The notes under the pieces: model-generated
Seen by the model: only the letters and a program-made list of their open reading frames with translations
Databases searched by the model: none
Told to the model about the DNA's origin: nothing
Translations under genes and position numbers: made by a program
In this document: positions 1 through 64,000 of the stretch, in pieces
Layout: each line of letters starts with the position of its first letter
How positions within the stretch are numbered: the stretch's first letter is position 1
Source of the DNA: an uncultured Bacteroidales bacterium
Lineage (GTDB): Bacteria > Bacteroidota > Bacteroidia > Bacteroidales > UBA932
Length of the DNA: 64,000 nt
Direction of reading: 5' to 3'
NCBI GenBank assembly: GCA_905234475.1
Contig: CAJOHX010000026.1
Coordinates: 1,338-65,337, forward strand

Positions 1-404
1 GTGTGGATGTCGGGATCGGCGTAGTCCTCCTGCTTGACCTCATAGCCCCGGGCGAGCTCCTGGGCAAGGCGCTCGGCGTCGCGGTAGAGCTGCTCGGCGT
101 CGGTGCCGCGGTCGTCCTTGAGGGCGGCACGGTCCACGACCACGTTGCGGACCACGGGGGCAGCGTTGATCTGCTGCTGGAGCTTCTGGGCAATGCTCTC
201 CTTGAACTCCGCTTCCTGGCGGAGGCGTTCGACTTCCTGCTCGAGGCGCTCCTTTTCCTCAAGCTTGGAGAAGTCCAGCACGAAGCTGTTTTCCTTGCGG
301 ATGGAATAGTCCAGCCCGGCCAGCAACAAGACAATCACCACCGCGAGGTGTACGATCACGGTGGTGTAGATGCCTGCCTTGTCTTCCTGGGAGAGCCGGC
401 GCAC
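1..404 (-). CDS. Probable TonB-family energy transducer / membrane-anchored protein, 5' part (runs off the window)
   Basis: Not in the ORF track. GTG at 404 just after the udk stop reads MRRLSQEDKAGIYTTVIVHLAVVIVLLLAGLDYSIRKE...; N-terminal TM with VIVHL motif, then a charged coiled coil; lies downstream of the ExbB/ExbD cluster. Confidence 0.6.
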   Translation of the reverse strand, partial: MRRLSQEDKAGIYTTVIVHLAVVIVLLLAGLDYSIRKENSFVLDFSKLEEKERLEQEVERLRQEAEFKESIAQKLQQQINAAPVVRNVVVDRAALKDDRGTDAEQLYRDAERLAQELARGYEVKQEDYADPDIH

Positions 405-408
405 GGGA

Positions 409-1028
409 TCAGTTCTTTTCGCCCAGTGCTTTCTCGACCGTGGCGGTGATGACGTCGATGGCCACCTTGTTGTGTCCGCCCTGCGGGATGATGATGTCGG
501 CGTAGCGCTTGCTCGGCTCGATGAACTGGAGGTACATCGGCTTGACGGTGCGCGAGTAGCGCTCGATCACCCAGTGCACGTCCTTGCCGCGCTCGCTGAT
601 GTCGCGCGCCATGACGCGCATGAGGCGGTCGTCGTCGTCAGCGTCCACGAAGATCTTGACATCCATCTGCTCGCGGAGGGGCTTGCAGGTGAAGATCAGG
701 ATGCCCTCGATGATGATGACCTCGGCCGGCTCCACGGTCACCGTCTCCGTCTTGGAACGGGAGCAGGAGATGTAGGAATAGACCGGCTGCTGGATGGTCT
801 TGCCGCTCTTCAGCTCGCTGAGCTGCTGGCAGAGCAGGTCCCAGTCGATGGCGTCCGGGTGGTCGAAGTTGTTGGCGCGCTTCTCTTCGTCGGAGAGGTC
901 GCTGCAGTCTTTGTAGTAGGCGTCCTGGGGGATGACCACCACGCTCTTGCCTTTGAGGTTCTCGGTGATGGCTTTGACGACCGTGGTTTTTCCTGAGCCG
1001 GAACCGCCGGCGATGCCGATGACTAACA

Positions 1029-1029
<1 letters not shown>
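409..1029 (-). CDS. udk: Uridine kinase
   Basis: Walker A GIAGGSGSGKTT; NFDHPDAID, IIEGIL and FIEPSKRYADIIIP motifs. Confidence 0.95.
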
Positions 1030-2414
<1,385 letters not shown>

Positions 2415-2421
2415 TTTAAAA

Positions 2422-2449
2422 AGCAGCCCTCTTGGACAAGGGGGCTGCT
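2422..2449 (-). terminator. Rho-independent terminator after the exbB/exbD cluster
   Basis: Hairpin AGCAGCCCTCTTG-GA-CAAGGGGGCTGCT followed by a T-run on the minus strand. Confidence 0.7.
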
Positions 2450-2470
2450 CGTAATCAATACTGCTTCAGT

Positions 2471-2922
2471 TTACTTAGCAGGTTTTCTTGCTGAGTACAT
2501 GATCTTCAGCGCGGAGCAGCGGCGCAGCTCCTGCTTCACATCAGTAACGATACCCATTCTGACATCCTGGTCAGCCCGGATAGACACGGTCATGAGCTGG
2601 CGGTCGGCCTCGCTCAAGGCGTCACGCTCCGCGGCGATGAAGTCGCGGATGTCGTCCGTGGTGCGGAAGGAATCGTTCAACTGGATACGGGCATCGGTAC
2701 CGGCAGGGTCGGGGAACCGATGTTGATGTAGGAGTTGAGGTCCTTGCGCTCCAGCTTGACGACTTCGGAAGCCTCAGGCGTGGTGACTTTGACCTTGTTC
2801 TCGGTCTCGCGCATCTGCGTGGTGACCATGAAGAAGAACAGGAGCATGAACACGATATCGGACAGCGAGCTCGAGGTGATCCCGGGCATTTCTTTCTTAC
2901 CGCCTTTCTTAAATCTTGACAT
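2471..2922 (-). pseudogene. exbD: Biopolymer transport ExbD, frameshifted near 2702 as assembled
   Basis: Frame 1: MSRFKK...SLSDIVFMLLFFFMVTT...IGSPTLP. A second frame continues GTDARIQLNDS...SIRADQDVRMGIVTDVKQELRR. Confidence 0.85.
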
Positions 2923-2939
2923 AGTTGTATCCTCCTGTT

Positions 2940-3524
2940 TTATCTTCTCTTGCCGACGTCCTTAGGCTCTGCCTCGGAGATGTTCTGCGGGATACAGTCA
3001 CGGACGACCTTCTGCTGGTCCTCGTTGAGGGCGTTGTACTTCCGGCCGAATTCGCGCATCGAGAAGTCGTCACGAAGTTCGTTGACGGCCTTGACGAGCT
3101 CGTTCTGCACGGCTATGTACGCCTGGTAACTCGTACCACGGTCGTTCTGCAGGGAGATGACACCCTTGGAGACAGGGTAGGTGCCCTTGCTGTATCCTTC
3201 GATCGTCTGAACTTCCTTCTCGGGGAGGTTCGGATCGTTGGTCGGGTTGCTAAGGAAGTCTTTGATCTTGTCTTTGAGCTGAGAGACATCAATGGCGTCG
3301 GTACCGGCAAGAATCCTATCGGCGGAGTTGATCTTCACCACGATGATGTTGCGGCGGTTGACCTTCTGGTCCTGGGCCTTCTGATTGGGATCAGGCATCG
3401 GGGGGAGACGACGGGAAAGTCCGAAGTGCGAACCCATTGTCGTGGTCATGAGGAAGTAGCACAACAACAGGAAGGCGATATCGGCCGTAGAACTCGAATT
3501 AATTGCTGGTGTTTTCTTTGCCAT
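2940..3524 (-). CDS. exbD: Biopolymer transport ExbD/TolR
   Basis: INSSSTADIAFLLLCYFLMTTTM TM motif and ISLQNDRGTSY periplasmic motif. Confidence 0.9.
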   Translation of the reverse strand: MAKKTPAINSSSTADIAFLLLCYFLMTTTMGSHFGLSRRLPPMPDPNQKAQDQKVNRRNIIVVKINSADRILAGTDAIDVSQLKDKIKDFLSNPTNDPNLPEKEVQTIEGYSKGTYPVSKGVISLQNDRGTSYQAYIAVQNELVKAVNELRDDFSMREFGRKYNALNEDQQKVVRDCIPQNISEAEPKDVGKRR

Positions 3525-3526
3525 GA

Positions 3527-3964
3527 TTATTTCCTATTAGTGATGGCCAGTTTGATCTCACCGATGATGATGGCGAGGATAGCGCCGACACCGGCAATAA
3601 GGGTGAGGTTCAGAATGGTATCAGTCAGTTTGAGCATTCCGTCAGATACGGGCTTGCCCGTATAACCGACGGCGGGGTCACCCTTCGCGAGGAGATAGGC
3701 GATGAAGCAGACCACAGCCACGCCGACCAGCACGATGGCCATCCGGATGATGGACTTCGGGTCGTTCTTGATGCTGATGATGAGCCCCACAACTATCCAG
3801 GCGACGAGGGCGAGTGCGAGCATGATGCCTGCCCAGCTGAGCAGCACGTCAACAGGCTTCGCACCGTTGGACTCGAAGCCTACTGCGAAGCCCCAGACCA
3901 GGAGTGCGACGCTGACGAGGATCAGCACCACAAGACCCCATTTGAATATTTTGTTGAGTTTCAT
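3527..3964 (-). CDS. Four-TM membrane protein of the Bacteroidales ExbB/ExbD cluster
   Basis: Four hydrophobic segments; lies between exbB and exbD. Confidence 0.8.
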   Translation of the reverse strand: MKLNKIFKWGLVVLILVSVALLVWGFAVGFESNGAKPVDVLLSWAGIMLALALVAWIVVGLIISIKNDPKSIIRMAIVLVGVAVVCFIAYLLAKGDPAVGYTGKPVSDGMLKLTDTILNLTLIAGVGAILAIIIGEIKLAITNRK

Positions 3965-3994
3965 TATTATTCAGTCGTTTATACGGATTTGGAC

Positions 3995-4736
3995 TTATTT
4001 CTTCTCGCCGTATTTGGTCAGCACGTCGATCAGGCTGATGGAAGAATCCTCCATGTCGATGGTGATGGACTCGATCTTCGCAAGGATGTAGTTGTAGAAC
4101 ACCTGGAGGATCATAGCGACGATAAGACCGCCGACCGTAGTGATAAGGGCGACCTTCATACCACCTGCAACGACGTTCGGGGAGATATCACCGGCAGCCT
4201 GGATGGCATCGAAGGCGTTGATCATACCGATAACCGTACCGAGGAATCCGAGGGACGGGGCGATGGCGATGAACAGGGATCAAGCCGCTCTCCAGCTGGC
4301 TCTGCTGCACGCTGCCGTAGGAGACGATCGTCTTCTCGACCACATCCAGACCCTGGTCGTAGCGAAGCAGACCCTGGTAGAAGATGCTGGCGACCGGGCC
4401 GCGGGTATTGCGGCAAACCTCCTTCGCTTTCTCGATGCCGCCTTCCTTGAGGGCGTCCTCAACCTTCGCGACCAGCTTCTTGGTGTTGATCTTGGAGAAG
4501 GAGAGATAGAGGATGCGCTCGATGGCGAGGGCAAGACCGATGATCAAGCAGATGATGATCAGGGACATGAACGCCGGACCACCTTCGATGAACTTGGTCT
4601 TGAGAGCCTGGTTGAGAGGAACTTCGCCGCTGCCGCTGAGGAGGTCAGCCGCGCTCATCTCGTCCTGGGCGAATGCGGAGACTGCAGAGAAGGCCATAGT
4701 GCCGACACCTGCCAAAAACATGAAAACTTTTTTCAT
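3995..4736 (-). pseudogene. exbB: MotA/TolQ/ExbB proton channel, frameshifted near 4280 as assembled
   Basis: Frame 1: FIEGGPAFM...LAIERI...QLESGL. A second frame continues SLFIAIAPSLGFLGTVIGMINAFDAI...ALITTVGGLIVA. Confidence 0.88.
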
Positions 4737-4831
4737 AACGAATTTAATAATGTATTAGTTGTGATATATCTATGCGTTTCAATCAATCTAAAAGCAGCGC
4801 AATTTAGCAAAAAAAATCCATTTATCAATAT

Positions 4832-5890
4832 TTATTTTGAGATTTCTCCTTTCAGATTCTTTTCCAGGAGGGTTTTTACCTGCGCATTGTCTTCATGCCG
4901 GCCCATCAGGTAGAAGAGTTTGCCGAGGGCGGCCTCCGTCGTGATGTCGTGGCCGCAGATGACGCCCGCGTCCTTGAGGGCGCGCCCGGTGGCGTAGATG
5001 TCCATGTCCACGTCGCCGCTCTGGCACTGCGTGACGTTGAGCAGGATCTTGCTCCGGCAGGCGTCGCGCACGATGGCGAGGAACCACGGGCGGCAGGGGG
5101 CGTTGCCCGAGCCGTAGGTCTCGAGGATGACGGCGCGGGAGCCGCCGCCCAGCAGGATGTCCCGCACGGCCTGCTCCGTGATGCCGGGATGCAGCTTGAG
5201 CACGGACACGCGGGTGTCCAGCATGGTGTGGATCGTGAACTCCTTGCGGCGGTCGTAGCCGTAGTGGATGAAGCTGTTGTTGTATTTGATGCTGATTCCC
5301 GCGGTCGCGAGCGGGGGGTAGTTCGGCGACTTGAAGGCGTCGAAGCCGGTGGCGTTGACCTTGACGCTGCGGTTGCCGCGCAGCAGCTGGGAGTTGAAGC
5401 AGATGCACACCTCCGGCACCATCGGGTGCCCGTGGGAATCCTTCGCCGTGGCGATCTCCACGGCGGAAATGAGGTTCTCCTTGCCGTCCGTGCGGGGGCT
5501 GCCGATCGGCAGCTGGCTGCCGGTGAAAATGACGGGCTTGCCGAGGTTCTCCAGCATGAAACTCAGCGCGGAGGCGCTGTAGGCCATGGTGTCCGTGCCG
5601 TGCAGGATCACGAAGCCGTCGTAGTCGTCGTAGCGCTCCCGGATCAGCTTGGCGAGGGCCTGCCACAGGGTGGGCTCCACGTCGGAGGAGTCGATGAGCG
5701 GGTTGAAGGCGAAGGAGTCGATCTTCAGGGCGAACTTGCGCAGCTCCGGCACCTCCTCGAGGATGCCGTTGAAGTCGAAGGGCTTGAGGGTCCCGTCTTC
5801 CGGGTCCTCCTTCATGCCGATCGTGCCTCCGGTGTAGATCAGGAGCACGGCGTTGCAGCTGCCTTTTTCCGAGAAAAAGTTGAATTTCAT
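4832..5890 (-). CDS. ansA: Type I L-asparaginase
   Basis: YTGGTIGM, HGTDTMAY, TGSQLP and GNRSVK motifs. Confidence 0.93.
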   Translation of the reverse strand: MKFNFFSEKGSCNAVLLIYTGGTIGMKEDPEDGTLKPFDFNGILEEVPELRKFALKIDSFAFNPLIDSSDVEPTLWQALAKLIRERYDDYDGFVILHGTDTMAYSASALSFMLENLGKPVIFTGSQLPIGSPRTDGKENLISAVEIATAKDSHGHPMVPEVCICFNSQLLRGNRSVKVNATGFDAFKSPNYPPLATAGISIKYNNSFIHYGYDRRKEFTIHTMLDTRVSVLKLHPGITEQAVRDILLGGGSRAVILETYGSGNAPCRPWFLAIVRDACRSKILLNVTQCQSGDVDMDIYATGRALKDAGVICGHDITTEAALGKLFYLMGRHEDNAQVKTLLEKNLKGEISK

Positions 5891-6654
5891 AGGGCGAACA
5901 GTCTTTTGGCGTTTTGGGTGGTAACGGCCGCAACTTCCTCGACGTCAATACCTTTCTGGCGGGCGAGGAAGTCGGCGATGAGGGGAATATAGGCGCTCTC
6001 GTTGCGCTCGCCCCGGTGCGGGACCGGGGTCAGGTAGGGAGCGTCGGTCTCCAGCAGGATGCGCTCCAGGGGGATGGACTTGACGGCCTCGGCGATGCCG
6101 GCCTTCTTGAACGTGACCACGCCGCCGATGCCGACATACCAGTCGCCCAGCGGGCGCAGGCGCGCAAAGGTCTCCGCGCTGCCGCTGAAGGCGTGCAGGT
6201 TGCCGCGCAGGTGGAGGTGGCGGCAGTCCGACAGGATGGCGAAGAAGTCCTCTGTGGCCTCCCGGAGGTGGATGTTGACCGGCAGGTCCCAGGCGGCGGC
6301 GAGCTCCAGCTGGACGCGGAACGCCTCCTTCTGCTCCTCTTTCCATTCCGCCCCGTAGTGGTAGTCCAGGCCGATCTCGCCGACGGCCACGATGCCGCGG
6401 CCGCGCCAGCGCTCCAGCTCGTCGATTTCGGCCCGCCAGCCCTCCCGCACGGACCCGGGATAGAGCCCGAGCATGGGGCGCAGCACGCCGGGATGGCGCT
6501 CCACGAGCGCAAACATGCGGGCGCGTTCGCGCGAATCCACGTCGGCCTGCAGCTGGATGGACACACCCGCGTCCAGCGCGCGGGCGATGATCTCGTCCTC
6601 GCATCCGGCGAAGGCTTCGTCGTAGGTGTGGGTATGTGTGTCGACAAACTCCAT
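5887..6654 (-). CDS. tatD: TatD family hydrolase
   Basis: DTHTH, VGEIGLDY and LLETDAPYL motifs. Confidence 0.9.
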   Translation of the reverse strand: MEFVDTHTHTYDEAFAGCEDEIIARALDAGVSIQLQADVDSRERARMFALVERHPGVLRPMLGLYPGSVREGWRAEIDELERWRGRGIVAVGEIGLDYHYGAEWKEEQKEAFRVQLELAAAWDLPVNIHLREATEDFFAILSDCRHLHLRGNLHAFSGSAETFARLRPLGDWYVGIGGVVTFKKAGIAEAVKSIPLERILLETDAPYLTPVPHRGERNESAYIPLIADFLARQKGIDVEEVAAVTTQNAKRLFAL

Positions 6655-6669
6655 CACAAACACACAAAT

Positions 6670-7839
6670 TTAAGCATTTTTTATATTTATGGTGCACCTT
6701 TGGAGCAGATCCACGCAGATGAATCCCTCCTCTTCCAGCAGGCCGGCGTCGCTGGCCACGGTGGCGTAGTCCAGGCCGGTCGCGCCGCACAGTTCGTCGT
6801 AGCTGATGCCGCGGCAGGCGCGGATGCGCAGGGCAAGGTCCGCGAGCCGGTCCACGTCCGCCGCCGGCAGGGCGGGGGCGAAGCGGCGGCGCACGGCTTC
6901 GGCCAGGTCGGCCGTCCGGTTTCGCCGTAGGCGTCCCAGGCCCAGCGCGACGGGCAGGGCCTCCGGCGAGGCCACAGGGGCGGCGACCTGCTCCCTGAGG
7001 AGTTGGTTGCAGCCCTGCGAGCGCACGTCGTCGATACGTCCCGGCACGGCGAAGACGTCCCGCCCGTAGCCGGCGGCCAGCCGGGCGGTGATCATCCCGC
7101 CGCCCTTGATGCGGGACTCCACGAGGACGGTAGCCCCGGCCAGGCCGGCGATGATGCGGTTGCGCCGCAGGAAATTGAAGGCCGCCGGGACCGTGCCGGG
7201 CGGGTAGTCCGTGACCAGGGCGCAGCCCGCTGTGGCGCACATCCGCTCCACGAAGGGGGCATGCCGCCGGGGATATACGTCCTCCACCCCCACCGGGCTC
7301 ACGCCGACGGTGGGCAGGCCGCCTTCCAGCGCAGCGGTATGGGCGGTGATGTCCACCCCGAGCGCGAGGCCGCTGACCACGAGCGGCCGGGCGGGCGCTT
7401 CGGCCATAGCGCGGACGATGCGCTGGCAGCATTCGCGGCCGTAGTAGCTCTGGTCGCGCGTGCCGACCACGGCCACGGCGGGACGCTGCCCGAACAGCTC
7501 CGCCGCCGGGGTGCTGCTGCGCACATACAGGAGCAGCGGTGCGTCGGGACACTCCCGCAGGGCCTCCGGATAGGCGGGATGGAAGATGTCGAGAAACTGG
7601 AACCCGCGCGCGGAAAGCCGCTCGAACTCGGCCTGCGCGGCGTCGAGCGCCGCCGGTCCGATCTGCGCGGCGGCGTGGTTGTAGGGTCCGAACAGCTCCA
7701 GGCGTTCGCGTTCGGACAGGGAGAACACGGCCTCGGCCGAGCCGAGCGCGTCAAGGAGATGGTGGGAGAATTTGGGGTCGTTGCCGAAGATGGCGTTGAG
7801 CGCGATGGCGCTGATCAGGGGTGCAGTGTCTTTGTCCAT
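6670..7839 (-). CDS. dprA: DNA-processing protein DprA/Smf
   Basis: AVVGTR, VVSGLALGVD, RRNRIIAGL and FAVPGRI motifs. Confidence 0.93.
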   Translation of the reverse strand: MDKDTAPLISAIALNAIFGNDPKFSHHLLDALGSAEAVFSLSERERLELFGPYNHAAAQIGPAALDAAQAEFERLSARGFQFLDIFHPAYPEALRECPDAPLLLYVRSSTPAAELFGQRPAVAVVGTRDQSYYGRECCQRIVRAMAEAPARPLVVSGLALGVDITAHTAALEGGLPTVGVSPVGVEDVYPRRHAPFVERMCATAGCALVTDYPPGTVPAAFNFLRRNRIIAGLAGATVLVESRIKGGGMITARLAAGYGRDVFAVPGRIDDVRSQGCNQLLREQVAAPVASPEALPVALGLGRLRRNRTADLAEAVRRRFAPALPAADVDRLADLALRIRACRGISYDELCGATGLDYATVASDAGLLEEEGFICVDLLQRCTINIKNA

Positions 7840-7872
7840 TTTCCATAATTTCAGGTCCGGGACAAAAATAAA

Positions 7873-7903
7873 ACAATCCGGCTGAAATACCCAGCCGGAT
7901 TGT
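7873..7903 (-). terminator. Terminator after queA
   Basis: 12-bp perfect stem ACAATCCGGCTG/CAGCCGGATTGT followed by a T-rich run on the minus strand. Confidence 0.7.
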
Positions 7904-7930
7904 ATAACACTTTTGTATAACAGTTTTGGC

Positions 7931-9001
7931 TTAGACGATCAGCATCGCGTCGCCGTAGGGGCCGAAGCGGTAGCCGTTGTCCAGCGCGCTCTGGTAGGCG
8001 TTCATGACCTTCTCGTAGCCGCCGAAGGCCGCCACGGACATTAGCATCGTGGACTCCGGAAGATGGAAGTTGGACACGATGGCGTCGGGGACGGAGAACT
8101 CGTAGGGCGGGAAGATGAACTTGTTGGTCCAGGTGTCGTTGGCGCGGACCTCGTGGTCCGTGGTCACGTAGGTCTCCAGGGCCCGGATCACGGTCACGCC
8201 GACGGCGCAGATCTTGTGGCCGGAGCGCTTGGTGCCGTTGATCTCCTCGGCCGCCTGCGGGCTGATGATGATGCGCTCGCCGTCCATCCGGTGCTTGGAG
8301 AGGTCCTCCACGTCGACGGTGCGGAAATGCCCGATGCCCATGTGGACGGTGATGAACGTCTTCTCGATATCCTTGAGAATCATGCGGTTGAGAAGCTCGC
8401 GGCTGAAATGCAGGCCGGCTGCCGGGGCGGACACGGCGCCTTCGTGCGTGGCGAAGATGGTCTGAAACTCCTCGGCGTCGCGCTCGGTCGGGGTCTGCTT
8501 GACCCACTCCGGCACGGGCGTCTGCCCGAGGGCGAACAGGGCCGCCTTGAACTCGTCGTACGGTCCGTCGTACAGGAAGCGAAGGGTGCGGCCGCGGGAA
8601 GTGGTGTTGTCGATCACCTCCGCCACCATGCTCTCGTCTTCGCCGAAATAGAGCTTGTTGCCGATGCGGATCTTGCGGGCCGGGTCCACGATGACGTCCC
8701 ACAGGCGCTGCTCCTTGTTGAGCTCGCGCAGCAGGAAAACCATGATGTCGGCGCCGGTCTTCTCCTTCTTGCCGTAGAGCTTGGCCGGGAAGACCTTGGT
8801 GTCGTTGAGCACGAACCGGTCGCCCTTGCCGAAATAGTCGATGATGTCCTTGAACTGACGGTGCTCAATCTCGCCCGTGTCCTTGTGGAGGACCATCAGT
8901 TTGCACTCGTCGCGCCACTGCACGTGCCCGTTAACTTCGGGCATCAGTTCCGTGGCGATTTTCTCCTGGGGGAGTTCGAAATCGAATTGGGAAAGTTTCA
9001 T
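7931..9001 (-). CDS. queA: S-adenosylmethionine:tRNA ribosyltransferase-isomerase
   Basis: FDFELP, LNDTKVFPAKL, SAPAAGLHF, NFHLPESTML and YRFGPYGDAMLI motifs. Confidence 0.95.
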   Translation of the reverse strand: MKLSQFDFELPQEKIATELMPEVNGHVQWRDECKLMVLHKDTGEIEHRQFKDIIDYFGKGDRFVLNDTKVFPAKLYGKKEKTGADIMVFLLRELNKEQRLWDVIVDPARKIRIGNKLYFGEDESMVAEVIDNTTSRGRTLRFLYDGPYDEFKAALFALGQTPVPEWVKQTPTERDAEEFQTIFATHEGAVSAPAAGLHFSRELLNRMILKDIEKTFITVHMGIGHFRTVDVEDLSKHRMDGERIIISPQAAEEINGTKRSGHKICAVGVTVIRALETYVTTDHEVRANDTWTNKFIFPPYEFSVPDAIVSNFHLPESTMLMSVAAFGGYEKVMNAYQSALDNGYRFGPYGDAMLIV

Positions 9002-9066
9002 GCGTTCCGTAGTGACAAAGTATTTCTTATACGGAACATAAGGGCAAAAAGTTTCACCCGCGAAAC

Positions 9067-9903
9067 TTATTTTTTCTTCGCCTGGGCCTTCTTGCGCTCG
9101 ATGGTCTGGAGATTGGTCCTGGCGGCGTAGTCGTCAGGGTCGAGCTTGAGCGCCTTCCGGTAGTACTTGGCGGCCTGCTGGTCGTTGTGCTTGACCGCCT
9201 GCTGGTAGGATCCGAGGTTGTCGATGAAGGCGGGATTCTTCGGGAAATGCTTGCTCATCCGGTCGGACACCTCGCGGAAATACTCGTAGCTGGCGGGGCT
9301 GCCGATGCGGAAGAATTCGGCGCAGAGCTCGCCGACGCCCTGCTGGAAGATCTCGTCGTCCGCGGGTTCCCCGTCGATCGTCCAGTCCTTGCGGGAGGCG
9401 GCATGGCGCTTGACGAGCTCGATGAGCGCGGCGGCGGCCATGTCCGGGTATTCCTTCTCGTAGGCGGTCAGCGCCGAGATCCGCAGGAAGATGAAGCGCA
9501 ACTCATTGGGATGGAGGGAGATCTGCCGGTCGAGGACCCGCATCGCCTCGGCGAAGTCGTCCTCGTCGTAGAAGTCCTCCTGGAAGAAGTTGACGTCCTG
9601 CCCGTCGGCGTCCTTGAGGGTAAACGTGGGGGCATTGCCCAGGTAGCGGCGCTGCGTGCCCTTGGACACCATTTCCGTGCTCTGCGAGCGCTGGAAATAG
9701 TAGCTGAAACGCGCCACGGCCGCGGCCGGGTCGTCCGGGAAGGCCTCTTCCCAACGGTCGATCAGGGTCTCCACGCCGACGCCGGAGGCGCCGACGCTAC
9801 GCACCAGGCGCTCGTACCGGGCCTGGAACTCTTCAGGGCTGTTCTGCGCCGCAGCGGCGCTGCAAAGGGCGATCGCGGCGATCGCAAGGATCCATTTTCT
9901 CAT
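9067..9903 (-). CDS. Exported TPR-containing protein
   Basis: Start MRKWILAIAA (signal peptide) with ATGA overlap on the rsmF stop; C-terminal TPR AAKYYRKALKLDPDD. Confidence 0.75.
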   Translation of the reverse strand: MRKWILAIAAIALCSAAAAQNSPEEFQARYERLVRSVGASGVGVETLIDRWEEAFPDDPAAAVARFSYYFQRSQSTEMVSKGTQRRYLGNAPTFTLKDADGQDVNFFQEDFYDEDDFAEAMRVLDRQISLHPNELRFIFLRISALTAYEKEYPDMAAAALIELVKRHAASRKDWTIDGEPADDEIFQQGVGELCAEFFRIGSPASYEYFREVSDRMSKHFPKNPAFIDNLGSYQQAVKHNDQQAAKYYRKALKLDPDDYAARTNLQTIERKKAQAKKK

Positions 9904-11183
9904 ACGTTCATCAATATCCGGCGGCCCTTCGGGAGGAGGTTGTTGCATCGGGAACCGATGTTCTTGACGAATCCCAACGGGTGGCCGAGGTAGGTGACCA
10001 CATTGTAGCCGGGCGCGGCCTGCGGCAGCACGAGCGCATCCCGGTGGAGGAAGCGCAGGGCCGTCTGCCGGTCCACATCCACACACCGGTACGCATTCCT
10101 ATCAAATTTTATGCTCAACGCGTAGTCCGCGTCGGGGACGAAGTCCTTTCCAACCTGCGTGCCTTCGCGCAGGCCGCTGCGCAGCGGGTGCAGCGCCTCC
10201 AGGCCGGCCTTTTTCGCGACGGCTTGCGGGGCGGTTTTGCGGAGCACGCCGGCCCACTGCCCCTCGCCCGGCACGACGCCTGCTTCCAGCAGGTGCCCGT
10301 GGGGCGTGCGGCGCACGCCGGCGTCCTCGAATTCCGCCGCCGGCGGCAGGATCTCCCCGCCCAGTTCGGCCGCGGCCCACGCGAGGTTGTCGTCGTTCTC
10401 GGCGGCCTCGTAGGTGCAGGTGCTGTAGAGCAGGAAGCCGCCTTCGCGCAGCGCCGGCCACACATCCGCCAGGATGCGGCGCTGCCGGGCCGCGCAGAGC
10501 TCCACTACGGCGGGGCTCCATTCCTCGCGGGCGCGAGGGTCCTTGCGGAACATCCCCTCGCCGCTGCACGGCACGTCCGCCACGATCACGTCGAACCAGC
10601 CCGCCATGCGGGCAAAGGCCGCCGGATCCACGCTCGTCACGACCACATTCGGGTCGCCCCAGCGCGCCACATTGTCGTCCAGCACCCCCACGCGCGCCTT
10701 CATCACCTCGTTCGCCACCAGCACGAACCCGTCCCCGCACGCCTCCCGCAGCGTCGCCGCCAGATCCGTCGTCTTCCCTCCCGGTGCCGCGCACAGATCC
10801 AAGACCCGGACAACCGACGGCCCCTCGCTGCGCGGCGACCTGCCTCTGAAAACGTCCGGCTGCGCCGGACCCCTCCCATCTGACGATGGGCCCCTCCCTC
10901 TTACGATGCCGAGGGTGGCACGGTTTTCTGAGGCAGTCGCCGCCTCCGCTTCGGGGTCGTCGGGCTCGGCCGCGGAAAGGATTTTGCGGAAGAGGTGACC
11001 GACGTACATGGCGGAAGAGTCCTGGACATAGTAGCAGCCGGCGTGGAAGAGGGGATCGAGCGTGAAGACGGGACGCTCGGAGAGGATGCGGCCATAGGGC
11101 GACCAGGGGACAGGCGTCCCCTCGGGGCCGACCAGACCCTTGAACGGATTCAGACGGATCGCGACCGACGCCTCCTCCATCAC
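9900..11183 (-). CDS. rsmF: rRNA cytosine-C5 methyltransferase RsmF/NOL1, carrying an ~50-aa insertion
   Basis: YYVQDSSAM, VLDLCAAPGGKT, DVPCSGEGMFRK and YSTCT motifs, plus a C-terminal PUA-like region. Confidence 0.9.
   Translation of the reverse strand: MMEEASVAIRLNPFKGLVGPEGTPVPWSPYGRILSERPVFTLDPLFHAGCYYVQDSSAMYVGHLFRKILSAAEPDDPEAEAATASENRATLGIVRGRGPSSDGRGPAQPDVFRGRSPRSEGPSVVRVLDLCAAPGGKTTDLAATLREACGDGFVLVANEVMKARVGVLDDNVARWGDPNVVVTSVDPAAFARMAGWFDVIVADVPCSGEGMFRKDPRAREEWSPAVVELCAARQRRILADVWPALREGGFLLYSTCTYEAAENDDNLAWAAAELGGEILPPAAEFEDAGVRRTPHGHLLEAGVVPGEGQWAGVLRKTAPQAVAKKAGLEALHPLRSGLREGTQVGKDFVPDADYALSIKFDRNAYRCVDVDRQTALRFLHRDALVLPQAAPGYNVVTYLGHPLGFVKNIGSRCNNLLPKGRRILMNV
10814..10963. 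repeat. 150-bp multi-hairpin palindromic element inserted in frame in rsmF
   Basis: Imperfect terminal inverted repeats (CCGACGGCCCC/GGGGTCGTCGG and GCGGCGACCTGCCTC/GAGGCAGTCGCCGC) enclose three internal hairpins. Confidence 0.75.
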
Positions 11184-11623
11184 CTGCGCAAATCCTCCGG
11201 CATCTGCGGCATGCGGCCCTCGGACGCATCCACGAGACCGTCCACCATCTTGTCGATGGCCTGCTGCAGCTTATTGCCCAGCATGGTCTTCATCATGAAA
11301 TTGAGATTGGCGTCCAGCTCCACCCAGAAATCGGTGCGCCCCGGGATCAGCGACGGCTCGAAATGCAGCACGCCCACAAACTCCACCGGCGACTCGCTGC
11401 TGCCCAGGCGGATGAGCCGGTAGGGCTGGCGGTCGTCCACGCGGACCCCGATGCGGAAGCCCTGGACCGTGACCGTCAGATGGTCGTAGTCCGCCTCGAA
11501 CTCGGCCTTCACCTGGTCGGCGGGGACCATCTGGGCGAAATTGCGCAGGTCCGTGAAAGCCATGTACAACTCCTCGGGGCGCTTGGCCACCTGGCCGTGC
11601 TTGCTGGTATAATGTGCTGTCAT
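11180..11623 (-). CDS. SRPBCC/START-like small protein
   Basis: ELYMAFTDLRNF and LDANLNFMMKTM resemble Bacteroidota SRPBCC proteins. Confidence 0.6.
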   Translation of the reverse strand: MTAHYTSKHGQVAKRPEELYMAFTDLRNFAQMVPADQVKAEFEADYDHLTVTVQGFRIGVRVDDRQPYRLIRLGSSESPVEFVGVLHFEPSLIPGRTDFWVELDANLNFMMKTMLGNKLQQAIDKMVDGLVDASEGRMPQMPEDLRR

Positions 11624-11672
11624 AGTCAAGGAAAATGATTACATTTGTGTCCGCAAAGATAGCAAAAATCCG

Positions 11673-12284
11673 ATGCATAAGATATACTTCGAAAAGCGCT
11701 GCATCATCATCTGCAGTCCGGACGAACAGGCACTCTCGGACCCCAACGCCGTCGAATTCCACTTCGGCGAGAGCATCAACATCCACACCCTCGTGGCCAT
11801 GTTCGAAGCCTCCGAGTCCCTGTCGCGCATCTACATCCCGACGGACAACACCGGCTGGATGTACCGCCGCGTCTGCGCGGAATTCCGCGAAGTGGATGCC
11901 GCGGGCGGCCTGGTGTCCAACCGCCGCGGCGACTACCTGCTGATCCAGCGAAGCGGCCTCTGGGACCTGCCCAAGGGCCACCGGGAAGCGGGCGAGGACA
12001 TTGCCGTCACGGCCCTGCGCGAAGTTCGGGAAGAGACCGGCGTGGACCAGCTGGAGCTGCGCGGGCTCATCTGCGTTACGGACCACTGCTACCTGCGCGA
12101 CGGCATCTGGCACCTCAAGCACACCTGGTGGTACGACATGCTCTACACCGACCCGGTCAACCTCACCCCGCAGCGCGAAGAAGACATCACCCGCGCCGCC
12201 TGGGTGGCCCGTTCCAGCCTGCCCCCGTATCTCAAGAACACCTACCCCTCCATCCAGGAGGTATTCCGCGAAGCGAAAGTATAA
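11673..12284 (+). CDS. NUDIX hydrolase
   Basis: Nudix box WDLPKGHREAGEDIAVTALREVREETG. Confidence 0.92.
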   Translation: MHKIYFEKRCIIICSPDEQALSDPNAVEFHFGESINIHTLVAMFEASESLSRIYIPTDNTGWMYRRVCAEFREVDAAGGLVSNRRGDYLLIQRSGLWDLPKGHREAGEDIAVTALREVREETGVDQLELRGLICVTDHCYLRDGIWHLKHTWWYDMLYTDPVNLTPQREEDITRAAWVARSSLPPYLKNTYPSIQEVFREAKV

Positions 12285-12296
12285 ACACCTGTTATA

Positions 12297-13523
12297 ATGA
12301 AAAAACTCCTTCTCATCCTGGCGGCCTGCACGATGGTGATGGCAGGCTGCAAGGGCGGCACCCGGGGCAAGGGTTCCGAGACCGCCGCATCCGCTGAAAC
12401 GACCGAAACCGCTGCCGATACGAAAGCCGCCGTCGCCGAGGGCTTCACCTTCGACGAACTCTTCAAGATCTTCTCCTGCTTCGGCAGCAACATCCTGTCC
12501 GACAAGTTCGCCTCCCAGCGCGCCAAGGACGGCATCAAGGACGAGCTCCGGAGCTCCTACAACGGCTACACCGAGTTCGTCGGCCCCTGCAACTGGCTCT
12601 CCTGCGACCTCTTCGACGGCGACTGCTACGACGGCTTCCGCATGGCCTGCTACCGCTACAAAGCGGACGACCACGTGCTCGTGGTCCTGCTGGAGGACGG
12701 CGGCTGCGACGTGTCCTCGGTCAAGTATATCCGTTACTATGAATACGACCCCGCACAGGGCAGCGCCCACGAGATCCAGAGCCCCTTTGACAGGGAGCCG
12801 GAGCGGGATGATTTCGAGGATATGGTCCGCCTGGCCGGTTCGGATGTCCAGACCCTGCGCGGCGCCATGCAGGCCGGCCTGCTGGACTATGACTTCCGTG
12901 CGGACGGCCTGCGGGTCCGCCTCAACGACCCGATGGACTTCGACGAGCAGGTCTACCATGGCGACCTGGTCGTGGACTACCTGTGGAACGGGTCCATGCT
13001 CGTGCGCAACAGGGACTACCGCTACGCCTGCATCCACCCGGACGGCTTCGCCAGCATCAAGATCGGCGAACGGGCCCCGGACTTCAACTTCGACTATGAC
13101 CCGAAGGGCTACACGGCCGAGTACTCGGACGGCGGCGATCTCTGGATCATCAGCCGCGACGGCAAGGACGGCCTGCAGGTCCAGCTGGACGGGGGCGAAG
13201 TCTATTCCGTCGAGGTCTGGCTCCCGGAATACTGCGTGGCTTCCTATGCCTATGATCCCGGCGCCGGCAAGGTGCAGCCCTACGTGGGCTGCCGGATCAA
13301 CGACTGCATCAATCTCGATGTGGAGGGGACGGAAGTGGCGATGCTGATGGACGGCACCGTGCAGATCGAGTGCCCGACGTGGAACAGCCGCCTCGCCTTC
13401 CGCACGTCCCGCGAGTCGCTCGTCGGCGCACCCAAGCCGTCCATGGACGGGCGTCAGGTGATCGCCAACCCGAAGTTCAAGGACAGCGCGAAGATCGAAT
13501 CGATCCTGGTCTGGCGGGAATAA
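12297..13523 (+). CDS. Hypothetical lipoprotein
   Basis: Lipobox MAGC after a hydrophobic stretch; Ala/Thr/Glu linker; codon bias typical of this genome. Confidence 0.75.
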   Translation: MKKLLLILAACTMVMAGCKGGTRGKGSETAASAETTETAADTKAAVAEGFTFDELFKIFSCFGSNILSDKFASQRAKDGIKDELRSSYNGYTEFVGPCNWLSCDLFDGDCYDGFRMACYRYKADDHVLVVLLEDGGCDVSSVKYIRYYEYDPAQGSAHEIQSPFDREPERDDFEDMVRLAGSDVQTLRGAMQAGLLDYDFRADGLRVRLNDPMDFDEQVYHGDLVVDYLWNGSMLVRNRDYRYACIHPDGFASIKIGERAPDFNFDYDPKGYTAEYSDGGDLWIISRDGKDGLQVQLDGGEVYSVEVWLPEYCVASYAYDPGAGKVQPYVGCRINDCINLDVEGTEVAMLMDGTVQIECPTWNSRLAFRTSRESLVGAPKPSMDGRQVIANPKFKDSAKIESILVWRE

Positions 13524-14684
13524 TCACTCCGCCTTGACGGTCTGCGCGGGATCGACGCGGGAGATGAAGAGCGTGGGGATGAGGAGCAGCAGGAGGATCC
13601 CGGCGAAGGCCGCGGCGTCCGCGAGCAGGATCCCGGGCAGGTTCACCTGCACAGGCACGAACGAGACGAAATAATTCTCCGGATTGAGCCGGATCAGGTG
13701 CGTCGTGTCCTGGATCAGGCAGAAGAGCAGCGCGAGCGCGTTGCCCGCGGCCATGCCGATGGCGGCGGTGCGGGCGCCCACCCGCAGGAAGACACCGGCC
13801 ACGGAATGGTTGCCCATGCCGAGGGTCTTCAGCGTGCCGATGGTGCTGACATGCCGGAAGAGCAGGATCAGCAGGCCGGAGATCATGTTGAACCCCGCCA
13901 CGATGGTCATCAGCAGCAGGATTGCATAGACATTGTAGTCGATCAGGTCCAGCCAGTCGAACAGCTGGGCGAAGCGCTCCGTGGCCGCGACGGCGCGCAG
14001 CGGATCCTCGTCGTCCCGGGCGCCGAGATTGGCGCGCCAGCCCAGTTCCTGGGTGGCCCGGGCGATGCCCTGGCGGGTCCGGAGCCGGTCGGCGAGGGTG
14101 ACCTCCAGCAGGGATGCCTGGCCGCTGTCCCATTCCCGGAGGCGGCGGAGGTCGCCGATGGGCACATACAGCATCTCGCCCTCTTCCGTGGACATGGCGC
14201 TCTTGTAGATGCCGGTGACGTGCCACTTGCGGATCTTGACCTTGTCGCCGATGAACCAGGCCGTCAGGTCGTCGCCGGCGGCGAGGCCGAAGCGCTCCGC
14301 GAGGGTGGTGGGGATGCGCACGCCCAGCGAGACGGTATCCGCGGCCGTGCCCTTGAAGAGCACGCCGTGGATGTCGTCGCCGAGCTGGAGGATGCCGGCG
14401 CAATAGATGACCGGCTCGATGCGCTCCACGCCGGGAGCGCTCTGTAATTCAGATAAATAAGAAGGGGAGGCGTCCACGGGATCGGCGCCCCCCGTCAGGT
14501 CGGCGGCGGTGTTCGTCAGCAGGACGTCGCCCGTGACCGAGGCCACGCCGCCCCGGATTTCCCGGCGGAAACCCGCGGAAATGGCGACGGCCACGATCAT
14601 GACAAGGAAAGAGATGGCTATCGCGACGACAGCCATCTTTTCCTTGACACGCAGGCGTCTTGCAATGAAGCCCTCCGCCTTCAT
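13524..14684 (-). CDS. LolC/E (FtsX-like) ABC transporter permease
   Basis: N-terminal TM, IGTLKTLGM motif, three C-terminal TMs and LNPENYF. Confidence 0.88.
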   Translation of the reverse strand: MKAEGFIARRLRVKEKMAVVAIAISFLVMIVAVAISAGFRREIRGGVASVTGDVLLTNTAADLTGGADPVDASPSYLSELQSAPGVERIEPVIYCAGILQLGDDIHGVLFKGTAADTVSLGVRIPTTLAERFGLAAGDDLTAWFIGDKVKIRKWHVTGIYKSAMSTEEGEMLYVPIGDLRRLREWDSGQASLLEVTLADRLRTRQGIARATQELGWRANLGARDDEDPLRAVAATERFAQLFDWLDLIDYNVYAILLLMTIVAGFNMISGLLILLFRHVSTIGTLKTLGMGNHSVAGVFLRVGARTAAIGMAAGNALALLFCLIQDTTHLIRLNPENYFVSFVPVQVNLPGILLADAAAFAGILLLLLIPTLFISRVDPAQTVKAE

Positions 14685-14690
14685 GGATGC

Positions 14691-16703
14691 TTACCAGATA
14701 TGGACGCGCTCGCTCTCCGGACGCCACATCGGCTCGCCCTCCTGGATGCCGAAGGCCTCGAAGAACTGGTCGAAGTTGCGCAGGGTCACGTTGACGCGGT
14801 TGTTGCCGAGCGAGTGGACGTCGAGCTTGGTCAGGCGGGCCTTCTCCTCGTCGGTGATGTTCTGCGCCCAGACGCGGGCGTAGCCGAGGAAGAAGCGCTG
14901 GGCGGTGGTGAAGCCGTCGATGGGCTTGGGATCCACGCCGCCGAGGGCATTGTGCAGGGCCGTCCAGGCCACGCTCACGCCGCCGTGGTCGGCGATGTTC
15001 TCGCCGAGGGTCAGCTCGCCGTTGGCCTTCACGCCGGGCAGGATCTCCACTTCGTTGAACTGGTCCACGAGCACGTGCGTCTTCTCCTCGAAGGCGGCGC
15101 GGTCCTCGGCGGTCCACCAGTTGTTCATGTTGCCGTCCTTGTCGAACAGGCTGCCCTGGTCGTCAAAGCCGTGGGTCATCTCGTGGCCGATCACCACGCC
15201 GATGGCGCCGTAGTTGACGGCGTCGTCCGCGTCAGGATTGAAGAACGGCGGCTGGAGGATACCGGCCGGGAAGCAGATCTCGTTGGTGGTGGGGTTGTAG
15301 TAGGCGTTGACCGTCTGCGGGGTCATGCCCCACTCGGTCGGATCCGTGGGCTTGCCGAGCTTGGACAGGTTGTCCGCGACGTACCAGGCGTTGGCGGCGC
15401 GGAGGTTGTCGTAGTAGCTCTGCTGCGGGTCCACGGTGAGGGTGCTGTAGTCCTTCCACTTGTCGGGGTAGCCGATTTTGACGGTGAAGGCTTCCAGTTT
15501 CTCGCGGGCCTTGGCCTTGGTCGCGTCGGACATCCAGTCCAACTCGTCGATATGCTGGCCCAGGGAGATCTGCAGGTTCCGCACGAGGTCGAGCATCTTC
15601 TGTTTGGAGGACTCGGGGAAGAACTTGGCCACGTACATCTTGCCGACGGCCTCGCCGAGGATGCTGTTGGGCACGCTCATGGCGCGTTTCCAGCGCGGCT
15701 TCTGCTCGGTCACGCCGCTCATCTGGGTGCTGAAGAAGTCGAAGCTGGCGGCATAGAAGTCGTCGGACAGGGACCCGGCGGCGCTGCTGAGCAGCTGGCC
15801 GGCGACGTAGTCCTTGAGATCGTCCAGCTTGCTGTTCTTGAAGAGCTTGCTGAAGCCCTCGAAGAAGGACGGCTGCTCCACGATGACCTTGCCCATCTCG
15901 GGGATGCCCATCGCCTCGCGGAAAGCCTTGAAGTCGAAGCCTGCGTAGGCCTTGTCGATCTGCTTGGTGCTCATCGGGTTGTAGAGCTTCTCTACGTCGC
16001 GGTTCTGTACGCTGGTCCAGGAGAACTGTGCGAGCTTGTCCTCGATGCCGGCGGCATTGGCGGCGCGCTGCTCGGGCTTGTCCATGCCGGCGAGGGCGAA
16101 GAGCTTGGCGAGCATCGCCTCATAGCCCTTGCGCAGTTCGGCGTTGGCCGGGTCCACGTAGTAATCGCGGTCGCCCATGCCCAGGCCGCCCTGGCCCAGG
16201 TAGAAGACCTGCGTCTTGCTGTCCATCAGGTCGGCGTCCACGCCGCCCCCGAAGAAGCCGCCCTCGCCCACGAGGTTCAGCTTGCCGAGGTGCGCGGCGA
16301 GCGCCTTCTTGTCAGCGACGGCATACAGCTCGTCAAGATATTTTTTGACCGGGGCGGCACCCTCCGCGTTGAGGCGGGTGGAGTCGAGGCCCAGCTTGTA
16401 CAGGTCCACGATCTTCTGGTCGACGCTGCCGGGTTCCGGGTTCATCGTCGTCATCTCGGCAAACAGGGCGTTGAGGTCCTCGACGTTCTTTTCACGCAGC
16501 ACGTCGAAGGAGCCGAAACGGGCGTATTCGGCCTTCAGGGGGTTCTTCTGCATCCAGCCGCCGTTGGCGTAGAGGAAGAAGTTGTCGCCGGGTTTGACGG
16601 AGAGGTCCATGTCGCCCGGGTCGAGCGCCGGGACTTTCGCATCCTTGGGCTGGCAGGCCGCCAGCATCATCAGGGGAATCATCACAAGAAATAACTTTTT
16701 CAT
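14691..16703 (-). CDS. M13 family metallo-endopeptidase (PepO-like), lipoprotein
   Basis: VNAYY, GHEMTHGFDD (HExxH) and GENIAD motifs; lipobox LAAC. Confidence 0.93.
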   Translation of the reverse strand: MKKLFLVMIPLMMLAACQPKDAKVPALDPGDMDLSVKPGDNFFLYANGGWMQKNPLKAEYARFGSFDVLREKNVEDLNALFAEMTTMNPEPGSVDQKIVDLYKLGLDSTRLNAEGAAPVKKYLDELYAVADKKALAAHLGKLNLVGEGGFFGGGVDADLMDSKTQVFYLGQGGLGMGDRDYYVDPANAELRKGYEAMLAKLFALAGMDKPEQRAANAAGIEDKLAQFSWTSVQNRDVEKLYNPMSTKQIDKAYAGFDFKAFREAMGIPEMGKVIVEQPSFFEGFSKLFKNSKLDDLKDYVAGQLLSSAAGSLSDDFYAASFDFFSTQMSGVTEQKPRWKRAMSVPNSILGEAVGKMYVAKFFPESSKQKMLDLVRNLQISLGQHIDELDWMSDATKAKAREKLEAFTVKIGYPDKWKDYSTLTVDPQQSYYDNLRAANAWYVADNLSKLGKPTDPTEWGMTPQTVNAYYNPTTNEICFPAGILQPPFFNPDADDAVNYGAIGVVIGHEMTHGFDDQGSLFDKDGNMNNWWTAEDRAAFEEKTHVLVDQFNEVEILPGVKANGELTLGENIADHGGVSVAWTALHNALGGVDPKPIDGFTTAQRFFLGYARVWAQNITDEEKARLTKLDVHSLGNNRVNVTLRNFDQFFEAFGIQEGEPMWRPESERVHIW

Positions 16704-16784
16704 ATAGTACAATGTTAATTTGTGTCTTTTCAAACAGAACCACAAAGATACTCATTTTAAAAAAATAACGATATTTGCAGCGGA

Positions 16785-17510
16785 ATGAATGCGAAGGCGA
16801 AGGATATTTGCCGCAGATACGGCGTTGCGACCATCGGACTGGTGTTCGTGGCGCTCGGCGTGGCCCTGTCCATCATCTCCAACCTCGGCACGGCCCCGCT
16901 CTCCTGCCCGGCCTATGTGCTGAACCTCCGTTTCACGGCCCTGTCCGTGGGGACCTTCACCCTGCTGGTGAACACCTCATATCTTTTTATCCAGCTGGCC
17001 CTGCTGCGCAGGGACTTCAAGGCCAAGTACCTGATGCAGGTCGTGGCTTCCGCCGTGTTCGGCTACATGATCGATGGCTGCCTGTGGGCGCTGTCCTGGC
17101 TGCACCCGGAGACCTTCGCCGCGCGGCTCGGCCTGACGCTGCTGGCGGCGCTGGTCACGGCCTTCGGCGTGAGCGTGGAGGTGGCCGCCGACGCCTGGAT
17201 GCTGTCCGCGGAGATGACGGTAAACGCTTTCGCGAAGGTGCTGCGCAAGCCTTTCGGCCCGGTCAAGATCGTGATGGACACGCTGATCGTGGTCCTGTCC
17301 GCCGCGCTCGCCTGGATCTTCTTCGCCAATCCCTTCGGCGCCGGTCACGTCACCGGCGCGGCCGATGTCCTGCTGGCCCGGGTCCCGGGAATCGTAATCG
17401 GACTGGGGACGCTCCTGCTGGCTTTCCTGCCCGGCGCCCTCATGCGCCTGACCGACCCGGTGGTGGAGCGGCTCAGGGGCAGATCCGGCAGAGCTGCTCG
17501 TACACGCTGA
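16785..17510 (+). CDS. YczE/YitT-like membrane protein
   Basis: Multiple TMs; SNLGTAP and IGLGTL motifs. Confidence 0.75.
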   Translation: MNAKAKDICRRYGVATIGLVFVALGVALSIISNLGTAPLSCPAYVLNLRFTALSVGTFTLLVNTSYLFIQLALLRRDFKAKYLMQVVASAVFGYMIDGCLWALSWLHPETFAARLGLTLLAALVTAFGVSVEVAADAWMLSAEMTVNAFAKVLRKPFGPVKIVMDTLIVVLSAALAWIFFANPFGAGHVTGAADVLLARVPGIVIGLGTLLLAFLPGALMRLTDPVVERLRGRSGRAARTR

Positions 17511-18513
17511 TCGTATTTCCCACGTAGAAGGAAGTTTCGGTCCCCTTAAAGGGGCCGAGCTTGACCACGTCCGGCAGCGTGACGGATTCGTCGCCCATCA
17601 GCGGCAGCACGCGCGCGACGACATTGTCCCAGTAGGACGGGTCCACGCCCAGGTAGCGGGCGAGGCTGATGCAGTCGTCGATGCGGCCGATGCCGGCGTT
17701 GTAGGCCGCCAGGGCGTATTTGTAGCGCTCGGTCATGTTGTCCCCCACACTATAGTAGCGCTTGATGAGGTTGCCGAGCAGCTGCGCGCCGGCAGCGATG
17801 TTCATCTCCGGGTCCAGCGGATCGGTCACCCCGTATTTCGCGGCGGTGCGCGGCATCATCTGCATCAGGCCGACGGCGCCGCGCTTGGAGCGGGATTCGA
17901 TGTGGAAGCGCGACTCCTGGTACATCACGGCGGCCAGCAGGTGCCAGTCCCAGCCGAGCGAGTCGGCATGCACGCGGATCAGGCTGTCATAGGGGCTGAT
18001 GCTCTCCCGGGGGCCGCTCCGGAAAGCGTTGAAGCGGTTCAGGAAGCTGTCCCGCACGCGGGCATATTCGTCCGAGGCGTGCCAGGCCTGGATCCAGTCG
18101 TTGAGTTCGCGCATCCCCTCCGGGTCATCCTCCCGCATGAGCCAGCGGCTGAGGCTGTCCACGGGCAGGGACACGAGCACGCTGTCCACGGCGAGGCTGT
18201 CCTCGTAGGGGACCACCAGGATGTCGATGGCGCCGGCGCGGAGCGAATCCAGGCAGCTCTCGCCACGGGGGGCGATGCGGATCTCGACGGTCTGGCCGTT
18301 GTCCGCGGCAAAGCGTTTCAGAAGGTGGTAATGGTAGCCGGTGATCAGGGCCTTGGACGTGTCCGTGACGGGGGAGATCTCCAGCACGCCGCGGATAAAG
18401 TCGGGCTTGACCCGCAGCTCGGGCTCCGGCTGGCGGACCGTCAGCGACGCGAGGCCGGTCCCGGCGATCAGAAGGGCGGTGAGGATCAGGAGAGCGATGC
18501 TGGCTTTACGCAT
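17473..18513 (-). CDS. MltF-like lytic transglycosylase (SBP domain + SLT domain)
   Basis: AVMYQESRF, GAVGLMQMMP and LAAYNAG motifs, preceded by a substrate-binding-like domain. Confidence 0.88.
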   Translation of the reverse strand: MRKASIALLILTALLIAGTGLASLTVRQPEPELRVKPDFIRGVLEISPVTDTSKALITGYHYHLLKRFAADNGQTVEIRIAPRGESCLDSLRAGAIDILVVPYEDSLAVDSVLVSLPVDSLSRWLMREDDPEGMRELNDWIQAWHASDEYARVRDSFLNRFNAFRSGPRESISPYDSLIRVHADSLGWDWHLLAAVMYQESRFHIESRSKRGAVGLMQMMPRTAAKYGVTDPLDPEMNIAAGAQLLGNLIKRYYSVGDNMTERYKYALAAYNAGIGRIDDCISLARYLGVDPSYWDNVVARVLPLMGDESVTLPDVVKLGPFKGTETSFYVGNTISVYEQLCRICP

Positions 18514-18522
18514 GGCGGGGGG

Positions 18523-21012
18523 CTAGCGCGGCCGTCCGGTCGGCTGGGTGTAGAAGGGCCAGTAGACGCCGAACTTCAGGCCTTCCATGCCGCTCTTGGT
18601 GACGATGTAGCGGTCGGCGCTGAAGTAATCCCGGCGACGCAGGGGCCAGCCGCCTCCGGCGTTCTGGTATTTGACGAAGACGCAGGCGCGTTTCCACTGC
18701 ACGTTGACGAAGACGTCGAAGTACGGGCCGTTGGTGTATTCCCGTTCGGTCTGGTTGTAGAAGACGCCCAGGTTGGGATTCCACGCCGGGGAGTACCAGG
18801 GGGTGTTGGCATAGGCGTCCGCGCCGACCTGCATGACCATGACGTTGCGCCGCTGCTCGTCCCGCTGCACGACGAACTGCAGGTAGTAGCGGAGATTGAA
18901 TGCGGCGGTGGGCAGCGGCAGCACCTCGGGGTTGGAGGAAACCTGCAGCAGGGCCCGGTGGTCGAGGTGGACGGGACCCAGCACGAATTCCTTGCGGAGC
19001 GAAGCGGACAGCACGCTCATCGGCGTGGGGTTCTGGCGGATGATGCCCTTTTCGTCGTAGTAGAGGTTGTTGCCCAGCAGGGCGTAGCCCACGTCGGCGG
19101 AGAATTTCCAGTAGGGGATGTCCACGCGGCCCTGGATGCGGGTCGTGGAGATCTTGCCGAATTCGTTGTCCCAGCTGAAATGGTTGGCGTTGACGTGCTG
19201 CTGGTAGTAGGTCGGCTCGCGGAGCTCCGTGTCGAAGTGGGCCGTCAGGCTGACGGGGCTCTTGCGCGCCCGCCGGAAGGGGTAGAAGCGGAATTCCGCG
19301 TTCGCCTCGACGCTGAAGTCGCCGAAGTCGTGGCCGAGCAGGACGTACTGCGCCTTGGCGTTCCAGAAGGCGTTGCCGCGCAGCTGCCCTTCCGCGCCGG
19401 CATACAGGTACATGGAGTTCTCCACGTGGTTGACCGGCCGGACGGTGGTGCTGTCGAAATACTGCTTCAGATAGTCTCCGATGCCGATGTCGAGCTTGGA
19501 CACGACGCCCTCGCTGGACCAGGGCTGCAGCCGGAGGTAGAACTTGTTGTCCAGGCGCATCACGCGCATTGAGTCGGCGCTGGCCCTGCCGTAGCGGAAG
19601 ACGTCGTTGTAGAAGGCGGATCCGGTGGCGTCGCTGATGGCGTCGGTGTAGTTGCGCACGTAGGTGGAGAACTCGCTGCTGTGACCGATGAAGGCGGTGG
19701 TGATGTTCTCGTCCTCGGCGTCGAAGGTGTAGGTGCTGTCCTTGCGCGCCCGCCACTCGTTGATGAAGTTGAACGGGATGCGCAGCTGCTGGTCCAGGAA
19801 GACGGTATTCTTCTTGAGTTTGGACCGGGCGCCGGTCATGACCGTCTTGATGTCGCGGCCGTTCACCGTGGTGTCCCGGATCCAGCTGATGTCGGCGATG
19901 CCGCCGTTCTCATGGCGCGAGACCATGTTGTAGATGTAGCCCGCGTGCATGGTGTAGCGCTTGCCCAGGTAGTTGGCCTGGACCACGCTGGTCTTGTTGA
20001 TGGTCGTCTCGTCCGGCAGGATGCCGCCTCCGCCGTAGCGGTCGAACAGCAGGCTGAAGTTCAGCGCGGGCGTAATGTTCTGGGTGGTGAAGATGTGGAG
20101 GTTGTCGGACTCCTTCTCGTCGCCGGCGAACAGGGTGCCGAAGTACCCGAGCTCCGTGTAGGGGACCTTGGTGTTCCAGTGCGGGAGCGTGCGGTGCGAG
20201 TAGCTCCAGGACTCCAGGGCGTCATAGAACTCCACCCCCTCGTCGCTGCGGCGCTGGAACCAGTTGTAGCTCTGGAGCGGGGATCCGGCGACGCCCAGCC
20301 AGGTGGCGTTGACGTCCTTGCGCAGGAAGGGGTAGTCGTGGAAACGGTAGTTGTAGGTCGTGTCCGGGACCCCGGCCGTGAGCTTGCCGAAATCGGGGTC
20401 CTGGGTCCAGGAGATGAGGCGCTTGTACAGGAGCGAATCCGGCAGGGCGTAGGTGTCGAGGATGCGGGGAGTCGTCTCGAGGATGCTGTCGCGGATGTTC
20501 TGGCGCTCCTCCTTGATCTTGTTGAGCGAATCGGTCTGGGCGATCTTCCGCAGGACCTTCTGGTCCAGGTCGTATTTCTTGCGCTCCTGTTTGGACAGCC
20601 CGGCGTACCAGGCCTCGAATTCCGCCTTGGCCCGGGCCAGGGAGTCGGCGACGACGATCGAGTCGATCTTGTCCCACATCGTGGAGTCGAGCAGGGCCCG
20701 GAGCGAGTCGCGCGGGTCCAGACGGGGCGGGAGCGTGTCCACGACGGGCTCCACCGCGAGTGTGTCGGCATATTCGGCCTCGGAGCTGGTGTCGCGCACG
20801 GTGATCTCCTCCAGCTCCAGCGTCCTGCGAAGCTTGTATCCCGCCACGGGGTAGACTACGGTATCCTGTGTCGGAGAGATGTCATCCTGAGCCTGTCGAA
20901 GGATCTCCACGCGGTACTCCTGCACTGGCCCCCGATTTCCGGGACTGACGACCCCCGCGGCGGCAAATACCGTCACGGCCACCGGGAAGCCTATGCGCGC
21001 GAAAAGATTCAC
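18523..21012 (-). CDS. Putative outer-membrane porin (Bacteroidota Porin_10-like)
   Basis: NTKVPYTEL and FTTQNI motifs, many amphipathic beta strands, C-terminal FGVYWPFY. Confidence 0.8.
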   Translation of the reverse strand: MNLFARIGFPVAVTVFAAAGVVSPGNRGPVQEYRVEILRQAQDDISPTQDTVVYPVAGYKLRRTLELEEITVRDTSSEAEYADTLAVEPVVDTLPPRLDPRDSLRALLDSTMWDKIDSIVVADSLARAKAEFEAWYAGLSKQERKKYDLDQKVLRKIAQTDSLNKIKEERQNIRDSILETTPRILDTYALPDSLLYKRLISWTQDPDFGKLTAGVPDTTYNYRFHDYPFLRKDVNATWLGVAGSPLQSYNWFQRRSDEGVEFYDALESWSYSHRTLPHWNTKVPYTELGYFGTLFAGDEKESDNLHIFTTQNITPALNFSLLFDRYGGGGILPDETTINKTSVVQANYLGKRYTMHAGYIYNMVSRHENGGIADISWIRDTTVNGRDIKTVMTGARSKLKKNTVFLDQQLRIPFNFINEWRARKDSTYTFDAEDENITTAFIGHSSEFSTYVRNYTDAISDATGSAFYNDVFRYGRASADSMRVMRLDNKFYLRLQPWSSEGVVSKLDIGIGDYLKQYFDSTTVRPVNHVENSMYLYAGAEGQLRGNAFWNAKAQYVLLGHDFGDFSVEANAEFRFYPFRRARKSPVSLTAHFDTELREPTYYQQHVNANHFSWDNEFGKISTTRIQGRVDIPYWKFSADVGYALLGNNLYYDEKGIIRQNPTPMSVLSASLRKEFVLGPVHLDHRALLQVSSNPEVLPLPTAAFNLRYYLQFVVQRDEQRRNVMVMQVGADAYANTPWYSPAWNPNLGVFYNQTEREYTNGPYFDVFVNVQWKRACVFVKYQNAGGGWPLRRRDYFSADRYIVTKSGMEGLKFGVYWPFYTQPTGRPR
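20881..20907 (+). repeat. REP-like palindrome GTCATCCTGAGCCTGTCGAAGGATCTC inside the porin CDS
   Basis: Reverse complement matches 53733-53751 and 54083-54101 at 18/19 nt; encodes EILRQAQDD. Confidence 0.75.
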
Positions 21013-21039
21013 AACCTACAAAGATACGGAAAAAACGCG

Positions 21040-21771
21040 TTATAAAAACGGGCACTGCTGCGCCTCCGCCAACTTCTCCGGGCTGCCGATGTCAATCAGC
21101 CGCAGGTCCGGCGCCACGACGCCCCGGATGGTCCCGGCGGCGCATTCCGACAGGTAGAAGTCGATAATGGAGAAGCACTCCGGCCAGGCGGCCATCTTCC
21201 CGAAAACGGCCTCGGAGACGATGTGGATGCCGCAGAAGGAGTAGCGGCGGTAGTTTGCGGGATCGAAATCCGGCAGGTACGGGCTCTTGACTTCGCCCGT
21301 GCGGTCGTTGGTCCAGCCCGCGAGCCGCATGTCGTCGTCGAAGAGCAGGTAGCGGTCGGCGGGGGCGTCGGTCAGCAGGAGCGTGGCCAGGTTTTCGGGC
21401 GCGTCCTGGCGCAGGAACCAGTTGATATCCAGGTCGCTGAGGATGTCCACGTTGTGCACGAGGAAGCGCCCTTCGGGCGAAGCGAGCAGTGGCGCGGCAT
21501 GGCGGATGCCGCCTCCTGTCTCCAGTGGCGTCCCCGCTTCGCGGGAAATGGCCACGGGCACGCCGAAATCATTTTCCGTCAGGAACGCCTCGATCTGCTC
21601 CGCGAAATGGTGGACGTTGACGACGAAGGCGTCGATCCCTGCGTCGCGCAGTTTGCACAGCACCCGCTGCAGCATCGGCACGCCCGCCACCGGCACGAGT
21701 GCCTTGGGCATCGTGTCCGTCAGGGGGCGCAGGCGCGTGCCGAGCCCTGCGGCGAAAATCATCGCTTTCAT
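21040..21771 (-). CDS. murU: Sugar-phosphate nucleotidyltransferase, MurU-like
   Basis: [28 protein letters not shown] and HNVD motifs; ATGA-coupled to the upstream kinase. Confidence 0.8.
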
Positions 21772-22796
21772 AGGGTCACCTCCATTCCGGGCAGGATCGT
21801 ACGTCCGTCCCATTCGCCGGCGAGCCGCTGCAGCAGCTCCGTCAGGTAGGGGTAGCGCGGGAAAGGTTCGGCCGTCAGCTCGCGGAAGCAGCCGAGCACC
21901 GTGGGGATGCAGTCGAGGAAGAGCTGCTTGCGCTCCACCAGGCCCCGGAAGCCGTAGGCGCCCGTCTCCTGGAGCAGCCGCAGCAGGGTCAGCAGGCGGT
22001 AGCGGCGGTAGAAATCCCGCTCGTCCACGGGGCGGAAAGCGTCCAGCGCGCGCAGGTACACCCCCTCCAGTTCGCGCCGCAGGGCGGCGCTGAAATGCGT
22101 CCCTGCGTTCCAGAGGAAGGAGGCCAGGTCGTACTGCACCGGTCCGCGGCGCCCGCCCTGGAAGTCCACGAAACAGGGCTCGCCGTCCTTGATCAGGACG
22201 TTGCGCGCCTGGAAATCGCGGTACATGAAGGTGTCGCCCTCAAAGTCGACGGCGTCTGCGCGCAGGCGGTCGAAGTCGTCCTGCAGGCGGATCTCGTCAA
22301 ACTCGAGCCCCGTGAGCTTGAGAAAGTCGTATTTGAAATAATTGAGGTCAAAGTCCACCATCCGGGCGTTGAACTCCCGGTCGGGGAAGCACATGCTCCA
22401 GTCGAAGCCTTCGCCCACCTTGAACTGCACGGCGGGCAGCAGCGCCATCGTGTCGTGCAGCCAGTCCAGCTGCTCCCGGCTGAAATTCCCGTCCGGTAGG
22501 GCGGGCTTGAGGAGCTCGAAGAGCTGCCCGTCGCCCAGGTCCTCCTGCAGGTAGGCCATCCCGTCGGGGGAAACGCCGTACACCGCCGGGGCATGCAGGC
22601 CATGGTCACAGAACTGGGCGTCCAGGGCCAGGAAAGCCCGGTTTTCCGCCGGGTTCGTGCCGATGCAGCCGATCACGGTGCCGCCGTCGCCGGAGATCCT
22701 GTAATATTTTCGGGCACTGCCCGACAGGGGCAGGAGCGCGGACGATGCCGGCTCCGAGCCGGACCAGTCGCGATAGAGTCGTAGGAGTCTTTCCAT
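21768..22796 (-). CDS. amgK: APH-family phosphotransferase, AmgK-like anomeric sugar kinase
   Basis: [32 protein letters not shown] and YDLAS motifs; paired with the MurU-like gene. Confidence 0.78.
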
Positions 22797-22832
22797 TAGT
22801 GCAAAGTTAAGAAATTTCGTATATTTGTATCT
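22797..22832. promoter_or_regulatory. Back-to-back Bacteroidota housekeeping promoters (-7 boxes) for amgK and mscS
   Basis: TAACTTTG on the minus strand (22809-22802) and TATATTTG on the plus strand (22820-22827), each 5 nt before an ATG. Confidence 0.65.
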
Positions 22833-23768
22833 ATGTTGCATTTGATCCTACAGTCCAATCCCATCTCCCAGGAGGAAATCGTCGAGAAGGCGGATTCCGC
22901 CAAGGCTTCCCTGAGCCAGTTCAAGGAGATGCTGCTCGCCAATCCCGGCACGGCGCTCCAGCAGTTCGGCCGGGAGGCCCTCCAGTTCGGCCTCAAGGTC
23001 CTGCTGGTCCTGGTCCTGTATTTCATCGGGGCCTGGCTGATCAAGCGCATCCGCCGCGCCATGGAGCGCCATTTCACCCGGCGGGGCACCGACCGGGCGA
23101 TGGCTTCCTTCCTGTGCAGCTTCGTGTCGATCGGCCTCACCGTGCTGCTGATCATCGTGCTCGTGAGCACGCTCGGGATCAACACCACCTCGCTGGCCGC
23201 GCTGCTCGCCGCGGGCGGCATGGCGCTGGGCATGGCGCTGAGCGGGACGGTGCAGAATTTCGCCGGCGGGCTGATGATTATGATCTTCAAGCCCTTCAAG
23301 GCCGGGGACTACATCGAGGCGCAGGGCTATGCCGGCGTCGTCACGGAAGTGACCATCGTGGGCACGCACCTGACCACCATCGACAACCGCAAGGTGGTCC
23401 TGCCCAACGGGGCCCTGTCCAACGGCAATATTGTCAACTACAGCAGCTTCCCGCTGCGCCGCATCGACCTCCCCGTGAGCGTGGAGTACGGCACCGACGC
23501 CGCCCTCTGCCGCGAGAAGCTCCTGGAGATCATCCGGGAGGATCCCCGGATCCTGGATGAGCAGACCCCGGGTGCGAAGGATCCTTTCGTGGCCCTGCAG
23601 AAGCTGTCCGAGAGCTCCGTTAATTTTATCGTACGCGCGTGGGTGAAGGGCAGCGACTACTGGCCCGCCCAGTTCGACCTCAACGAACGCATCTACACCG
23701 AGCTCCCGCAGGCGGGCATCCGCTTCCCGTTCCCGCAGCTGGACGTCCACGTCCACCCGTCCGAATAG
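22833..23768 (+). CDS. mscS: Small-conductance mechanosensitive channel
   Basis: GMALSGTVQNFAGG, KPFKAGDYI and IRFPFPQLDV motifs. Confidence 0.92.
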   Translation: MLHLILQSNPISQEEIVEKADSAKASLSQFKEMLLANPGTALQQFGREALQFGLKVLLVLVLYFIGAWLIKRIRRAMERHFTRRGTDRAMASFLCSFVSIGLTVLLIIVLVSTLGINTTSLAALLAAGGMALGMALSGTVQNFAGGLMIMIFKPFKAGDYIEAQGYAGVVTEVTIVGTHLTTIDNRKVVLPNGALSNGNIVNYSSFPLRRIDLPVSVEYGTDAALCREKLLEIIREDPRILDEQTPGAKDPFVALQKLSESSVNFIVRAWVKGSDYWPAQFDLNERIYTELPQAGIRFPFPQLDVHVHPSE

Positions 23769-23820
23769 CCGTTTTCCGGATGCTGATCATTTTTTCAGCT
23801 AAATTTTACATTTTTATTTG

Positions 23821-23848
23821 GTTTATATTGTAAACTTGTTTATATTTG
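23821..23848 (+). promoter_or_regulatory. Candidate operator plus -7 promoter box of the membrane protein/wHTH operon
   Basis: Inverted repeat GTTTA-N5-TAAAC and repeated GTTTATATT next to TATATTTG. Confidence 0.45.
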
Positions 23849-23921
23849 CATCGTGATTCTGATCTGTATGCGCAGCAGGGAGGGGTCAAGGATTTAATAA
23901 TGTATTGATTTTTAGTTTATT

Positions 23922-24494
23922 ATGGAAACCAACAACGAAATGACTCCCCAGCGTAGCCTGGAGCTCATCAACGAAACCCTCGAAGCCAACCGCAAGGCGA
24001 TCATCGCCGGCAGTGGCAAATTCCTGATCATGTGGGGCTGCCTGCTCCTCGTCTTCTCCCTGGCCGTCTGGGGCCTCTGGCACCTGACCGGCAGCCCGGT
24101 GTGGAACCTCCTCTGGTTTGCGATGTGGCCGGTGGGCATGCTTGTGTCCCGGATCGTCGGGAAGGGCGAGCGGGGGCCGCAGAACTACGTTTCTACCTTG
24201 ATCGGCAAGGTCTGGGCCGCCTTCGGCATCTTCTCTCCCGTGACGGCCGCCCTGGCCATCATCGCCTTCCCGATGAACATCTCGCTGGTCATCATCCTGC
24301 TCTTCGGCTTCGCCGAGACGGTCTCGGGCATCGCCCTGAAGAACTGGCCCATCATCATCGCGGGCGCCATCGTCGGCATCGGCGGTGCGTGCGCTGCGGT
24401 GGCGCTGGCCCCGGGCGCCGAGCAGATCCTTCTTTTCACCGGCGCCGCCCTGGTCCTTGCCCTGACCGGTGTCGCCATCCAGGTCCGCAAGTAG
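23922..24494 (+). CDS. Multi-TM hypothetical membrane protein
   Basis: SLELINETL N-terminus followed by about six TMs; this kind of gene is often paired with a small wHTH regulator. Confidence 0.75.
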   Translation: METNNEMTPQRSLELINETLEANRKAIIAGSGKFLIMWGCLLLVFSLAVWGLWHLTGSPVWNLLWFAMWPVGMLVSRIVGKGERGPQNYVSTLIGKVWAAFGIFSPVTAALAIIAFPMNISLVIILLFGFAETVSGIALKNWPIIIAGAIVGIGGACAAVALAPGAEQILLFTGAALVLALTGVAIQVRK

Positions 24495-24498
24495 CCCT

Positions 24499-24783
24499 AT
24501 GTTTGACAAACTCGATCCGCTGCTCCATTCGGAGCTCCGCCTGGCGGTCATGTCCGTGCTCGTGGGCACCGACGAAGCGGATTTCGTCTACCTCCGGCAG
24601 CAGACCGGCGCCACGGCAGGCAACTTGAGCGTCCAGCTGGACAAGCTCGCCGCCGCCGGCTACATCACGGTCGAAAAGGGCTTCCAGGGCAAGAAACCCC
24701 GCACGACCTGCCGCGCCACCGACACTGGCCGCAACGCCTTCGCGGCCTACGTCGAAGCTCTCCGCTCCTATATCGGACAATAA
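24499..24783 (+). CDS. Small winged-helix transcriptional regulator (HTH_34/ArsR-like)
   Basis: LDPLLHSELRLAVMS, TAGNLSVQL and GYITVEKGF motifs. Confidence 0.88.
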   Translation: MFDKLDPLLHSELRLAVMSVLVGTDEADFVYLRQQTGATAGNLSVQLDKLAAAGYITVEKGFQGKKPRTTCRATDTGRNAFAAYVEALRSYIGQ

Positions 24784-24797
24784 CTATACTATACAAC

Positions 24798-24829
24798 AAA
24801 AACGCCGGCCCTTCGGGGTCGGCGTTTTT
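24798..24829. terminator. Bidirectional terminator between the regulator and rpmH
   Basis: AAAAACGCCGGCCC-TTCG-GGGTCGGCGTTTTT. Confidence 0.8.
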
Positions 24830-24845
24830 GTTTCTGCGGAACCGA

Positions 24846-24998
24846 TTACCATCGGTCCTCGGAAGAAACGGTGAGCTTCTTGCGGCCGTGGGCGCGACGG
24901 GAAGCGAGGACCCGGCGGCCGTTCGGCGTGCTCATGCGCTCGCGGAAGCCATGCTTGTTGGCACGCTTGCGGTTGGAGGGTTGAAACGTCCTTTTCAT
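24846..24998 (-). CDS. rpmH: 50S ribosomal protein L34
   Basis: Not in the ORF track (50 aa): [50 protein letters not shown]. Confidence 0.97.
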
Positions 24999-25017
24999 AT
25001 CTTCTATTTTTTAGTTT

Positions 25018-25624
25018 TCAGATTTTGGGAGGGCAAAGGTAATCTTTTCCGATTTCAATTACAAATTTTTCTGCAAAATATTCATCTCCGCCAGGTGCGG
25101 ATCCGGCCCGGCTCCACCCGGCATTTCCGGACCAGTTCGGAGATTTCGGCATTGATATCGCCGCCCTTCAGATAGAGGATGCTGCGGCGGAATTTCCCCT
25201 TCACCCAGGGGTAGAAGTTATCCAGCGAGGTGACGGCGCGGGAGACTACCCAGTCAAAGGTCTCCGCAAGGGTCTCGGCCCGGGCGTTCACGCAGCGGAC
25301 ATTCTGCAGGCCGAGCCCGTCGGCGACGGCCTGCGCCACCTTAACTTTCTTGCCGATGGAGTCGCAGAGCGTGAACTGCGCCGTCGGGAACTCCGTCGCG
25401 AGGGGAATCCCCGGGAAGCCGCCGCCGGTGCCCAGATCCAGGACCGAGGCTCCGTCGAAGCCGTCCGGATAGTAGCGGCGCACGTATTCCTCGATGGCGA
25501 GCGAGTGGAGGATGTGGTGCTCGTAGAGCGCGTCGATGTCTTTGCGGGACACGACGTTGATGCGCCCGTTCCATTCGCGGTAGAGCGCAATCATGGGTTC
25601 GTATTTCGCGGGAGCGGGGATCAT
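25018..25624 (-). CDS. rsmG: 16S rRNA m7G527 methyltransferase; frame 1 stops at 25082 and the likely C-terminus is in another frame
   Basis: WNGRINVVSR, HILHSL, LDLGTGGGFPGIPLA, VSRAV and YLKGG motifs. A DEYFAEKFVIEI tail continues in the shifted frame. Confidence 0.9.
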
Positions 25625-26991
25625 TCTTCTCCGAGGAACATCGGATCCCAGGCCGGGAGCATGACGGGCTTCTGGTCGAGCATGCGCATCACGTCGGCCG
25701 GGACGAACTGCTTCTCCACGACGAGGCGGAACATGTATTCGTCGAACCACTCGTCGGTCATGATGATGTTGCCCTTGTAGCCGCTGGAGGCGCCCCAGCT
25801 GTTCTCCACCATCCACTTCTGCGGCTTGCCGTCCCTAAGGTCCACGGCGATGAGGGTCATCGCGTGGGAGGAGCCGCTGGCGTGCGTCATCACGCGCTCG
25901 CGCTTGTCCATCGACAGGTCCACGCCCAGCAGCGACTCGTAGTCGAAGTTGCGCAGGTCGGCGACCCCCTTGCTGCGGTCGAGGAACTTGTTGACGTCGC
26001 AGGAGAAATACATGGCCTTGTTTGCCTTGATCGAGGCGATGGCCATCTCCTTGATGCGCTCGATGGGGAGATTGACGTAGAGCCAGTTCTGTCCGTCGTA
26101 GAGGTGGCGGTCGTACTGGATCTCATAGACCTTGCCGTACTCGCGGCAGGGATCATTCATCAGCATCACGTAGTTGTTCTCGAGGTCATAGCCCAGCAGC
26201 TCTTTGTAGAAGGCCTGCGGGGTGTAGGTCCTGCCCTTCCACTCGAACTCCGTCGGCGGGACGCCAAGGCATAGGGCGAGAACGTGGTAGACGTCTTTGA
26301 GCATCGCGGTCTTCTGCTGCTCCAGGTATGCCGGCAGGTCCTTGGCTTTCACGCCGGCGGGCGTCTCGCGAAGCTTGAGGCCGTCGCGGCGCAGGAGAGT
26401 CTTGAGCTGGGTGGCCATGGCGGAGGTGTTGTTGGCCGAGAGGCTCTCGGGCATCACGTTTGCGGGCACCACGCCGTATTTCATCACGAGGTTGGCCACG
26501 CCGGTGAAGGTGCCGCCGTCGCTGATGGGGTTGCTGAACAGCCAGTCCACCTCGCGGTCGTCGAAGCTCTTGTCGCGGGTGTCGATGACAGCCTGCAGGA
26601 AGAGGTTGGCCTTCTCGAGCTGGTCGTAGAAGAAGTTGTAGTTCTGCGAGAAGCGGAAGTCGCCCAGGTCGTGCTTGTCCGCGGCGGCGGCGCGCAGGAC
26701 ATTCAGGCCCGTGAACAGCCAGCAGCGGCCGGAGGACTGCTGGTCGGTGATGCCCCAGGTCTTGACGCGGTCGGTGAACTCCGTGTCGATCATCGCGGCG
26801 TTCTCGGCGTTGGCCGAGAGGACGGTGATGGAGGTGGTGTTGAGGGCGTTGCGGATGGCCTTGTCGGCGGAAGTGCCTTCGTAGCCCTGGCGGATCTGCG
26901 CGAGCATGTCCGGGGTGATGCTGCCCTTGGGCTGGGCGGCGGCGCCGAGGCAGAGAAGTGCCAATACGAGCAGGGTGAGAGTCTTTTTCAT
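25621..26991 (-). CDS. pepC: Aminopeptidase C (C1B/bleomycin hydrolase family), exported
   Basis: DQQSSGRCWLF, HAM, VENSWG and PAWDPM motifs. Confidence 0.92.
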   Translation of the reverse strand: MKKTLTLLVLALLCLGAAAQPKGSITPDMLAQIRQGYEGTSADKAIRNALNTTSITVLSANAENAAMIDTEFTDRVKTWGITDQQSSGRCWLFTGLNVLRAAAADKHDLGDFRFSQNYNFFYDQLEKANLFLQAVIDTRDKSFDDREVDWLFSNPISDGGTFTGVANLVMKYGVVPANVMPESLSANNTSAMATQLKTLLRRDGLKLRETPAGVKAKDLPAYLEQQKTAMLKDVYHVLALCLGVPPTEFEWKGRTYTPQAFYKELLGYDLENNYVMLMNDPCREYGKVYEIQYDRHLYDGQNWLYVNLPIERIKEMAIASIKANKAMYFSCDVNKFLDRSKGVADLRNFDYESLLGVDLSMDKRERVMTHASGSSHAMTLIAVDLRDGKPQKWMVENSWGASSGYKGNIIMTDEWFDEYMFRLVVEKQFVPADVMRMLDQKPVMLPAWDPMFLGEE

Positions 26992-27003
26992 ATTGATTAT
27001 TAA

Positions 27004-28119
27004 TTATTTGCGTAGGATGATGCGCTCGATGCGGCGGGGCACCGAGGTCAGGATCTCATAGGGAATGGTGCCGAGGATGCCGGCCAGTTCGCCGACCGTC
27101 GGGTCCTCGCCGAAGATGGTCACGGTGTCGCCGACGCTGCAGGGGATGCCCGTGACGTCGATCATGCACATGTCCATGCAGATGTTGCCGATGGTGGGGG
27201 CGCGGTGGCCGTTGATGTTGAAGGACACGGCCCCGCAGCCGAAGTGGCGGTCCAGGCCGTCGGCGTAGCCCACCGGGATGGTGGCAATCGTGGTGCCTTC
27301 CGGGGCTACATGGCCGTGGCGGCCGTAGCCGATGGTGCCGTCCTCCGGGCTGAGGGTCTTGACCTGCAGGACCTTGACTTTCAGCGAAGCCACGGCGGGG
27401 AGCTGCACGCCGGGCAGGGCGCTGATGCCGTAGATGCCGATGCCCAGGCGCACCATGTCGTGCTGGTACTGCGGGAAGCGTTCGATGCCGGCGGAGTTGA
27501 GGATGTGCCACATGGGCTTGTAGCCAAGGGCGTCCGTGAGCGCCTGTGCGTTGGTCTCGAACATCCGGATCTGCCCCAGGGTGAAGGCGTCCTCGGCGGG
27601 GTCTTCCGCGGCGGCGAGGTGGGAATACACCGAGACCACGCGCACCTCGTCGTGCGCCTTCAGGAAGTCCATCAGGGCCGGCAGTTCGCCCGTCATGAAG
27701 CCCAGGCGGTGCATGCCGGTGTCCAGCTTGATGTGGATGGGGAACTGCTTCAGGCCGCGCCGGCGCAGCTCTTCGCACAGGGCCTCCAGGGTGTAGAGGT
27801 TGGGGATGCCCGGCTCCAGGCGGCTCTCGATGATCTCGGGGAAGAAGTCCGTCCCGGCGGTGAGCACGAGGATCGGGAGAGAAATACCGCTCCGGCGCAG
27901 CTCCATGCCCTCGACGGGCAGGGCAACGGCCAGATAGTCAGCGCCTTCGCGCTGCATCATGGAGGCAAACTCCACCGCTCCGTGGCCGTAGGCGTTGGCC
28001 TTCACGAGCACGAGCAGCTTCGTGGCGGGCTTCAGCAGGCCGCGGAAATAGCGGTAGTTGCTCCTGCATGCCGGCAGGCGCAGCTCCAGGCGCGAAAAAT
28101 CGTTTTCCCCTTTGGACAT
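27004..28119 (-). CDS. alr: Alanine racemase
   Basis: VKANAYGHG, KLDTGMHRLG, GYADG and ICMDM motifs. Confidence 0.95.
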   Translation of the reverse strand: MSKGENDFSRLELRLPACRSNYRYFRGLLKPATKLLVLVKANAYGHGAVEFASMMQREGADYLAVALPVEGMELRRSGISLPILVLTAGTDFFPEIIESRLEPGIPNLYTLEALCEELRRRGLKQFPIHIKLDTGMHRLGFMTGELPALMDFLKAHDEVRVVSVYSHLAAAEDPAEDAFTLGQIRMFETNAQALTDALGYKPMWHILNSAGIERFPQYQHDMVRLGIGIYGISALPGVQLPAVASLKVKVLQVKTLSPEDGTIGYGRHGHVAPEGTTIATIPVGYADGLDRHFGCGAVSFNINGHRAPTIGNICMDMCMIDVTGIPCSVGDTVTIFGEDPTVGELAGILGTIPYEILTSVPRRIERIILRK

Positions 28120-28337
28120 ACAATCTGCAAAGATAGCAATTATCTTCTAATATTGCCTTCGCGCTGCGCAGGTTGGCGCGCGAGGGGCCTTCGTTCATTC
28201 TTTTGCGCGGCATGCAAAGGGCAATTATAGAAATGGCGCTGCTTCAGAAGGGGCATGTCAAATCTTTTGCTAATATGGCGCATCGGTTTATTTGTTCTGA
28301 GACCGTGATTAAGAAGCTTAATACGTACATTGGAATC

Positions 28338-31300
28338 ATGAAAACATCCCTGCAAAAGCTTCTTGCCCTGGCAGCGGTGCTGCTGGGCCTCGGGCTTCTC
28401 TTTTCCTGCGAGAAGCCGCAACCTGTCGGACCTGTTCCCGGACCGGATCCCGGGCCTGTGGACCCGAAGGTCGAGCTGGCCTTCTCCGTCGAACAACTGG
28501 TATTCTCTTCCTTTGGCGGCAGCCAGCAGGCCAAGGTCACGACCAACCAGGCCGACTGGACCGTCACGGTCTCAGACGGGGCTGCGGAGTGGATTACGGT
28601 TACGGTCAGCGGGACGACCGTGACGATTGCCGTCCGGGAGAATACCTCCGGGAAGGAGCGTAGCGGGACGGTTACCATCTCCGCCGGAGGCAAAAAGATA
28701 GACGTCCCGGTCAAACAGGAAGCCGCAGCGGGCCTCCCTCCCGGAGGAGAAAACATGTCCTTGACATACTCACTTGCAGAAGGCACGGTGATTGCGCCCA
28801 AGGCTCTCGCGCCTTATATTACCGCCATCGACAAAGGCCTCCGAACTTTTACCGTCAGTAAAAACGCGCCCAAAGACCTGCTCCCGCCGGTGCCGTGCAA
28901 TTTCATCGTCAATACCCCTACGGACGTGCTCCCTGGCGGATTGCTTTGCTCCATCTGGCAGATGGAGGAAGGTGCGGACGGCTATGTGTTCTATTACAAC
29001 AATGTCAACTTCGCAAGCGTTTTCAAAGAGTTAAACCTGGACACGGATGAGATCGATCTTGCTGAGTATGTGGAGGAAATCGAAGATGCTGAAGGCAATG
29101 AGGTGCCGTTTACCAAGACCAAGGCAGCGACGCAGAAGACTTTCCATATCGTGCTTCCTCAGGCGGGCTGGGATCTGCCGGCTGGTTTCTCCCTGACGCC
29201 TAAAATGACCCTGGATCTCACGCTAAAGCTGCAGATGATCGTCGGCGATTACAAGATTTCGACGCTGAATGTCAAGGTGGACACAAAAGCTGAAATCGGA
29301 GCGGACCTGGAATTGATGGTAGAAGCCAACGCCGAAAAATATTTCAAACTCCTGTCCGTCTACTTCGCCGCCATCCCGCTGGGCCCGGTCGTCATCACGC
29401 CTTCCGTGGACATTTATGGCGTGGTGGGTGTGGACGGCAAGATCGGCCTGTCCGCTTCCGCCAGCACGGTCCTTCGCACCTCCGCCTCGCTCCACTACGA
29501 CGAGATCAACGGGGTCAGCGGAGAGATCAAGGCGGAGGATCCTGAGCCCGGGGAGACCAAATATTCCGCATCGCCGAAGGTTGAAGCGGGCTTCTATTAC
29601 GGCCTTGGCATCGGCCCCGCCCTAGGCATCTATACGGACATCATCCAGACCGGCGTTACCCTCAATGTGAAGCGGCGTGAAGCGATCAGCACCAGCATTA
29701 ACTTTTCCGAATTGGCCGCAGGACCGGGAACCTGGATCACCGCGTCCTTTACCAACGCGGAGTATTCCGTATCCTGGCTGATGAATGCAGCCTTGCATCT
29801 TCGGGCCTTCGGCATGACGGAGGATGAGTCGACCCCGGACATCACGTTGCCGGGAGAAACCTATAAGATGTTCCCGCCCATTGCCAAAGAATATGAACTA
29901 ACGCAGGATGGAACCGGAAACTTTACGTTAAAGGCCCAGGTGACGGCCCCGTCCATTTTCCCCGGGAGCCAGGGAGATGACGCAGGAGATCTGGTGCTTT
30001 GCATGGTGGAGGGAAACAACGCTTTGGCGACCACGCAGGTATTCCCCTTTGATATGGACGATCAGAAGGCAAAGGCCCTGTGGGAAGATCCAGATACCCC
30101 GCAGACCATCGAGGCCACGGCCTCCGGTCTGATGCCCGGGTTACATGCTGCTTATATCGCCTGGCGGTTTGGTGACAGTTATATCCCGCTTGTCGATCTG
30201 AAAAACCTGCTGGTCCTGGACGCTGCGCATGTAAAAGCCATTCGCGGTATTTTGTCAGACATCCGTTCTTGCGGTGCAGGCGAATGGGAAGGGTGCAACT
30301 GGGATGACGACACGCCCCTTTCCCGCTTGGAGGGCGTTGGAATTACCGGCTCCAATGAAAATGCCGATAAATCCGTGCGCATGCATATTGTTTTAAAGGA
30401 AAACTGGAAACTGGGCAGCAATCTGACGGTAAAGAATCATTCGGCGGGAATTGATGATCTGTATTGGGAACTGGGGAGCCGGGATGCTGACAGAAAAATT
30501 GATTTTGATACGATTACCATCGAGGATGAGTCTTTTGAGAATATTGATTGGTCCTGGACAAACATTCCGACCAAAAAATACGTTTGCCGAAGTCCCAAGT
30601 GCCGCTTTGCTCCAATGACCACGGAATCGTTTGACGTCAGCGGATCCGGAATTACAGGGCTCTCTATTTTTCGGGGGGGAAATGGGATGTGGGGTCAGGG
30701 TGATTACCCCTCTATCATACTGGCCGATAACTGTCCGAACCTTTATGAAGTCAATCTCGTGTACCCGGAGGGCAAATCGCTGGAACAGTTTTCAGCCAGG
30801 AATTGTCCGGGTCTAATGGAGTTGACGCTTGAAGGTGCCATCCGTTTCACGCCGGAGACGATCTCGGGACAAAGTTCATCCCAGGGGGATAAGGCACTAT
30901 TTCTGGATTGCCCCGGGACGGGATCCGTGACCATCGGGAACGGATGGACAACGGCATCGATTCAGCATGGTGGCGCCGTGACGGCATCCGGTGCGAAGGA
31001 TCTGCGCAAACTGACTGTCGAGAAAGGAGTGACAAGTCTCTCTATTGCAGATTGTCCGAACTTGGAAGAACTATATGCCAGCGCCGTGGATGAAAAAGGG
31101 GACTTGCAGTCTTTCAGCATCTCAGGAACACCGAAAATGAAGAAGTTGCGGATCTTCGGACACAAGAAACTCAAGGAGCAGGTCCCTGCCGTATTTGATG
31201 AGATCCGTGCCCGTGGCGGCGATCCTGAATATGATATTCGCTATGGGTATACATGGTTCTCCGAAGATAAAGGGGCAACCTATTATGATTTGGGCGGGAC

Positions 31301-31421
31301 CTGGCACTTTTATCGGAAAGTTGATCACGGACATTGGGCCGAATACCACTACTACCATGACTGCGGCTATGGTTTCTATTACCCCGGTGAGCCGCAACAG
31401 GGCTATCACATCAAGAAATAA
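28338..31421 (+). CDS. Large surface lipoprotein with a BACON domain and C-terminal LRR-like region
   Basis: Lipobox LFSC, Pro-rich linker, BACON (W..V..N...ER.G.V.I...V.V.Q) and NCP.L..L repeats; AT-richer than flanking genes. Confidence 0.75.
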   Translation: MKTSLQKLLALAAVLLGLGLLFSCEKPQPVGPVPGPDPGPVDPKVELAFSVEQLVFSSFGGSQQAKVTTNQADWTVTVSDGAAEWITVTVSGTTVTIAVRENTSGKERSGTVTISAGGKKIDVPVKQEAAAGLPPGGENMSLTYSLAEGTVIAPKALAPYITAIDKGLRTFTVSKNAPKDLLPPVPCNFIVNTPTDVLPGGLLCSIWQMEEGADGYVFYYNNVNFASVFKELNLDTDEIDLAEYVEEIEDAEGNEVPFTKTKAATQKTFHIVLPQAGWDLPAGFSLTPKMTLDLTLKLQMIVGDYKISTLNVKVDTKAEIGADLELMVEANAEKYFKLLSVYFAAIPLGPVVITPSVDIYGVVGVDGKIGLSASASTVLRTSASLHYDEINGVSGEIKAEDPEPGETKYSASPKVEAGFYYGLGIGPALGIYTDIIQTGVTLNVKRREAISTSINFSELAAGPGTWITASFTNAEYSVSWLMNAALHLRAFGMTEDESTPDITLPGETYKMFPPIAKEYELTQDGTGNFTLKAQVTAPSIFPGSQGDDAGDLVLCMVEGNNALATTQVFPFDMDDQKAKALWEDPDTPQTIEATASGLMPGLHAAYIAWRFGDSYIPLVDLKNLLVLDAAHVKAIRGILSDIRSCGAGEWEGCNWDDDTPLSRLEGVGITGSNENADKSVRMHIVLKENWKLGSNLTVKNHSAGIDDLYWELGSRDADRKIDFDTITIEDESFENIDWSWTNIPTKKYVCRSPKCRFAPMTTESFDVSGSGITGLSIFRGGNGMWGQGDYPSIILADNCPNLYEVNLVYPEGKSLEQFSARNCPGLMELTLEGAIRFTPETISGQSSSQGDKALFLDCPGTGSVTIGNGWTTASIQHGGAVTASGAKDLRKLTVEKGVTSLSIADCPNLEELYASAVDEKGDLQSFSISGTPKMKKLRIFGHKKLKEQVPAVFDEIRARGGDPEYDIRYGYTWFSEDKGATYYDLGGTWHFYRKVDHGHWAEYHYYHDCGYGFYYPGEPQQGYHIKK

Positions 31422-31440
31422 ATTGACTATCTTCGTGGAC

Positions 31441-33129
31441 ATGAAGTCCCGCCTGCGCCCGTTCTGCCTGCTGGCCTTGTCCATAAACGCCGCCTGCAGC
31501 CCCGGCATCCAGCCGGGGCGGGAGACGGCAGGACCGGACGGAACCGTGTTCCGGCAGATGACGGTCGAGCGTCTGCCGGAGCTGAATGCGCCCCGGAGCG
31601 CCCATCATACCCTTCTGCTCGGAGATGAACTGACGATTATCGGCGGACATACCGACGGCTTCAAACTGATCGAGACGGCGGAATACCTGCGGGACGGATC
31701 CTGGCACGAAGTGCCCATGTATTATCCGCATGACGGCGGCTTCACGGCGCCGCTCCCGGACAGGACGGTGATGGTGGGCGGCGGCAGTGCAGAGGCTTTC
31801 GGGATTGGACAGACTCTGGGTGTGGAGGTGTATGACCCCGCTTCCCACAGCAGCCGCCCGCTCGGCATCATGAGCCGCAAACGCGCCTACGCTTCCGCCC
31901 TGCCCCTGCCGGATGGCCGGGTGGTCGTGTCCGGCAACTGGTATGCCGACGATGACATTGAGATATGGGATCCGGCGCAGGGTTTCACCTTCCTCAAGCC
32001 GGTGAGTCAGGCGCGGACATGCCCCCTGATCCTGGCTGCGGGCCCGGATGAGGCTGTCATCCTGGGGGGAAGGGATCCTTACGGCGATCCGGCGGTAGCC
32101 CTGGTGGACCGCCTCTGTGGGGAGGCTTTCCGGGATCCGGTCCTGGAAGAATGGTACCCTGTGCATGAGCAGCGGTATGCCGATGTGGACGGCAAGATCG
32201 GAGCGTATACCTACCTGCTTGCCGCAACGCGCAGGAGCGACGGAGAGCCGGGTGTGTTGAAGGTGTCCGGCGGCGACATTTCCATCCTGGCGCTGGAGCG
32301 CCCGCTGCCGCGCCTGGGCGTTGACGGCCATGAGATCCACTGGTGGGGCAGGCTGCAGGTCGACCGCACCCGGAGGCAGGCCTGGATCAATGGTGATGAA
32401 GCCGGCGGACGCATCTATTTCGCACGGATCGGCTACGATGCGACGTTTGAGGGCGGCCCGGCGTCCATGGCCCTGTTCTATGCGGAGCATCCCGACGGGG
32501 TGCCTTTTCCCGTCGATGTGCCGGTCCTGCTCCCGGGCGGACGGGTCGCGCTGGTCGGCGGAAAGCAGCCGGATCCCCCGGTGGACGACCGGGTCCTGGC
32601 GTACAATTACATCACGTCCCGCGAAGGGTTCATCTTCCACTCAGAGCTGCTGCCGCGGCAGAAGGGCATTCCCTGGTGGGCCTGGCTGGCCGGACTGCTG
32701 ATGCTGGGCGGTGCGGCGCTCGCGGCGCTCCTGCGACGGAAGCCGGCAGTACCGGATCCGGGACCGGAGGTCCGGGAAAACGAGCGTCCTTCGCAGTTGT
32801 CCGAACAGATCATGCGCCTGATCGAAGAGGAGCAGCTCTACAAGCGGAAAGACCTGCGTGTCAGCGACGTGGCCATGGAACTGGCCACCAACAAGACCTA
32901 TGTCAGCGCGATGATCAACAAGATCACCGGCTTGACTTTCTCCGACCTTATCAACGGATACCGCATCCGCGATGCCCTGGTGCTGATGCGGGAGCACCCG
33001 GACATGCCGCTTATGGACGTGGCTGATCAGTGCGGCTTCTCCTCGATGACGACCTTCCGGCGTTGCTTCAAGGCGCAGACTGGCCAGACCCCGAGTGAGT
33101 GGAGGAATGATGTTGACAGGAAGGGTTAG
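31441..33129 (+). CDS. Kelch-repeat periplasmic domain + TM + AraC HTH regulator
   Basis: Kelch-like LNAPRSAH...IIGG and LPDGRVVVSG; TM WWAWLAGLLMLGG; AraC HTH VADQCGFSSMTTFRRCFK..TG.TPSEW. Confidence 0.82.
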   Translation: MKSRLRPFCLLALSINAACSPGIQPGRETAGPDGTVFRQMTVERLPELNAPRSAHHTLLLGDELTIIGGHTDGFKLIETAEYLRDGSWHEVPMYYPHDGGFTAPLPDRTVMVGGGSAEAFGIGQTLGVEVYDPASHSSRPLGIMSRKRAYASALPLPDGRVVVSGNWYADDDIEIWDPAQGFTFLKPVSQARTCPLILAAGPDEAVILGGRDPYGDPAVALVDRLCGEAFRDPVLEEWYPVHEQRYADVDGKIGAYTYLLAATRRSDGEPGVLKVSGGDISILALERPLPRLGVDGHEIHWWGRLQVDRTRRQAWINGDEAGGRIYFARIGYDATFEGGPASMALFYAEHPDGVPFPVDVPVLLPGGRVALVGGKQPDPPVDDRVLAYNYITSREGFIFHSELLPRQKGIPWWAWLAGLLMLGGAALAALLRRKPAVPDPGPEVRENERPSQLSEQIMRLIEEEQLYKRKDLRVSDVAMELATNKTYVSAMINKITGLTFSDLINGYRIRDALVLMREHPDMPLMDVADQCGFSSMTTFRRCFKAQTGQTPSEWRNDVDRKG

Positions 33130-33557
33130 CGCAAATCCGTGACCACCCAGGAGGCGTCGAGGGCGGCGGTGTCGAAGGTGAACGGGGACAGGTCGTCGGA
33201 GAGCGGCAGGTAGCGGACGTCCGTCAGGGACAGTTCCTTCATGTTGTCCTGCCAGAGGGCGAGCTCCTCGATGCCCTCAGCCGTCTCGATGTAGACTTCC
33301 TTCGACTCGGGATCGACCGTCCAGCGGGTCTTTCCGTCGCAGTAGATCTCCATCCCGTTGCCGATGGCCCGGTAGCATTCGCCCTGGGCGAGGAGCGTGC
33401 CGGACAGCTGGACGGGAGCCGGCTCCGCAATCGTGAAAGCGTAGTTCAGGCTGATGCGGTCGGTGCGCAGGTGCGCGGCGACCGCGTCCAGGGTGTATTG
33501 CTGGGCCGCCGCCGTCAGCGGCAGCAGGGCGATGAGGATGAGGATCCACTTTTTCAT
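33126..33557 (-). CDS. Short LolA-like outer-membrane lipoprotein carrier domain protein
   Basis: Signal peptide; EIYCDGKTRWTVDPESKEVYI motif; ends TDLR. Confidence 0.6.
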   Translation of the reverse strand: MKKWILILIALLPLTAAAQQYTLDAVAAHLRTDRISLNYAFTIAEPAPVQLSGTLLAQGECYRAIGNGMEIYCDGKTRWTVDPESKEVYIETAEGIEELALWQDNMKELSLTDVRYLPLSDDLSPFTFDTAALDASWVVTDLR

Positions 33558-36340
33558 ATCACTGTCACTTTCTTGTCGTCTTCCACATACCAGACGTATG
33601 CTCCAACGACATCATAGCCAAGTTCATGCCAGAGCTTCGCATAGCGGCGAAGCTGCTGGCAGTAGGCGGCTTTCTCCTGACCGAATTTATAGTCCACGAT
33701 GACGGCCTGGCGGCCCCGGAGGATCACGCGGTCCGGGCGGTGCTCGCTGCCGTCGGCGTCGAAAAGGTCTACCTCGTTGCAGATCTCCACGCCGTCCAGC
33801 GTCTCCGGGAACCAGTCGGGGTGCGCGGCGAGGCGGGCCTGCAGCAGCGCGAGCGCCTTCTGCCCGCCCGCCGCGTCCAGCCGTCCGTCGCGCACGGCGG
33901 CGGCCACGGCGGCTTCCAGCTCCTCCGGCGTCCGGACTTCCGAAAGGATGTCGTGCAGGACGATGCCGCGCAGGCGCGGGGAAGCGTCCACGCCGGCAAG
34001 GCCCTCGTCGCCGAAGAAATCGTCTGCCTCCTGCGAGGGCGCGAGCCGGTCGCCGAGGGCGAAGGAGGGATATTCTCCCTTGAAATCCAGCTCCTTGCGC
34101 TCCTGGGTCTCGCGCTCCATCTGCGCGAAATCATAGGGCGTCCCGGCAAAATATTCCTCCTGCCCGCCGAGGAAGCAGTACAGGAGCTCCGAGAAATTGC
34201 CGTATTCCTCCCGGCCTTTCGCGACGGCCTCCCGGCACTTCTTCGACGGGAGCTTCGCGATGACGTGCAGGCTCTTCTCGGCGCGGGTCAGCGCCACATA
34301 GAACAGGTTGATGTTGTCCACCAGCTGGAAGCGGCGCTCCCGCCGGACGGCCCCTTCGAACAGGCTCGCTTCCGCCAGCGAACCGAGGTCCACGGGGTAG
34401 ATGCCCTGCAGATCGGGGCTGAAGGGCGTCCGGTCGGTCTGCAGCGCGCTCCAGTGCACTTCGTGGCGGTACAGGTCCACCTTGTCGGCGAAGGGGAAGA
34501 TGACGTGCGGGAACTGCAGCCCCTTGGCCTTGTGGATGGTCAGGATGCGCACGGAGGCGGCATTCTCGGGTGAGCCGATATAGATGTCCTTCTCCTCCCA
34601 GTGCTTGAGGTAGTAGCGCAGCTTGTTGCCGTTGGCCTGCACCCAGGCCTGCAGGTCGTCCATGAAAGCCTGGATGTAGAGGACCTGCCCCTCGAAGGAG
34701 GCCGGGTCCCATTCGCGCATGGCGCGCAGCAGCTCCTCGCAGAAGTCCACCAGCGAGTGGTATTCCGTGGGGAAGTTCAGGTCCATCGCGTCGGCGAGGA
34801 AGCGGCCGATCCCGTCGTCGGGGTTCTCGAAGCAGCTCAGCAGCGAGACCAGACGCCGCACCACCGGGGAGGATTTCAGCAGCAGCGAATCGTCGGAGAT
34901 GACCGGGACACCGTTCGCAATCAGGTAAGCGGCAATCGCGGCGCCCTCCTTCTTGCCGCGCACGAGCACGGCGATGTCGCCCCACCGGGCGCTGCCGCGC
35001 CGCGCGTCCTGCACGGAAGCGAGGATGGCCTCCAGCTGATCGCTGCAGAAGCTGACGCGCACCTGGCCATCTTGCGGATCCGCCTTCTTCGGCGTCTGCT
35101 CCACATCGGCGTAGATGTCCTGCAGGCCCAGCCGCTCCGCCGCCCAGGGGAAGAAACGGTTGTTGAAGCCGATCACCGTCCGGGTGCTGCGCCAGTTGCC
35201 CTGCATCGTCTCCACCTCGGCCCCGGGGAAGGCGCGCAGGACCTCGCTGCCCAGCAGCTCCCAGTCGGAATCGCGCCAGCGGTAGATGCTCTGCTTCACG
35301 TCGCCCACGATGAGGTTGCCGCCCGTCTTGGACTCGCTCTCCTGCAGCAGGGGCAGGAAATTGTCCCACTGGATGTGGGACGTGTCCTGGAATTCGTCCA
35401 GCAGGAAATGCTCGTAGCGCACGCCCAGCTTCTCGTACACGAAGGGGGCGTCCGAGCCGCCGATAATCTTGCGCAGCAAGGAGTTGGATTCGTCCAGGCA
35501 GAGGACGTTCTTCTCCGCTGAAAGGGCGTCGAACTCCTTGTAGAACTCACCCGCGAGGCCCAGCTGGTAGAGCAGGCCGTCCAGCAGGAAGGCCGTGCAG
35601 TAGTGGCGGTAGGGCTCGTCGAACAGCGCCGCGAGCTCCTCCGAGGCGGCGAGTGCGCGCTTGCCGGGCCTCCTGATCAGCTCGCCCGGGGCGGCCTCGA
35701 TGCCCAGCGCCGCGGCGCGGCCCTCGAAATCCCTGACCCGGTCGCGGCACTCCTGCCGGATCCGCCTGAGACGGTCCTTGCCGAAGGCATCCGCGCCGGA
35801 GATTCCGAGGCGCTCCGAGAGCTCCCGGAACTCGTCGTTCTTCAGGAGCTTGCCCGTCTCCAGCAGCCCCTCGTCCACCCGGAAGCGCCTGCCCTGGGCC
35901 AGGGCGTCCGCAAGCGCCGCCTGGATCCAGTCCAGCAGCTCCCCGCTGTCCTCGGTGAGCGAATCCAGGATGCGGTCCATGGTCTCGGCGATCAGCGACT
36001 CCTTGTCCAGCTCGATCTGATAGTCGGCAAACTGGCCGATCTCCCGGGAGAAGGCCTTGAGGGCCTGCTGGAAGAATCGGTCGATGGTGCTCACGCTGAA
36101 GGCGCCGTAGTCGTGCAGCAGGTCGACCAGCAAGCGCTCCGCGCGCGGGTTGGTTTCGGCCTTCCTGGCCAGGTCCCGCAGGATCCGGGCCTTCATCTCG
36201 GCGGTGGCCTTGTTGGTGAAGGTGACCGCCAGGATGTGGCGGTACGGATAGGGCTCCCGGCTGTCCAGCAGCAGGTCGATATAGGTCTTGGAGAGGCGGT
36301 AGGTCTTGCCCGAACCGGCGCTGGCTTTCAGGATCTTCAT
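33554..36340 (-). CDS. addA: UvrD-type helicase/nuclease (AddA-like)
   Basis: ASAGSGKT, TFTNKA, DEFQD, GDVKQSIYRWR, TIHKAKGL and YVALTRA motifs; C-terminal RPDR...DYK nuclease. Confidence 0.88.
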   Translation of the reverse strand: MKILKASAGSGKTYRLSKTYIDLLLDSREPYPYRHILAVTFTNKATAEMKARILRDLARKAETNPRAERLLVDLLHDYGAFSVSTIDRFFQQALKAFSREIGQFADYQIELDKESLIAETMDRILDSLTEDSGELLDWIQAALADALAQGRRFRVDEGLLETGKLLKNDEFRELSERLGISGADAFGKDRLRRIRQECRDRVRDFEGRAAALGIEAAPGELIRRPGKRALAASEELAALFDEPYRHYCTAFLLDGLLYQLGLAGEFYKEFDALSAEKNVLCLDESNSLLRKIIGGSDAPFVYEKLGVRYEHFLLDEFQDTSHIQWDNFLPLLQESESKTGGNLIVGDVKQSIYRWRDSDWELLGSEVLRAFPGAEVETMQGNWRSTRTVIGFNNRFFPWAAERLGLQDIYADVEQTPKKADPQDGQVRVSFCSDQLEAILASVQDARRGSARWGDIAVLVRGKKEGAAIAAYLIANGVPVISDDSLLLKSSPVVRRLVSLLSCFENPDDGIGRFLADAMDLNFPTEYHSLVDFCEELLRAMREWDPASFEGQVLYIQAFMDDLQAWVQANGNKLRYYLKHWEEKDIYIGSPENAASVRILTIHKAKGLQFPHVIFPFADKVDLYRHEVHWSALQTDRTPFSPDLQGIYPVDLGSLAEASLFEGAVRRERRFQLVDNINLFYVALTRAEKSLHVIAKLPSKKCREAVAKGREEYGNFSELLYCFLGGQEEYFAGTPYDFAQMERETQERKELDFKGEYPSFALGDRLAPSQEADDFFGDEGLAGVDASPRLRGIVLHDILSEVRTPEELEAAVAAAVRDGRLDAAGGQKALALLQARLAAHPDWFPETLDGVEICNEVDLFDADGSEHRPDRVILRGRQAVIVDYKFGQEKAAYCQQLRRYAKLWHELGYDVVGAYVWYVEDDKKVTVI

Positions 36341-39162
36341 CGTCCGCAGATGTTTTTGAAGTCACACCATTCGCAGGTCTTCGGATCCTCCGTCCTGGAG
36401 AAGGGCACGGAGGTGTCGGCAATCTGGGCGAGCAGCCGGTGAAGCTGCTCCTCCATCAGGGTCTGGAACGTCCCGCCCACCGCGACGCTTTCCACGTCGC
36501 GCACGAACAGGCGGGAGGTCTGGTAAATCGAATTGACGATCCGGCTGCCCCGGCATTCCGGAAGGTTCTCCACCATACGGTCGTACAGATACAGCTGCAG
36601 GGCGATCTTGGGACGCTTGGCATTGTCCTCGCCGAAGAGCTTGTCCACCACCTCGGCGGCATTGGCGTCCGTGATCAGGAAGTCCTCGTCCGTGACCTTG
36701 CCCGTCTTGTAGTCCACCACGCGGACCTCCCCGGGACGGTAGCTGTCCAGCCGGTCGATGTAGCCGATAAAGTGGAACCCGTCCAGCTCCCAGAAGCGCT
36801 TGGACTCCACGCCGAGAATATGGTAACAGTCGCTCCCGCTCCCTTCCAGCAACGCGATGTCGCGCTCGACGGCCTTGCGCACATAGCGGCAGACGAGGTC
36901 TTCGAAGATGATGTTGCGTCCGCTCACCTCGAAGCTGCTGAGCGCCTTGAGGACCTGCGGCCGGACCGTGTCCTTGATGCGCGTCCCCTCCAGCAGGGAC
37001 TGCAGGTACGCCTTCGTGACGGTCTTGTCCGGCCTGTCGTACAGCGCCTTCATCGACTCGTGGAAGACATTGCCGATGTCGTTGGCTTCCAGCGACTCCG
37101 ATACCTCGTCCTGCTCCTTCAGGCCGCAGACGCTGTGGTAATAGAACTGTGCCGGGCAGGCGAGATAGGCCTGCAGGGCCGAGGCGGACAGGTATTTCTC
37201 CCGCAGGAGGCGCACATGCTCCTCCGTCTTCGGGATCGGGCCCTCGCTGTCCTCCCGGCCGATCTCCGCGCGCAACGCGAAACGGGCCAGCGGCGCCTTG
37301 AAATGCAGCTCCAGCTGCTTGATGTAGCGGCTTTCCTCCCCGCCCCGAAGCCCTTCGGTGCGGGAATCGAAGAGCAGCCACACGCGGCTGGCACGCCGGA
37401 TCATTCGGTAGAAATAATAGGCCCACACGGCATCCTGGTACTCCCAGGTGGGCAGGCCGAAGGCCTTGCGGAGCTCCATCGGCACGAACGAGGGCTTCGC
37501 GCTGCGGGCAGGGAAGACCCCTTCGTTGCAGCTCAGCAGGACCACGTTGTCGAAATCCAGGGCACGCGTCTCCAGCGGGCCCATGACCTGCAGGCCGCGC
37601 AGCGGCTCGCCCTTGAAGGGCACCGCCGCCGCGGCAAGCACCTTGTCCAGCAGGCGGAAATAGCTGGCCGGGAGGATGGGCAGCGTGCAGTCGCGCAGCC
37701 GCCCCACGGCCAGGTAGTATTCGCGGGCGAAATCCAGCTCCAGGGCCATCTGCGGCTTGTCTTTCAGGCCGAGGCCGAGCTCGGACAGCAGCTCGAGCTG
37801 GTAGAGCTGCAGGGCGCGGATCGCCGCGGCGTCGCGTTCGCCGGGGGCGCGGACCACCGGCTGGAAGATGCGGTCGAAGAGCGGATGCCCGGACAGCTCG
37901 TTCTGGGGAATGTAGTAGCGCTTCTGCTTCCGGACCCCGGCGGCCTTCGCGAGCCCTTCCTCTCCGGCGAGCGTCTTGAAGATGCTGTTGGAGAAGATGC
38001 TCCAGACCTGCCGGTGGTAGAAATACCACTGCCCGTCCTTCTCGCGCAGGTGCATCTGCAAGGCGGCCACATCGTCCATCAAGGCGCTCAAGGCGCTGCC
38101 CGACATGGGATAGCCCATGGTCACGTTGATGTCCTTTATCTGCTCCGGCAGGGAGTTCAGCACCGGGAGGAGCAGGCTCTGGTCGGGCAGCACGACGGCC
38201 GTCTCGATGCCGCGCGCGCCCACTTTCTCCAGGATGGCGGGCAGTTGCTTGGCCTGGCCGACCCCCGACGGGACGCTCAGGACGCTGATCTGCGGCTCGC
38301 CGAGGCCCTCCGGGTCCGGCGTGAAGGCCTGCGGGAATTCGGCGGTGTTGTCCGTGAGGAACTGCGAGGATTTGTTGTGCGGATCGCTGATCCAGCCGGG
38401 GCCGTAGTCCCAGCAGAACTCCGCCAGGCGTGCGTCGCGCAGGCGCCGCAGCAGGCGCCGTTCGCATTCGTTGAGGGCGTTCAGCCCGACGAAGATGAAT
38501 TTCCCCGTGTCGGGGTAATGCTCCGTGAGCAGGTCCGCCGCGGGCGTCTGCTGCAGCCGCTCCGCCACGGCGCGGTAGGCCTGGCCGTCGTAGGCCATGC
38601 CCTTTTCGCGCAGCCGCGCGCCGAAATCCCGGTACAGCGGCAGAAGGATGTCCCAGATGCGCCGGAAGGCCTCCTTGTATTCACCGCCCGTGCGGAAATG
38701 CGACAGGAACGCCTTGAGGGCGGCCTGCTGCTCCGGGGAGAGGTAGCTGAAATCGTCCTGCATGGCGCGCAGGTCGGCGATGTTGGAGAACAGCCGGTCC
38801 GGGTCCACGAGGAACTTGTCCACGTCGCCGAAATCGGCCAGCAGCACATCGCCCCAGAAAATGAACTCGTCCAGCTCCTCGGCCCGGCCGCCCTGCGCCT
38901 CGTATAGCGGCTTGTAGCAATCGTACAGCTCCAGCAGCAGGTGCACCGGGTCGGTCTTCTTCAGCCCGCTCAGGCGCTGGAAGAAGTCGTCGACCGTGAC
39001 CAGCTCCGGCACGCGCATCACCCGGCCCTCCCGGGCGACGCATTCGCCCAGGTACTTGCGGAAAAAGACCAGCGCACGCCGGTTCGGGAACACGAAGCAC
39101 AGGTCTTCGATCCCCTCCCGGGCATAATAATGCCGCGCTACCTGCTCAAGAAACGGAGTCAT
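36337..39162 (-). CDS. addB: Inactive helicase + PD-(D/E)XK nuclease (AddB-like)
   Basis: VFPNRRA, LETRALDF and IDRLD...DYKTG motifs; Fe-S cysteines CP...CEWCDFKNIC. Confidence 0.85.
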   Translation of the reverse strand: MTPFLEQVARHYYAREGIEDLCFVFPNRRALVFFRKYLGECVAREGRVMRVPELVTVDDFFQRLSGLKKTDPVHLLLELYDCYKPLYEAQGGRAEELDEFIFWGDVLLADFGDVDKFLVDPDRLFSNIADLRAMQDDFSYLSPEQQAALKAFLSHFRTGGEYKEAFRRIWDILLPLYRDFGARLREKGMAYDGQAYRAVAERLQQTPAADLLTEHYPDTGKFIFVGLNALNECERRLLRRLRDARLAEFCWDYGPGWISDPHNKSSQFLTDNTAEFPQAFTPDPEGLGEPQISVLSVPSGVGQAKQLPAILEKVGARGIETAVVLPDQSLLLPVLNSLPEQIKDINVTMGYPMSGSALSALMDDVAALQMHLREKDGQWYFYHRQVWSIFSNSIFKTLAGEEGLAKAAGVRKQKRYYIPQNELSGHPLFDRIFQPVVRAPGERDAAAIRALQLYQLELLSELGLGLKDKPQMALELDFAREYYLAVGRLRDCTLPILPASYFRLLDKVLAAAAVPFKGEPLRGLQVMGPLETRALDFDNVVLLSCNEGVFPARSAKPSFVPMELRKAFGLPTWEYQDAVWAYYFYRMIRRASRVWLLFDSRTEGLRGGEESRYIKQLELHFKAPLARFALRAEIGREDSEGPIPKTEEHVRLLREKYLSASALQAYLACPAQFYYHSVCGLKEQDEVSESLEANDIGNVFHESMKALYDRPDKTVTKAYLQSLLEGTRIKDTVRPQVLKALSSFEVSGRNIIFEDLVCRYVRKAVERDIALLEGSGSDCYHILGVESKRFWELDGFHFIGYIDRLDSYRPGEVRVVDYKTGKVTDEDFLITDANAAEVVDKLFGEDNAKRPKIALQLYLYDRMVENLPECRGSRIVNSIYQTSRLFVRDVESVAVGGTFQTLMEEQLHRLLAQIADTSVPFSRTEDPKTCEWCDFKNICGR

Positions 39163-39166
39163 CTCG

Positions 39167-40054
39167 TTACTCCGCCTTCGGAATGACGATCTCGTAGGTC
39201 TTGGCGGACTTGTTGGTGAGTTTGTCGCTGCGCAGCCAGAGATTGGCTTCTTTCAGGAAGAAATAGGTGGTGCCGTGCTCTTCGGCGAAGTCCGTCAGGT
39301 CCGGGATGGCCTCGCTGACCTTGACGGTCTCCTTCACGGCCGGGTAGGTGTAGGAATCTTCGACATGGAAGCCGAACGCTTCCGGATTCTCAAAGAAATA
39401 CTTCGCCGTGAGGATGCGGAACATGTAGCGGGAGGTCTCCGCAGGCAGGAACAGGTCCATCGCCTTCTTCTGCCGCTGGTTGGTGATGCGCTGGGAGATG
39501 CCGCCCTGGCCGGCGTTGTAGCTGGCTGCCACCGTCATCCAGTCGCCGTACTTGGCATAGGCCTCCTTGAGGTACTTGCAGGCCGCCTCGGTGGACTTCG
39601 CAATGTGGTAGCGCTCGTCCACCTCGTCGCCCACCTCCAGGCCGTAGGAGCGGCCCGTGGCCTTCATGAACTGCCAGGGGCCCGCCGCGCCCGCCGTGGA
39701 GACGGATTTGGGGTCGAGGTTGCACTCGATGGCCATCAGGTACTTCAGGTCCTCCGGCACGCCGTTCTTCTTCAGGATCGGCACGACCAGGGAGAACATG
39801 CGCTCCGCCCGCTTGAGCATCAGCACGGAATTGGTGTGGCCGTAGGTGAAGGCGATCAGTTCGCGGTCCATGCGCTCATAGAGGTCCGGCCGGTCGAAGC
39901 GGTAGGTCTGGCCGGCGAATTCGATGAACTGGGGCACCTCCGGCGCCTGGAAATGAATATCCTCGGGAACATAGTTCGCCACCTGGGCGCAGGCGGTCAC
40001 CGGGATCGCCAACAGTGCCAGGGTACCCATGGCAAATAGCAGTCGTCTCATCAT
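39167..40054 (-). CDS. Lytic transglycosylase (MltD-type SLT domain)
   Basis: LKYLMAIE, GAAGPWQFM, ASYNAG and ETSRY motifs. Confidence 0.9.
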   Translation of the reverse strand: MMRRLLFAMGTLALLAIPVTACAQVANYVPEDIHFQAPEVPQFIEFAGQTYRFDRPDLYERMDRELIAFTYGHTNSVLMLKRAERMFSLVVPILKKNGVPEDLKYLMAIECNLDPKSVSTAGAAGPWQFMKATGRSYGLEVGDEVDERYHIAKSTEAACKYLKEAYAKYGDWMTVAASYNAGQGGISQRITNQRQKKAMDLFLPAETSRYMFRILTAKYFFENPEAFGFHVEDSYTYPAVKETVKVSEAIPDLTDFAEEHGTTYFFLKEANLWLRSDKLTNKSAKTYEIVIPKAE

Positions 40055-41664
40055 TATTTTGTGCGGAAATGCATGAAAATATCGTCGCCGCCGGCGCCCT
40101 TGTTGAGGTCGTAGGCTTCAGCGGTGCCATTCTTGCCAACGGCGTCGCGGGAGGAACCGTTGAACCAGATTTCGGTGACGGCGCGGCCGTCGCCGAAGCT
40201 GTCTTTCGTGTAGTAGAGGTGGATGTCATCGCCGCCGGCATAGCTGTTGAGGTCTCCCTTGATGCTGGTGAAGTGGCTGCCACCCTCGTTGGGGCAGAGC
40301 TCGTAGGTGCGGCCGTCGACGGTGATGGAAGCGGAGACGGGGTTGTAGCTGGAGCTCAGGTACAGGCCGGTGATGTAGTCGCTGCCGGAGGTGGTCTTGT
40401 AGCAGAGGTAGATGACGTCGCCGCGGGTGCCGGCGTTGAGGTTGCTTTCAATGACGGTCCAGCCCTGCCGCTCGGCCGCAGACTTCAGGGAGGAGATCTC
40501 GCCGGAACTGTCGCCGATGAGTTTCACCTCACTGATGGCTTTGCCCTTGCCCGGCTTGGCGGTCGAGGCCGATGAGGCGGTTCCCGTGCTGAAATGCATG
40601 TAGATGTAGTCTCCGCCGGCGCCTTTGTTGAGGTCGTAGGCTTCATTGGTGTCATTCTTGCCGACGGCGCCGCCGGGGGAGTCGTTGAACCAGATTTCGG
40701 TAACGGCGCGGCCGTCGCCGAAACTGTCCTTCGTGTAGTAGAGGTGGATGTCCTCCCCGCCGGCGTTGCTGTTGAGGTCACCGTCGATGTGCTCGAAGTG
40801 GATACCGCCTTCTTTGGAGCAAAGGGTATAGTTGCGTCCGTTCACGATGGTGGACCCGCCGACGGGGTTGTGTCTGGAGCTGAGGTAGAAGTCGGTGATA
40901 AAGTCGCCGTCTGTGGCCGTCTTGTAGCAAAGGTAGATGACATCTCCTTGCGTGCCTGCGTTGAGGTTGCTTTCAATCACAGTCCAGCCCTGGCGCTGGG
41001 CAGCGGATTTCAGGGAAGAAACCTCACTGGAGCTGCCTCCGATGAGTTTCACCGCACTGATGGCTTCACCCATCCCCGGCTTGGCGGTCGAGGCCGATGA
41101 GGCGGTTCCCGTGCTGAAATGCAGGAAGATATCGTCGCCGCCGGCGCCCTTGTTGAGGTCGTAGGCGGTGCCGCTGCTGTCCTTGCCGACAGCGCCGCTG
41201 GCGGTGGCGTTGAACCAGATTCTGGTGACGGCGCGGTTGTCGCCAAAGCTGTCCTTTGTGTAGTAGAGGTGGATGTCATCGCCGCCGGCGCTGCTGTTGA
41301 GATCGCCTTTGATGCCGATGAAGTGGCTGCCGCCTTCGTAGGGGCACAAGGTGTATTTGCGGCTGCCCACGGTGATGGAGGCGGGGACGGGGTTGCTGCC
41401 GGAGCTCACGTACAGGTCGGTGATGCAGTCGCTGCCGGAGGTGGTCTTGTAGCAGAGGTAGATGACATCGCCGCGGTTGCCGGCGTTGAGGTTGCTTTCA
41501 ATGACGGTCCAGCCCTGGCGCTGAGCGGTGGATTTCAGGGAAGAAACCTCGCTGGAAGTGCCGCCGATGAGCTTTACTTCACTGATATATTCAGTCTTTC
41601 CGGCTGCCAGGACGGCAAACGGAAAAACAAACAAGGACAGGATAAGCGTGGTCGGTCTGTTCAT
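40054..41664 (-). CDS. Exported protein with three tandem 175-aa MABP-like (beta-prism) domains
   Basis: Likely start is ATG 41664 (MNRPTTLILSLF..., signal peptide). 525-nt period; each unit has three (D/N)LNxxxxGxxIxLxY/F motifs. Confidence 0.75.
   Translation of the reverse strand: MNRPTTLILSLFVFPFAVLAAGKTEYISEVKLIGGTSSEVSSLKSTAQRQGWTVIESNLNAGNRGDVIYLCYKTTSGSDCITDLYVSSGSNPVPASITVGSRKYTLCPYEGGSHFIGIKGDLNSSAGGDDIHLYYTKDSFGDNRAVTRIWFNATASGAVGKDSSGTAYDLNKGAGGDDIFLHFSTGTASSASTAKPGMGEAISAVKLIGGSSSEVSSLKSAAQRQGWTVIESNLNAGTQGDVIYLCYKTATDGDFITDFYLSSRHNPVGGSTIVNGRNYTLCSKEGGIHFEHIDGDLNSNAGGEDIHLYYTKDSFGDGRAVTEIWFNDSPGGAVGKNDTNEAYDLNKGAGGDYIYMHFSTGTASSASTAKPGKGKAISEVKLIGDSSGEISSLKSAAERQGWTVIESNLNAGTRGDVIYLCYKTTSGSDYITGLYLSSSYNPVSASITVDGRTYELCPNEGGSHFTSIKGDLNSYAGGDDIHLYYTKDSFGDGRAVTEIWFNGSSRDAVGKNGTAEAYDLNKGAGGDDIFMHFRTK
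40057..41589 (-). repeat. Three intragenic 525-bp tandem repeats
   Basis: GATGAG anchor at 40516, 41041 and 41566; identical GGCGGTTCCCGTGCTGAAATGCA at 40576 and 41101. Confidence 0.9.
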
Positions 41665-41696
41665 GATGCGGTGTTTGTTATCGTGGTTATCAGTTA

Positions 41697-44147
41697 TTAC
41701 CGGTGCAGGAAGGCGTCGAGGATGGGCTGGAGGGCGTTGAAGTCGGCCACGAGGACCTGGCGGGGCTTGCTCCCCTCCTGCGGGCCCACGATGCCGGCGG
41801 CCTCGAGCTGGTCCATCACGCGGCCCGCCTTGGCGTAGCCCATGCCCAGCTTGCGCTGGAGGTCGGAGGTGGAGCCGCGCTGGGTGGTGACCACCATACG
41901 GGCGGCCTCCTCGAAGCGGTCGTCCACCTTGGACATGTCCACCATGCCGCCGCCTTCGCCGCCCTCGGCGCCCGGCTCTTCGGGAGACGGGAGGTAGTAG
42001 GGCGTGTTGTAGCAGCGGCCGTAGCCGGTCTGGTCGCCGATGAAGTCCGTGACGGTGTCGATCTCGTCGCCGCTGATGAAACCGCACTGGATGCGCTCGG
42101 AGTCGATGCCGGCGGAGAACAGCATGTCGCCGCGGCCGATGAGCTTCTCGGCGCCGGGGGCGTCGAGGATGGTCATGGAGTCCACGCGGGAGGCCACGCG
42201 GAAGGCGATGCGCATCGGGAAGTTGCTCTTGATGATGCCCGAGATGACGTCCACTGACGGGCGCTGCGTCGCGAGAATCACGTGCAGGCCGGCGGCGCGG
42301 CCCTTCTGGGCCAGACGGATGATCGAGTTGGTGATGCTCCGGCTGGCGGCGCGGGCCTCGGGAGCGGCGCCGGTGGTCATCGTGAGGTCGGCGTACTCGT
42401 CCACCACGACCACGATGTACGGCAGGAACCTGTGGCCGCGGTCGGGCCGCAGCTTGCGCTCCTTGAATTTCTCGTTGTAGAGGGTGATCTTGTTGACGCC
42501 TGCCTTGCTCAGGAGCTCGTAGCGGTCGTCCATCTCCGTGCACAGCGAACGGAGGATCTTCTCGGCGTCCTTGGGCTTCTTGACGATGGCGTTGGCGCGC
42601 TCGTCCTCCTCGTCCGCGGCGTCGGGCAGCACGGCGAGGTAGTGCTTCAGGAGCGACGTGTACGCGGAGAACTCGACCATCTTCGGGTCGATGAAGACGA
42701 ACTTCAGCTCCGACGGGTGCTTGCTGTAGAGCAGCGAGGACACGATGACGTTGAGACCCACGGACTTGCCCTGTTTGGTCGCACCCGCGACGAGCAGGTG
42801 CGGGGCGTCGGCGAGGTCGAACACGCGCACCTTCTGGGTGATCGTGTAGCCGATGGCGACGGGCAGGTCGGCCTTGCTGTTGCGGAAAGCGTCGTCGTTC
42901 AGCAGCGCCTTGAGCGGGACGATGGAGGAGAAGTCGTTGGCGACCTCGATGCCGACGGAGTCGGACAGGGTCACCACGCGCACGCCCTTGGCGTTGAGCG
43001 ACAGGGCGATGTCTTCCTGGAGCTTCTTGATGTCCGCGATCTTCACGCCCGGGGCGGGATAGACCTTGTACAGCGTGACGGTCGGGCCCACGATGGCCTT
43101 GACGTCGGTGACCTGGATCTTGTAGTTGGCGAGGGCCGCGCGGATCTTGTTGTTGTTGCGCGTGAGCTCCTCGGTGGATACCTCGCGGCGCCCGCTGGCA
43201 TAACTCTCCAGCAGGTCGAGCGACGGGAACTTGTATTTCGGCAGGCCGTCCGGCGGGTCCAGGCGGTTGTCAATCGGGGGCAGGTCCTTGATGTCCTCGG
43301 CCTCCAGGCTGTCGTCGGTGACGATCTCGAAGGAGCCTTCGGAGGATCCCGGGTCAGAGCCCGGGATGACATCTTTGGCGCTCGGGATGACAGGGTCTTT
43401 CCCGTCATTCGCCGGCGCGTCCGTCGCGGCAAGCACGCCGTCAGGGATGCCGTCGGGGATCTCGGGGGTTTCCGGCTCTTCCTCTGTCGTGACGACCGGC
43501 TCTTCCGGCGTGTCCGGCACCTCGGGATCGGTGGCCGGGACAACCTTCGGTTCCTTGACCTTCTTCTCCTTCTTGACGCCAATGTTCGCGAACCAGCGGT
43601 TGAAGCTCTTGGAGGCGAAGAACAGGAAGGCGGCCACCAGGATGACGAGGAAGAGCCCCGTCACGATGGGGCCGAGAAGATTCTGCGCCCAGTTCACCGC
43701 GGCGGCGCCGCAGTGTCCGCCCAGGCCGCCGCCGAACAGGTGCTGCAGGCCGGCGATCTGGCCGATGAAGGCCAGCACGAGCGAGGCGATGAAGGCGCCG
43801 AACAGCGCCACGAGGGTGGTCTTCAGCAGGGAATACGGCCAGCGGTGGGCCAGCAGGCGCACCGACACGGCGGTGAGGATGATCAGCAGCGCGAAACTCC
43901 CCAGGCCGAAGAGCTCGCACACCAGCAGGTGCCCGGTCCGGAAACCGAGCTTGCCGGCGGCGTTGCCCACCGCCTGGTCCGCCTGCATGGCGTCAGGGTC
44001 GCCCAGCAGGCTCATGTCCTCCTGCCAGTGGAAGAGGTAGGAGAAGGTCGCGATGAAGATAAACAGGGTCAGCGCCGCGACGCAAAGTCCGACGATGCGC
44101 ACGGCGGCGGCCCGCTCCTCTTCGTCCCAGGATTTCCAGAATCTCAT
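41697..44147 (-). CDS. ftsK: DNA translocase FtsK
   Basis: N-terminal TM domain; PHLLVAGATKQGKS, FIDPKMVE and ATQRPSVDV motifs; gamma domain LQRKLGMGYAKAGR. Confidence 0.96.
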   Translation of the reverse strand: MRFWKSWDEEERAAAVRIVGLCVAALTLFIFIATFSYLFHWQEDMSLLGDPDAMQADQAVGNAAGKLGFRTGHLLVCELFGLGSFALLIILTAVSVRLLAHRWPYSLLKTTLVALFGAFIASLVLAFIGQIAGLQHLFGGGLGGHCGAAAVNWAQNLLGPIVTGLFLVILVAAFLFFASKSFNRWFANIGVKKEKKVKEPKVVPATDPEVPDTPEEPVVTTEEEPETPEIPDGIPDGVLAATDAPANDGKDPVIPSAKDVIPGSDPGSSEGSFEIVTDDSLEAEDIKDLPPIDNRLDPPDGLPKYKFPSLDLLESYASGRREVSTEELTRNNNKIRAALANYKIQVTDVKAIVGPTVTLYKVYPAPGVKIADIKKLQEDIALSLNAKGVRVVTLSDSVGIEVANDFSSIVPLKALLNDDAFRNSKADLPVAIGYTITQKVRVFDLADAPHLLVAGATKQGKSVGLNVIVSSLLYSKHPSELKFVFIDPKMVEFSAYTSLLKHYLAVLPDAADEEDERANAIVKKPKDAEKILRSLCTEMDDRYELLSKAGVNKITLYNEKFKERKLRPDRGHRFLPYIVVVVDEYADLTMTTGAAPEARAASRSITNSIIRLAQKGRAAGLHVILATQRPSVDVISGIIKSNFPMRIAFRVASRVDSMTILDAPGAEKLIGRGDMLFSAGIDSERIQCGFISGDEIDTVTDFIGDQTGYGRCYNTPYYLPSPEEPGAEGGEGGGMVDMSKVDDRFEEAARMVVTTQRGSTSDLQRKLGMGYAKAGRVMDQLEAAGIVGPQEGSKPRQVLVADFNALQPILDAFLHR
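43345..43416. repeat. Cluster of GTCAT-headed REP-like palindromes in the FtsK linker
   Basis: GATCCCGGGTCAGAGCCCGGGATGAC, CTCGGGATGAC and GTCATTCGCCGGC; the last is the exact reverse complement of 54068-54080. Confidence 0.7.
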
Positions 44148-44818
44148 TTCTTCTTGTACGCTCGCTTATAGTTCTTCTGTTTGCGGTTGCGCTGTCCGCC
44201 GGGCTGGCCGACGTTGACCCCCATGCCGGGACGGGCGAAACTGGCGTCGCCCGCGATCTTGCTGAGGCTGATCCCCTCGGGGACCTTGAGGCGGTAGTCG
44301 GAGAGCTTTTCGATGTCGGCGAAAATGGTCTCGTCGGCCACGCTGTCCTTGTTCCAGATCAGGTATTGGGTGCGCATGTAGATGGCCAGGGACCGGATGA
44401 GCTCGGTCTTGACCTCGCCCTCGGGCTGCTCGCAGAGGAGGTTGATGACACCCTCGATGTTGCGGCCGTAGTGGAAGGCCTTGATCTTGGAGCCCTTCAT
44501 CGGGATGGGGACGGGGTCGGTGTTGAACTCCTCGGCCTCCGGGCAGGGATACGGGGAGTCGACGTCGAGGTCGTAGTCTGCAATCATGTAGAGGTGGTCC
44601 CAGAGCTTGTGCTCGAAATTGTCCAGGGTGCGCACCTGCGGGTTGAGGAGCTCCATGACCTTGACGACGGCGCGCGCCTGCTCGGTGCGCTTGTCCCTGT
44701 CGGGGATGGCCTTGAGCTGCTCGACCATCTTGAGGACATTGCGTCCGTATTCGGGCATCGCGAGGCGCTCTCGCGAAGTATTGTAGTCCAGGGGGCGGTT
44801 TATTTCGTTTTCTTCCAT
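44144..44818 (-). CDS. DUF4290 family protein
   Basis: LDYNTSRERLAMPEYGRNV, KLWDHL and HYGRNI motifs. Confidence 0.85.
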   Translation of the reverse strand: MEENEINRPLDYNTSRERLAMPEYGRNVLKMVEQLKAIPDRDKRTEQARAVVKVMELLNPQVRTLDNFEHKLWDHLYMIADYDLDVDSPYPCPEAEEFNTDPVPIPMKGSKIKAFHYGRNIEGVINLLCEQPEGEVKTELIRSLAIYMRTQYLIWNKDSVADETIFADIEKLSDYRLKVPEGISLSKIAGDASFARPGMGVNVGQPGGQRNRKQKNYKRAYKKK

Positions 44819-44866
44819 AATTTGTCGATTAAAAAACAAAGATAGTGATTTTCCGCGAAACTCCCG

Positions 44867-45820
44867 TTAAGGGAGGCGGAGATTGAAGCCGTCGGAAGTC
44901 CAGGTCCCCGTGTCGGTGATCAGGTACCCCTCGAGCTCGGGACGCGAGAGGAGCAGCTCCTTCGCCGCTTCGGGGCCGAGGACCATGCAGGCGGTCGCCA
45001 GCGCGTCCGCTTCGGCGGCGGTGGGCGCCACGACGGTGGCGCTGAGCAGCCCGTGCTCCACCGGATAGCCGGTGCGGGGGTCGATCGTGTGGGCGTATTT
45101 CTTCCCGTCCTTGATGTAGAACTTGCGGTAGTTGCCGGAGGTCACGATGCCGCAGGCGCCGCCGTCCGACTGCCAGACGCCCCGGATGTCCTCGCCGGGC
45201 GTGTCGTTGCCGTCCACCGGATTGTCCACCCCGATGGTCCAGCCGCGGCCGGAGGGATTCAGCCCCTCGCAGAAGATTTCGCCGATGTCCACGAGCATGT
45301 TGTGCACCCCGAGGGAATGCAGATAGTCCGCGACTACGTCGCAGGTGTATCCTTGTGCTATCGCGTTGAAATTCAAGACTTTCTCCTCCTTGCAGGCCGC
45401 CAGGGCCGCCTGGACGCGGGCGGGGTCGGGCAGGCTGTCGGAAGTGAAGCCGAAGCCCCAGATGTCAAAGAGCGGGGCGGAGGCGCAGTCGAAGGCGCCG
45501 CCGGTCTGCGCGCGGTACTTTTCCGACAGGGCGCGGACCTCGCTGAAGAAGCGGTCGGGGACGATCTCCTCGCCCGCGTTGAAGCGGGTCAGCAGCGAAC
45601 GCTTGTTGTAGCCGGACAGGCTGAAGTCGATCGAATCGAGGATGGCGTCGATGTGCGCGGCGATCTCCTCGCGCGACACGTCCACCCCCGTCAGGTCAGC
45701 CTTGACGGAATACGTCCCTCCCTGGGCGTAGCCGGTGAAAACGGCGTATCCGTCGCGTTTGCAGCCGGCCAGCAGGCACGCGGCGAGGAGGATGGACAGA
45801 TATAGCTGGGAAAACTTCAT
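44867..45820 (-). CDS. apbE: FAD:protein FMN transferase lipoprotein
   Basis: Start MKFSQLY (45820); lipobox LAGC; NAIAQG, TSGNYRKF, HTIDPRTGYP and ADALATA motifs. Confidence 0.92.
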   Translation of the reverse strand: MKFSQLYLSILLAACLLAGCKRDGYAVFTGYAQGGTYSVKADLTGVDVSREEIAAHIDAILDSIDFSLSGYNKRSLLTRFNAGEEIVPDRFFSEVRALSEKYRAQTGGAFDCASAPLFDIWGFGFTSDSLPDPARVQAALAACKEEKVLNFNAIAQGYTCDVVADYLHSLGVHNMLVDIGEIFCEGLNPSGRGWTIGVDNPVDGNDTPGEDIRGVWQSDGGACGIVTSGNYRKFYIKDGKKYAHTIDPRTGYPVEHGLLSATVVAPTAAEADALATACMVLGPEAAKELLLSRPELEGYLITDTGTWTSDGFNLRLP

Positions 45821-45898
45821 TTCGGCAAAGTATTTGCACAAAGTTAGCGGTTTTTCGCGCATTTTTGCGCATCTTTGCAAATTGTAACCGAGAAAAGT

Positions 45899-46903
45899 AT
45901 GAAGTTTTCGAGATACATCCTCCCAGTCCTGCTGGCGGCAGTCTGCCTGCTGCCGGAGGGCTGCAAGAAGAAAGATACGACGCAGGATTACATGGACGGC
46001 GTGCTCCGGCTGAAGGTTCCGCCCTTCGTGGAGCCGGGCTTCTCCAAGACCTTCATGATCGACACCATGATGACCATCACCCGTCCGGACGGCGGCACGG
46101 TGGGCTATTATTTCTATAACCAGGACACTGGGACCCGCGACACGCTGGTCACGGCGGACGGCCGGATCAAGAACCATTACTATACGTACACGGCGCCGAG
46201 TATGCCCGGCAACCTGACCCTGTGGCTGTATGCCTTCGCCCCGTCGGATGCCGGCTACTACAGTTCTTACACGGGAGCCTCCATCGTGGTCGTGCGGGGC
46301 GGCCTGGACGGCAACGGCTCCATCACCGGATTCGACATGCAGACCGGCACGAAGTTCACCGACGCGCGTGACGGCCGCGAATACTATGCGGTCGAGGCCG
46401 GCGGCCATACCTGGATGCGGGAAAACCTTGCCTGGAAAGGCGCCGGGCGCCCTTATTACGACTGTGACGCCATGGCCGACGTCTTCGGCTATTACTATAC
46501 CTGGGATGAGGCGGTGACGGCCTGCCCCGAGGGCTGGCGCCTGCCCACGGACGCCGATTTCGCGGCGCTTGCCGACGGAGCTGCTCCGGGCACGGACATC
46601 GCCGGACTGGCCGGCAGGATGATGGGCAATTTCTATTTCAACGGCACCAAGCTGTGGCCTTACTGGCGCGAGGTGACCATCACCGATGCCCTCAAGCTCT
46701 CCGTGATGCCCACCGGCTATGCCGTGGTGGGAGAGGGCAAGGGCAGCTTCACGGGGGTGTCGGAGTACGCCGTGCTCTGGACGGCCGACGAGGCGGGCGA
46801 TGAAGCCCTGGTGCGCTACATCTATCAGGACAAGGACATCGTGTTCCAGACCCTGATGATCAAGGACGAATTCGCCGCCACGGTGCGCTGCGTCAAGGAG
46901 TAG
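45899..46903 (+). CDS. Lipoprotein with a Fibrobacter succinogenes major paralogous (FISUMP) domain
   Basis: FTDARDGREY, WMRENL, YYYTWDEA, CPEGWRLPT and VRCVKE motifs. Confidence 0.85.
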   Translation: MKFSRYILPVLLAAVCLLPEGCKKKDTTQDYMDGVLRLKVPPFVEPGFSKTFMIDTMMTITRPDGGTVGYYFYNQDTGTRDTLVTADGRIKNHYYTYTAPSMPGNLTLWLYAFAPSDAGYYSSYTGASIVVVRGGLDGNGSITGFDMQTGTKFTDARDGREYYAVEAGGHTWMRENLAWKGAGRPYYDCDAMADVFGYYYTWDEAVTACPEGWRLPTDADFAALADGAAPGTDIAGLAGRMMGNFYFNGTKLWPYWREVTITDALKLSVMPTGYAVVGEGKGSFTGVSEYAVLWTADEAGDEALVRYIYQDKDIVFQTLMIKDEFAATVRCVKE

Positions 46904-47954
46904 CAGCGATTGCCCCCAGCAGGGAAAGCAAGGACTGGCCGAGCAGATCGGCCAGTTTTTTTGTGCCTGCCGGGAAGATCCCGGCGAGGGCGGGGAGGGC
47001 GCTGAACAGGAAGCCCTCGGTGAGCGGCAGCGCTGCAAGGTTGGTCAGCAGGAAGTATTTCGGGAAGGTGTGGAAACGGATCCACACGAGCGGCGCGGTG
47101 AAGACCTGGCAGGAAAGGGTGAGCGCCGTGGCGGTCCAGATGCGGCGAACCGGATCGAGGCGGGGGCCTTTGGGGTACCAGGCTTCGAGCCGGGGGAAGA
47201 CGGTGATGATGCCGAGCATGGCCAGGTACGACAGCTGGAAACCCAGGCTCCGCACGACGGCGGGGCTGACGGCAAGCTGCAGGGTCAGTGCGGCGCAGAA
47301 CACGTTCTGCGGCTTCATCCGGCGTCCGGGCATGTGCCGGGACAGCTCATGGATCAGGATGAACAGGAAGGCGCGCACGAGCGAGGGGGACGCACCGGTC
47401 ATGAGCAGGTAGAAGGCGGACGCGCCGACGGCCACGCTGCTGCGCGCCACCAGGGCTGCCCGGCTGCGTCCCAGCACGGCCAGGGCGCGCTGGAGGATGC
47501 CATAAAGGATGCCCAGGTGCAGCCCGGACAGGGCGAGCAGGTGGGAGGCGCCTGCGGCGCGGAACGCCTCCACGGTCGCGCGGTCCATCCCGTCCCGCTG
47601 CCCGGCGAGCAGGGCCTCGAGCAGCGCGGCCGTGGAGGGGTGGGCGAAGCCGGCGTCTTCGATGCGGCGCTGCAGCGCGGCGAGGGCCCGCTCCGCAGGC
47701 GGCCAGCCGCGTTGCACGGCCGGGAACAGCCCGCCGGCGCAGCCGCACATCACCCCGAGGAGCAGGTACAGCAGGAGCATCGCCGCGGTGCGGTCCCCGC
47801 GGCCGGACAGGCTGCACAGCAGCCATGCCGCCGCGAGACCGCTGCCCGCGGCGACCGCCCAAAGCGTATCGCTCCCCGGCGGCCAGAGGGCCGCCAAAAT
47901 CACTCCTGCTAAAAATGGGATTGAAACCGCCACGATGTCTTTCTCCACGACCAT
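46893..47954 (-). CDS. comEC: ComEC/Rec2 competence protein (membrane domain only)
   Basis: GASHLLALSGLHLG, SPSLVRA and GFQLSY motifs. Confidence 0.88.
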   Translation of the reverse strand: MVVEKDIVAVSIPFLAGVILAALWPPGSDTLWAVAAGSGLAAAWLLCSLSGRGDRTAAMLLLYLLLGVMCGCAGGLFPAVQRGWPPAERALAALQRRIEDAGFAHPSTAALLEALLAGQRDGMDRATVEAFRAAGASHLLALSGLHLGILYGILQRALAVLGRSRAALVARSSVAVGASAFYLLMTGASPSLVRAFLFILIHELSRHMPGRRMKPQNVFCAALTLQLAVSPAVVRSLGFQLSYLAMLGIITVFPRLEAWYPKGPRLDPVRRIWTATALTLSCQVFTAPLVWIRFHTFPKYFLLTNLAALPLTEGFLFSALPALAGIFPAGTKKLADLLGQSLLSLLGAIAATP

Positions 47955-48029
47955 TTCAATCGAATTTGTTGCCAAAATACGCAATTTTTCTTAAATTCGC
48001 GTGTTTTTGAACAACGAAACCCTACCAAT

Positions 48030-49235
48030 ATGATCATCCTTGTAATCAACTGCGGCAGTTCTTCCATCAAGTACCAGCTGCTTGACATGAAGAACGACGA
48101 AGTCTATGACCTGATGGCCAAGGGCCTGGTCGAAAAGATCGGCCTCCCCGACGGCTGCCTCACCCACAAGCCCACCGGCAAAGATCCCTTCTCCATGACG
48201 CTTCCGATTCCCGACCACAAGGTCGGCATGAAGCTCGTCCTGGACGCCCTCGTGGACCCGGAGCACGGCGTGCTCTCCAGCTTCGACGACATCGAAGCCG
48301 TCGGCCACCGCATCGTGCAGGGTGCGGACTTCTTCTCCGGGAGCACCCTCGTGGACGAGGACGTGCTCGCCAAGATCCGCATCTGCTGCGACTTCGCCCC
48401 GCTGCACAACCCGGCCCACCTCCTCGGCATCGAGGCCATGTCCCACGTGCTGCCGGAGGTCCCGCAGGTCGTCACCTTCGACACCGCCTTCCACCAGACC
48501 ATGGAGCCGTACGCCTACATGTACGCCCTGCCGTATGAATACTACGAGAAATACCGCGTGCGCCGCTACGGCGCCCACGGCACCTCGCACCAGTACGTGT
48601 CCCAGCGCGGCGCCAAGCTCGCCGGCCTGGACCTGGGCAACTCAAAGATCATCACCTGCCACCTCGGCAACGGCAGCTCCGTGACCGCCATCAAGGACGG
48701 CAAGGTGGTGGACACCTCGATGGGCTTCACCCCGCTCGAGGGCATGATCATGGGCACCCGCTGCGGCAACATAGACGCCAACATCCTCCCTTACATCATG
48801 AAGAAGGAGAACCTGACGCCGGATGAGATGACGACCATCATGAACAAGAAGAGCGGCTTCCTCGGCCTGTCCGGCCGCAGCTCCGACATGCGCGACCTCG
48901 ACGCGGCCGCCCGCGAAGGCGACGTCCGTTCCAAGATCGCCCTCAAGAAGCTCACCTACGACACCATCAAGAACGTCGGCGCCTACATCGCCGAGATGAA
49001 CGGCGTGGACCTCATCGTCTTCACGGCCGGCATCGGCGAGAACAACCCGCGCCTGCGCCGCCACCTCGCCTTCATGGGCGTCAAGATCGACGTGGAGGTC
49101 AACGAGCGCGCCCGCAGCTCCGAGACCATCATCTCGGCGCCGGATTCCGCCGTCAAGGTGGCCCTCATCCCGACCAACGAAGAGCTGGTCATCGCCCGCG
49201 ACACGATGCACATCATCTCCGAACTTGACAACTAA
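48030..49235 (+). CDS. ackA: Acetate kinase, with a probable small in-frame deletion near 49063
   Basis: INCGSSSIKYQL, GHRIV, FDTAFH, CHLGNG, FTAGIGEN and IPTNEEL motifs. Confidence 0.96.
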   Translation: MIILVINCGSSSIKYQLLDMKNDEVYDLMAKGLVEKIGLPDGCLTHKPTGKDPFSMTLPIPDHKVGMKLVLDALVDPEHGVLSSFDDIEAVGHRIVQGADFFSGSTLVDEDVLAKIRICCDFAPLHNPAHLLGIEAMSHVLPEVPQVVTFDTAFHQTMEPYAYMYALPYEYYEKYRVRRYGAHGTSHQYVSQRGAKLAGLDLGNSKIITCHLGNGSSVTAIKDGKVVDTSMGFTPLEGMIMGTRCGNIDANILPYIMKKENLTPDEMTTIMNKKSGFLGLSGRSSDMRDLDAAAREGDVRSKIALKKLTYDTIKNVGAYIAEMNGVDLIVFTAGIGENNPRLRRHLAFMGVKIDVEVNERARSSETIISAPDSAVKVALIPTNEELVIARDTMHIISELDN

Positions 49236-49246
49236 AACGTAACCAT

Positions 49247-50236
49247 ATGTCCCTTATCGACCAGATTATCGCGCGTGCCAAGTCCAACCGGCAGCGCATC
49301 GTGCTCCCGGAGTCCTTCGAGGAGCGTACCATCACGGCGGCCGACCGCGCCCTTGCCGACGGCCTCGCCGACATCATCCTGATCGGCAATCGTGAGAAGG
49401 TGCTTGCCTATGCGGCCTCCCTGGGCCTGAAGCATATCGACAAGGCCACCATCATCGACCCTGTGACCAGCGAGAAGACCGCTGCCTACGCCCAGCTCCT
49501 GTTCGAGCTGCGCCAGAAGAAGGGCATGACCCTCGAGCTCGCCCAGAAGACGGTGCTCGATCCGCTGTATTTCGGTTGCCTCATTATCAAGAGCGGCGAT
49601 GCCGACGGCCAGATCAGCGGCGCCCTCTCCACCACCGGCGAGACGCTCCGTCCGGCCCTGCAGATCATCAAGTGCGCCCCCGGCATCACCTGCGTGAGCG
49701 GCGCCATGCTGATGATCACCAAGACCCCGCAGTACGGTGAGAACGGCGTGCTGGTGATCGGCGACGTGGCCGTGACCCCGGCCCCCGACGCCCAGCAGCT
49801 GGCCCAGATTGCCGTCTGCACGGCGCAGACCGCCCGCAGCGTGGCGTGCTTTGACGATCCGCGCGTGGCGATGCTTTCCTTCTCCACCAAGGGTTCCGCG
49901 AAGCACGAAGTCGTGGACAAGGTGGTTGAGGCCACGGCCCTCGCAAAGGAGCTGGATCCCGCCCTCAAGATCGACGGCGAGCTCCAGGCCGACGCCGCCC
50001 TGGTGCCTTCCGTGGGCAAGAAGAAAGCCCCCGGCTCCGAGATCGCCGGCAATGCCAATGTCCTGGTCTTCCCGAACCTCGAGGTCGGCAACATCGCCTA
50101 CAAGCTCATCCAGCGCCTCGGCGAGGCCGACGCCATCGGCCCCATCCTCCAGGGCATCGCCCGGCCGGTCAACGACCTCAGCCGCGGCTGCTCCGTGGAC
50201 GACGTCTACAAGATGATCGCCATGGACGCGAAGTAA
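49247..50236 (+). CDS. pta: Phosphate acetyltransferase, C-terminus slightly shortened
   Basis: IVLPE, AMLSFSTKGS, DGELQADAA, FPNLEVGNI and NDLSRGC motifs. Confidence 0.96.
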   Translation: MSLIDQIIARAKSNRQRIVLPESFEERTITAADRALADGLADIILIGNREKVLAYAASLGLKHIDKATIIDPVTSEKTAAYAQLLFELRQKKGMTLELAQKTVLDPLYFGCLIIKSGDADGQISGALSTTGETLRPALQIIKCAPGITCVSGAMLMITKTPQYGENGVLVIGDVAVTPAPDAQQLAQIAVCTAQTARSVACFDDPRVAMLSFSTKGSAKHEVVDKVVEATALAKELDPALKIDGELQADAALVPSVGKKKAPGSEIAGNANVLVFPNLEVGNIAYKLIQRLGEADAIGPILQGIARPVNDLSRGCSVDDVYKMIAMDAK

Positions 50237-50257
50237 ACTCGCGTCCATTGCCTGTGA

Positions 50258-50289
50258 GAAGCCCCGGCACGATGTCGTGCCGGGGCTTC
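50258..50289. terminator. Strong hairpin between the convergent pta and OMP genes
   Basis: Perfect 15-bp inverted repeat GAAGCCCCGGCACGA/TCGTGCCGGGGCTTC. Confidence 0.65.
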
Positions 50290-50348
50290 CTCTATGACCG
50301 GGGGGCGTTCCCCCCGGACCCCCTGCGTCGCGAAGCTCCGAAACCCTG

Positions 50349-50972
50349 TCAGAGTGCTATGCCCGCGTGAACCCCGATGTTGTAGGAGGAGAGAGTTAAA
50401 GGCAGGCAGAGACTGGGGCCGAAGAAGATGTTGGACTTGCCCCAGAGACGGATCGAGAAGCCGGGTTGCCAGATAATCCACCAACCCCATACGCCAGTTC
50501 TGGGATAGCCGTCACGTATATCACCGGTGACTTTGTAACTGTATTGCCCGCCGCCCAGCAGGTCGCTGTAGAAAGAAAAACGGCGGCTCCTGTCCAACGG
50601 GAAATAATGACGGTGATAGAGGAAGAATTCCATGTCATAAACATGGGCGGGATTCGCATCGACAAAAGTTGAGCCCCGGCCGGCCCCCAGGCCGAATACT
50701 TTGTTGGGACTGGTCCGGATGCCGAGGGTCAGATCGTAGGATCCATGGTATATCATCATGTTGGCCCTGATGCTGAATTCCGCTTTCCAGTTCTTCCGAC
50801 CCTCAGCGGACAGGTGCGCCTTGACCGCCTCAAAATAGTCCCGGGCGAGGAAGTTGGGCGTGTCGAAATCCAGTTTCTCCCCCACGACGGTGGAGGTCGT
50901 GTCGGCGACCTGCTGTGCAGCGGCCGGCAGGGCGGCCAGTATGGCCAGAGCAATGATTATCAAGCGTTTCAT
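50349..50972 (-). CDS. Exported protein, probable small outer-membrane beta-barrel
   Basis: Signal peptide, about eight amphipathic strands, C-terminal GVHAGIAL. Confidence 0.6.
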   Translation of the reverse strand: MKRLIIIALAILAALPAAAQQVADTTSTVVGEKLDFDTPNFLARDYFEAVKAHLSAEGRKNWKAEFSIRANMMIYHGSYDLTLGIRTSPNKVFGLGAGRGSTFVDANPAHVYDMEFFLYHRHYFPLDRSRRFSFYSDLLGGGQYSYKVTGDIRDGYPRTGVWGWWIIWQPGFSIRLWGKSNIFFGPSLCLPLTLSSYNIGVHAGIAL

Positions 50973-51430
50973 TCTTCCGTTTCGTTTTGCGGTTCAAACA
51001 TCGAGCGTAAATCTTCCATCGTAGCCATGCCCTCCAGGTAGAGGATGGTGACGACCCAGACGTCGTCCAGGACCTGGCGCGCCTGGTAGCAGAGATAACG
51101 GTTGGCCTTCCTGACGGACCGGGGCTGGATCAGGGCGTAGGTCAGCAGATCCCCGACCTTTTCCCGTTCGGCCGACACGGCGGCATCGGCGTCGGCCTCC
51201 ACCAGTGCGGCCACTTCGCGGACCATGGCGACACCGGTCTGGAACCGGACACTCTTGTAGTATTCCAGTTTGTAGTTGGTGATTTCCCCGCCGCGCACTT
51301 CCGTTACCTCCATCCATTTCTTGGGAATGATTTTCCCATTGAGCACCGATTTGGTGCTCAGCCCCCGCTGGGCGAAGGCGCTCCCCGCGAAAAGGATCAG
51401 CGCCGTCAGGCATAAAAGAATCTTTCTCAT
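50969..51430 (-). CDS. Exported hypothetical protein of the ECF cassette
   Basis: Signal peptide ending AFA-Q; YKLEYYKSV and ILYLEG motifs. Confidence 0.7.
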   Translation of the reverse strand: MRKILLCLTALILFAGSAFAQRGLSTKSVLNGKIIPKKWMEVTEVRGGEITNYKLEYYKSVRFQTGVAMVREVAALVEADADAAVSAEREKVGDLLTYALIQPRSVRKANRYLCYQARQVLDDVWVVTILYLEGMATMEDLRSMFEPQNETEE

Positions 51431-51795
51431 CGCTGGAACATTTCTTTGAGGGAATTCTCCACGCTTTCCATGATCAGCTCCTTGTCCGTGGTCGGCTGGC
51501 CGTAGGTGTAGCGTATGTACCGTTCGCCTTTGCCCCGGGGAGCGGAAAGCCCGATGACCAGCACAATGGCGATGCAGGCGGCTACGGCAGCCAGGGACCA
51601 GATGCGGACGGTCCTGGCCTGGCCGGCACGACGGGCCCGGCCCAGGGACAGGTAGCCCAGCACGCCCCGGAGCTCCTCGAAGTCCGGATCGTCCGTCCTC
51701 GCGGCATACCGGGCCAGGGCCCGCTCTTCCGCCGGCGTGGTCTCGGCCTCCCAGTAGCGCTGCATCAGGGCGGTATATTTCTCTTTATCTGTCAT
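51427..51795 (-). CDS. Probable anti-sigma membrane protein
   Basis: LMQRYWEAETTPAEERAL N-terminal helix pair plus one TM, directly after the sigma gene. Confidence 0.7.
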   Translation of the reverse strand: MTDKEKYTALMQRYWEAETTPAEERALARYAARTDDPDFEELRGVLGYLSLGRARRAGQARTVRIWSLAAVAACIAIVLVIGLSAPRGKGERYIRYTYGQPTTDKELIMESVENSLKEMFQR

Positions 51796-52264
51796 CGTTC
51801 AGTGCGTTTTTAAGTGTTTTCCGGGCGCGGGAGAGTTGCATCCTCACCGCTGCGGGCTCCATGCCCAGTTCTTTGGCTATGTCCTCCAGGGTCCTCCCGC
51901 CGTATTCCTTTTCTTCCAGGATATACCGTTGTGTCCGTGTCAGTTCGGATTCAATCTTCCGGTGCATTTCAGCGTAGGCGTTTTCCCTGTCGGCAGCGTC
52001 GGGCGGGTCATCCGCGATATCCGTTTCCAGCGGTACCGCCCGCTTTCGGCGGCGTTCGTTGAGGCTGGCGTTCCGGACCGTCCTGGCCAGCAGGGCTTCG
52101 GCTTCCTGTTCCGAGTGCAGCGGGTACTGCCGTCGCCAAAGGCGCACAAAGCTGTCCTGCAGGATATCCTCGGCGCCGTCCGCATCGGACAGCACCCGCA
52201 TGGATATTCCCTTCAGCTTCTGCCGAAGCCGGACGAACGCCTCTATCAGATAGTCTTTAGCCAT
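51785..52264 (-). CDS. ECF RNA polymerase sigma factor
   Basis: AEDILQDSFVRLW (region 2) and EDIAKELGM...VRMQLSRARK (region 4). Confidence 0.9.
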   Translation of the reverse strand: MAKDYLIEAFVRLRQKLKGISMRVLSDADGAEDILQDSFVRLWRRQYPLHSEQEAEALLARTVRNASLNERRRKRAVPLETDIADDPPDAADRENAYAEMHRKIESELTRTQRYILEEKEYGGRTLEDIAKELGMEPAAVRMQLSRARKTLKNALNDDR

Positions 52265-52301
52265 GGCCACTGCAATCCATTAAGCATGCTTCTACCCTAA
52301 T

Positions 52302-52327
52302 AACACGCGGATACCGCGAATGTAACA
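52302..52327 (-). promoter_or_regulatory. Candidate ECF promoter TGTTAC-N16-TGTT
   Basis: Minus-strand TGTTACATTCGCGGTATCCGCGTGTT upstream of the sigma gene. Confidence 0.5.
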
Positions 52328-52328
52328 A

Positions 52329-52358
52329 AAAAATCGCCGACCGAAGCCGGCGATTTTT
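52329..52358 (-). terminator. Terminator after the GIN-domain gene
   Basis: AAAAATCGCCG-N8-CGGCGATTTTT. Confidence 0.75.
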
Positions 52359-52364
52359 GTCTTT

Positions 52365-52448
52365 CCGGGAGCGCTGGAGGGTCTATTTGCTCCTGGCGGA
52401 CTGTTTTTTTGGCTCCCGGGAGCGCTGAAAGCCCGTTTTGCTCCCGGC
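52365..52448. repeat. Two direct copies (51-nt period) of a palindromic CCGGGAGC...GCTCC(T/C)GG unit
   Basis: CCGGGAGCGCTG at 52365 and 52416, each closed by TTTGCTCC(T/C)GGC. Confidence 0.65.
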
Positions 52449-52454
52449 AACACG

Positions 52455-53356
52455 TTAGTAGCGCGTGAGCGAGGCGCCGCGGGAGACGGAGTGCGTGGAG
52501 ACGCGGACGGCGTCGGTGGCGTGGTAGCGGCAGGAGGCGGCGCCGGAGAGGTTGGCGCGTCGCACTTGGCGGCGCCGGAGAGCTGGATGCTGACGTCGCG
52601 CGAGGGTGCCATGGCGGCGTCGATCTTGGCGGCGCCGGAGCCGCCGATGCGCAGCTCCGTGGCGGAGCCTTCGAAATCGAGGCTGGCGGCGCCGGAGGCG
52701 TTGACGCCGACTTTGCCGGCCTTGCCGTCCCAGTCAAGCTTGGCGCTGCCGGACATGAGCAGCTCGGCGGCCTTCGGGGAGGCCTCCAGCTTGCCGTTGG
52801 CCGCGCCGGAAAGCGCACAGTCCACACGGTCGAAATCGCCCTTCAGGTCGAACTTGGCGGCGCCGCTGCAATCGATGTCGGCGTCGGTCGCCCGGACAGA
52901 CAGGCCGCGGGCCGACGTGGCTCCGCTGAGCCGCAGGGTGAACTTGTTGTTCTTGTGCTGGAATTCATCCTTGGCCGTGAGGCTCGCCGCACCGGACATC
53001 TTGAGGGTAAGCAGCTCGGGCATCGACACGGCGGCCCGGACCTCGTTGCGACCGTTCTCGACCTTCCGCCTGACGTCGCGCGGCAGGTCGCGAACCTCCA
53101 GGCAGAGGATCCCGCCCCTGACTTCGATCCTCAGGTAGGGAAGGATGAAATCCGGCGCGTCGATGCTCACGGAATAGTGGCTGGCGCGGGTGAGCTCCAC
53201 TTTGTAGATCCAGGAGATGTCCAGCCCGTCGAAATTGCGGAGTTTGTATTCCCGGGTCTCCCGGGTGTCCATGCTCTCCGGCTCTGCGGCGCGGGACGCC
53301 GGGATGGGGAGGAGGGCCATGACGGCCGCTGCAAGAAGGGTAATCAGTTTTTTCAT
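52455..53356 (-). CDS. Head GIN domain (DUF2807) protein, frameshifted near 52557 as assembled
   Basis: Signal peptide and many xxSGA(A/T/S)x repeats. The repeat resumes as ANLSGAASCRY...TRY* in a second frame ending at TAA 52455. Confidence 0.82.
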
Positions 53357-53360
53357 GTCG

Positions 53361-53870
53361 TTATCTGTTTTTTAATTGTTGTACGCCATCAAGAAGGTCG
53401 CCGTAGTAGGCCTTGAGGATGCGGGCCTGGCGGCGCGGGGAGAGCCCGTCGGGGAGCTGCTCGTACAGGCTGACGGACTCTTCGGTCAGCTCGTCCAGGG
53501 CACTCTCCCAGTCGTAGCCGTCTTCCCAGGGGAAAGTGAGATAGGCCTTTTCGACCTGCGCGAGATAGGAGCGGTACACCCGTTCGGGGTTGTTGGGCAC
53601 GCCCAGGAAATGGTGCGACGTCCCCGGGCGGAAGACCACCAGCGCGACGGCCAGGGCCGCCAGGGCAAAAGCCCAGGCGAGGGGGCGGAAAAACCGGGGC
53701 CGGGGATTCCGGGTCAAGCCCGGAATGACGGATCCTTCGGCAGGCTCAGGATGAAAGGCCTGTGGAGTAGCGTCCACCCGGGCGAGGAAACGCTCCTCGT
53801 GGCCGGAGGCGGGCTCCGCCGTGTCGAATTGGGCCGCATGTTCGCGGATGTATGTCTCCAGATCGTTCAT
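53361..53870 (-). CDS. Probable anti-sigma membrane protein
   Basis: LETYIREHAAQFDTAEPASGHEERFLAR motif plus one TM, after the sigma gene. Confidence 0.72.
   Translation of the reverse strand: MNDLETYIREHAAQFDTAEPASGHEERFLARVDATPQAFHPEPAEGSVIPGLTRNPRPRFFRPLAWAFALAALAVALVVFRPGTSHHFLGVPNNPERVYRSYLAQVEKAYLTFPWEDGYDWESALDELTEESVSLYEQLPDGLSPRRQARILKAYYGDLLDGVQQLKNR
53705..53754. repeat. Two adjacent REP-like palindromes inside the anti-sigma CDS
   Basis: GATTCCGGGTCAAGCCCGGAATGAC + GATCCTTCGGCAGGCTCAGGATGA; encodes HPEPAEGSVIPGLTRNP. Confidence 0.78.
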
Positions 53871-54373
53871 ATATTCTTCTTCAATAAGTCAATCAGTTTT
53901 TGCCGGCCCCGGGCGTACAGCGACCGGAGGGTGGTCTCCTTGCGGCCGGTCAGGGCGGCGATCTCGCCGTAGTCCAGGCCTTCGATGAGCACGAGGTTCA
54001 GTACCAGCCGGTAGGGCTCCTGCAGCGCGTCCATCGCGGAGCGGATCTGCTCGATGCCGGGAGGTTCGCCGGCGAATGACGGTCCTTCGGCAGGCTCAGG
54101 ACCCAGCCCCTGCTCCCGGGCGTAGTCCTCCAGGAAGGCATCCCGGGTGTGGCGGCGGCGCAGCCGGTCGATGGAGGCGCGGATGCAGGTGCGGGCCAGC
54201 CAGGCGGAGACCTGGGCGGAGGAGGAGAAGGAGCCGGGGGAAGTGATGTACTTCATGATTGTGTCCTGCATCACCTCTTCCGCCTCGTCCGAATCCCGGA
54301 GGATACGAAGGCTGATGTTGTACAGCCGCCGGTGGTGTGTCCTGTAGAATTCGGTGATCTCCTGTCGTGTCAT
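53867..54373 (-). CDS. ECF RNA polymerase sigma factor
   Basis: LYNISLRIL...AEEVMQDT, AWLAR and EGLDYGEIA...RSLYARGR motifs. Confidence 0.9.
   Translation of the reverse strand: MTRQEITEFYRTHHRRLYNISLRILRDSDEAEEVMQDTIMKYITSPGSFSSSAQVSAWLARTCIRASIDRLRRRHTRDAFLEDYAREQGLGPEPAEGPSFAGEPPGIEQIRSAMDALQEPYRLVLNLVLIEGLDYGEIAALTGRKETTLRSLYARGRQKLIDLLKKNI
54065..54103. repeat. REP-like palindromes inside the sigma CDS
   Basis: TTCGCCGGCGAATGAC + GGTCCTTCGGCAGGCTCAGGACC; 19 nt identical to 53733-53751. Confidence 0.75.
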
Positions 54374-54395
54374 TTCTTACTCACTCTGCCTTTAT

Positions 54396-54421
54396 AACGC
54401 AGAAACACCCGGATTGTTGCA
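54396..54421 (-). promoter_or_regulatory. Candidate ECF autoregulatory promoter TGCAAC-N16-CGTT
   Basis: Fits the generic ECF AAC...CGT pattern; lies 22 nt upstream of the sigma start. Confidence 0.6.
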
Positions 54422-54433
54422 ATCTCCGGGTGA

Positions 54434-54967
54434 TTATTTTTCAAAAAAACTGAAATGGACGCGTCCGTAAGTCTTTTCCTTCTTGAAGAGGGGATGGTCC
54501 GCGAAGCTGTATTCGTCGCCGTGCTCCAGGATGAAATAGCAGCCGGGATGGAGCAGGTCGCGCGACAGGACCTTGTCCGGGAGGGTGTCCAGCCCCTCCA
54601 GGGCGTAGGGCGGATCAGCGAAGATGATGTCGAACTTCTCCCGGCAGATGGGCAGGAAATCGAAGACATTGGCGTGGACGGCCGTGACGTTGTCCAGGCC
54701 GAGCCGGGCGGCCTCGCGCCGGATGAAGGCGGCGTGGTCGCGGTTCATCTCCACGCAATACACGCGTGCGGCCCCGCGCGACGCGAATTCATAGGAGACG
54801 GCGCCGGTGCCGCCGAAAAGGTCGAGCACCTGCAGGTCTTCGAATTCGTATTCATTGTTCAGGATATTGAAAAGGCCCTCCCGCGCGAAATCCGTGGTGG
54901 GCCGGGCGCCGTACCCCATGGGGGGCAGGATGGGTTTGCCTTTGAGGCGGCCGCCGATGATTCTCAT
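54434..54967 (-). CDS. rsmD: 16S rRNA m2G966 methyltransferase
   Basis: MRIIGG, RPTTDFAREGLFN, LDLFGGTG and DPPY motifs. Confidence 0.93.
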   Translation of the reverse strand: MRIIGGRLKGKPILPPMGYGARPTTDFAREGLFNILNNEYEFEDLQVLDLFGGTGAVSYEFASRGAARVYCVEMNRDHAAFIRREAARLGLDNVTAVHANVFDFLPICREKFDIIFADPPYALEGLDTLPDKVLSRDLLHPGCYFILEHGDEYSFADHPLFKKEKTYGRVHFSFFEK

Positions 54968-55422
54968 AGGTACTCGACGGCCTTGAAATACCGGTACAGG
55001 GCCATCTCGTCCTCCGCATCCAGTTGGGACAGCCAGCAGATGGTGGAGATCTCCGGATTGAGCTGGAGGGAATTCAGCGACAGGAAGATGTAGTACTCCG
55101 CCGTAGTGAAGTCGCGGGCGGGGAAGCTGTTGGCGAGCAGCAGGCTCTTGCCCTGGGCCACGGCCAGGTAGAGCCGGTCGTCCAGCAGGCCGCAGAGGAT
55201 CTTGTTGTACTCCGGACAGTCGGGCAGCCGGGACAGGATGGCGTAGATGGGCGGGGTGTCATCAACGACACTGTCCCCGTCTTTGTCATAGACGAGGACA
55301 GCATCGTATTGCGGTATGTCGAGGTATTCGACGGTCGCACCCTCCTTCAAAGTCCCAACCTCAGCGAGCGCTTCACGCGCTGCCGCAGGGTTGAAGAACT
55401 GGGAGGGGACGAGGGTGAACAC
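54964..55422 (-). CDS. DUF3822 family protein
   Basis: FTLVP and LLLANSF motifs; directly upstream of rsmD. Confidence 0.7.
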   Translation of the reverse strand: MFTLVPSQFFNPAAAREALAEVGTLKEGATVEYLDIPQYDAVLVYDKDGDSVVDDTPPIYAILSRLPDCPEYNKILCGLLDDRLYLAVAQGKSLLLANSFPARDFTTAEYYIFLSLNSLQLNPEISTICWLSQLDAEDEMALYRYFKAVEYL

Positions 55423-56123
55423 TACTCCCAGTTGCCTGCGTTGTTGTTCGGGGCGGTGATGGAACCGACCTGCAGACCTTCGTAGCGGTTGAGGTCACGC
55501 ATCTCGGCGTCGAGGTTGATGCGGAGCTGGTTGTCCATTCCCTTGAGGAGGGACTTCCAGGGGATGCGGGCCTCGAAGAGCGGGACGTCCACGCCGGAGA
55601 CCTTCTTGGTGACGGATTCCATCTGGATGGGCTCCTTGCCGGAGAACGGGATGTACTTGAGGGAGTCGATGCAGAAATCCGGGCGGTTGAGGAACAGGGT
55701 GTCGCGGACCGGAATCTTGGTCACGGTGGAGAACACCACCTTCTGTCCGGCGGCATAGGCTTCCTGCAGTTTGGCGGTCAGCTGGTCAGCCTTGAGCTTG
55801 CGGTTCGCTTTCTTGATGGCCTCGGTGTTGATGACGGCGAGGGAGTCGTCCATGGAGCCGACCTGCATCACGATCTCCATCTGGCCGTTCTCATAGAACT
55901 GCTTCAGGGAGTCGACGGAGGAATTGAACTTGCCCGTGACGGACTTGTACGCGACCTGCAGGGTGCGGATGTCCTTGAGGCGCTGCACGGCGACAGCCTT
56001 GCGGCTCTCCATCTCCTTGTTGAAGTTGACCGGTTTCATGATGTTGCTGTAAAGCAGATACACCAGGCCGACGATGGCGGCGAGCAGGATAACTTCAGCG
56101 ATGATCTTAATTACTTTGTTCAT
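55422..56123 (-). CDS. Conserved Bacteroidota hypothetical protein with an N-terminal TM
   Basis: RLKDIRTLQ, SLKYIPFS and VGS...NNAGNWE motifs. Confidence 0.8.
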   Translation of the reverse strand: MNKVIKIIAEVILLAAIVGLVYLLYSNIMKPVNFNKEMESRKAVAVQRLKDIRTLQVAYKSVTGKFNSSVDSLKQFYENGQMEIVMQVGSMDDSLAVINTEAIKKANRKLKADQLTAKLQEAYAAGQKVVFSTVTKIPVRDTLFLNRPDFCIDSLKYIPFSGKEPIQMESVTKKVSGVDVPLFEARIPWKSLLKGMDNQLRINLDAEMRDLNRYEGLQVGSITAPNNNAGNWE

Positions 56124-56232
56124 TGTATTGGTTAGTTTTATTTGATATATCTATCCAAAGTCCCACAAAGTTATGAAAATGATTTATCAAATGCAATATT
56201 CTTATTAAATTTGCGGAAGATTTTTTGAGGAG

Positions 56233-57273
56233 ATGCAAGCACCCGCACCGGCAGACATTTTGCGCCTGGAGGCGTTTCTCGCGGCAGCGAGGCGCGTTGC
56301 CGTGGTCGTCCACACGCACCCCGACGGGGATGCGCTCGGGAGCGGCGCGGCGCTGCTCTCTTACCTGCGCAGCTGCCGCGGGGCCGACGCCCGCCTGCTG
56401 CTGCCGGACACGCCCCCGGACAACCTGGCGTTCCTGCTTCCCGCGGAAGGGGTGATCGACGCCGCCCGCGACCGGACGGCGGCCGAAGCCTGGCTCGCCC
56501 AGTGCGACCTGCTGTGCACCCTGGACATGAACGGCTTCAGCCGGGCGGAGGCGCTCGAGGCGCCGCTGTGCGCCTGCCGCGCCCCCAAGGTGCTGGTCGA
56601 CCACCATCTGCGTCCGGAGCGGGAGGCCTTCGACCTCGTGTTCAGCGAGACGGAGATCTCCTCCGCCAGCGAGCTGCTCTACCGGGTCCTGCTGGCCCTG
56701 CCGGACGTCGGCAGCGCCGACAAACTGCCCCTGGAGGTGCTCACGCCGCTGATGGCCGGGATGACCACGGACACCAACAATTTCGCCAACTCCGTGTATC
56801 CGACCACCCTGCAGATGGCTTCCGAGCTGCTTGCCGCGGGGGTGGACCGCGATGCGTTACTTGATAAGCTCTACCATTGCTACCGGGAGAACCGCCTGCG
56901 TGCGATGGGCGCCATGCTGCACGAGCGCATGGTGATTACCCCGGAGGGGGTGGCCTGCACCGTGCTCGACCGGGCGTTCCTGGAGCGCTTCGGCCTGCAG
57001 GACGGGGAGACGGAAGGGTTCGTGAATCTGCCGCTCGGCATCGGGCGCGTGCGGATGAGCATCTTCCTGCGCGAGGACGAGGGGCATTTCCGGGTGTCGA
57101 TCCGCTCCAAGGAGGGCGTGTCGGCGAACCGCCTGGCCACGGAAGCCTTCCACGGAGGCGGCCACGAGTGCGCCGCCGGCGGCAAGGTATTCTACCCGCA
57201 GGACATCGCGACCCCGGACCTGGCCGGGGAATACATTCAGGCCGTGGCGGCACGATTTATGCGGAAAAAGTAA
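56233..57273 (+). CDS. nrnA: DHH/DHHA1 phosphoesterase (NrnA-like)
   Basis: HTHPDGDALGS, VDHH, TDT, SIRS and GGGHECAAG motifs. Confidence 0.88.
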   Translation: MQAPAPADILRLEAFLAAARRVAVVVHTHPDGDALGSGAALLSYLRSCRGADARLLLPDTPPDNLAFLLPAEGVIDAARDRTAAEAWLAQCDLLCTLDMNGFSRAEALEAPLCACRAPKVLVDHHLRPEREAFDLVFSETEISSASELLYRVLLALPDVGSADKLPLEVLTPLMAGMTTDTNNFANSVYPTTLQMASELLAAGVDRDALLDKLYHCYRENRLRAMGAMLHERMVITPEGVACTVLDRAFLERFGLQDGETEGFVNLPLGIGRVRMSIFLREDEGHFRVSIRSKEGVSANRLATEAFHGGGHECAAGGKVFYPQDIATPDLAGEYIQAVAARFMRKK

Positions 57274-58302
57274 ATGAAAATGAAGAAAACGACACTATAT
57301 TTAGTATTGGCGGCGCTATTGTGCTGCGGATGCGCCAAGGTCGCCAAGACGGGGCTCAATGACGCGAACAAGCGCTATCTCGACGCGTGGATCCAGGTGA
57401 ATCACCCGGGTGCCGCGCAGACCGCCCTCGGCTCCTATATTCTCGAAGACGTTCCCGGCACGGGCACGCTCGCCGGCGCGGCTGACGACAACGGCTTCGT
57501 GCGCCTGGAATACACGGTCCGCACCATGGAGGGCTCCGTCCAGAGCGCCTGCACGGAGCAATGGGCCAAGCAGCTGGGCACCTACGACCATACGACTTAC
57601 TATGGCCCGGTCATCTGGCAGCGGGGCAAGAATCTCCTTGCGCCCGGCCTGGACGACGCCCTGGAGAGCATGCGCGAAGGCGGCAGCCGCACCCTGCTCA
57701 TCCCGGGCTGGCTGCTGAGCACGACGAAATACTACAAGACGGAGAAGGAGTACCGCGACAATATCAGCGGCACCTCGGGCATCTACGAACTCAGGCTCTG
57801 CGACGTCATTCCGGATATCCAGAAATGGGAAACGGACTCCGTCGGCCGCTATGTCGCCCGCGTTTTCCCCGGTAAGACGGTGCGGGATTCCCTCCAATAC
57901 GGGTTCTACTATTTCCGGACGGGCGAGCCGTCGAGCACCGCGGAGTTCAAGACGGACACGACCATCTATGTCAACTACATCCTGCGCCTGCTGAACGGCA
58001 AGGTCGTGGACACCAACGTCCGCGACACCGCCGCATTCTACGACATCTATTCCTCGTCGAGGGAATACGGCCCCACTTCAATCAAATGGTTCAGCAAGGA
58101 CGGCACCTACAAGGACATCAAGTTCGGCAGTTCTTCCGGCGCGATCGAGGGCTTCCAGCTTGCGCTTTCCAAGATGCACCCGCATGAGAAGGGCACGACG
58201 GTGTTCTATTCCGGACTGGGCTACAAGTATTCGGGGTCCGGCTCCACTATCCCGTCCTATTCGCCGCTGCGCTTCGACTTCGAAATCGTCGATAAACCCT
58301 GA
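57274..58302 (+). CDS. Lipoprotein with two FKBP-type PPIase domains
   Basis: Lipobox CCGC; GLDDALESMREG and IEGFQLAL...IPSYSPLRFDFEI motifs. Confidence 0.82.
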   Translation: MKMKKTTLYLVLAALLCCGCAKVAKTGLNDANKRYLDAWIQVNHPGAAQTALGSYILEDVPGTGTLAGAADDNGFVRLEYTVRTMEGSVQSACTEQWAKQLGTYDHTTYYGPVIWQRGKNLLAPGLDDALESMREGGSRTLLIPGWLLSTTKYYKTEKEYRDNISGTSGIYELRLCDVIPDIQKWETDSVGRYVARVFPGKTVRDSLQYGFYYFRTGEPSSTAEFKTDTTIYVNYILRLLNGKVVDTNVRDTAAFYDIYSSSREYGPTSIKWFSKDGTYKDIKFGSSSGAIEGFQLALSKMHPHEKGTTVFYSGLGYKYSGSGSTIPSYSPLRFDFEIVDKP

Positions 58303-58307
58303 CGCTG

Positions 58308-59708
58308 ATGGCAGCGTCGGGTGCAGCTCCCATTGAGCTTGGGACCAAGAAGATCGGTCCCCTCCTGCGGCAGTACGCCGTCCCGGGCATCATCGCCCAG
58401 ACGGCGGCCTCGCTGTACAACATGGTCGACAGCATCTACATCGGCCATATCCCGGGCGTTGGTTCTTCCGCCATCAGCGGCCTCGCCGTGACCTTCCCCC
58501 TGATGAACCTGTCCATCGCGATGGGCACGCTCGTGGGTGTGGGCGCGATGACGCTCATCTCCGTTCTGCTGGGACAGAAGAACTACGGAGCGGCCCAGAA
58601 GGTGCTTGCCAACGTGCTGACGCTTAATGTGATCATCGGTATCGTCTTCTCGGGTGTGACCCTGGCTTTCCTGGATCCCATCCTTCGCTTCTTCGGCGCC
58701 AGCGACGTGACGCTCCCGTTTGCCCGCGACTACATGTTCATCATCCTGGCGGGCAATGTCTTCACACACCTGTACCACGGCTTCAACGGCCTGATCCGCG
58801 CGTCCGGCCATCCCCGGACGGCGATGGGCCTGACGCTGTTCACCGTGATCTCCAATGCCATTCTGGACCCGATTTTCATTTTCGCGCTCGGCCTTGGCAT
58901 CCGCGGCGCCGCGCTCGCGACCATCCTCTGCCAGCTGGTTGCGCTCGGCTACACCTGGCGTTTCTTCTCGGACAAGAAGCGCCTGCTGCATTTCACCCGT
59001 CCGCTCTTCCAGCTGGACTGGCGCGTGGCGAAGCAGTCGCTGGCCATCGGCGTGGGCCCGTTCCTGATGAACGTGGCGGCCTGCCTGGTGGCGCTGTTCA
59101 TCAACCAGCAGCTGGGCAAGTACGGCGGCGACCTGGCCATCGGTGCCTACGGCATCGTGAACCGGCTGTCGATGCTCTTCGTGATGGTCTGCATGGGCTT
59201 CAACCAGGGCCTGCAGCCCATTGCGGGCTATAATTACGGCGCGCGGCAGTACAAGCGCGTCAAGGAAGTCTTCATCCTGGCGGCCAAGTGGGAAGTGCTG
59301 GTCACGACGCTCTGCTTCCTGATGGCGGAGCTGATCCCGCGCACGGCCGTGAGCCTGTTTACCAACGACCCGCAGCTGGTGGACCTGGCGGCGCGCGGCC
59401 TCCGGATCATGAACTCGGGCTTCGCGCTGGTGGGCTTCGGCATGGCGGCCGGCAACTTCTTCCAGTGCCTGGGCATGGTGCGCAAGTCCATCTTCCTGTC
59501 CCTGACCCGGCAGCTCCTCTTCCTGCTGCCGCTGATCTACACCCTGCCGCTGTGGCTGCAGGAGACGGGCGTCTGGATCAGTTTCCCGATCTCCGACACG
59601 CTCAACATCATCATCTCCGCCATCCTGATCATCCGGCTCTTCCGCAAGTTCGACCGGCTCAAGGACGGGGAGAATCCCGACATCCTCGGCAGTACCATCC
59701 AATCATAG
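58308..59708 (+). CDS. MATE family efflux transporter (MepA-like)
   Basis: LYNMVDSIYIG, NAILDPIFI and QPIAGYNYGA motifs; about 12 TMs. Confidence 0.92.
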   Translation: MAASGAAPIELGTKKIGPLLRQYAVPGIIAQTAASLYNMVDSIYIGHIPGVGSSAISGLAVTFPLMNLSIAMGTLVGVGAMTLISVLLGQKNYGAAQKVLANVLTLNVIIGIVFSGVTLAFLDPILRFFGASDVTLPFARDYMFIILAGNVFTHLYHGFNGLIRASGHPRTAMGLTLFTVISNAILDPIFIFALGLGIRGAALATILCQLVALGYTWRFFSDKKRLLHFTRPLFQLDWRVAKQSLAIGVGPFLMNVAACLVALFINQQLGKYGGDLAIGAYGIVNRLSMLFVMVCMGFNQGLQPIAGYNYGARQYKRVKEVFILAAKWEVLVTTLCFLMAELIPRTAVSLFTNDPQLVDLAARGLRIMNSGFALVGFGMAAGNFFQCLGMVRKSIFLSLTRQLLFLLPLIYTLPLWLQETGVWISFPISDTLNIIISAILIIRLFRKFDRLKDGENPDILGSTIQS

Positions 59709-59714
59709 CGCTTT

Positions 59715-60326
59715 ATGGAGAAGAAGGTCCTCATCAACATCGGACGCCAGTACGGGGCCGGCGGCAAGGGTGTCGCCGAGATCCTGGGCGAACGCCTGGG
59801 CATCCCCGTCTACGACAATGAGCTGCTGCAGAAAGCGGCGGCGGAGAGCGGGGTCAGCCCCGCCATCTTCCGGAAGAACGACGAGCGCCGCCGCGTGTGG
59901 CGCTTCGGCAGCCTGTTCGGCCTCAACCGCGCCAGCTCGTATGCGCCCTCGGGCATCGACGAGACGGAGCTTTTCAAGTACCAGAGCCAGGCCATCCGCG
60001 ACATCGCCCAGCAGGGGAGCGCCATCTTCCTGGGGCGGGCGTCAGACTACGTGCTGCGGGACATGGAGTGCCTGGACGTGTTTATCTGCGCCCCGCTCGA
60101 GGCCCGCGTCGGCCGCGTCGTGGAGCGCACGGGCATGAGCCCGGAAGAAGCGGAAAAATATATCCTGAAAAAGGAAAAGGCGCGCCGCGACTACTACAAT
60201 TTCTTCACCTTCGGCGACTGGGGCGTCGCCTCCAACTACGACCTTTGCCTCGACTCGTCCCTGCTCGGTCTGGACGGCTGCGCAGACCTCGTCATCGAAT
60301 TCGGCCGCCGCTGCGGGCTGATTTGA
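59715..60326 (+). CDS. Cytidylate kinase-like family protein
   Basis: INIGRQYGAGG, GRASDYVL and NYDLCLDSS motifs. Confidence 0.88.
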   Translation: MEKKVLINIGRQYGAGGKGVAEILGERLGIPVYDNELLQKAAAESGVSPAIFRKNDERRRVWRFGSLFGLNRASSYAPSGIDETELFKYQSQAIRDIAQQGSAIFLGRASDYVLRDMECLDVFICAPLEARVGRVVERTGMSPEEAEKYILKKEKARRDYYNFFTFGDWGVASNYDLCLDSSLLGLDGCADLVIEFGRRCGLI

Positions 60327-60353
60327 CCCGCCCGGTGCCGTTTCTTCACTTTT

Positions 60354-61412
60354 TTACAAATAGGTTTCCAGATACCATTTTTTGAAGCCCTCCGCCGTAG
60401 GATAGGGCTGCTGCCAGTAGGTATAGCGGCCGTACAGGAGCGCCTTGAGGCTGACGGGGACGCCGTCGTCGGCGTTGAAGTCCTCCAGGCCTGCCTGGAC
60501 ATACCGCTCGACCAGCCCGGAAAGGTAGTCCGGGTCGGATGACTGGAATTCAATCCATTTCTTCTCGTAGGAAGCCATCAGGTCCTGTTCTTCCTCGGGC
60601 TGCTCCGGATTGTAGTGACGGCAGTGCTCCAGGGCCTTGCACTCGTCCCAGATGGCATCCATCTCCGCGAGGGTCATGTCGGTGAGCTTGCGGCCCTTCT
60701 TGAGGGTCTGCTCCTCCAGGTAATTGAAGCGGCGGCGGAACTTCGAGCAGCTGCCGCTCAGGGCCGCTTCCGGGTCCACCCCGTAGAGCCGCGCGGCGTT
60801 GATGACCGCGAAGAGCAGGTCGCCGAATTCTTCCTCCATGTGGCGCGGGTCCGCCTCGCCGCAGGCCTCGCGCGTCTCGCCCAATTCCTCGCTTACCTTG
60901 TCCCAGACGTCCTCCCGCTGCTCCCAGTCGAAGCCGCAGCCGCGGGCCTTTTCCTGCATCGAGAGGGCCTTGAGGATGGCCGGCATCGCGTCCGGGATGC
61001 CGGAGAGGACGGTCTTGTTGCCGTCTTTCTCCTTGGCCTTCACCAGCTCCCAGGTGTCGGCAATCTCCTTGGCGGAGGTGGGGGTGCCGGCCAGCGGCCC
61101 GAACACGTGCGGGTGCCGGAAGACCATCTTGTCCACGACCTTGTCCAGGCTGTCGGCGATGTCGAAGGAGCCCTCCTCCTGCGCGATGCGCGCATAGAAG
61201 ACGAGGTGGTACAGCAGGTCGCCGATCTCCTTGGCCGTGCCGGGGCGGTCGCCTTTCAGGATGGCGTCGCTGAGCTCGTAGACCTCCTCCTCCGTCATGG
61301 GACGGATGGTCTCCATGGTCTGGGCGGCGTTCCAGGGGCACTTCTCGCGCAGCTCGTCCATCGTGTCGAGCAGCCGGCCGAAGGCGGCCAATTTCTCTTC
61401 TTTGGTATGCAT
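60354..61412 (-). CDS. mazG: Nucleoside triphosphate pyrophosphohydrolase MazG with an extra C-terminal domain
   Basis: Start MHTKEEK (61412); LREKCPW, EEVYEL, EIGDLL, RHPHVF and EEFGDLLF motifs; ~90 aa beyond the usual MDAIWDECK-type end. Confidence 0.92.
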   Translation of the reverse strand: MHTKEEKLAAFGRLLDTMDELREKCPWNAAQTMETIRPMTEEEVYELSDAILKGDRPGTAKEIGDLLYHLVFYARIAQEEGSFDIADSLDKVVDKMVFRHPHVFGPLAGTPTSAKEIADTWELVKAKEKDGNKTVLSGIPDAMPAILKALSMQEKARGCGFDWEQREDVWDKVSEELGETREACGEADPRHMEEEFGDLLFAVINAARLYGVDPEAALSGSCSKFRRRFNYLEEQTLKKGRKLTDMTLAEMDAIWDECKALEHCRHYNPEQPEEEQDLMASYEKKWIEFQSSDPDYLSGLVERYVQAGLEDFNADDGVPVSLKALLYGRYTYWQQPYPTAEGFKKWYLETYL

Positions 61413-61460
61413 GGAAATAATTGCTAAATTTGCCCTGCAAAAATAACAATAATTGTCGAC

Positions 61461-62762
61461 ATGAAGCCGATCCAGTTCGTTTCCGCCGATGAGGCGGTCA
61501 GCCACATCCCCTCCCATTGCCACGTCCACCTCAGCAGCGTGGCCAGCGTGCCCCACTGCCTGATCCGGGCCCTGTGCCGCCGGGCGGACGCCGGAGACGT
61601 GTGCGACCTGCATTTCCACCATTTCCATACGGAAGGGCCCGCCCCCTACAGCGAGCCGCGCTACGAAGGCATTTTCTTCGAGCAGGGCTTCTTCGTGGGG
61701 CCGAATGTCCGCGCGAACGTCAACGCCGGCTATGCCGACTATCTCCCCGTGCACCTGGGCGAGAGCCAGAAGCTCTACCGCGAGGGATTCATCCCCCTGG
61801 GCGCCGCGCTGGTCAACGTGTCCCTGCCCGACGAGCAGGGCCGCGTGAGCCTCGGCACCTCGGTGGACTGCTCCGTGGCGGCGATCGAGAGCGCGAAGGT
61901 GGTGATCGGCGTGGTGAATCCCAACGTCCCCTTCGCCTATGGCGACCTCGTGTCGCTGGACCAGTTCGACTACCTCGTGCAGGACGACGAGCCGCTCGTG
62001 ACGGCCGCCTTTGCCGAGCCCACCCCGACGGAGGTGCTCATCGGCAAGAACTGCGCGGCCCTCGTGGAGGACGGCGACTGCATCCAGATGGGCATCGGCG
62101 CCCTGCCGAACGCCCTTGCGGCGCAGCTGGGCGGCCACAAGCACCTGGGCCTGCACACGGAGATGTTCGCCGACGGGCTGCTCCGCCTGATCAAGGCGGG
62201 CGTGATCGACGGCACCAACAAGCGGATCGACACCGGCAAGGTCGTCGCCTCCTTCCTGCTCGGTTCGCAGGAGGTCTATTCCTTCATCGACCACAACCCC
62301 GACGTGCTGATGCGCGACATCAAATATGTCAACGACCCGTATGTGATCCGCCAGAATCCCGGGATGAAGGCCATCAACTCCGCCACGGAAGTGGACTTCA
62401 CGGGGCAGATCAGCGCCGATTCCATCGGCACGCGCATCTTCAGCGGCACCGGCGGCCAGGTCGAGTTCGTGCGGGGCGCCACGATGTCGGAGGGCGGCAA
62501 GAGCATCACCGCCTTCGCTTCCCGCACGCTGAAGGGGAAGAACAAGATCGTCGCGGAGCTGAACCCCGGCGCCGGAGTGGTCACGCCGCGCGCAGACGCG
62601 CACTGGATCGTGACCGAATACGGCGCCGTGGACCTCTACGGCAAGAGCCTGCAGGAGCGCGCCAAGCTGATGATCAGCATTGCGCACCCGGACGACCGGG
62701 AAATGCTGGACCGCCAGGCCTTCGAGCGCTTCGGCCCGCACTACCACAATTTCAGCATATAA
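61461..62762 (+). CDS. Acetyl-CoA hydrolase/transferase (4-hydroxybutyrate/butyryl-CoA transferase family)
   Basis: IQMGIGALPN, GLHTEM, SGTGGQ, VTEYG and IAHPDDRE motifs. Confidence 0.9.
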   Translation: MKPIQFVSADEAVSHIPSHCHVHLSSVASVPHCLIRALCRRADAGDVCDLHFHHFHTEGPAPYSEPRYEGIFFEQGFFVGPNVRANVNAGYADYLPVHLGESQKLYREGFIPLGAALVNVSLPDEQGRVSLGTSVDCSVAAIESAKVVIGVVNPNVPFAYGDLVSLDQFDYLVQDDEPLVTAAFAEPTPTEVLIGKNCAALVEDGDCIQMGIGALPNALAAQLGGHKHLGLHTEMFADGLLRLIKAGVIDGTNKRIDTGKVVASFLLGSQEVYSFIDHNPDVLMRDIKYVNDPYVIRQNPGMKAINSATEVDFTGQISADSIGTRIFSGTGGQVEFVRGATMSEGGKSITAFASRTLKGKNKIVAELNPGAGVVTPRADAHWIVTEYGAVDLYGKSLQERAKLMISIAHPDDREMLDRQAFERFGPHYHNFSI

Positions 62763-62775
62763 TAATTACTTGATA

Positions 62776-63408
62776 ATGAAGAAATTAATTTGGCTGTCCG
62801 TAGCGACGGCCGCGCTGCTCTGCGGCTGTACCTTTACCCGGAACCATGGCGGCACGAAGGATCCCGCCGCGGACCCGGACGACGAGACCGTCCTTTACGG
62901 AGATGACGGTTTCTATGACGACTACACCTGGGCCGCCGTGGACCTTAAGGACCGGATCTCCCTGATGTACGACACGACGGACTATACCTGTGAAATCCTC
63001 GACAAGTCGGAGGATGAGCTGGCCTTCCGCCTGAAGACGAACTGGGCGGAAGCCGGGGACGCGTCCGCGCTGATCCGCTTCGTGCTGGCGGACCGCAACC
63101 TCGAGGCCGACAGCGACGCCTGGGAGGAGACGCTCCAGGACGCGCTCGACCCCCTGATGGACGCGCTGGAGAGCGACAGGAATTTCGAGCTGGACGGCCG
63201 TTTCTCGCCCTGGTACAATCTGGACAGCGACTTCGGGACGTTTATCCGCTACATGGGCAACCGCGTGGCGGAAGGGCGTTACGTCGAGGGCGCCTTCGCC
63301 GCCAAGGGCTATGCGAAGGGCCGCGCCCTCATGCAGGCCGAGGCGGATGACGAAGAGACGGTGACGACCCTGCTGGACCTGTTCGACACGGTGAGCTTTG
63401 ATTTTTGA
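62776..63408 (+). CDS. Hypothetical acidic lipoprotein
   Basis: MKKLIWLSVATAALLCGC lipobox. Confidence 0.72.
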   Translation: MKKLIWLSVATAALLCGCTFTRNHGGTKDPAADPDDETVLYGDDGFYDDYTWAAVDLKDRISLMYDTTDYTCEILDKSEDELAFRLKTNWAEAGDASALIRFVLADRNLEADSDAWEETLQDALDPLMDALESDRNFELDGRFSPWYNLDSDFGTFIRYMGNRVAEGRYVEGAFAAKGYAKGRALMQAEADDEETVTTLLDLFDTVSFDF

Positions 63409-63456
63409 TTTGCCGCGGAAATTCCTATCTTTGCAATCTGTACTAATAATGCCGAG

Positions 63457-64000
63457 ATGCCTGACTACAAGATAAAAGAAGTCCAGACCCACAAGGAGCT
63501 GATGCAGTTCATCCAGTTCCCGGATGAGCTGTACAAGGATTGTCCCCAGTATGTTCCCGCCCTGCACAGCGACCAGGTCCGGTCGCTGACCAAGGCGGCG
63601 CCGCTGGATTACTGCTCCCACAAGCTGTGGATGGTGCTGGACGGCGAGCGGGTGGTCGGCCGCATCAGCGGCATGGTCAACCCCCGCTACAACGAACGCT
63701 ACGGCCGCAAGCGCGCCCGTTTCGGCTGGTTCGACTGCATCAAGGACATCGAAGTGGCCCGCCTGCTGATCGACACGGCCGAGGCCTGGGCCCGAGAGCA
63801 GGGGATGGACGAGATCCACGGCCCGCTCTACTATAATACCTTCGGCAAACAAGGCATGCTGGTGGAGGGCTACGAGAACATCCCGCCCTTCAACTGCCTG
63901 TACAACTTCCCGTACTACAACGATTTCATGACGGAGTTGGGCTTCGAAAAGGAGTGCGACTGGCTCCAGTACAAGATGGTCGCGAACCACGGCGTGCCCG
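63457..64000 (+). CDS. GNAT-like (YghO-type) protein, 5' part
   Basis: Not in the ORF track: MPDYKIKEV...FIQFPDELY..YVPAL...VVGRI...RFGWFD...IHGP...GMLVEG...YNFPYY; TATCTTTG box upstream. Confidence 0.8.
   Translation, partial: MPDYKIKEVQTHKELMQFIQFPDELYKDCPQYVPALHSDQVRSLTKAAPLDYCSHKLWMVLDGERVVGRISGMVNPRYNERYGRKRARFGWFDCIKDIEVARLLIDTAEAWAREQGMDEIHGPLYYNTFGKQGMLVEGYENIPPFNCLYNFPYYNDFMTELGFEKECDWLQYKMVANHGVP

Follow-up and report, generated by a model that had tools for sequence, protein, structure and literature searches.

Rickettsia palindromic elements (RPEs), especially RPE-1 (Ogata et al. 2000, summarised in PMC10969869 and PMC3733652), are dispersed palindromes of ~100-150 bp, many of which lie in frame in housekeeping genes. 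Palindromes within open reading frames (ORFs), often those of replication or repair genes, have also been described for the intragenic REPs of the CGTC- and GTAG-tagged families (Di Nocera et al. 2013, PMC3733652), and the recoding intragenic invertons of Bacteroides (Chanin et al., PMC10028968) are segments that preserve the ORF in either orientation and yield two protein variants. Classical bacterial MITEs (Correia, ERIC, Nezha; reviewed in PMC10969869) are characterized by conserved terminal inverted repeats (TIRs), target-site duplications and a recognisable parent IS. In the literature we found no published description for Bacteroidales of a family such as the one reported below. To our knowledge, translated selfish palindromic DNA in essential genes is a textbook phenomenon for Rickettsia only.

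The window, that is, the whole 64,000-nt stretch of contig CAJOHX010000026.1 from an uncultured Bacteroidales bacterium (GCA_905234475.1) that was analysed, carries in frame within rsmF a nested palindrome whose outer stem encloses three hairpins (H1, H2 and H3). This segment very probably belongs to a family of dispersed, non-autonomous palindromic DNA repeats with RPE-like behaviour in Candidatus Cryptobacteroides-type Bacteroidales. A sequence-only reading had described the stem and three-hairpin layout, and every feature was found at its given place; the 50-codon span that it reported is indeed 150 nt long and free of stops, but it lies one base off, the codon-aligned coordinates being 10815-10964. 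The features are listed in window coordinates, with the strand where one applies; G125 is one of the closest relatives of the source genome.

9900-11183, minus strand: host gene rsmF, 16S rRNA m5C methyltransferase of 427 aa from a GTG start (Pfam); the insert forms residues ~71-120
10814-10963, element '+' (H1 to H3) on the window + strand, antisense to rsmF: whole inserted element, a 150-nt nested palindrome (folding, empty RsmF orthologues, covariance model)
10814-10824: left half of the outermost 11-nt inverted repeat, pairing with 10953-10963 at 91% complementarity, with compensatory changes in the orthologous G125 copy
10825-10831: left terminal motif of the subfamily (YTCGYTNC type), common to 7 copies at different loci and unpaired with the right terminal motif
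10832-10853: left main arm, 22 nt with one bulged base, pairing with 10923-10943; in helix 1, 18 of 21 pairs are changed on both sides across copies
10854-10870: hairpin H1, 7-bp stem and 3-nt loop, 99.4% paired, 2 covarying pairs
10875-10890: hairpin H2, 6-bp stem and 4-nt loop, a variable module and insertion/deletion hot spot, 3 covarying pairs
10896-10915: hairpin H3, 5-bp stem and 10-nt loop
10896-10922: H3 with its 3' tail, the near-invariant 27-nt core of the family (exact 27-mer matches in genomes and metagenomes)
10923-10943: right main arm, 21 nt, pairing with the left main arm (alignment and covariation)
10944-10952: right terminal motif (YTCCRCT type; motif comparison of copies)
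10953-10963: right half of the outermost 11-nt inverted repeat, partner of 10814-10824

The outer stem consists of three helices (10840-10853/10923-10936, 10832-10839/10936-10943 and 10814-10824/10953-10963), and the spacers between H1, H2 and H3 are C-rich. Folding of a 171-nt stretch gave -99.3 kcal/mol as RNA (z = -4.85) and -52.3 kcal/mol as DNA (z = -5.27), with none of 200 dinucleotide shuffles as good in either case, and the rsmF copy scored 147.6 bits with the family covariance model.

In the host protein, Pfam placed the insert between Methyltr_RsmF_N (residues 3-55) and Methyltr_RsmB-F (residues 126-266), and PDB sequence matches restart at residue 120-125. The AlphaFold2 model of RsmF had a mean pLDDT of 83.1, with residues 75-122 as the sole long stretch below 50; judged by this model, the insert is compatible with the host fold as a loop, and other copies likewise occupy loops of Pfam domains or the stretches between domains. 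RsmF orthologues from more than 10 congeners lack ~49 residues exactly at the insert position, and most orthologues examined were without the insert, as the sequence-only reading had anticipated. Conservation of the frame suggests that the RsmF insert is translated, being read through as a floppy protein loop.

Searches with blastn and the covariance model returned 13-17 copies of the element in the source genome (17 by the covariance model) and hundreds more across congeners and metagenomes, in line with the earlier expectation of a multi-copy family. Every genome used was metagenome-assembled. The element was present in 65 of 121 sampled congeners, which are Candidatus Cryptobacteroides-type rumen and gut Bacteroidales, and outside the genus in 1 of ~148 other genera of the order; 105 species-genome stretches and at least 120 metagenome contigs contained the exact 27-mer core. 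Copies that are 92-98% identical in DNA occupy unrelated genes, and 12 of the 17 copies lie in frame in housekeeping genes verified by Pfam, at positions within or between domains, where Pfam domains flank the insert on both sides within one ORF. These hosts are RsmF, an XerC/D-like integrase, RNase R, SpoU, a GltD-like protein, RibF, DsbD, an HI0933-like protein, PolA, CCA/poly(A) polymerase, UvrD and an FAD-dependent protein. In the protein database the insert peptide was recognised in 53 proteins from at least 15 Pfam families, so that RPE-like insertion in frame, suggested earlier from the rsmF copy, extends to many unrelated proteins. The in-gene copies occupy permissive linkers or loops only, and the family is also found in intergenic DNA.

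These properties resemble those of RPEs, which likewise sit in frame in unrelated genes, have orthologues without the insert, add a peptide compatible with the fold and have no known transposase. The two families, compared here by description, belong to different phyla, and the Bacteroidales element is GC-rich whereas RPEs are AT-rich, making homology unlikely. The Bacteroidales family further differs in its invariant inner hairpin with hypervariable, seemingly self-correcting arms, in its use of two fixed frames that are inversion partners, and in the flipping of the whole element in place between close relatives; flipping of this kind is not described for RPEs in PMC10969869 or PMC3733652.

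Occupied sites differ between sister species, and copies turn up at new sites: not even the closest relatives, G125 and G014, have an insert in RibF, and nine G125 insertion sites are unoccupied in the source genome. To judge from the flanks, the target may be a short palindrome. No consistent target-site duplication was seen in the nine filled/empty pairs of G125 versus source genome or in the RibF pair, where flanks are ~80-90% identical and the ends are not fixable to the base. Conserved TIRs were absent as well, copies of a subfamily having in common no more than the innermost 4-6 nt and short end motifs; transposition is therefore deduced from the patterns of presence and absence. One subfamily shows a candidate 4-nt TTCG direct repeat together with an element length of 1 mod 3 in 7 of 7 copies, and a candidate 9-10-bp repeat was noted for one intergenic copy. 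An origin of the arms as inverted duplicates of the target flank was rejected, since both main arms must be newly acquired DNA to account for the net length of the RsmF and RibF inserts. At one G125 site the empty counterpart already has the left outer arm, and native codons may form part of the outermost 11-mers in rsmF; at most the outermost arm extension would have been copied from the host. The family is similar to MITEs in being short, non-coding, non-autonomous, structured and multi-copy with occasional in-frame fusions, and differs from them in that no conserved TIRs, consistent target-site duplication or parent IS were found; the earlier MITE label is not established in the strict sense. 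The broader proposal of a mobile palindromic family that adds peptide modules to proteins is supported, with many copies, empty sites and covariation found in place of a single copy, an invariably filled site and unsupported pairing.

In-gene copies use one frame per orientation (42 '+' copies and 24 '-' copies), and all are stop-free and keep the downstream frame, with insert peptides of ~40-60 residues; ~11 ORF calls in other frames mostly have a non-coding GC pattern. The two frames in use are inversion partners about the axis of the whole element and encode Pro/Gly/Ser-rich peptides, while the other open frames encode Cys/Trp/Arg-rich ones. We infer that the strict use of two frames arises because they interconvert by whole-element inversion and encode such Pro/Gly/Ser-rich peptides. 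When inversions were simulated in the window, only that of the whole element left rsmF open, yielding the frame of the '+' copies, and the axis of this inversion is the symmetry axis of the 10814-10824/10953-10963 repeat. Across genomes or samples, the comparisons from which all evidence for flipping comes, both orientations were present in 18 of 31 groups of orthologous sites, and the share of opposite orientations rose from 1 of 19 pairs at flank identities of at least 99% to ~41% below 90%. Clean flips were seen in GltD (G000 versus G125) and in PolA (loci L202 versus L330), where the flanks are 96.7% identical, the reverse-complemented insert is 91.5% identical and both ORFs are open. Flipped inserts carry along their non-palindromic end motifs, with the ORF open either way. 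Several further pairs of opposite orientation have flanks 97-99% identical and strongly diverged arms (65-78% identity); these resemble different alleles, or independent insertions at a shared site, rather than simple flips. A metagenome scan for the left arm of the rsmF copy itself, in the same species with a flipped core, gave no match.

In a flip the element could be excised and put back where it was, or it could invert by recombination at the short inverted repeats at the insert boundaries. A bolder version, which we put forward tentatively as possible but rather unlikely, is that the insert is a self-inverting coding cassette: an enzyme recognising H3 or the ends would turn the whole insert over, or excise and re-insert it, in place on short time scales, so that essential enzymes, among them PolA, GltD and RsmF, would bear one or the other of two unrelated surface loops, and the offsets in the stem (the bulge and the asymmetric end motifs) would be tuned such that only whole-element inversion keeps the frame. 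If true, this would represent a new mechanism of protein-level phase variation, or of site-retaining transposition, in housekeeping genes.

More doubtful still is a programmed intragenic inverton, in which the cassette would act mainly as a phase-variation switch, a dedicated site-specific invertase flipping it within populations to present alternative surface loops on essential enzymes, a reading that has precedent in the recoding intragenic invertons documented in Bacteroides (PMC10028968). The occurrence of both orientations at one site, even at 97-99% flank identity, fits it, as do an ORF that is open in both states and two frames that are exact inversion partners. Against it, invertase sites are as a rule conserved, yet the inverted repeats here are particular to each copy, and no link between the element and an invertase was found. 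The family moreover reaches new sites and intergenic DNA, and both peptides look like unconstrained filler (pLDDT <40). The family and the Bacteroides invertons have in common an intragenic segment flanked by inverted repeats and found both ways round with the ORF kept; the latter are single-locus, presumed invertase-driven and seen as mixtures within a culture, whereas the Bacteroidales family, known from between-genome comparison, is multi-copy and mobile, with arms that differ per copy and break points at the insert ends.

Under the preferred reading, a dispersed palindromic DNA repeat, complementarity is kept up in the variable parts of the element. H1, H2 and the ~20-50-nt arms are free in sequence yet Watson-Crick complementary; most copies share a conserved internal arm mismatch that defeats exact-seed measurement of the stem, and stem lengths were accordingly taken by local alignment of the arms. 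In the covariation analysis 94.9% of cells were paired, and double changes occupied 118 cells compared to 30.7 ± 4.9 in shuffles (118 was reached in 0 of 500), with only 7 one-sided cells of the G-U type; among aligned arm positions, 2460 of 2635 were Watson-Crick pairs. Orthologous copies in different species show compensatory double changes, and the orthologous G125 copy has an H2 of a different type, H2 modules being swapped between copies. This strong support for covariation, which the sequence-only reading had proposed as a check, does not extend to the structured-RNA half of its interpretation, because pairing kept from Watson-Crick to Watson-Crick with almost no G-U points to upkeep at the DNA level and not in RNA. 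Such upkeep could come from hairpin or template-switch repair of the DNA, with one arm serving as template for copying or correcting its partner. H3, in turn, may be the putative recognition site of a protein that moves or flips the element.

It is very improbable that the element is a functional structured RNA (a regulatory element, ribozyme or intron-like sequence) carried in mRNAs and possibly removed before translation. The very stable predicted fold and the strong base-pair covariation are what such an RNA would show, and the arm mismatches are strand-asymmetric (on the + strand, A.C 52 versus G.T 20 and pyrimidine-pyrimidine 96 versus purine-purine 7). Against this stand the ratio of one-sided to double changes given above and the presence of both orientations relative to host genes inside mRNAs; in-gene copies also keep the frame and avoid stops, neither of which an excised RNA would need, and an Rfam 15 scan of the region returned no match (best 18.7 bits versus a gathering threshold of 40).

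Least probable of all, and hardly credible, is that the element is not mobile but a lineage-specific low-complexity linker arisen in place, or an artefact of palindrome assembly in metagenomes: all data come from metagenome-assembled genomes, palindromes can confuse de Bruijn assemblers and the insert is predicted to be disordered, but near-identical DNA copies sit in unrelated genes, one core recurs in hundreds of independent assemblies, the imperfect arms of ~20-33 nt would as a rule be shorter than usual read lengths and assembly k-mers, and the flips take in non-palindromic end segments outside the arms and so cannot be produced by inverted-repeat collapse.

As a mobile palindromic repeat, the family extends an RPE-like lifestyle, at large scale, to free-living rumen and gut Bacteroidales, where roughly one in two members of a genus with over 120 species carries it. 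New to that lifestyle are a putative recognition hairpin that is invariant, hypervariable arms that appear to be self-correcting, a strict frame pair, and frequent whole-element inversion that swaps peptide loops and leaves the gene intact. In annotation and orthology pipelines the inserts would appear as spurious 40-60-residue indels in core proteins, and in PolA, RNase R and RibF, among other enzymes, they flag loops that tolerate insertion. The family also offers a tractable system for studying palindrome maintenance and flipping in the bacterial chromosome, and for finding the enzyme responsible.

With respect to that enzyme, no transposase, nuclease or recombinase tied to the element was found in our searches, nor, in particular, a transposase or nuclease gene flanked by the same ends, which had been suggested as a place to look. 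No long-interior copy that might represent an autonomous relative was present in the genome or among the ~250 loci seen. DUF559 was discarded as a candidate, PF04480 matching in 1 of 121 congeners, there within an 891-aa ORF, and once in the source genome, in a 1820-aa ORF. The family shares several traits with REP-type systems: palindromes that also occur in ORFs, UvrD and PolA among them, a nested or dimeric hairpin organisation, and stem variation within families. The REP unit, however, is 20-40 bp with an unpaired tag, compared to a composite of ~110-170 bp in Bacteroidales. The Ssn-related-motif (SRM) pattern of the related NTS/dRS3 hairpins matched 42 times in the genome and in 0 of the 17 copies, and a small GIY-YIG gene considered as an Ssn link is flanked by another, GTCAT-headed hairpin family. 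As for REPIN-RAYT systems, the one RAYT-like (Y1_Tnp-like) gene examined in the source genome, on contig C31, is flanked not by the element but by an unrelated 107-nt hairpin repeat. Y1_Tnp-like (PF01797-like) genes are common in the genus, and some element-positive genomes of 96-97% completeness are without one; they were detected in 54 of 65 element-positive genomes (83%) compared to 28 of 56 element-negative genomes (50%), a weak association.

The sequence at window positions 10814-10963 matches the nested palindrome described by the sequence-only reading, in which three small hairpins (H1 to H3) with C-rich spacers between them sit within a long outer stem of three helices, mutually offset by a 1-nt bulge and an asymmetric internal loop. 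Compared with its dinucleotide shuffles, a 171-nt stretch folded much more stably (z = -4.85 as RNA, z = -5.27 as DNA). No similar family was found in Rfam, and the literature searched contained no account of such elements for this bacterial group.

Features of rsmF and the element in the window
9900-11183, minus strand: rsmF ORF, 427 aa, Pfam RsmF, containing the element
10854-10870: H1, small hairpin within the element
10875-10890: H2, small hairpin within the element
10896-10915: H3, small hairpin within the element

By Pfam, the insert lies between the N-terminal and methyltransferase domains of RsmF, and sequence similarity to RsmF-type proteins of known structure in the PDB (NOL1/NOP2/Sun family) restarts at query residue 120-125, just ahead of the SAM-binding motif. 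The empty site that the reading had proposed to look for was present in more than 10 congeners, in which the DNA matching residues 1-70 adjoins that matching residues 121-427, with ~9 residues at the insert site compared with 58 here; judged by these alignments, the element in rsmF is an insertion. An AlphaFold2 model of RsmF built with 17 orthologues was confident overall (mean pLDDT 83.1, pTM 0.83), residues 75-122 being its sole long low-confidence stretch. In the close congener G014 (L078:1626-1770), this loop also contains another, unrelated insertion of ~45 residues, in frame and immediately downstream of the element; in the other close congener, G125, a small additional hairpin lies upstream of the element. 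The rsmF loop is an insertion hot spot for palindromic sequences.

The proposed repeat family in Bacteroidales was borne out, with ~13 copies found in this 2.3-Mb genome by blastn and 17 by a covariance model built from 24 copies, and with 65 of the 121 congeners sampled positive by blastn. The exact 27-nt H3 core occurred in 105 stretches of one-genome-per-species data and in at least 120 further stretches of metagenome contigs, the record titles naming rumen and gut MAGs, mostly 'Bacteroidales bacterium' and 'Candidatus Cryptobacteroides'. Outside the genus, the covariance model matched in only 1 of ~148 other genera of the order (G147, a genome of another family; C25:33404-33524 and two partial matches), a match that may stem from horizontal spread or from a distantly related sister family. 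Insertion in frame, as known from Rickettsia palindromic elements, extends to 12 of the 17 genomic copies, which lie in ORFs with Pfam domains on either side (RsmF, XerC/D-like integrase, RNase R, SpoU methylase, GltD-like oxidoreductase, RibF, DsbD, HI0933-like flavoprotein, DNA polymerase I, CCA/poly(A) polymerase, UvrD/PcrA and an FAD-dependent protein); of the remaining five, four are intergenic and one is within an unnamed ORF. Inserts occupy domain loops or positions between domains, and a search of 5.8 billion proteins with the 50-residue insert peptide gave 53 matching proteins, which belong to at least 15 Pfam families unrelated to one another. Two copies sit ~700 bp apart in the adjacent genes for the CCA/poly(A) polymerase and the XerC/D-like tyrosine recombinase (G000:C3:77219-77354 and 78038-78170; L258, L031), the latter inside the N-terminal SAM-like domain.

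Long ORFs whose flanks show a coding GC pattern contained 66 of 109 copies, and all 42 of these in the '+' orientation (reading H1 to H3) used the frame containing PLTMPRVAR, while all 24 in the '-' orientation used that containing RATLGIVRG. Each orientation has a second stop-free frame, almost never used, whose peptides are Cys/Trp/Arg-rich. Simulated inversion of the core alone or the main stem alone in the window created stop codons; inversion of the whole element, about the symmetry axis of the outermost 11-nt repeat, kept rsmF open in exactly the '+' frame of other copies, and the two used frames are therefore inversion partners.

Reversal was also observed between genomes. At the rsmF site of G014 and two other species the element is reversed, end motifs and bulge included, and both orientations occurred in 18 of 31 orthologous-site groups (copies grouped by flank similarity), one of which, with nine members, may instead represent a larger repeat inside a single genome. 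When loci from metagenomes were included, opposite-orientation pairs made up a growing share as the flanks diverged.

Opposite-orientation pairs by flank identity
>=99%: 1/19
97-99%: 3/21
94-97%: 4/13
90-94%: 9/27
85-90%: 42/103
70-85%: 87/210

Clean cases were GltD, in which this genome and G125 have the same insert reversed, and PolA, in which G125 and a metagenome contig share 96.7% identical flanks and inserts 91.5% identical after reverse-complementing; the break points of the PolA flip coincide with the ends of the insert, beyond the palindromic arms, and each of the two ORFs stays open, so that two unrelated loops are encoded. Collapse of the inverted repeat during assembly is ruled out as the cause, since the flipped segment contains the non-palindromic ends. 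In further opposite-orientation pairs the flanks are 97-99% identical but the arms have diverged strongly; from their sequences, these pairs look like separate alleles or the outcome of more than one insertion at the same site. One 870-aa gene found in several species (L097/L348 and L130/L378) has very different insert alleles, in opposite orientation and with arms ~65-78% identical, between flanks 98-99% identical, and one pair shows clustered synonymous differences in ~25 nt of native codons adjoining the insert; change in the insert region, by evolution or by exchange, is thus much faster than in the sequence around it.

H3 and the tail are near-invariant across ~100 copies, and changes in H1 and H2 are compensated. 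The arms, 20-50 nt long, are copy-specific in sequence and keep their complementarity, with Watson-Crick pairs at 2460 of 2635 aligned positions. When 24 copies were aligned without gaps, 94.9% of cells were paired and both sides had changed in 23 of 41 pairs; double-change cells numbered 118, compared with 30.7 ± 4.9 in shuffles (0/500 reached the observed value) and 8-34 when partners were slid. The covariation expected by the reading was thus strong, but its structured-RNA interpretation was not supported, with no similar family in Rfam and one-sided G-U-type cells numbering only seven. G-U pairs are the usual intermediates in structural RNA evolution, and their near-absence, together with the occurrence of both orientations inside mRNAs, points to maintenance of the pairing at the DNA level. 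Orthologous copies of different species also carry compensatory double changes, as in RNase R, in an insertion shared by G125 and G014 (three of 18 pairs) and, for the copy in rsmF, in its outermost 11-mers. Complementarity is thus re-established at the site itself, presumably by arm-to-arm copying through hairpin mismatch correction or template switching.

The RibF insert is missing in 5/5 relatives examined, the closest two (G125, G014) included, and nine G125 copies correspond to empty sites in this genome. Over 110 nt, the copy in rsmF shares 98% identity with one from an unrelated locus of G125; its identity to the orthologous copy of G125, which has a different H2 module, is only 82%, and copies therefore exchange sequence. 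These filled and empty sites, with the exchange between copies, make transposition well supported at the level of sequence comparison. No consistent target duplication was seen in the filled/empty comparisons (G125 versus this genome; RibF). One subfamily of seven copies ends in short conserved motifs and has an element length of 1 mod 3 in 7/7, a length compatible with the addition of 2 nt or with a 4-nt direct repeat.

The element behaves like Rickettsia palindromic elements and intragenic REPs (PMC10969869, PMC3733652), its flipping is reminiscent of recoding intragenic invertons in Bacteroides (PMC10028968), and it is a variant of an already known kind with new features. Of the MITE proposal, the multi-copy repeat stands; the element fails the defining tests of a classical MITE, and likewise those of a REPIN-RAYT system. 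Y1_Tnp-like genes occur in 54/65 element-positive and 28/56 element-negative genomes, weak evidence because relatives are not independent, and the local 314-aa Y1_Tnp-like (HUH) ORF on G000:C31 is bracketed by two 107-nt direct repeats (L191:1225-1331 and 2297-2403), each with a 19-bp hairpin, a REP-RAYT-like arrangement unrelated to the element. The element also fails as a DUF559 cassette; DUF559 was essentially not found in the congeners searched. As for an Ssn/SRM repeat, the published Ssn-related motif pattern had 42 sites in the genome and none in the 17 element copies. Outside the window, GTCAT-headed hairpins, which fit the start of that motif (Chenal et al. 2025), lie on both sides of a small GIY-YIG (Ssn-like) ORF of ~100 aa (L255, G000:C7:45076-48297); ORF and hairpins together resemble an Ssn nuclease accompanied by its motif. 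A triple tandem repeat lies upstream of this ORF, and the GTCAT-headed hairpins make up a second family of palindromic repeats in this genome, with related copies noted by the sequence-only reading at window 20881-54103.
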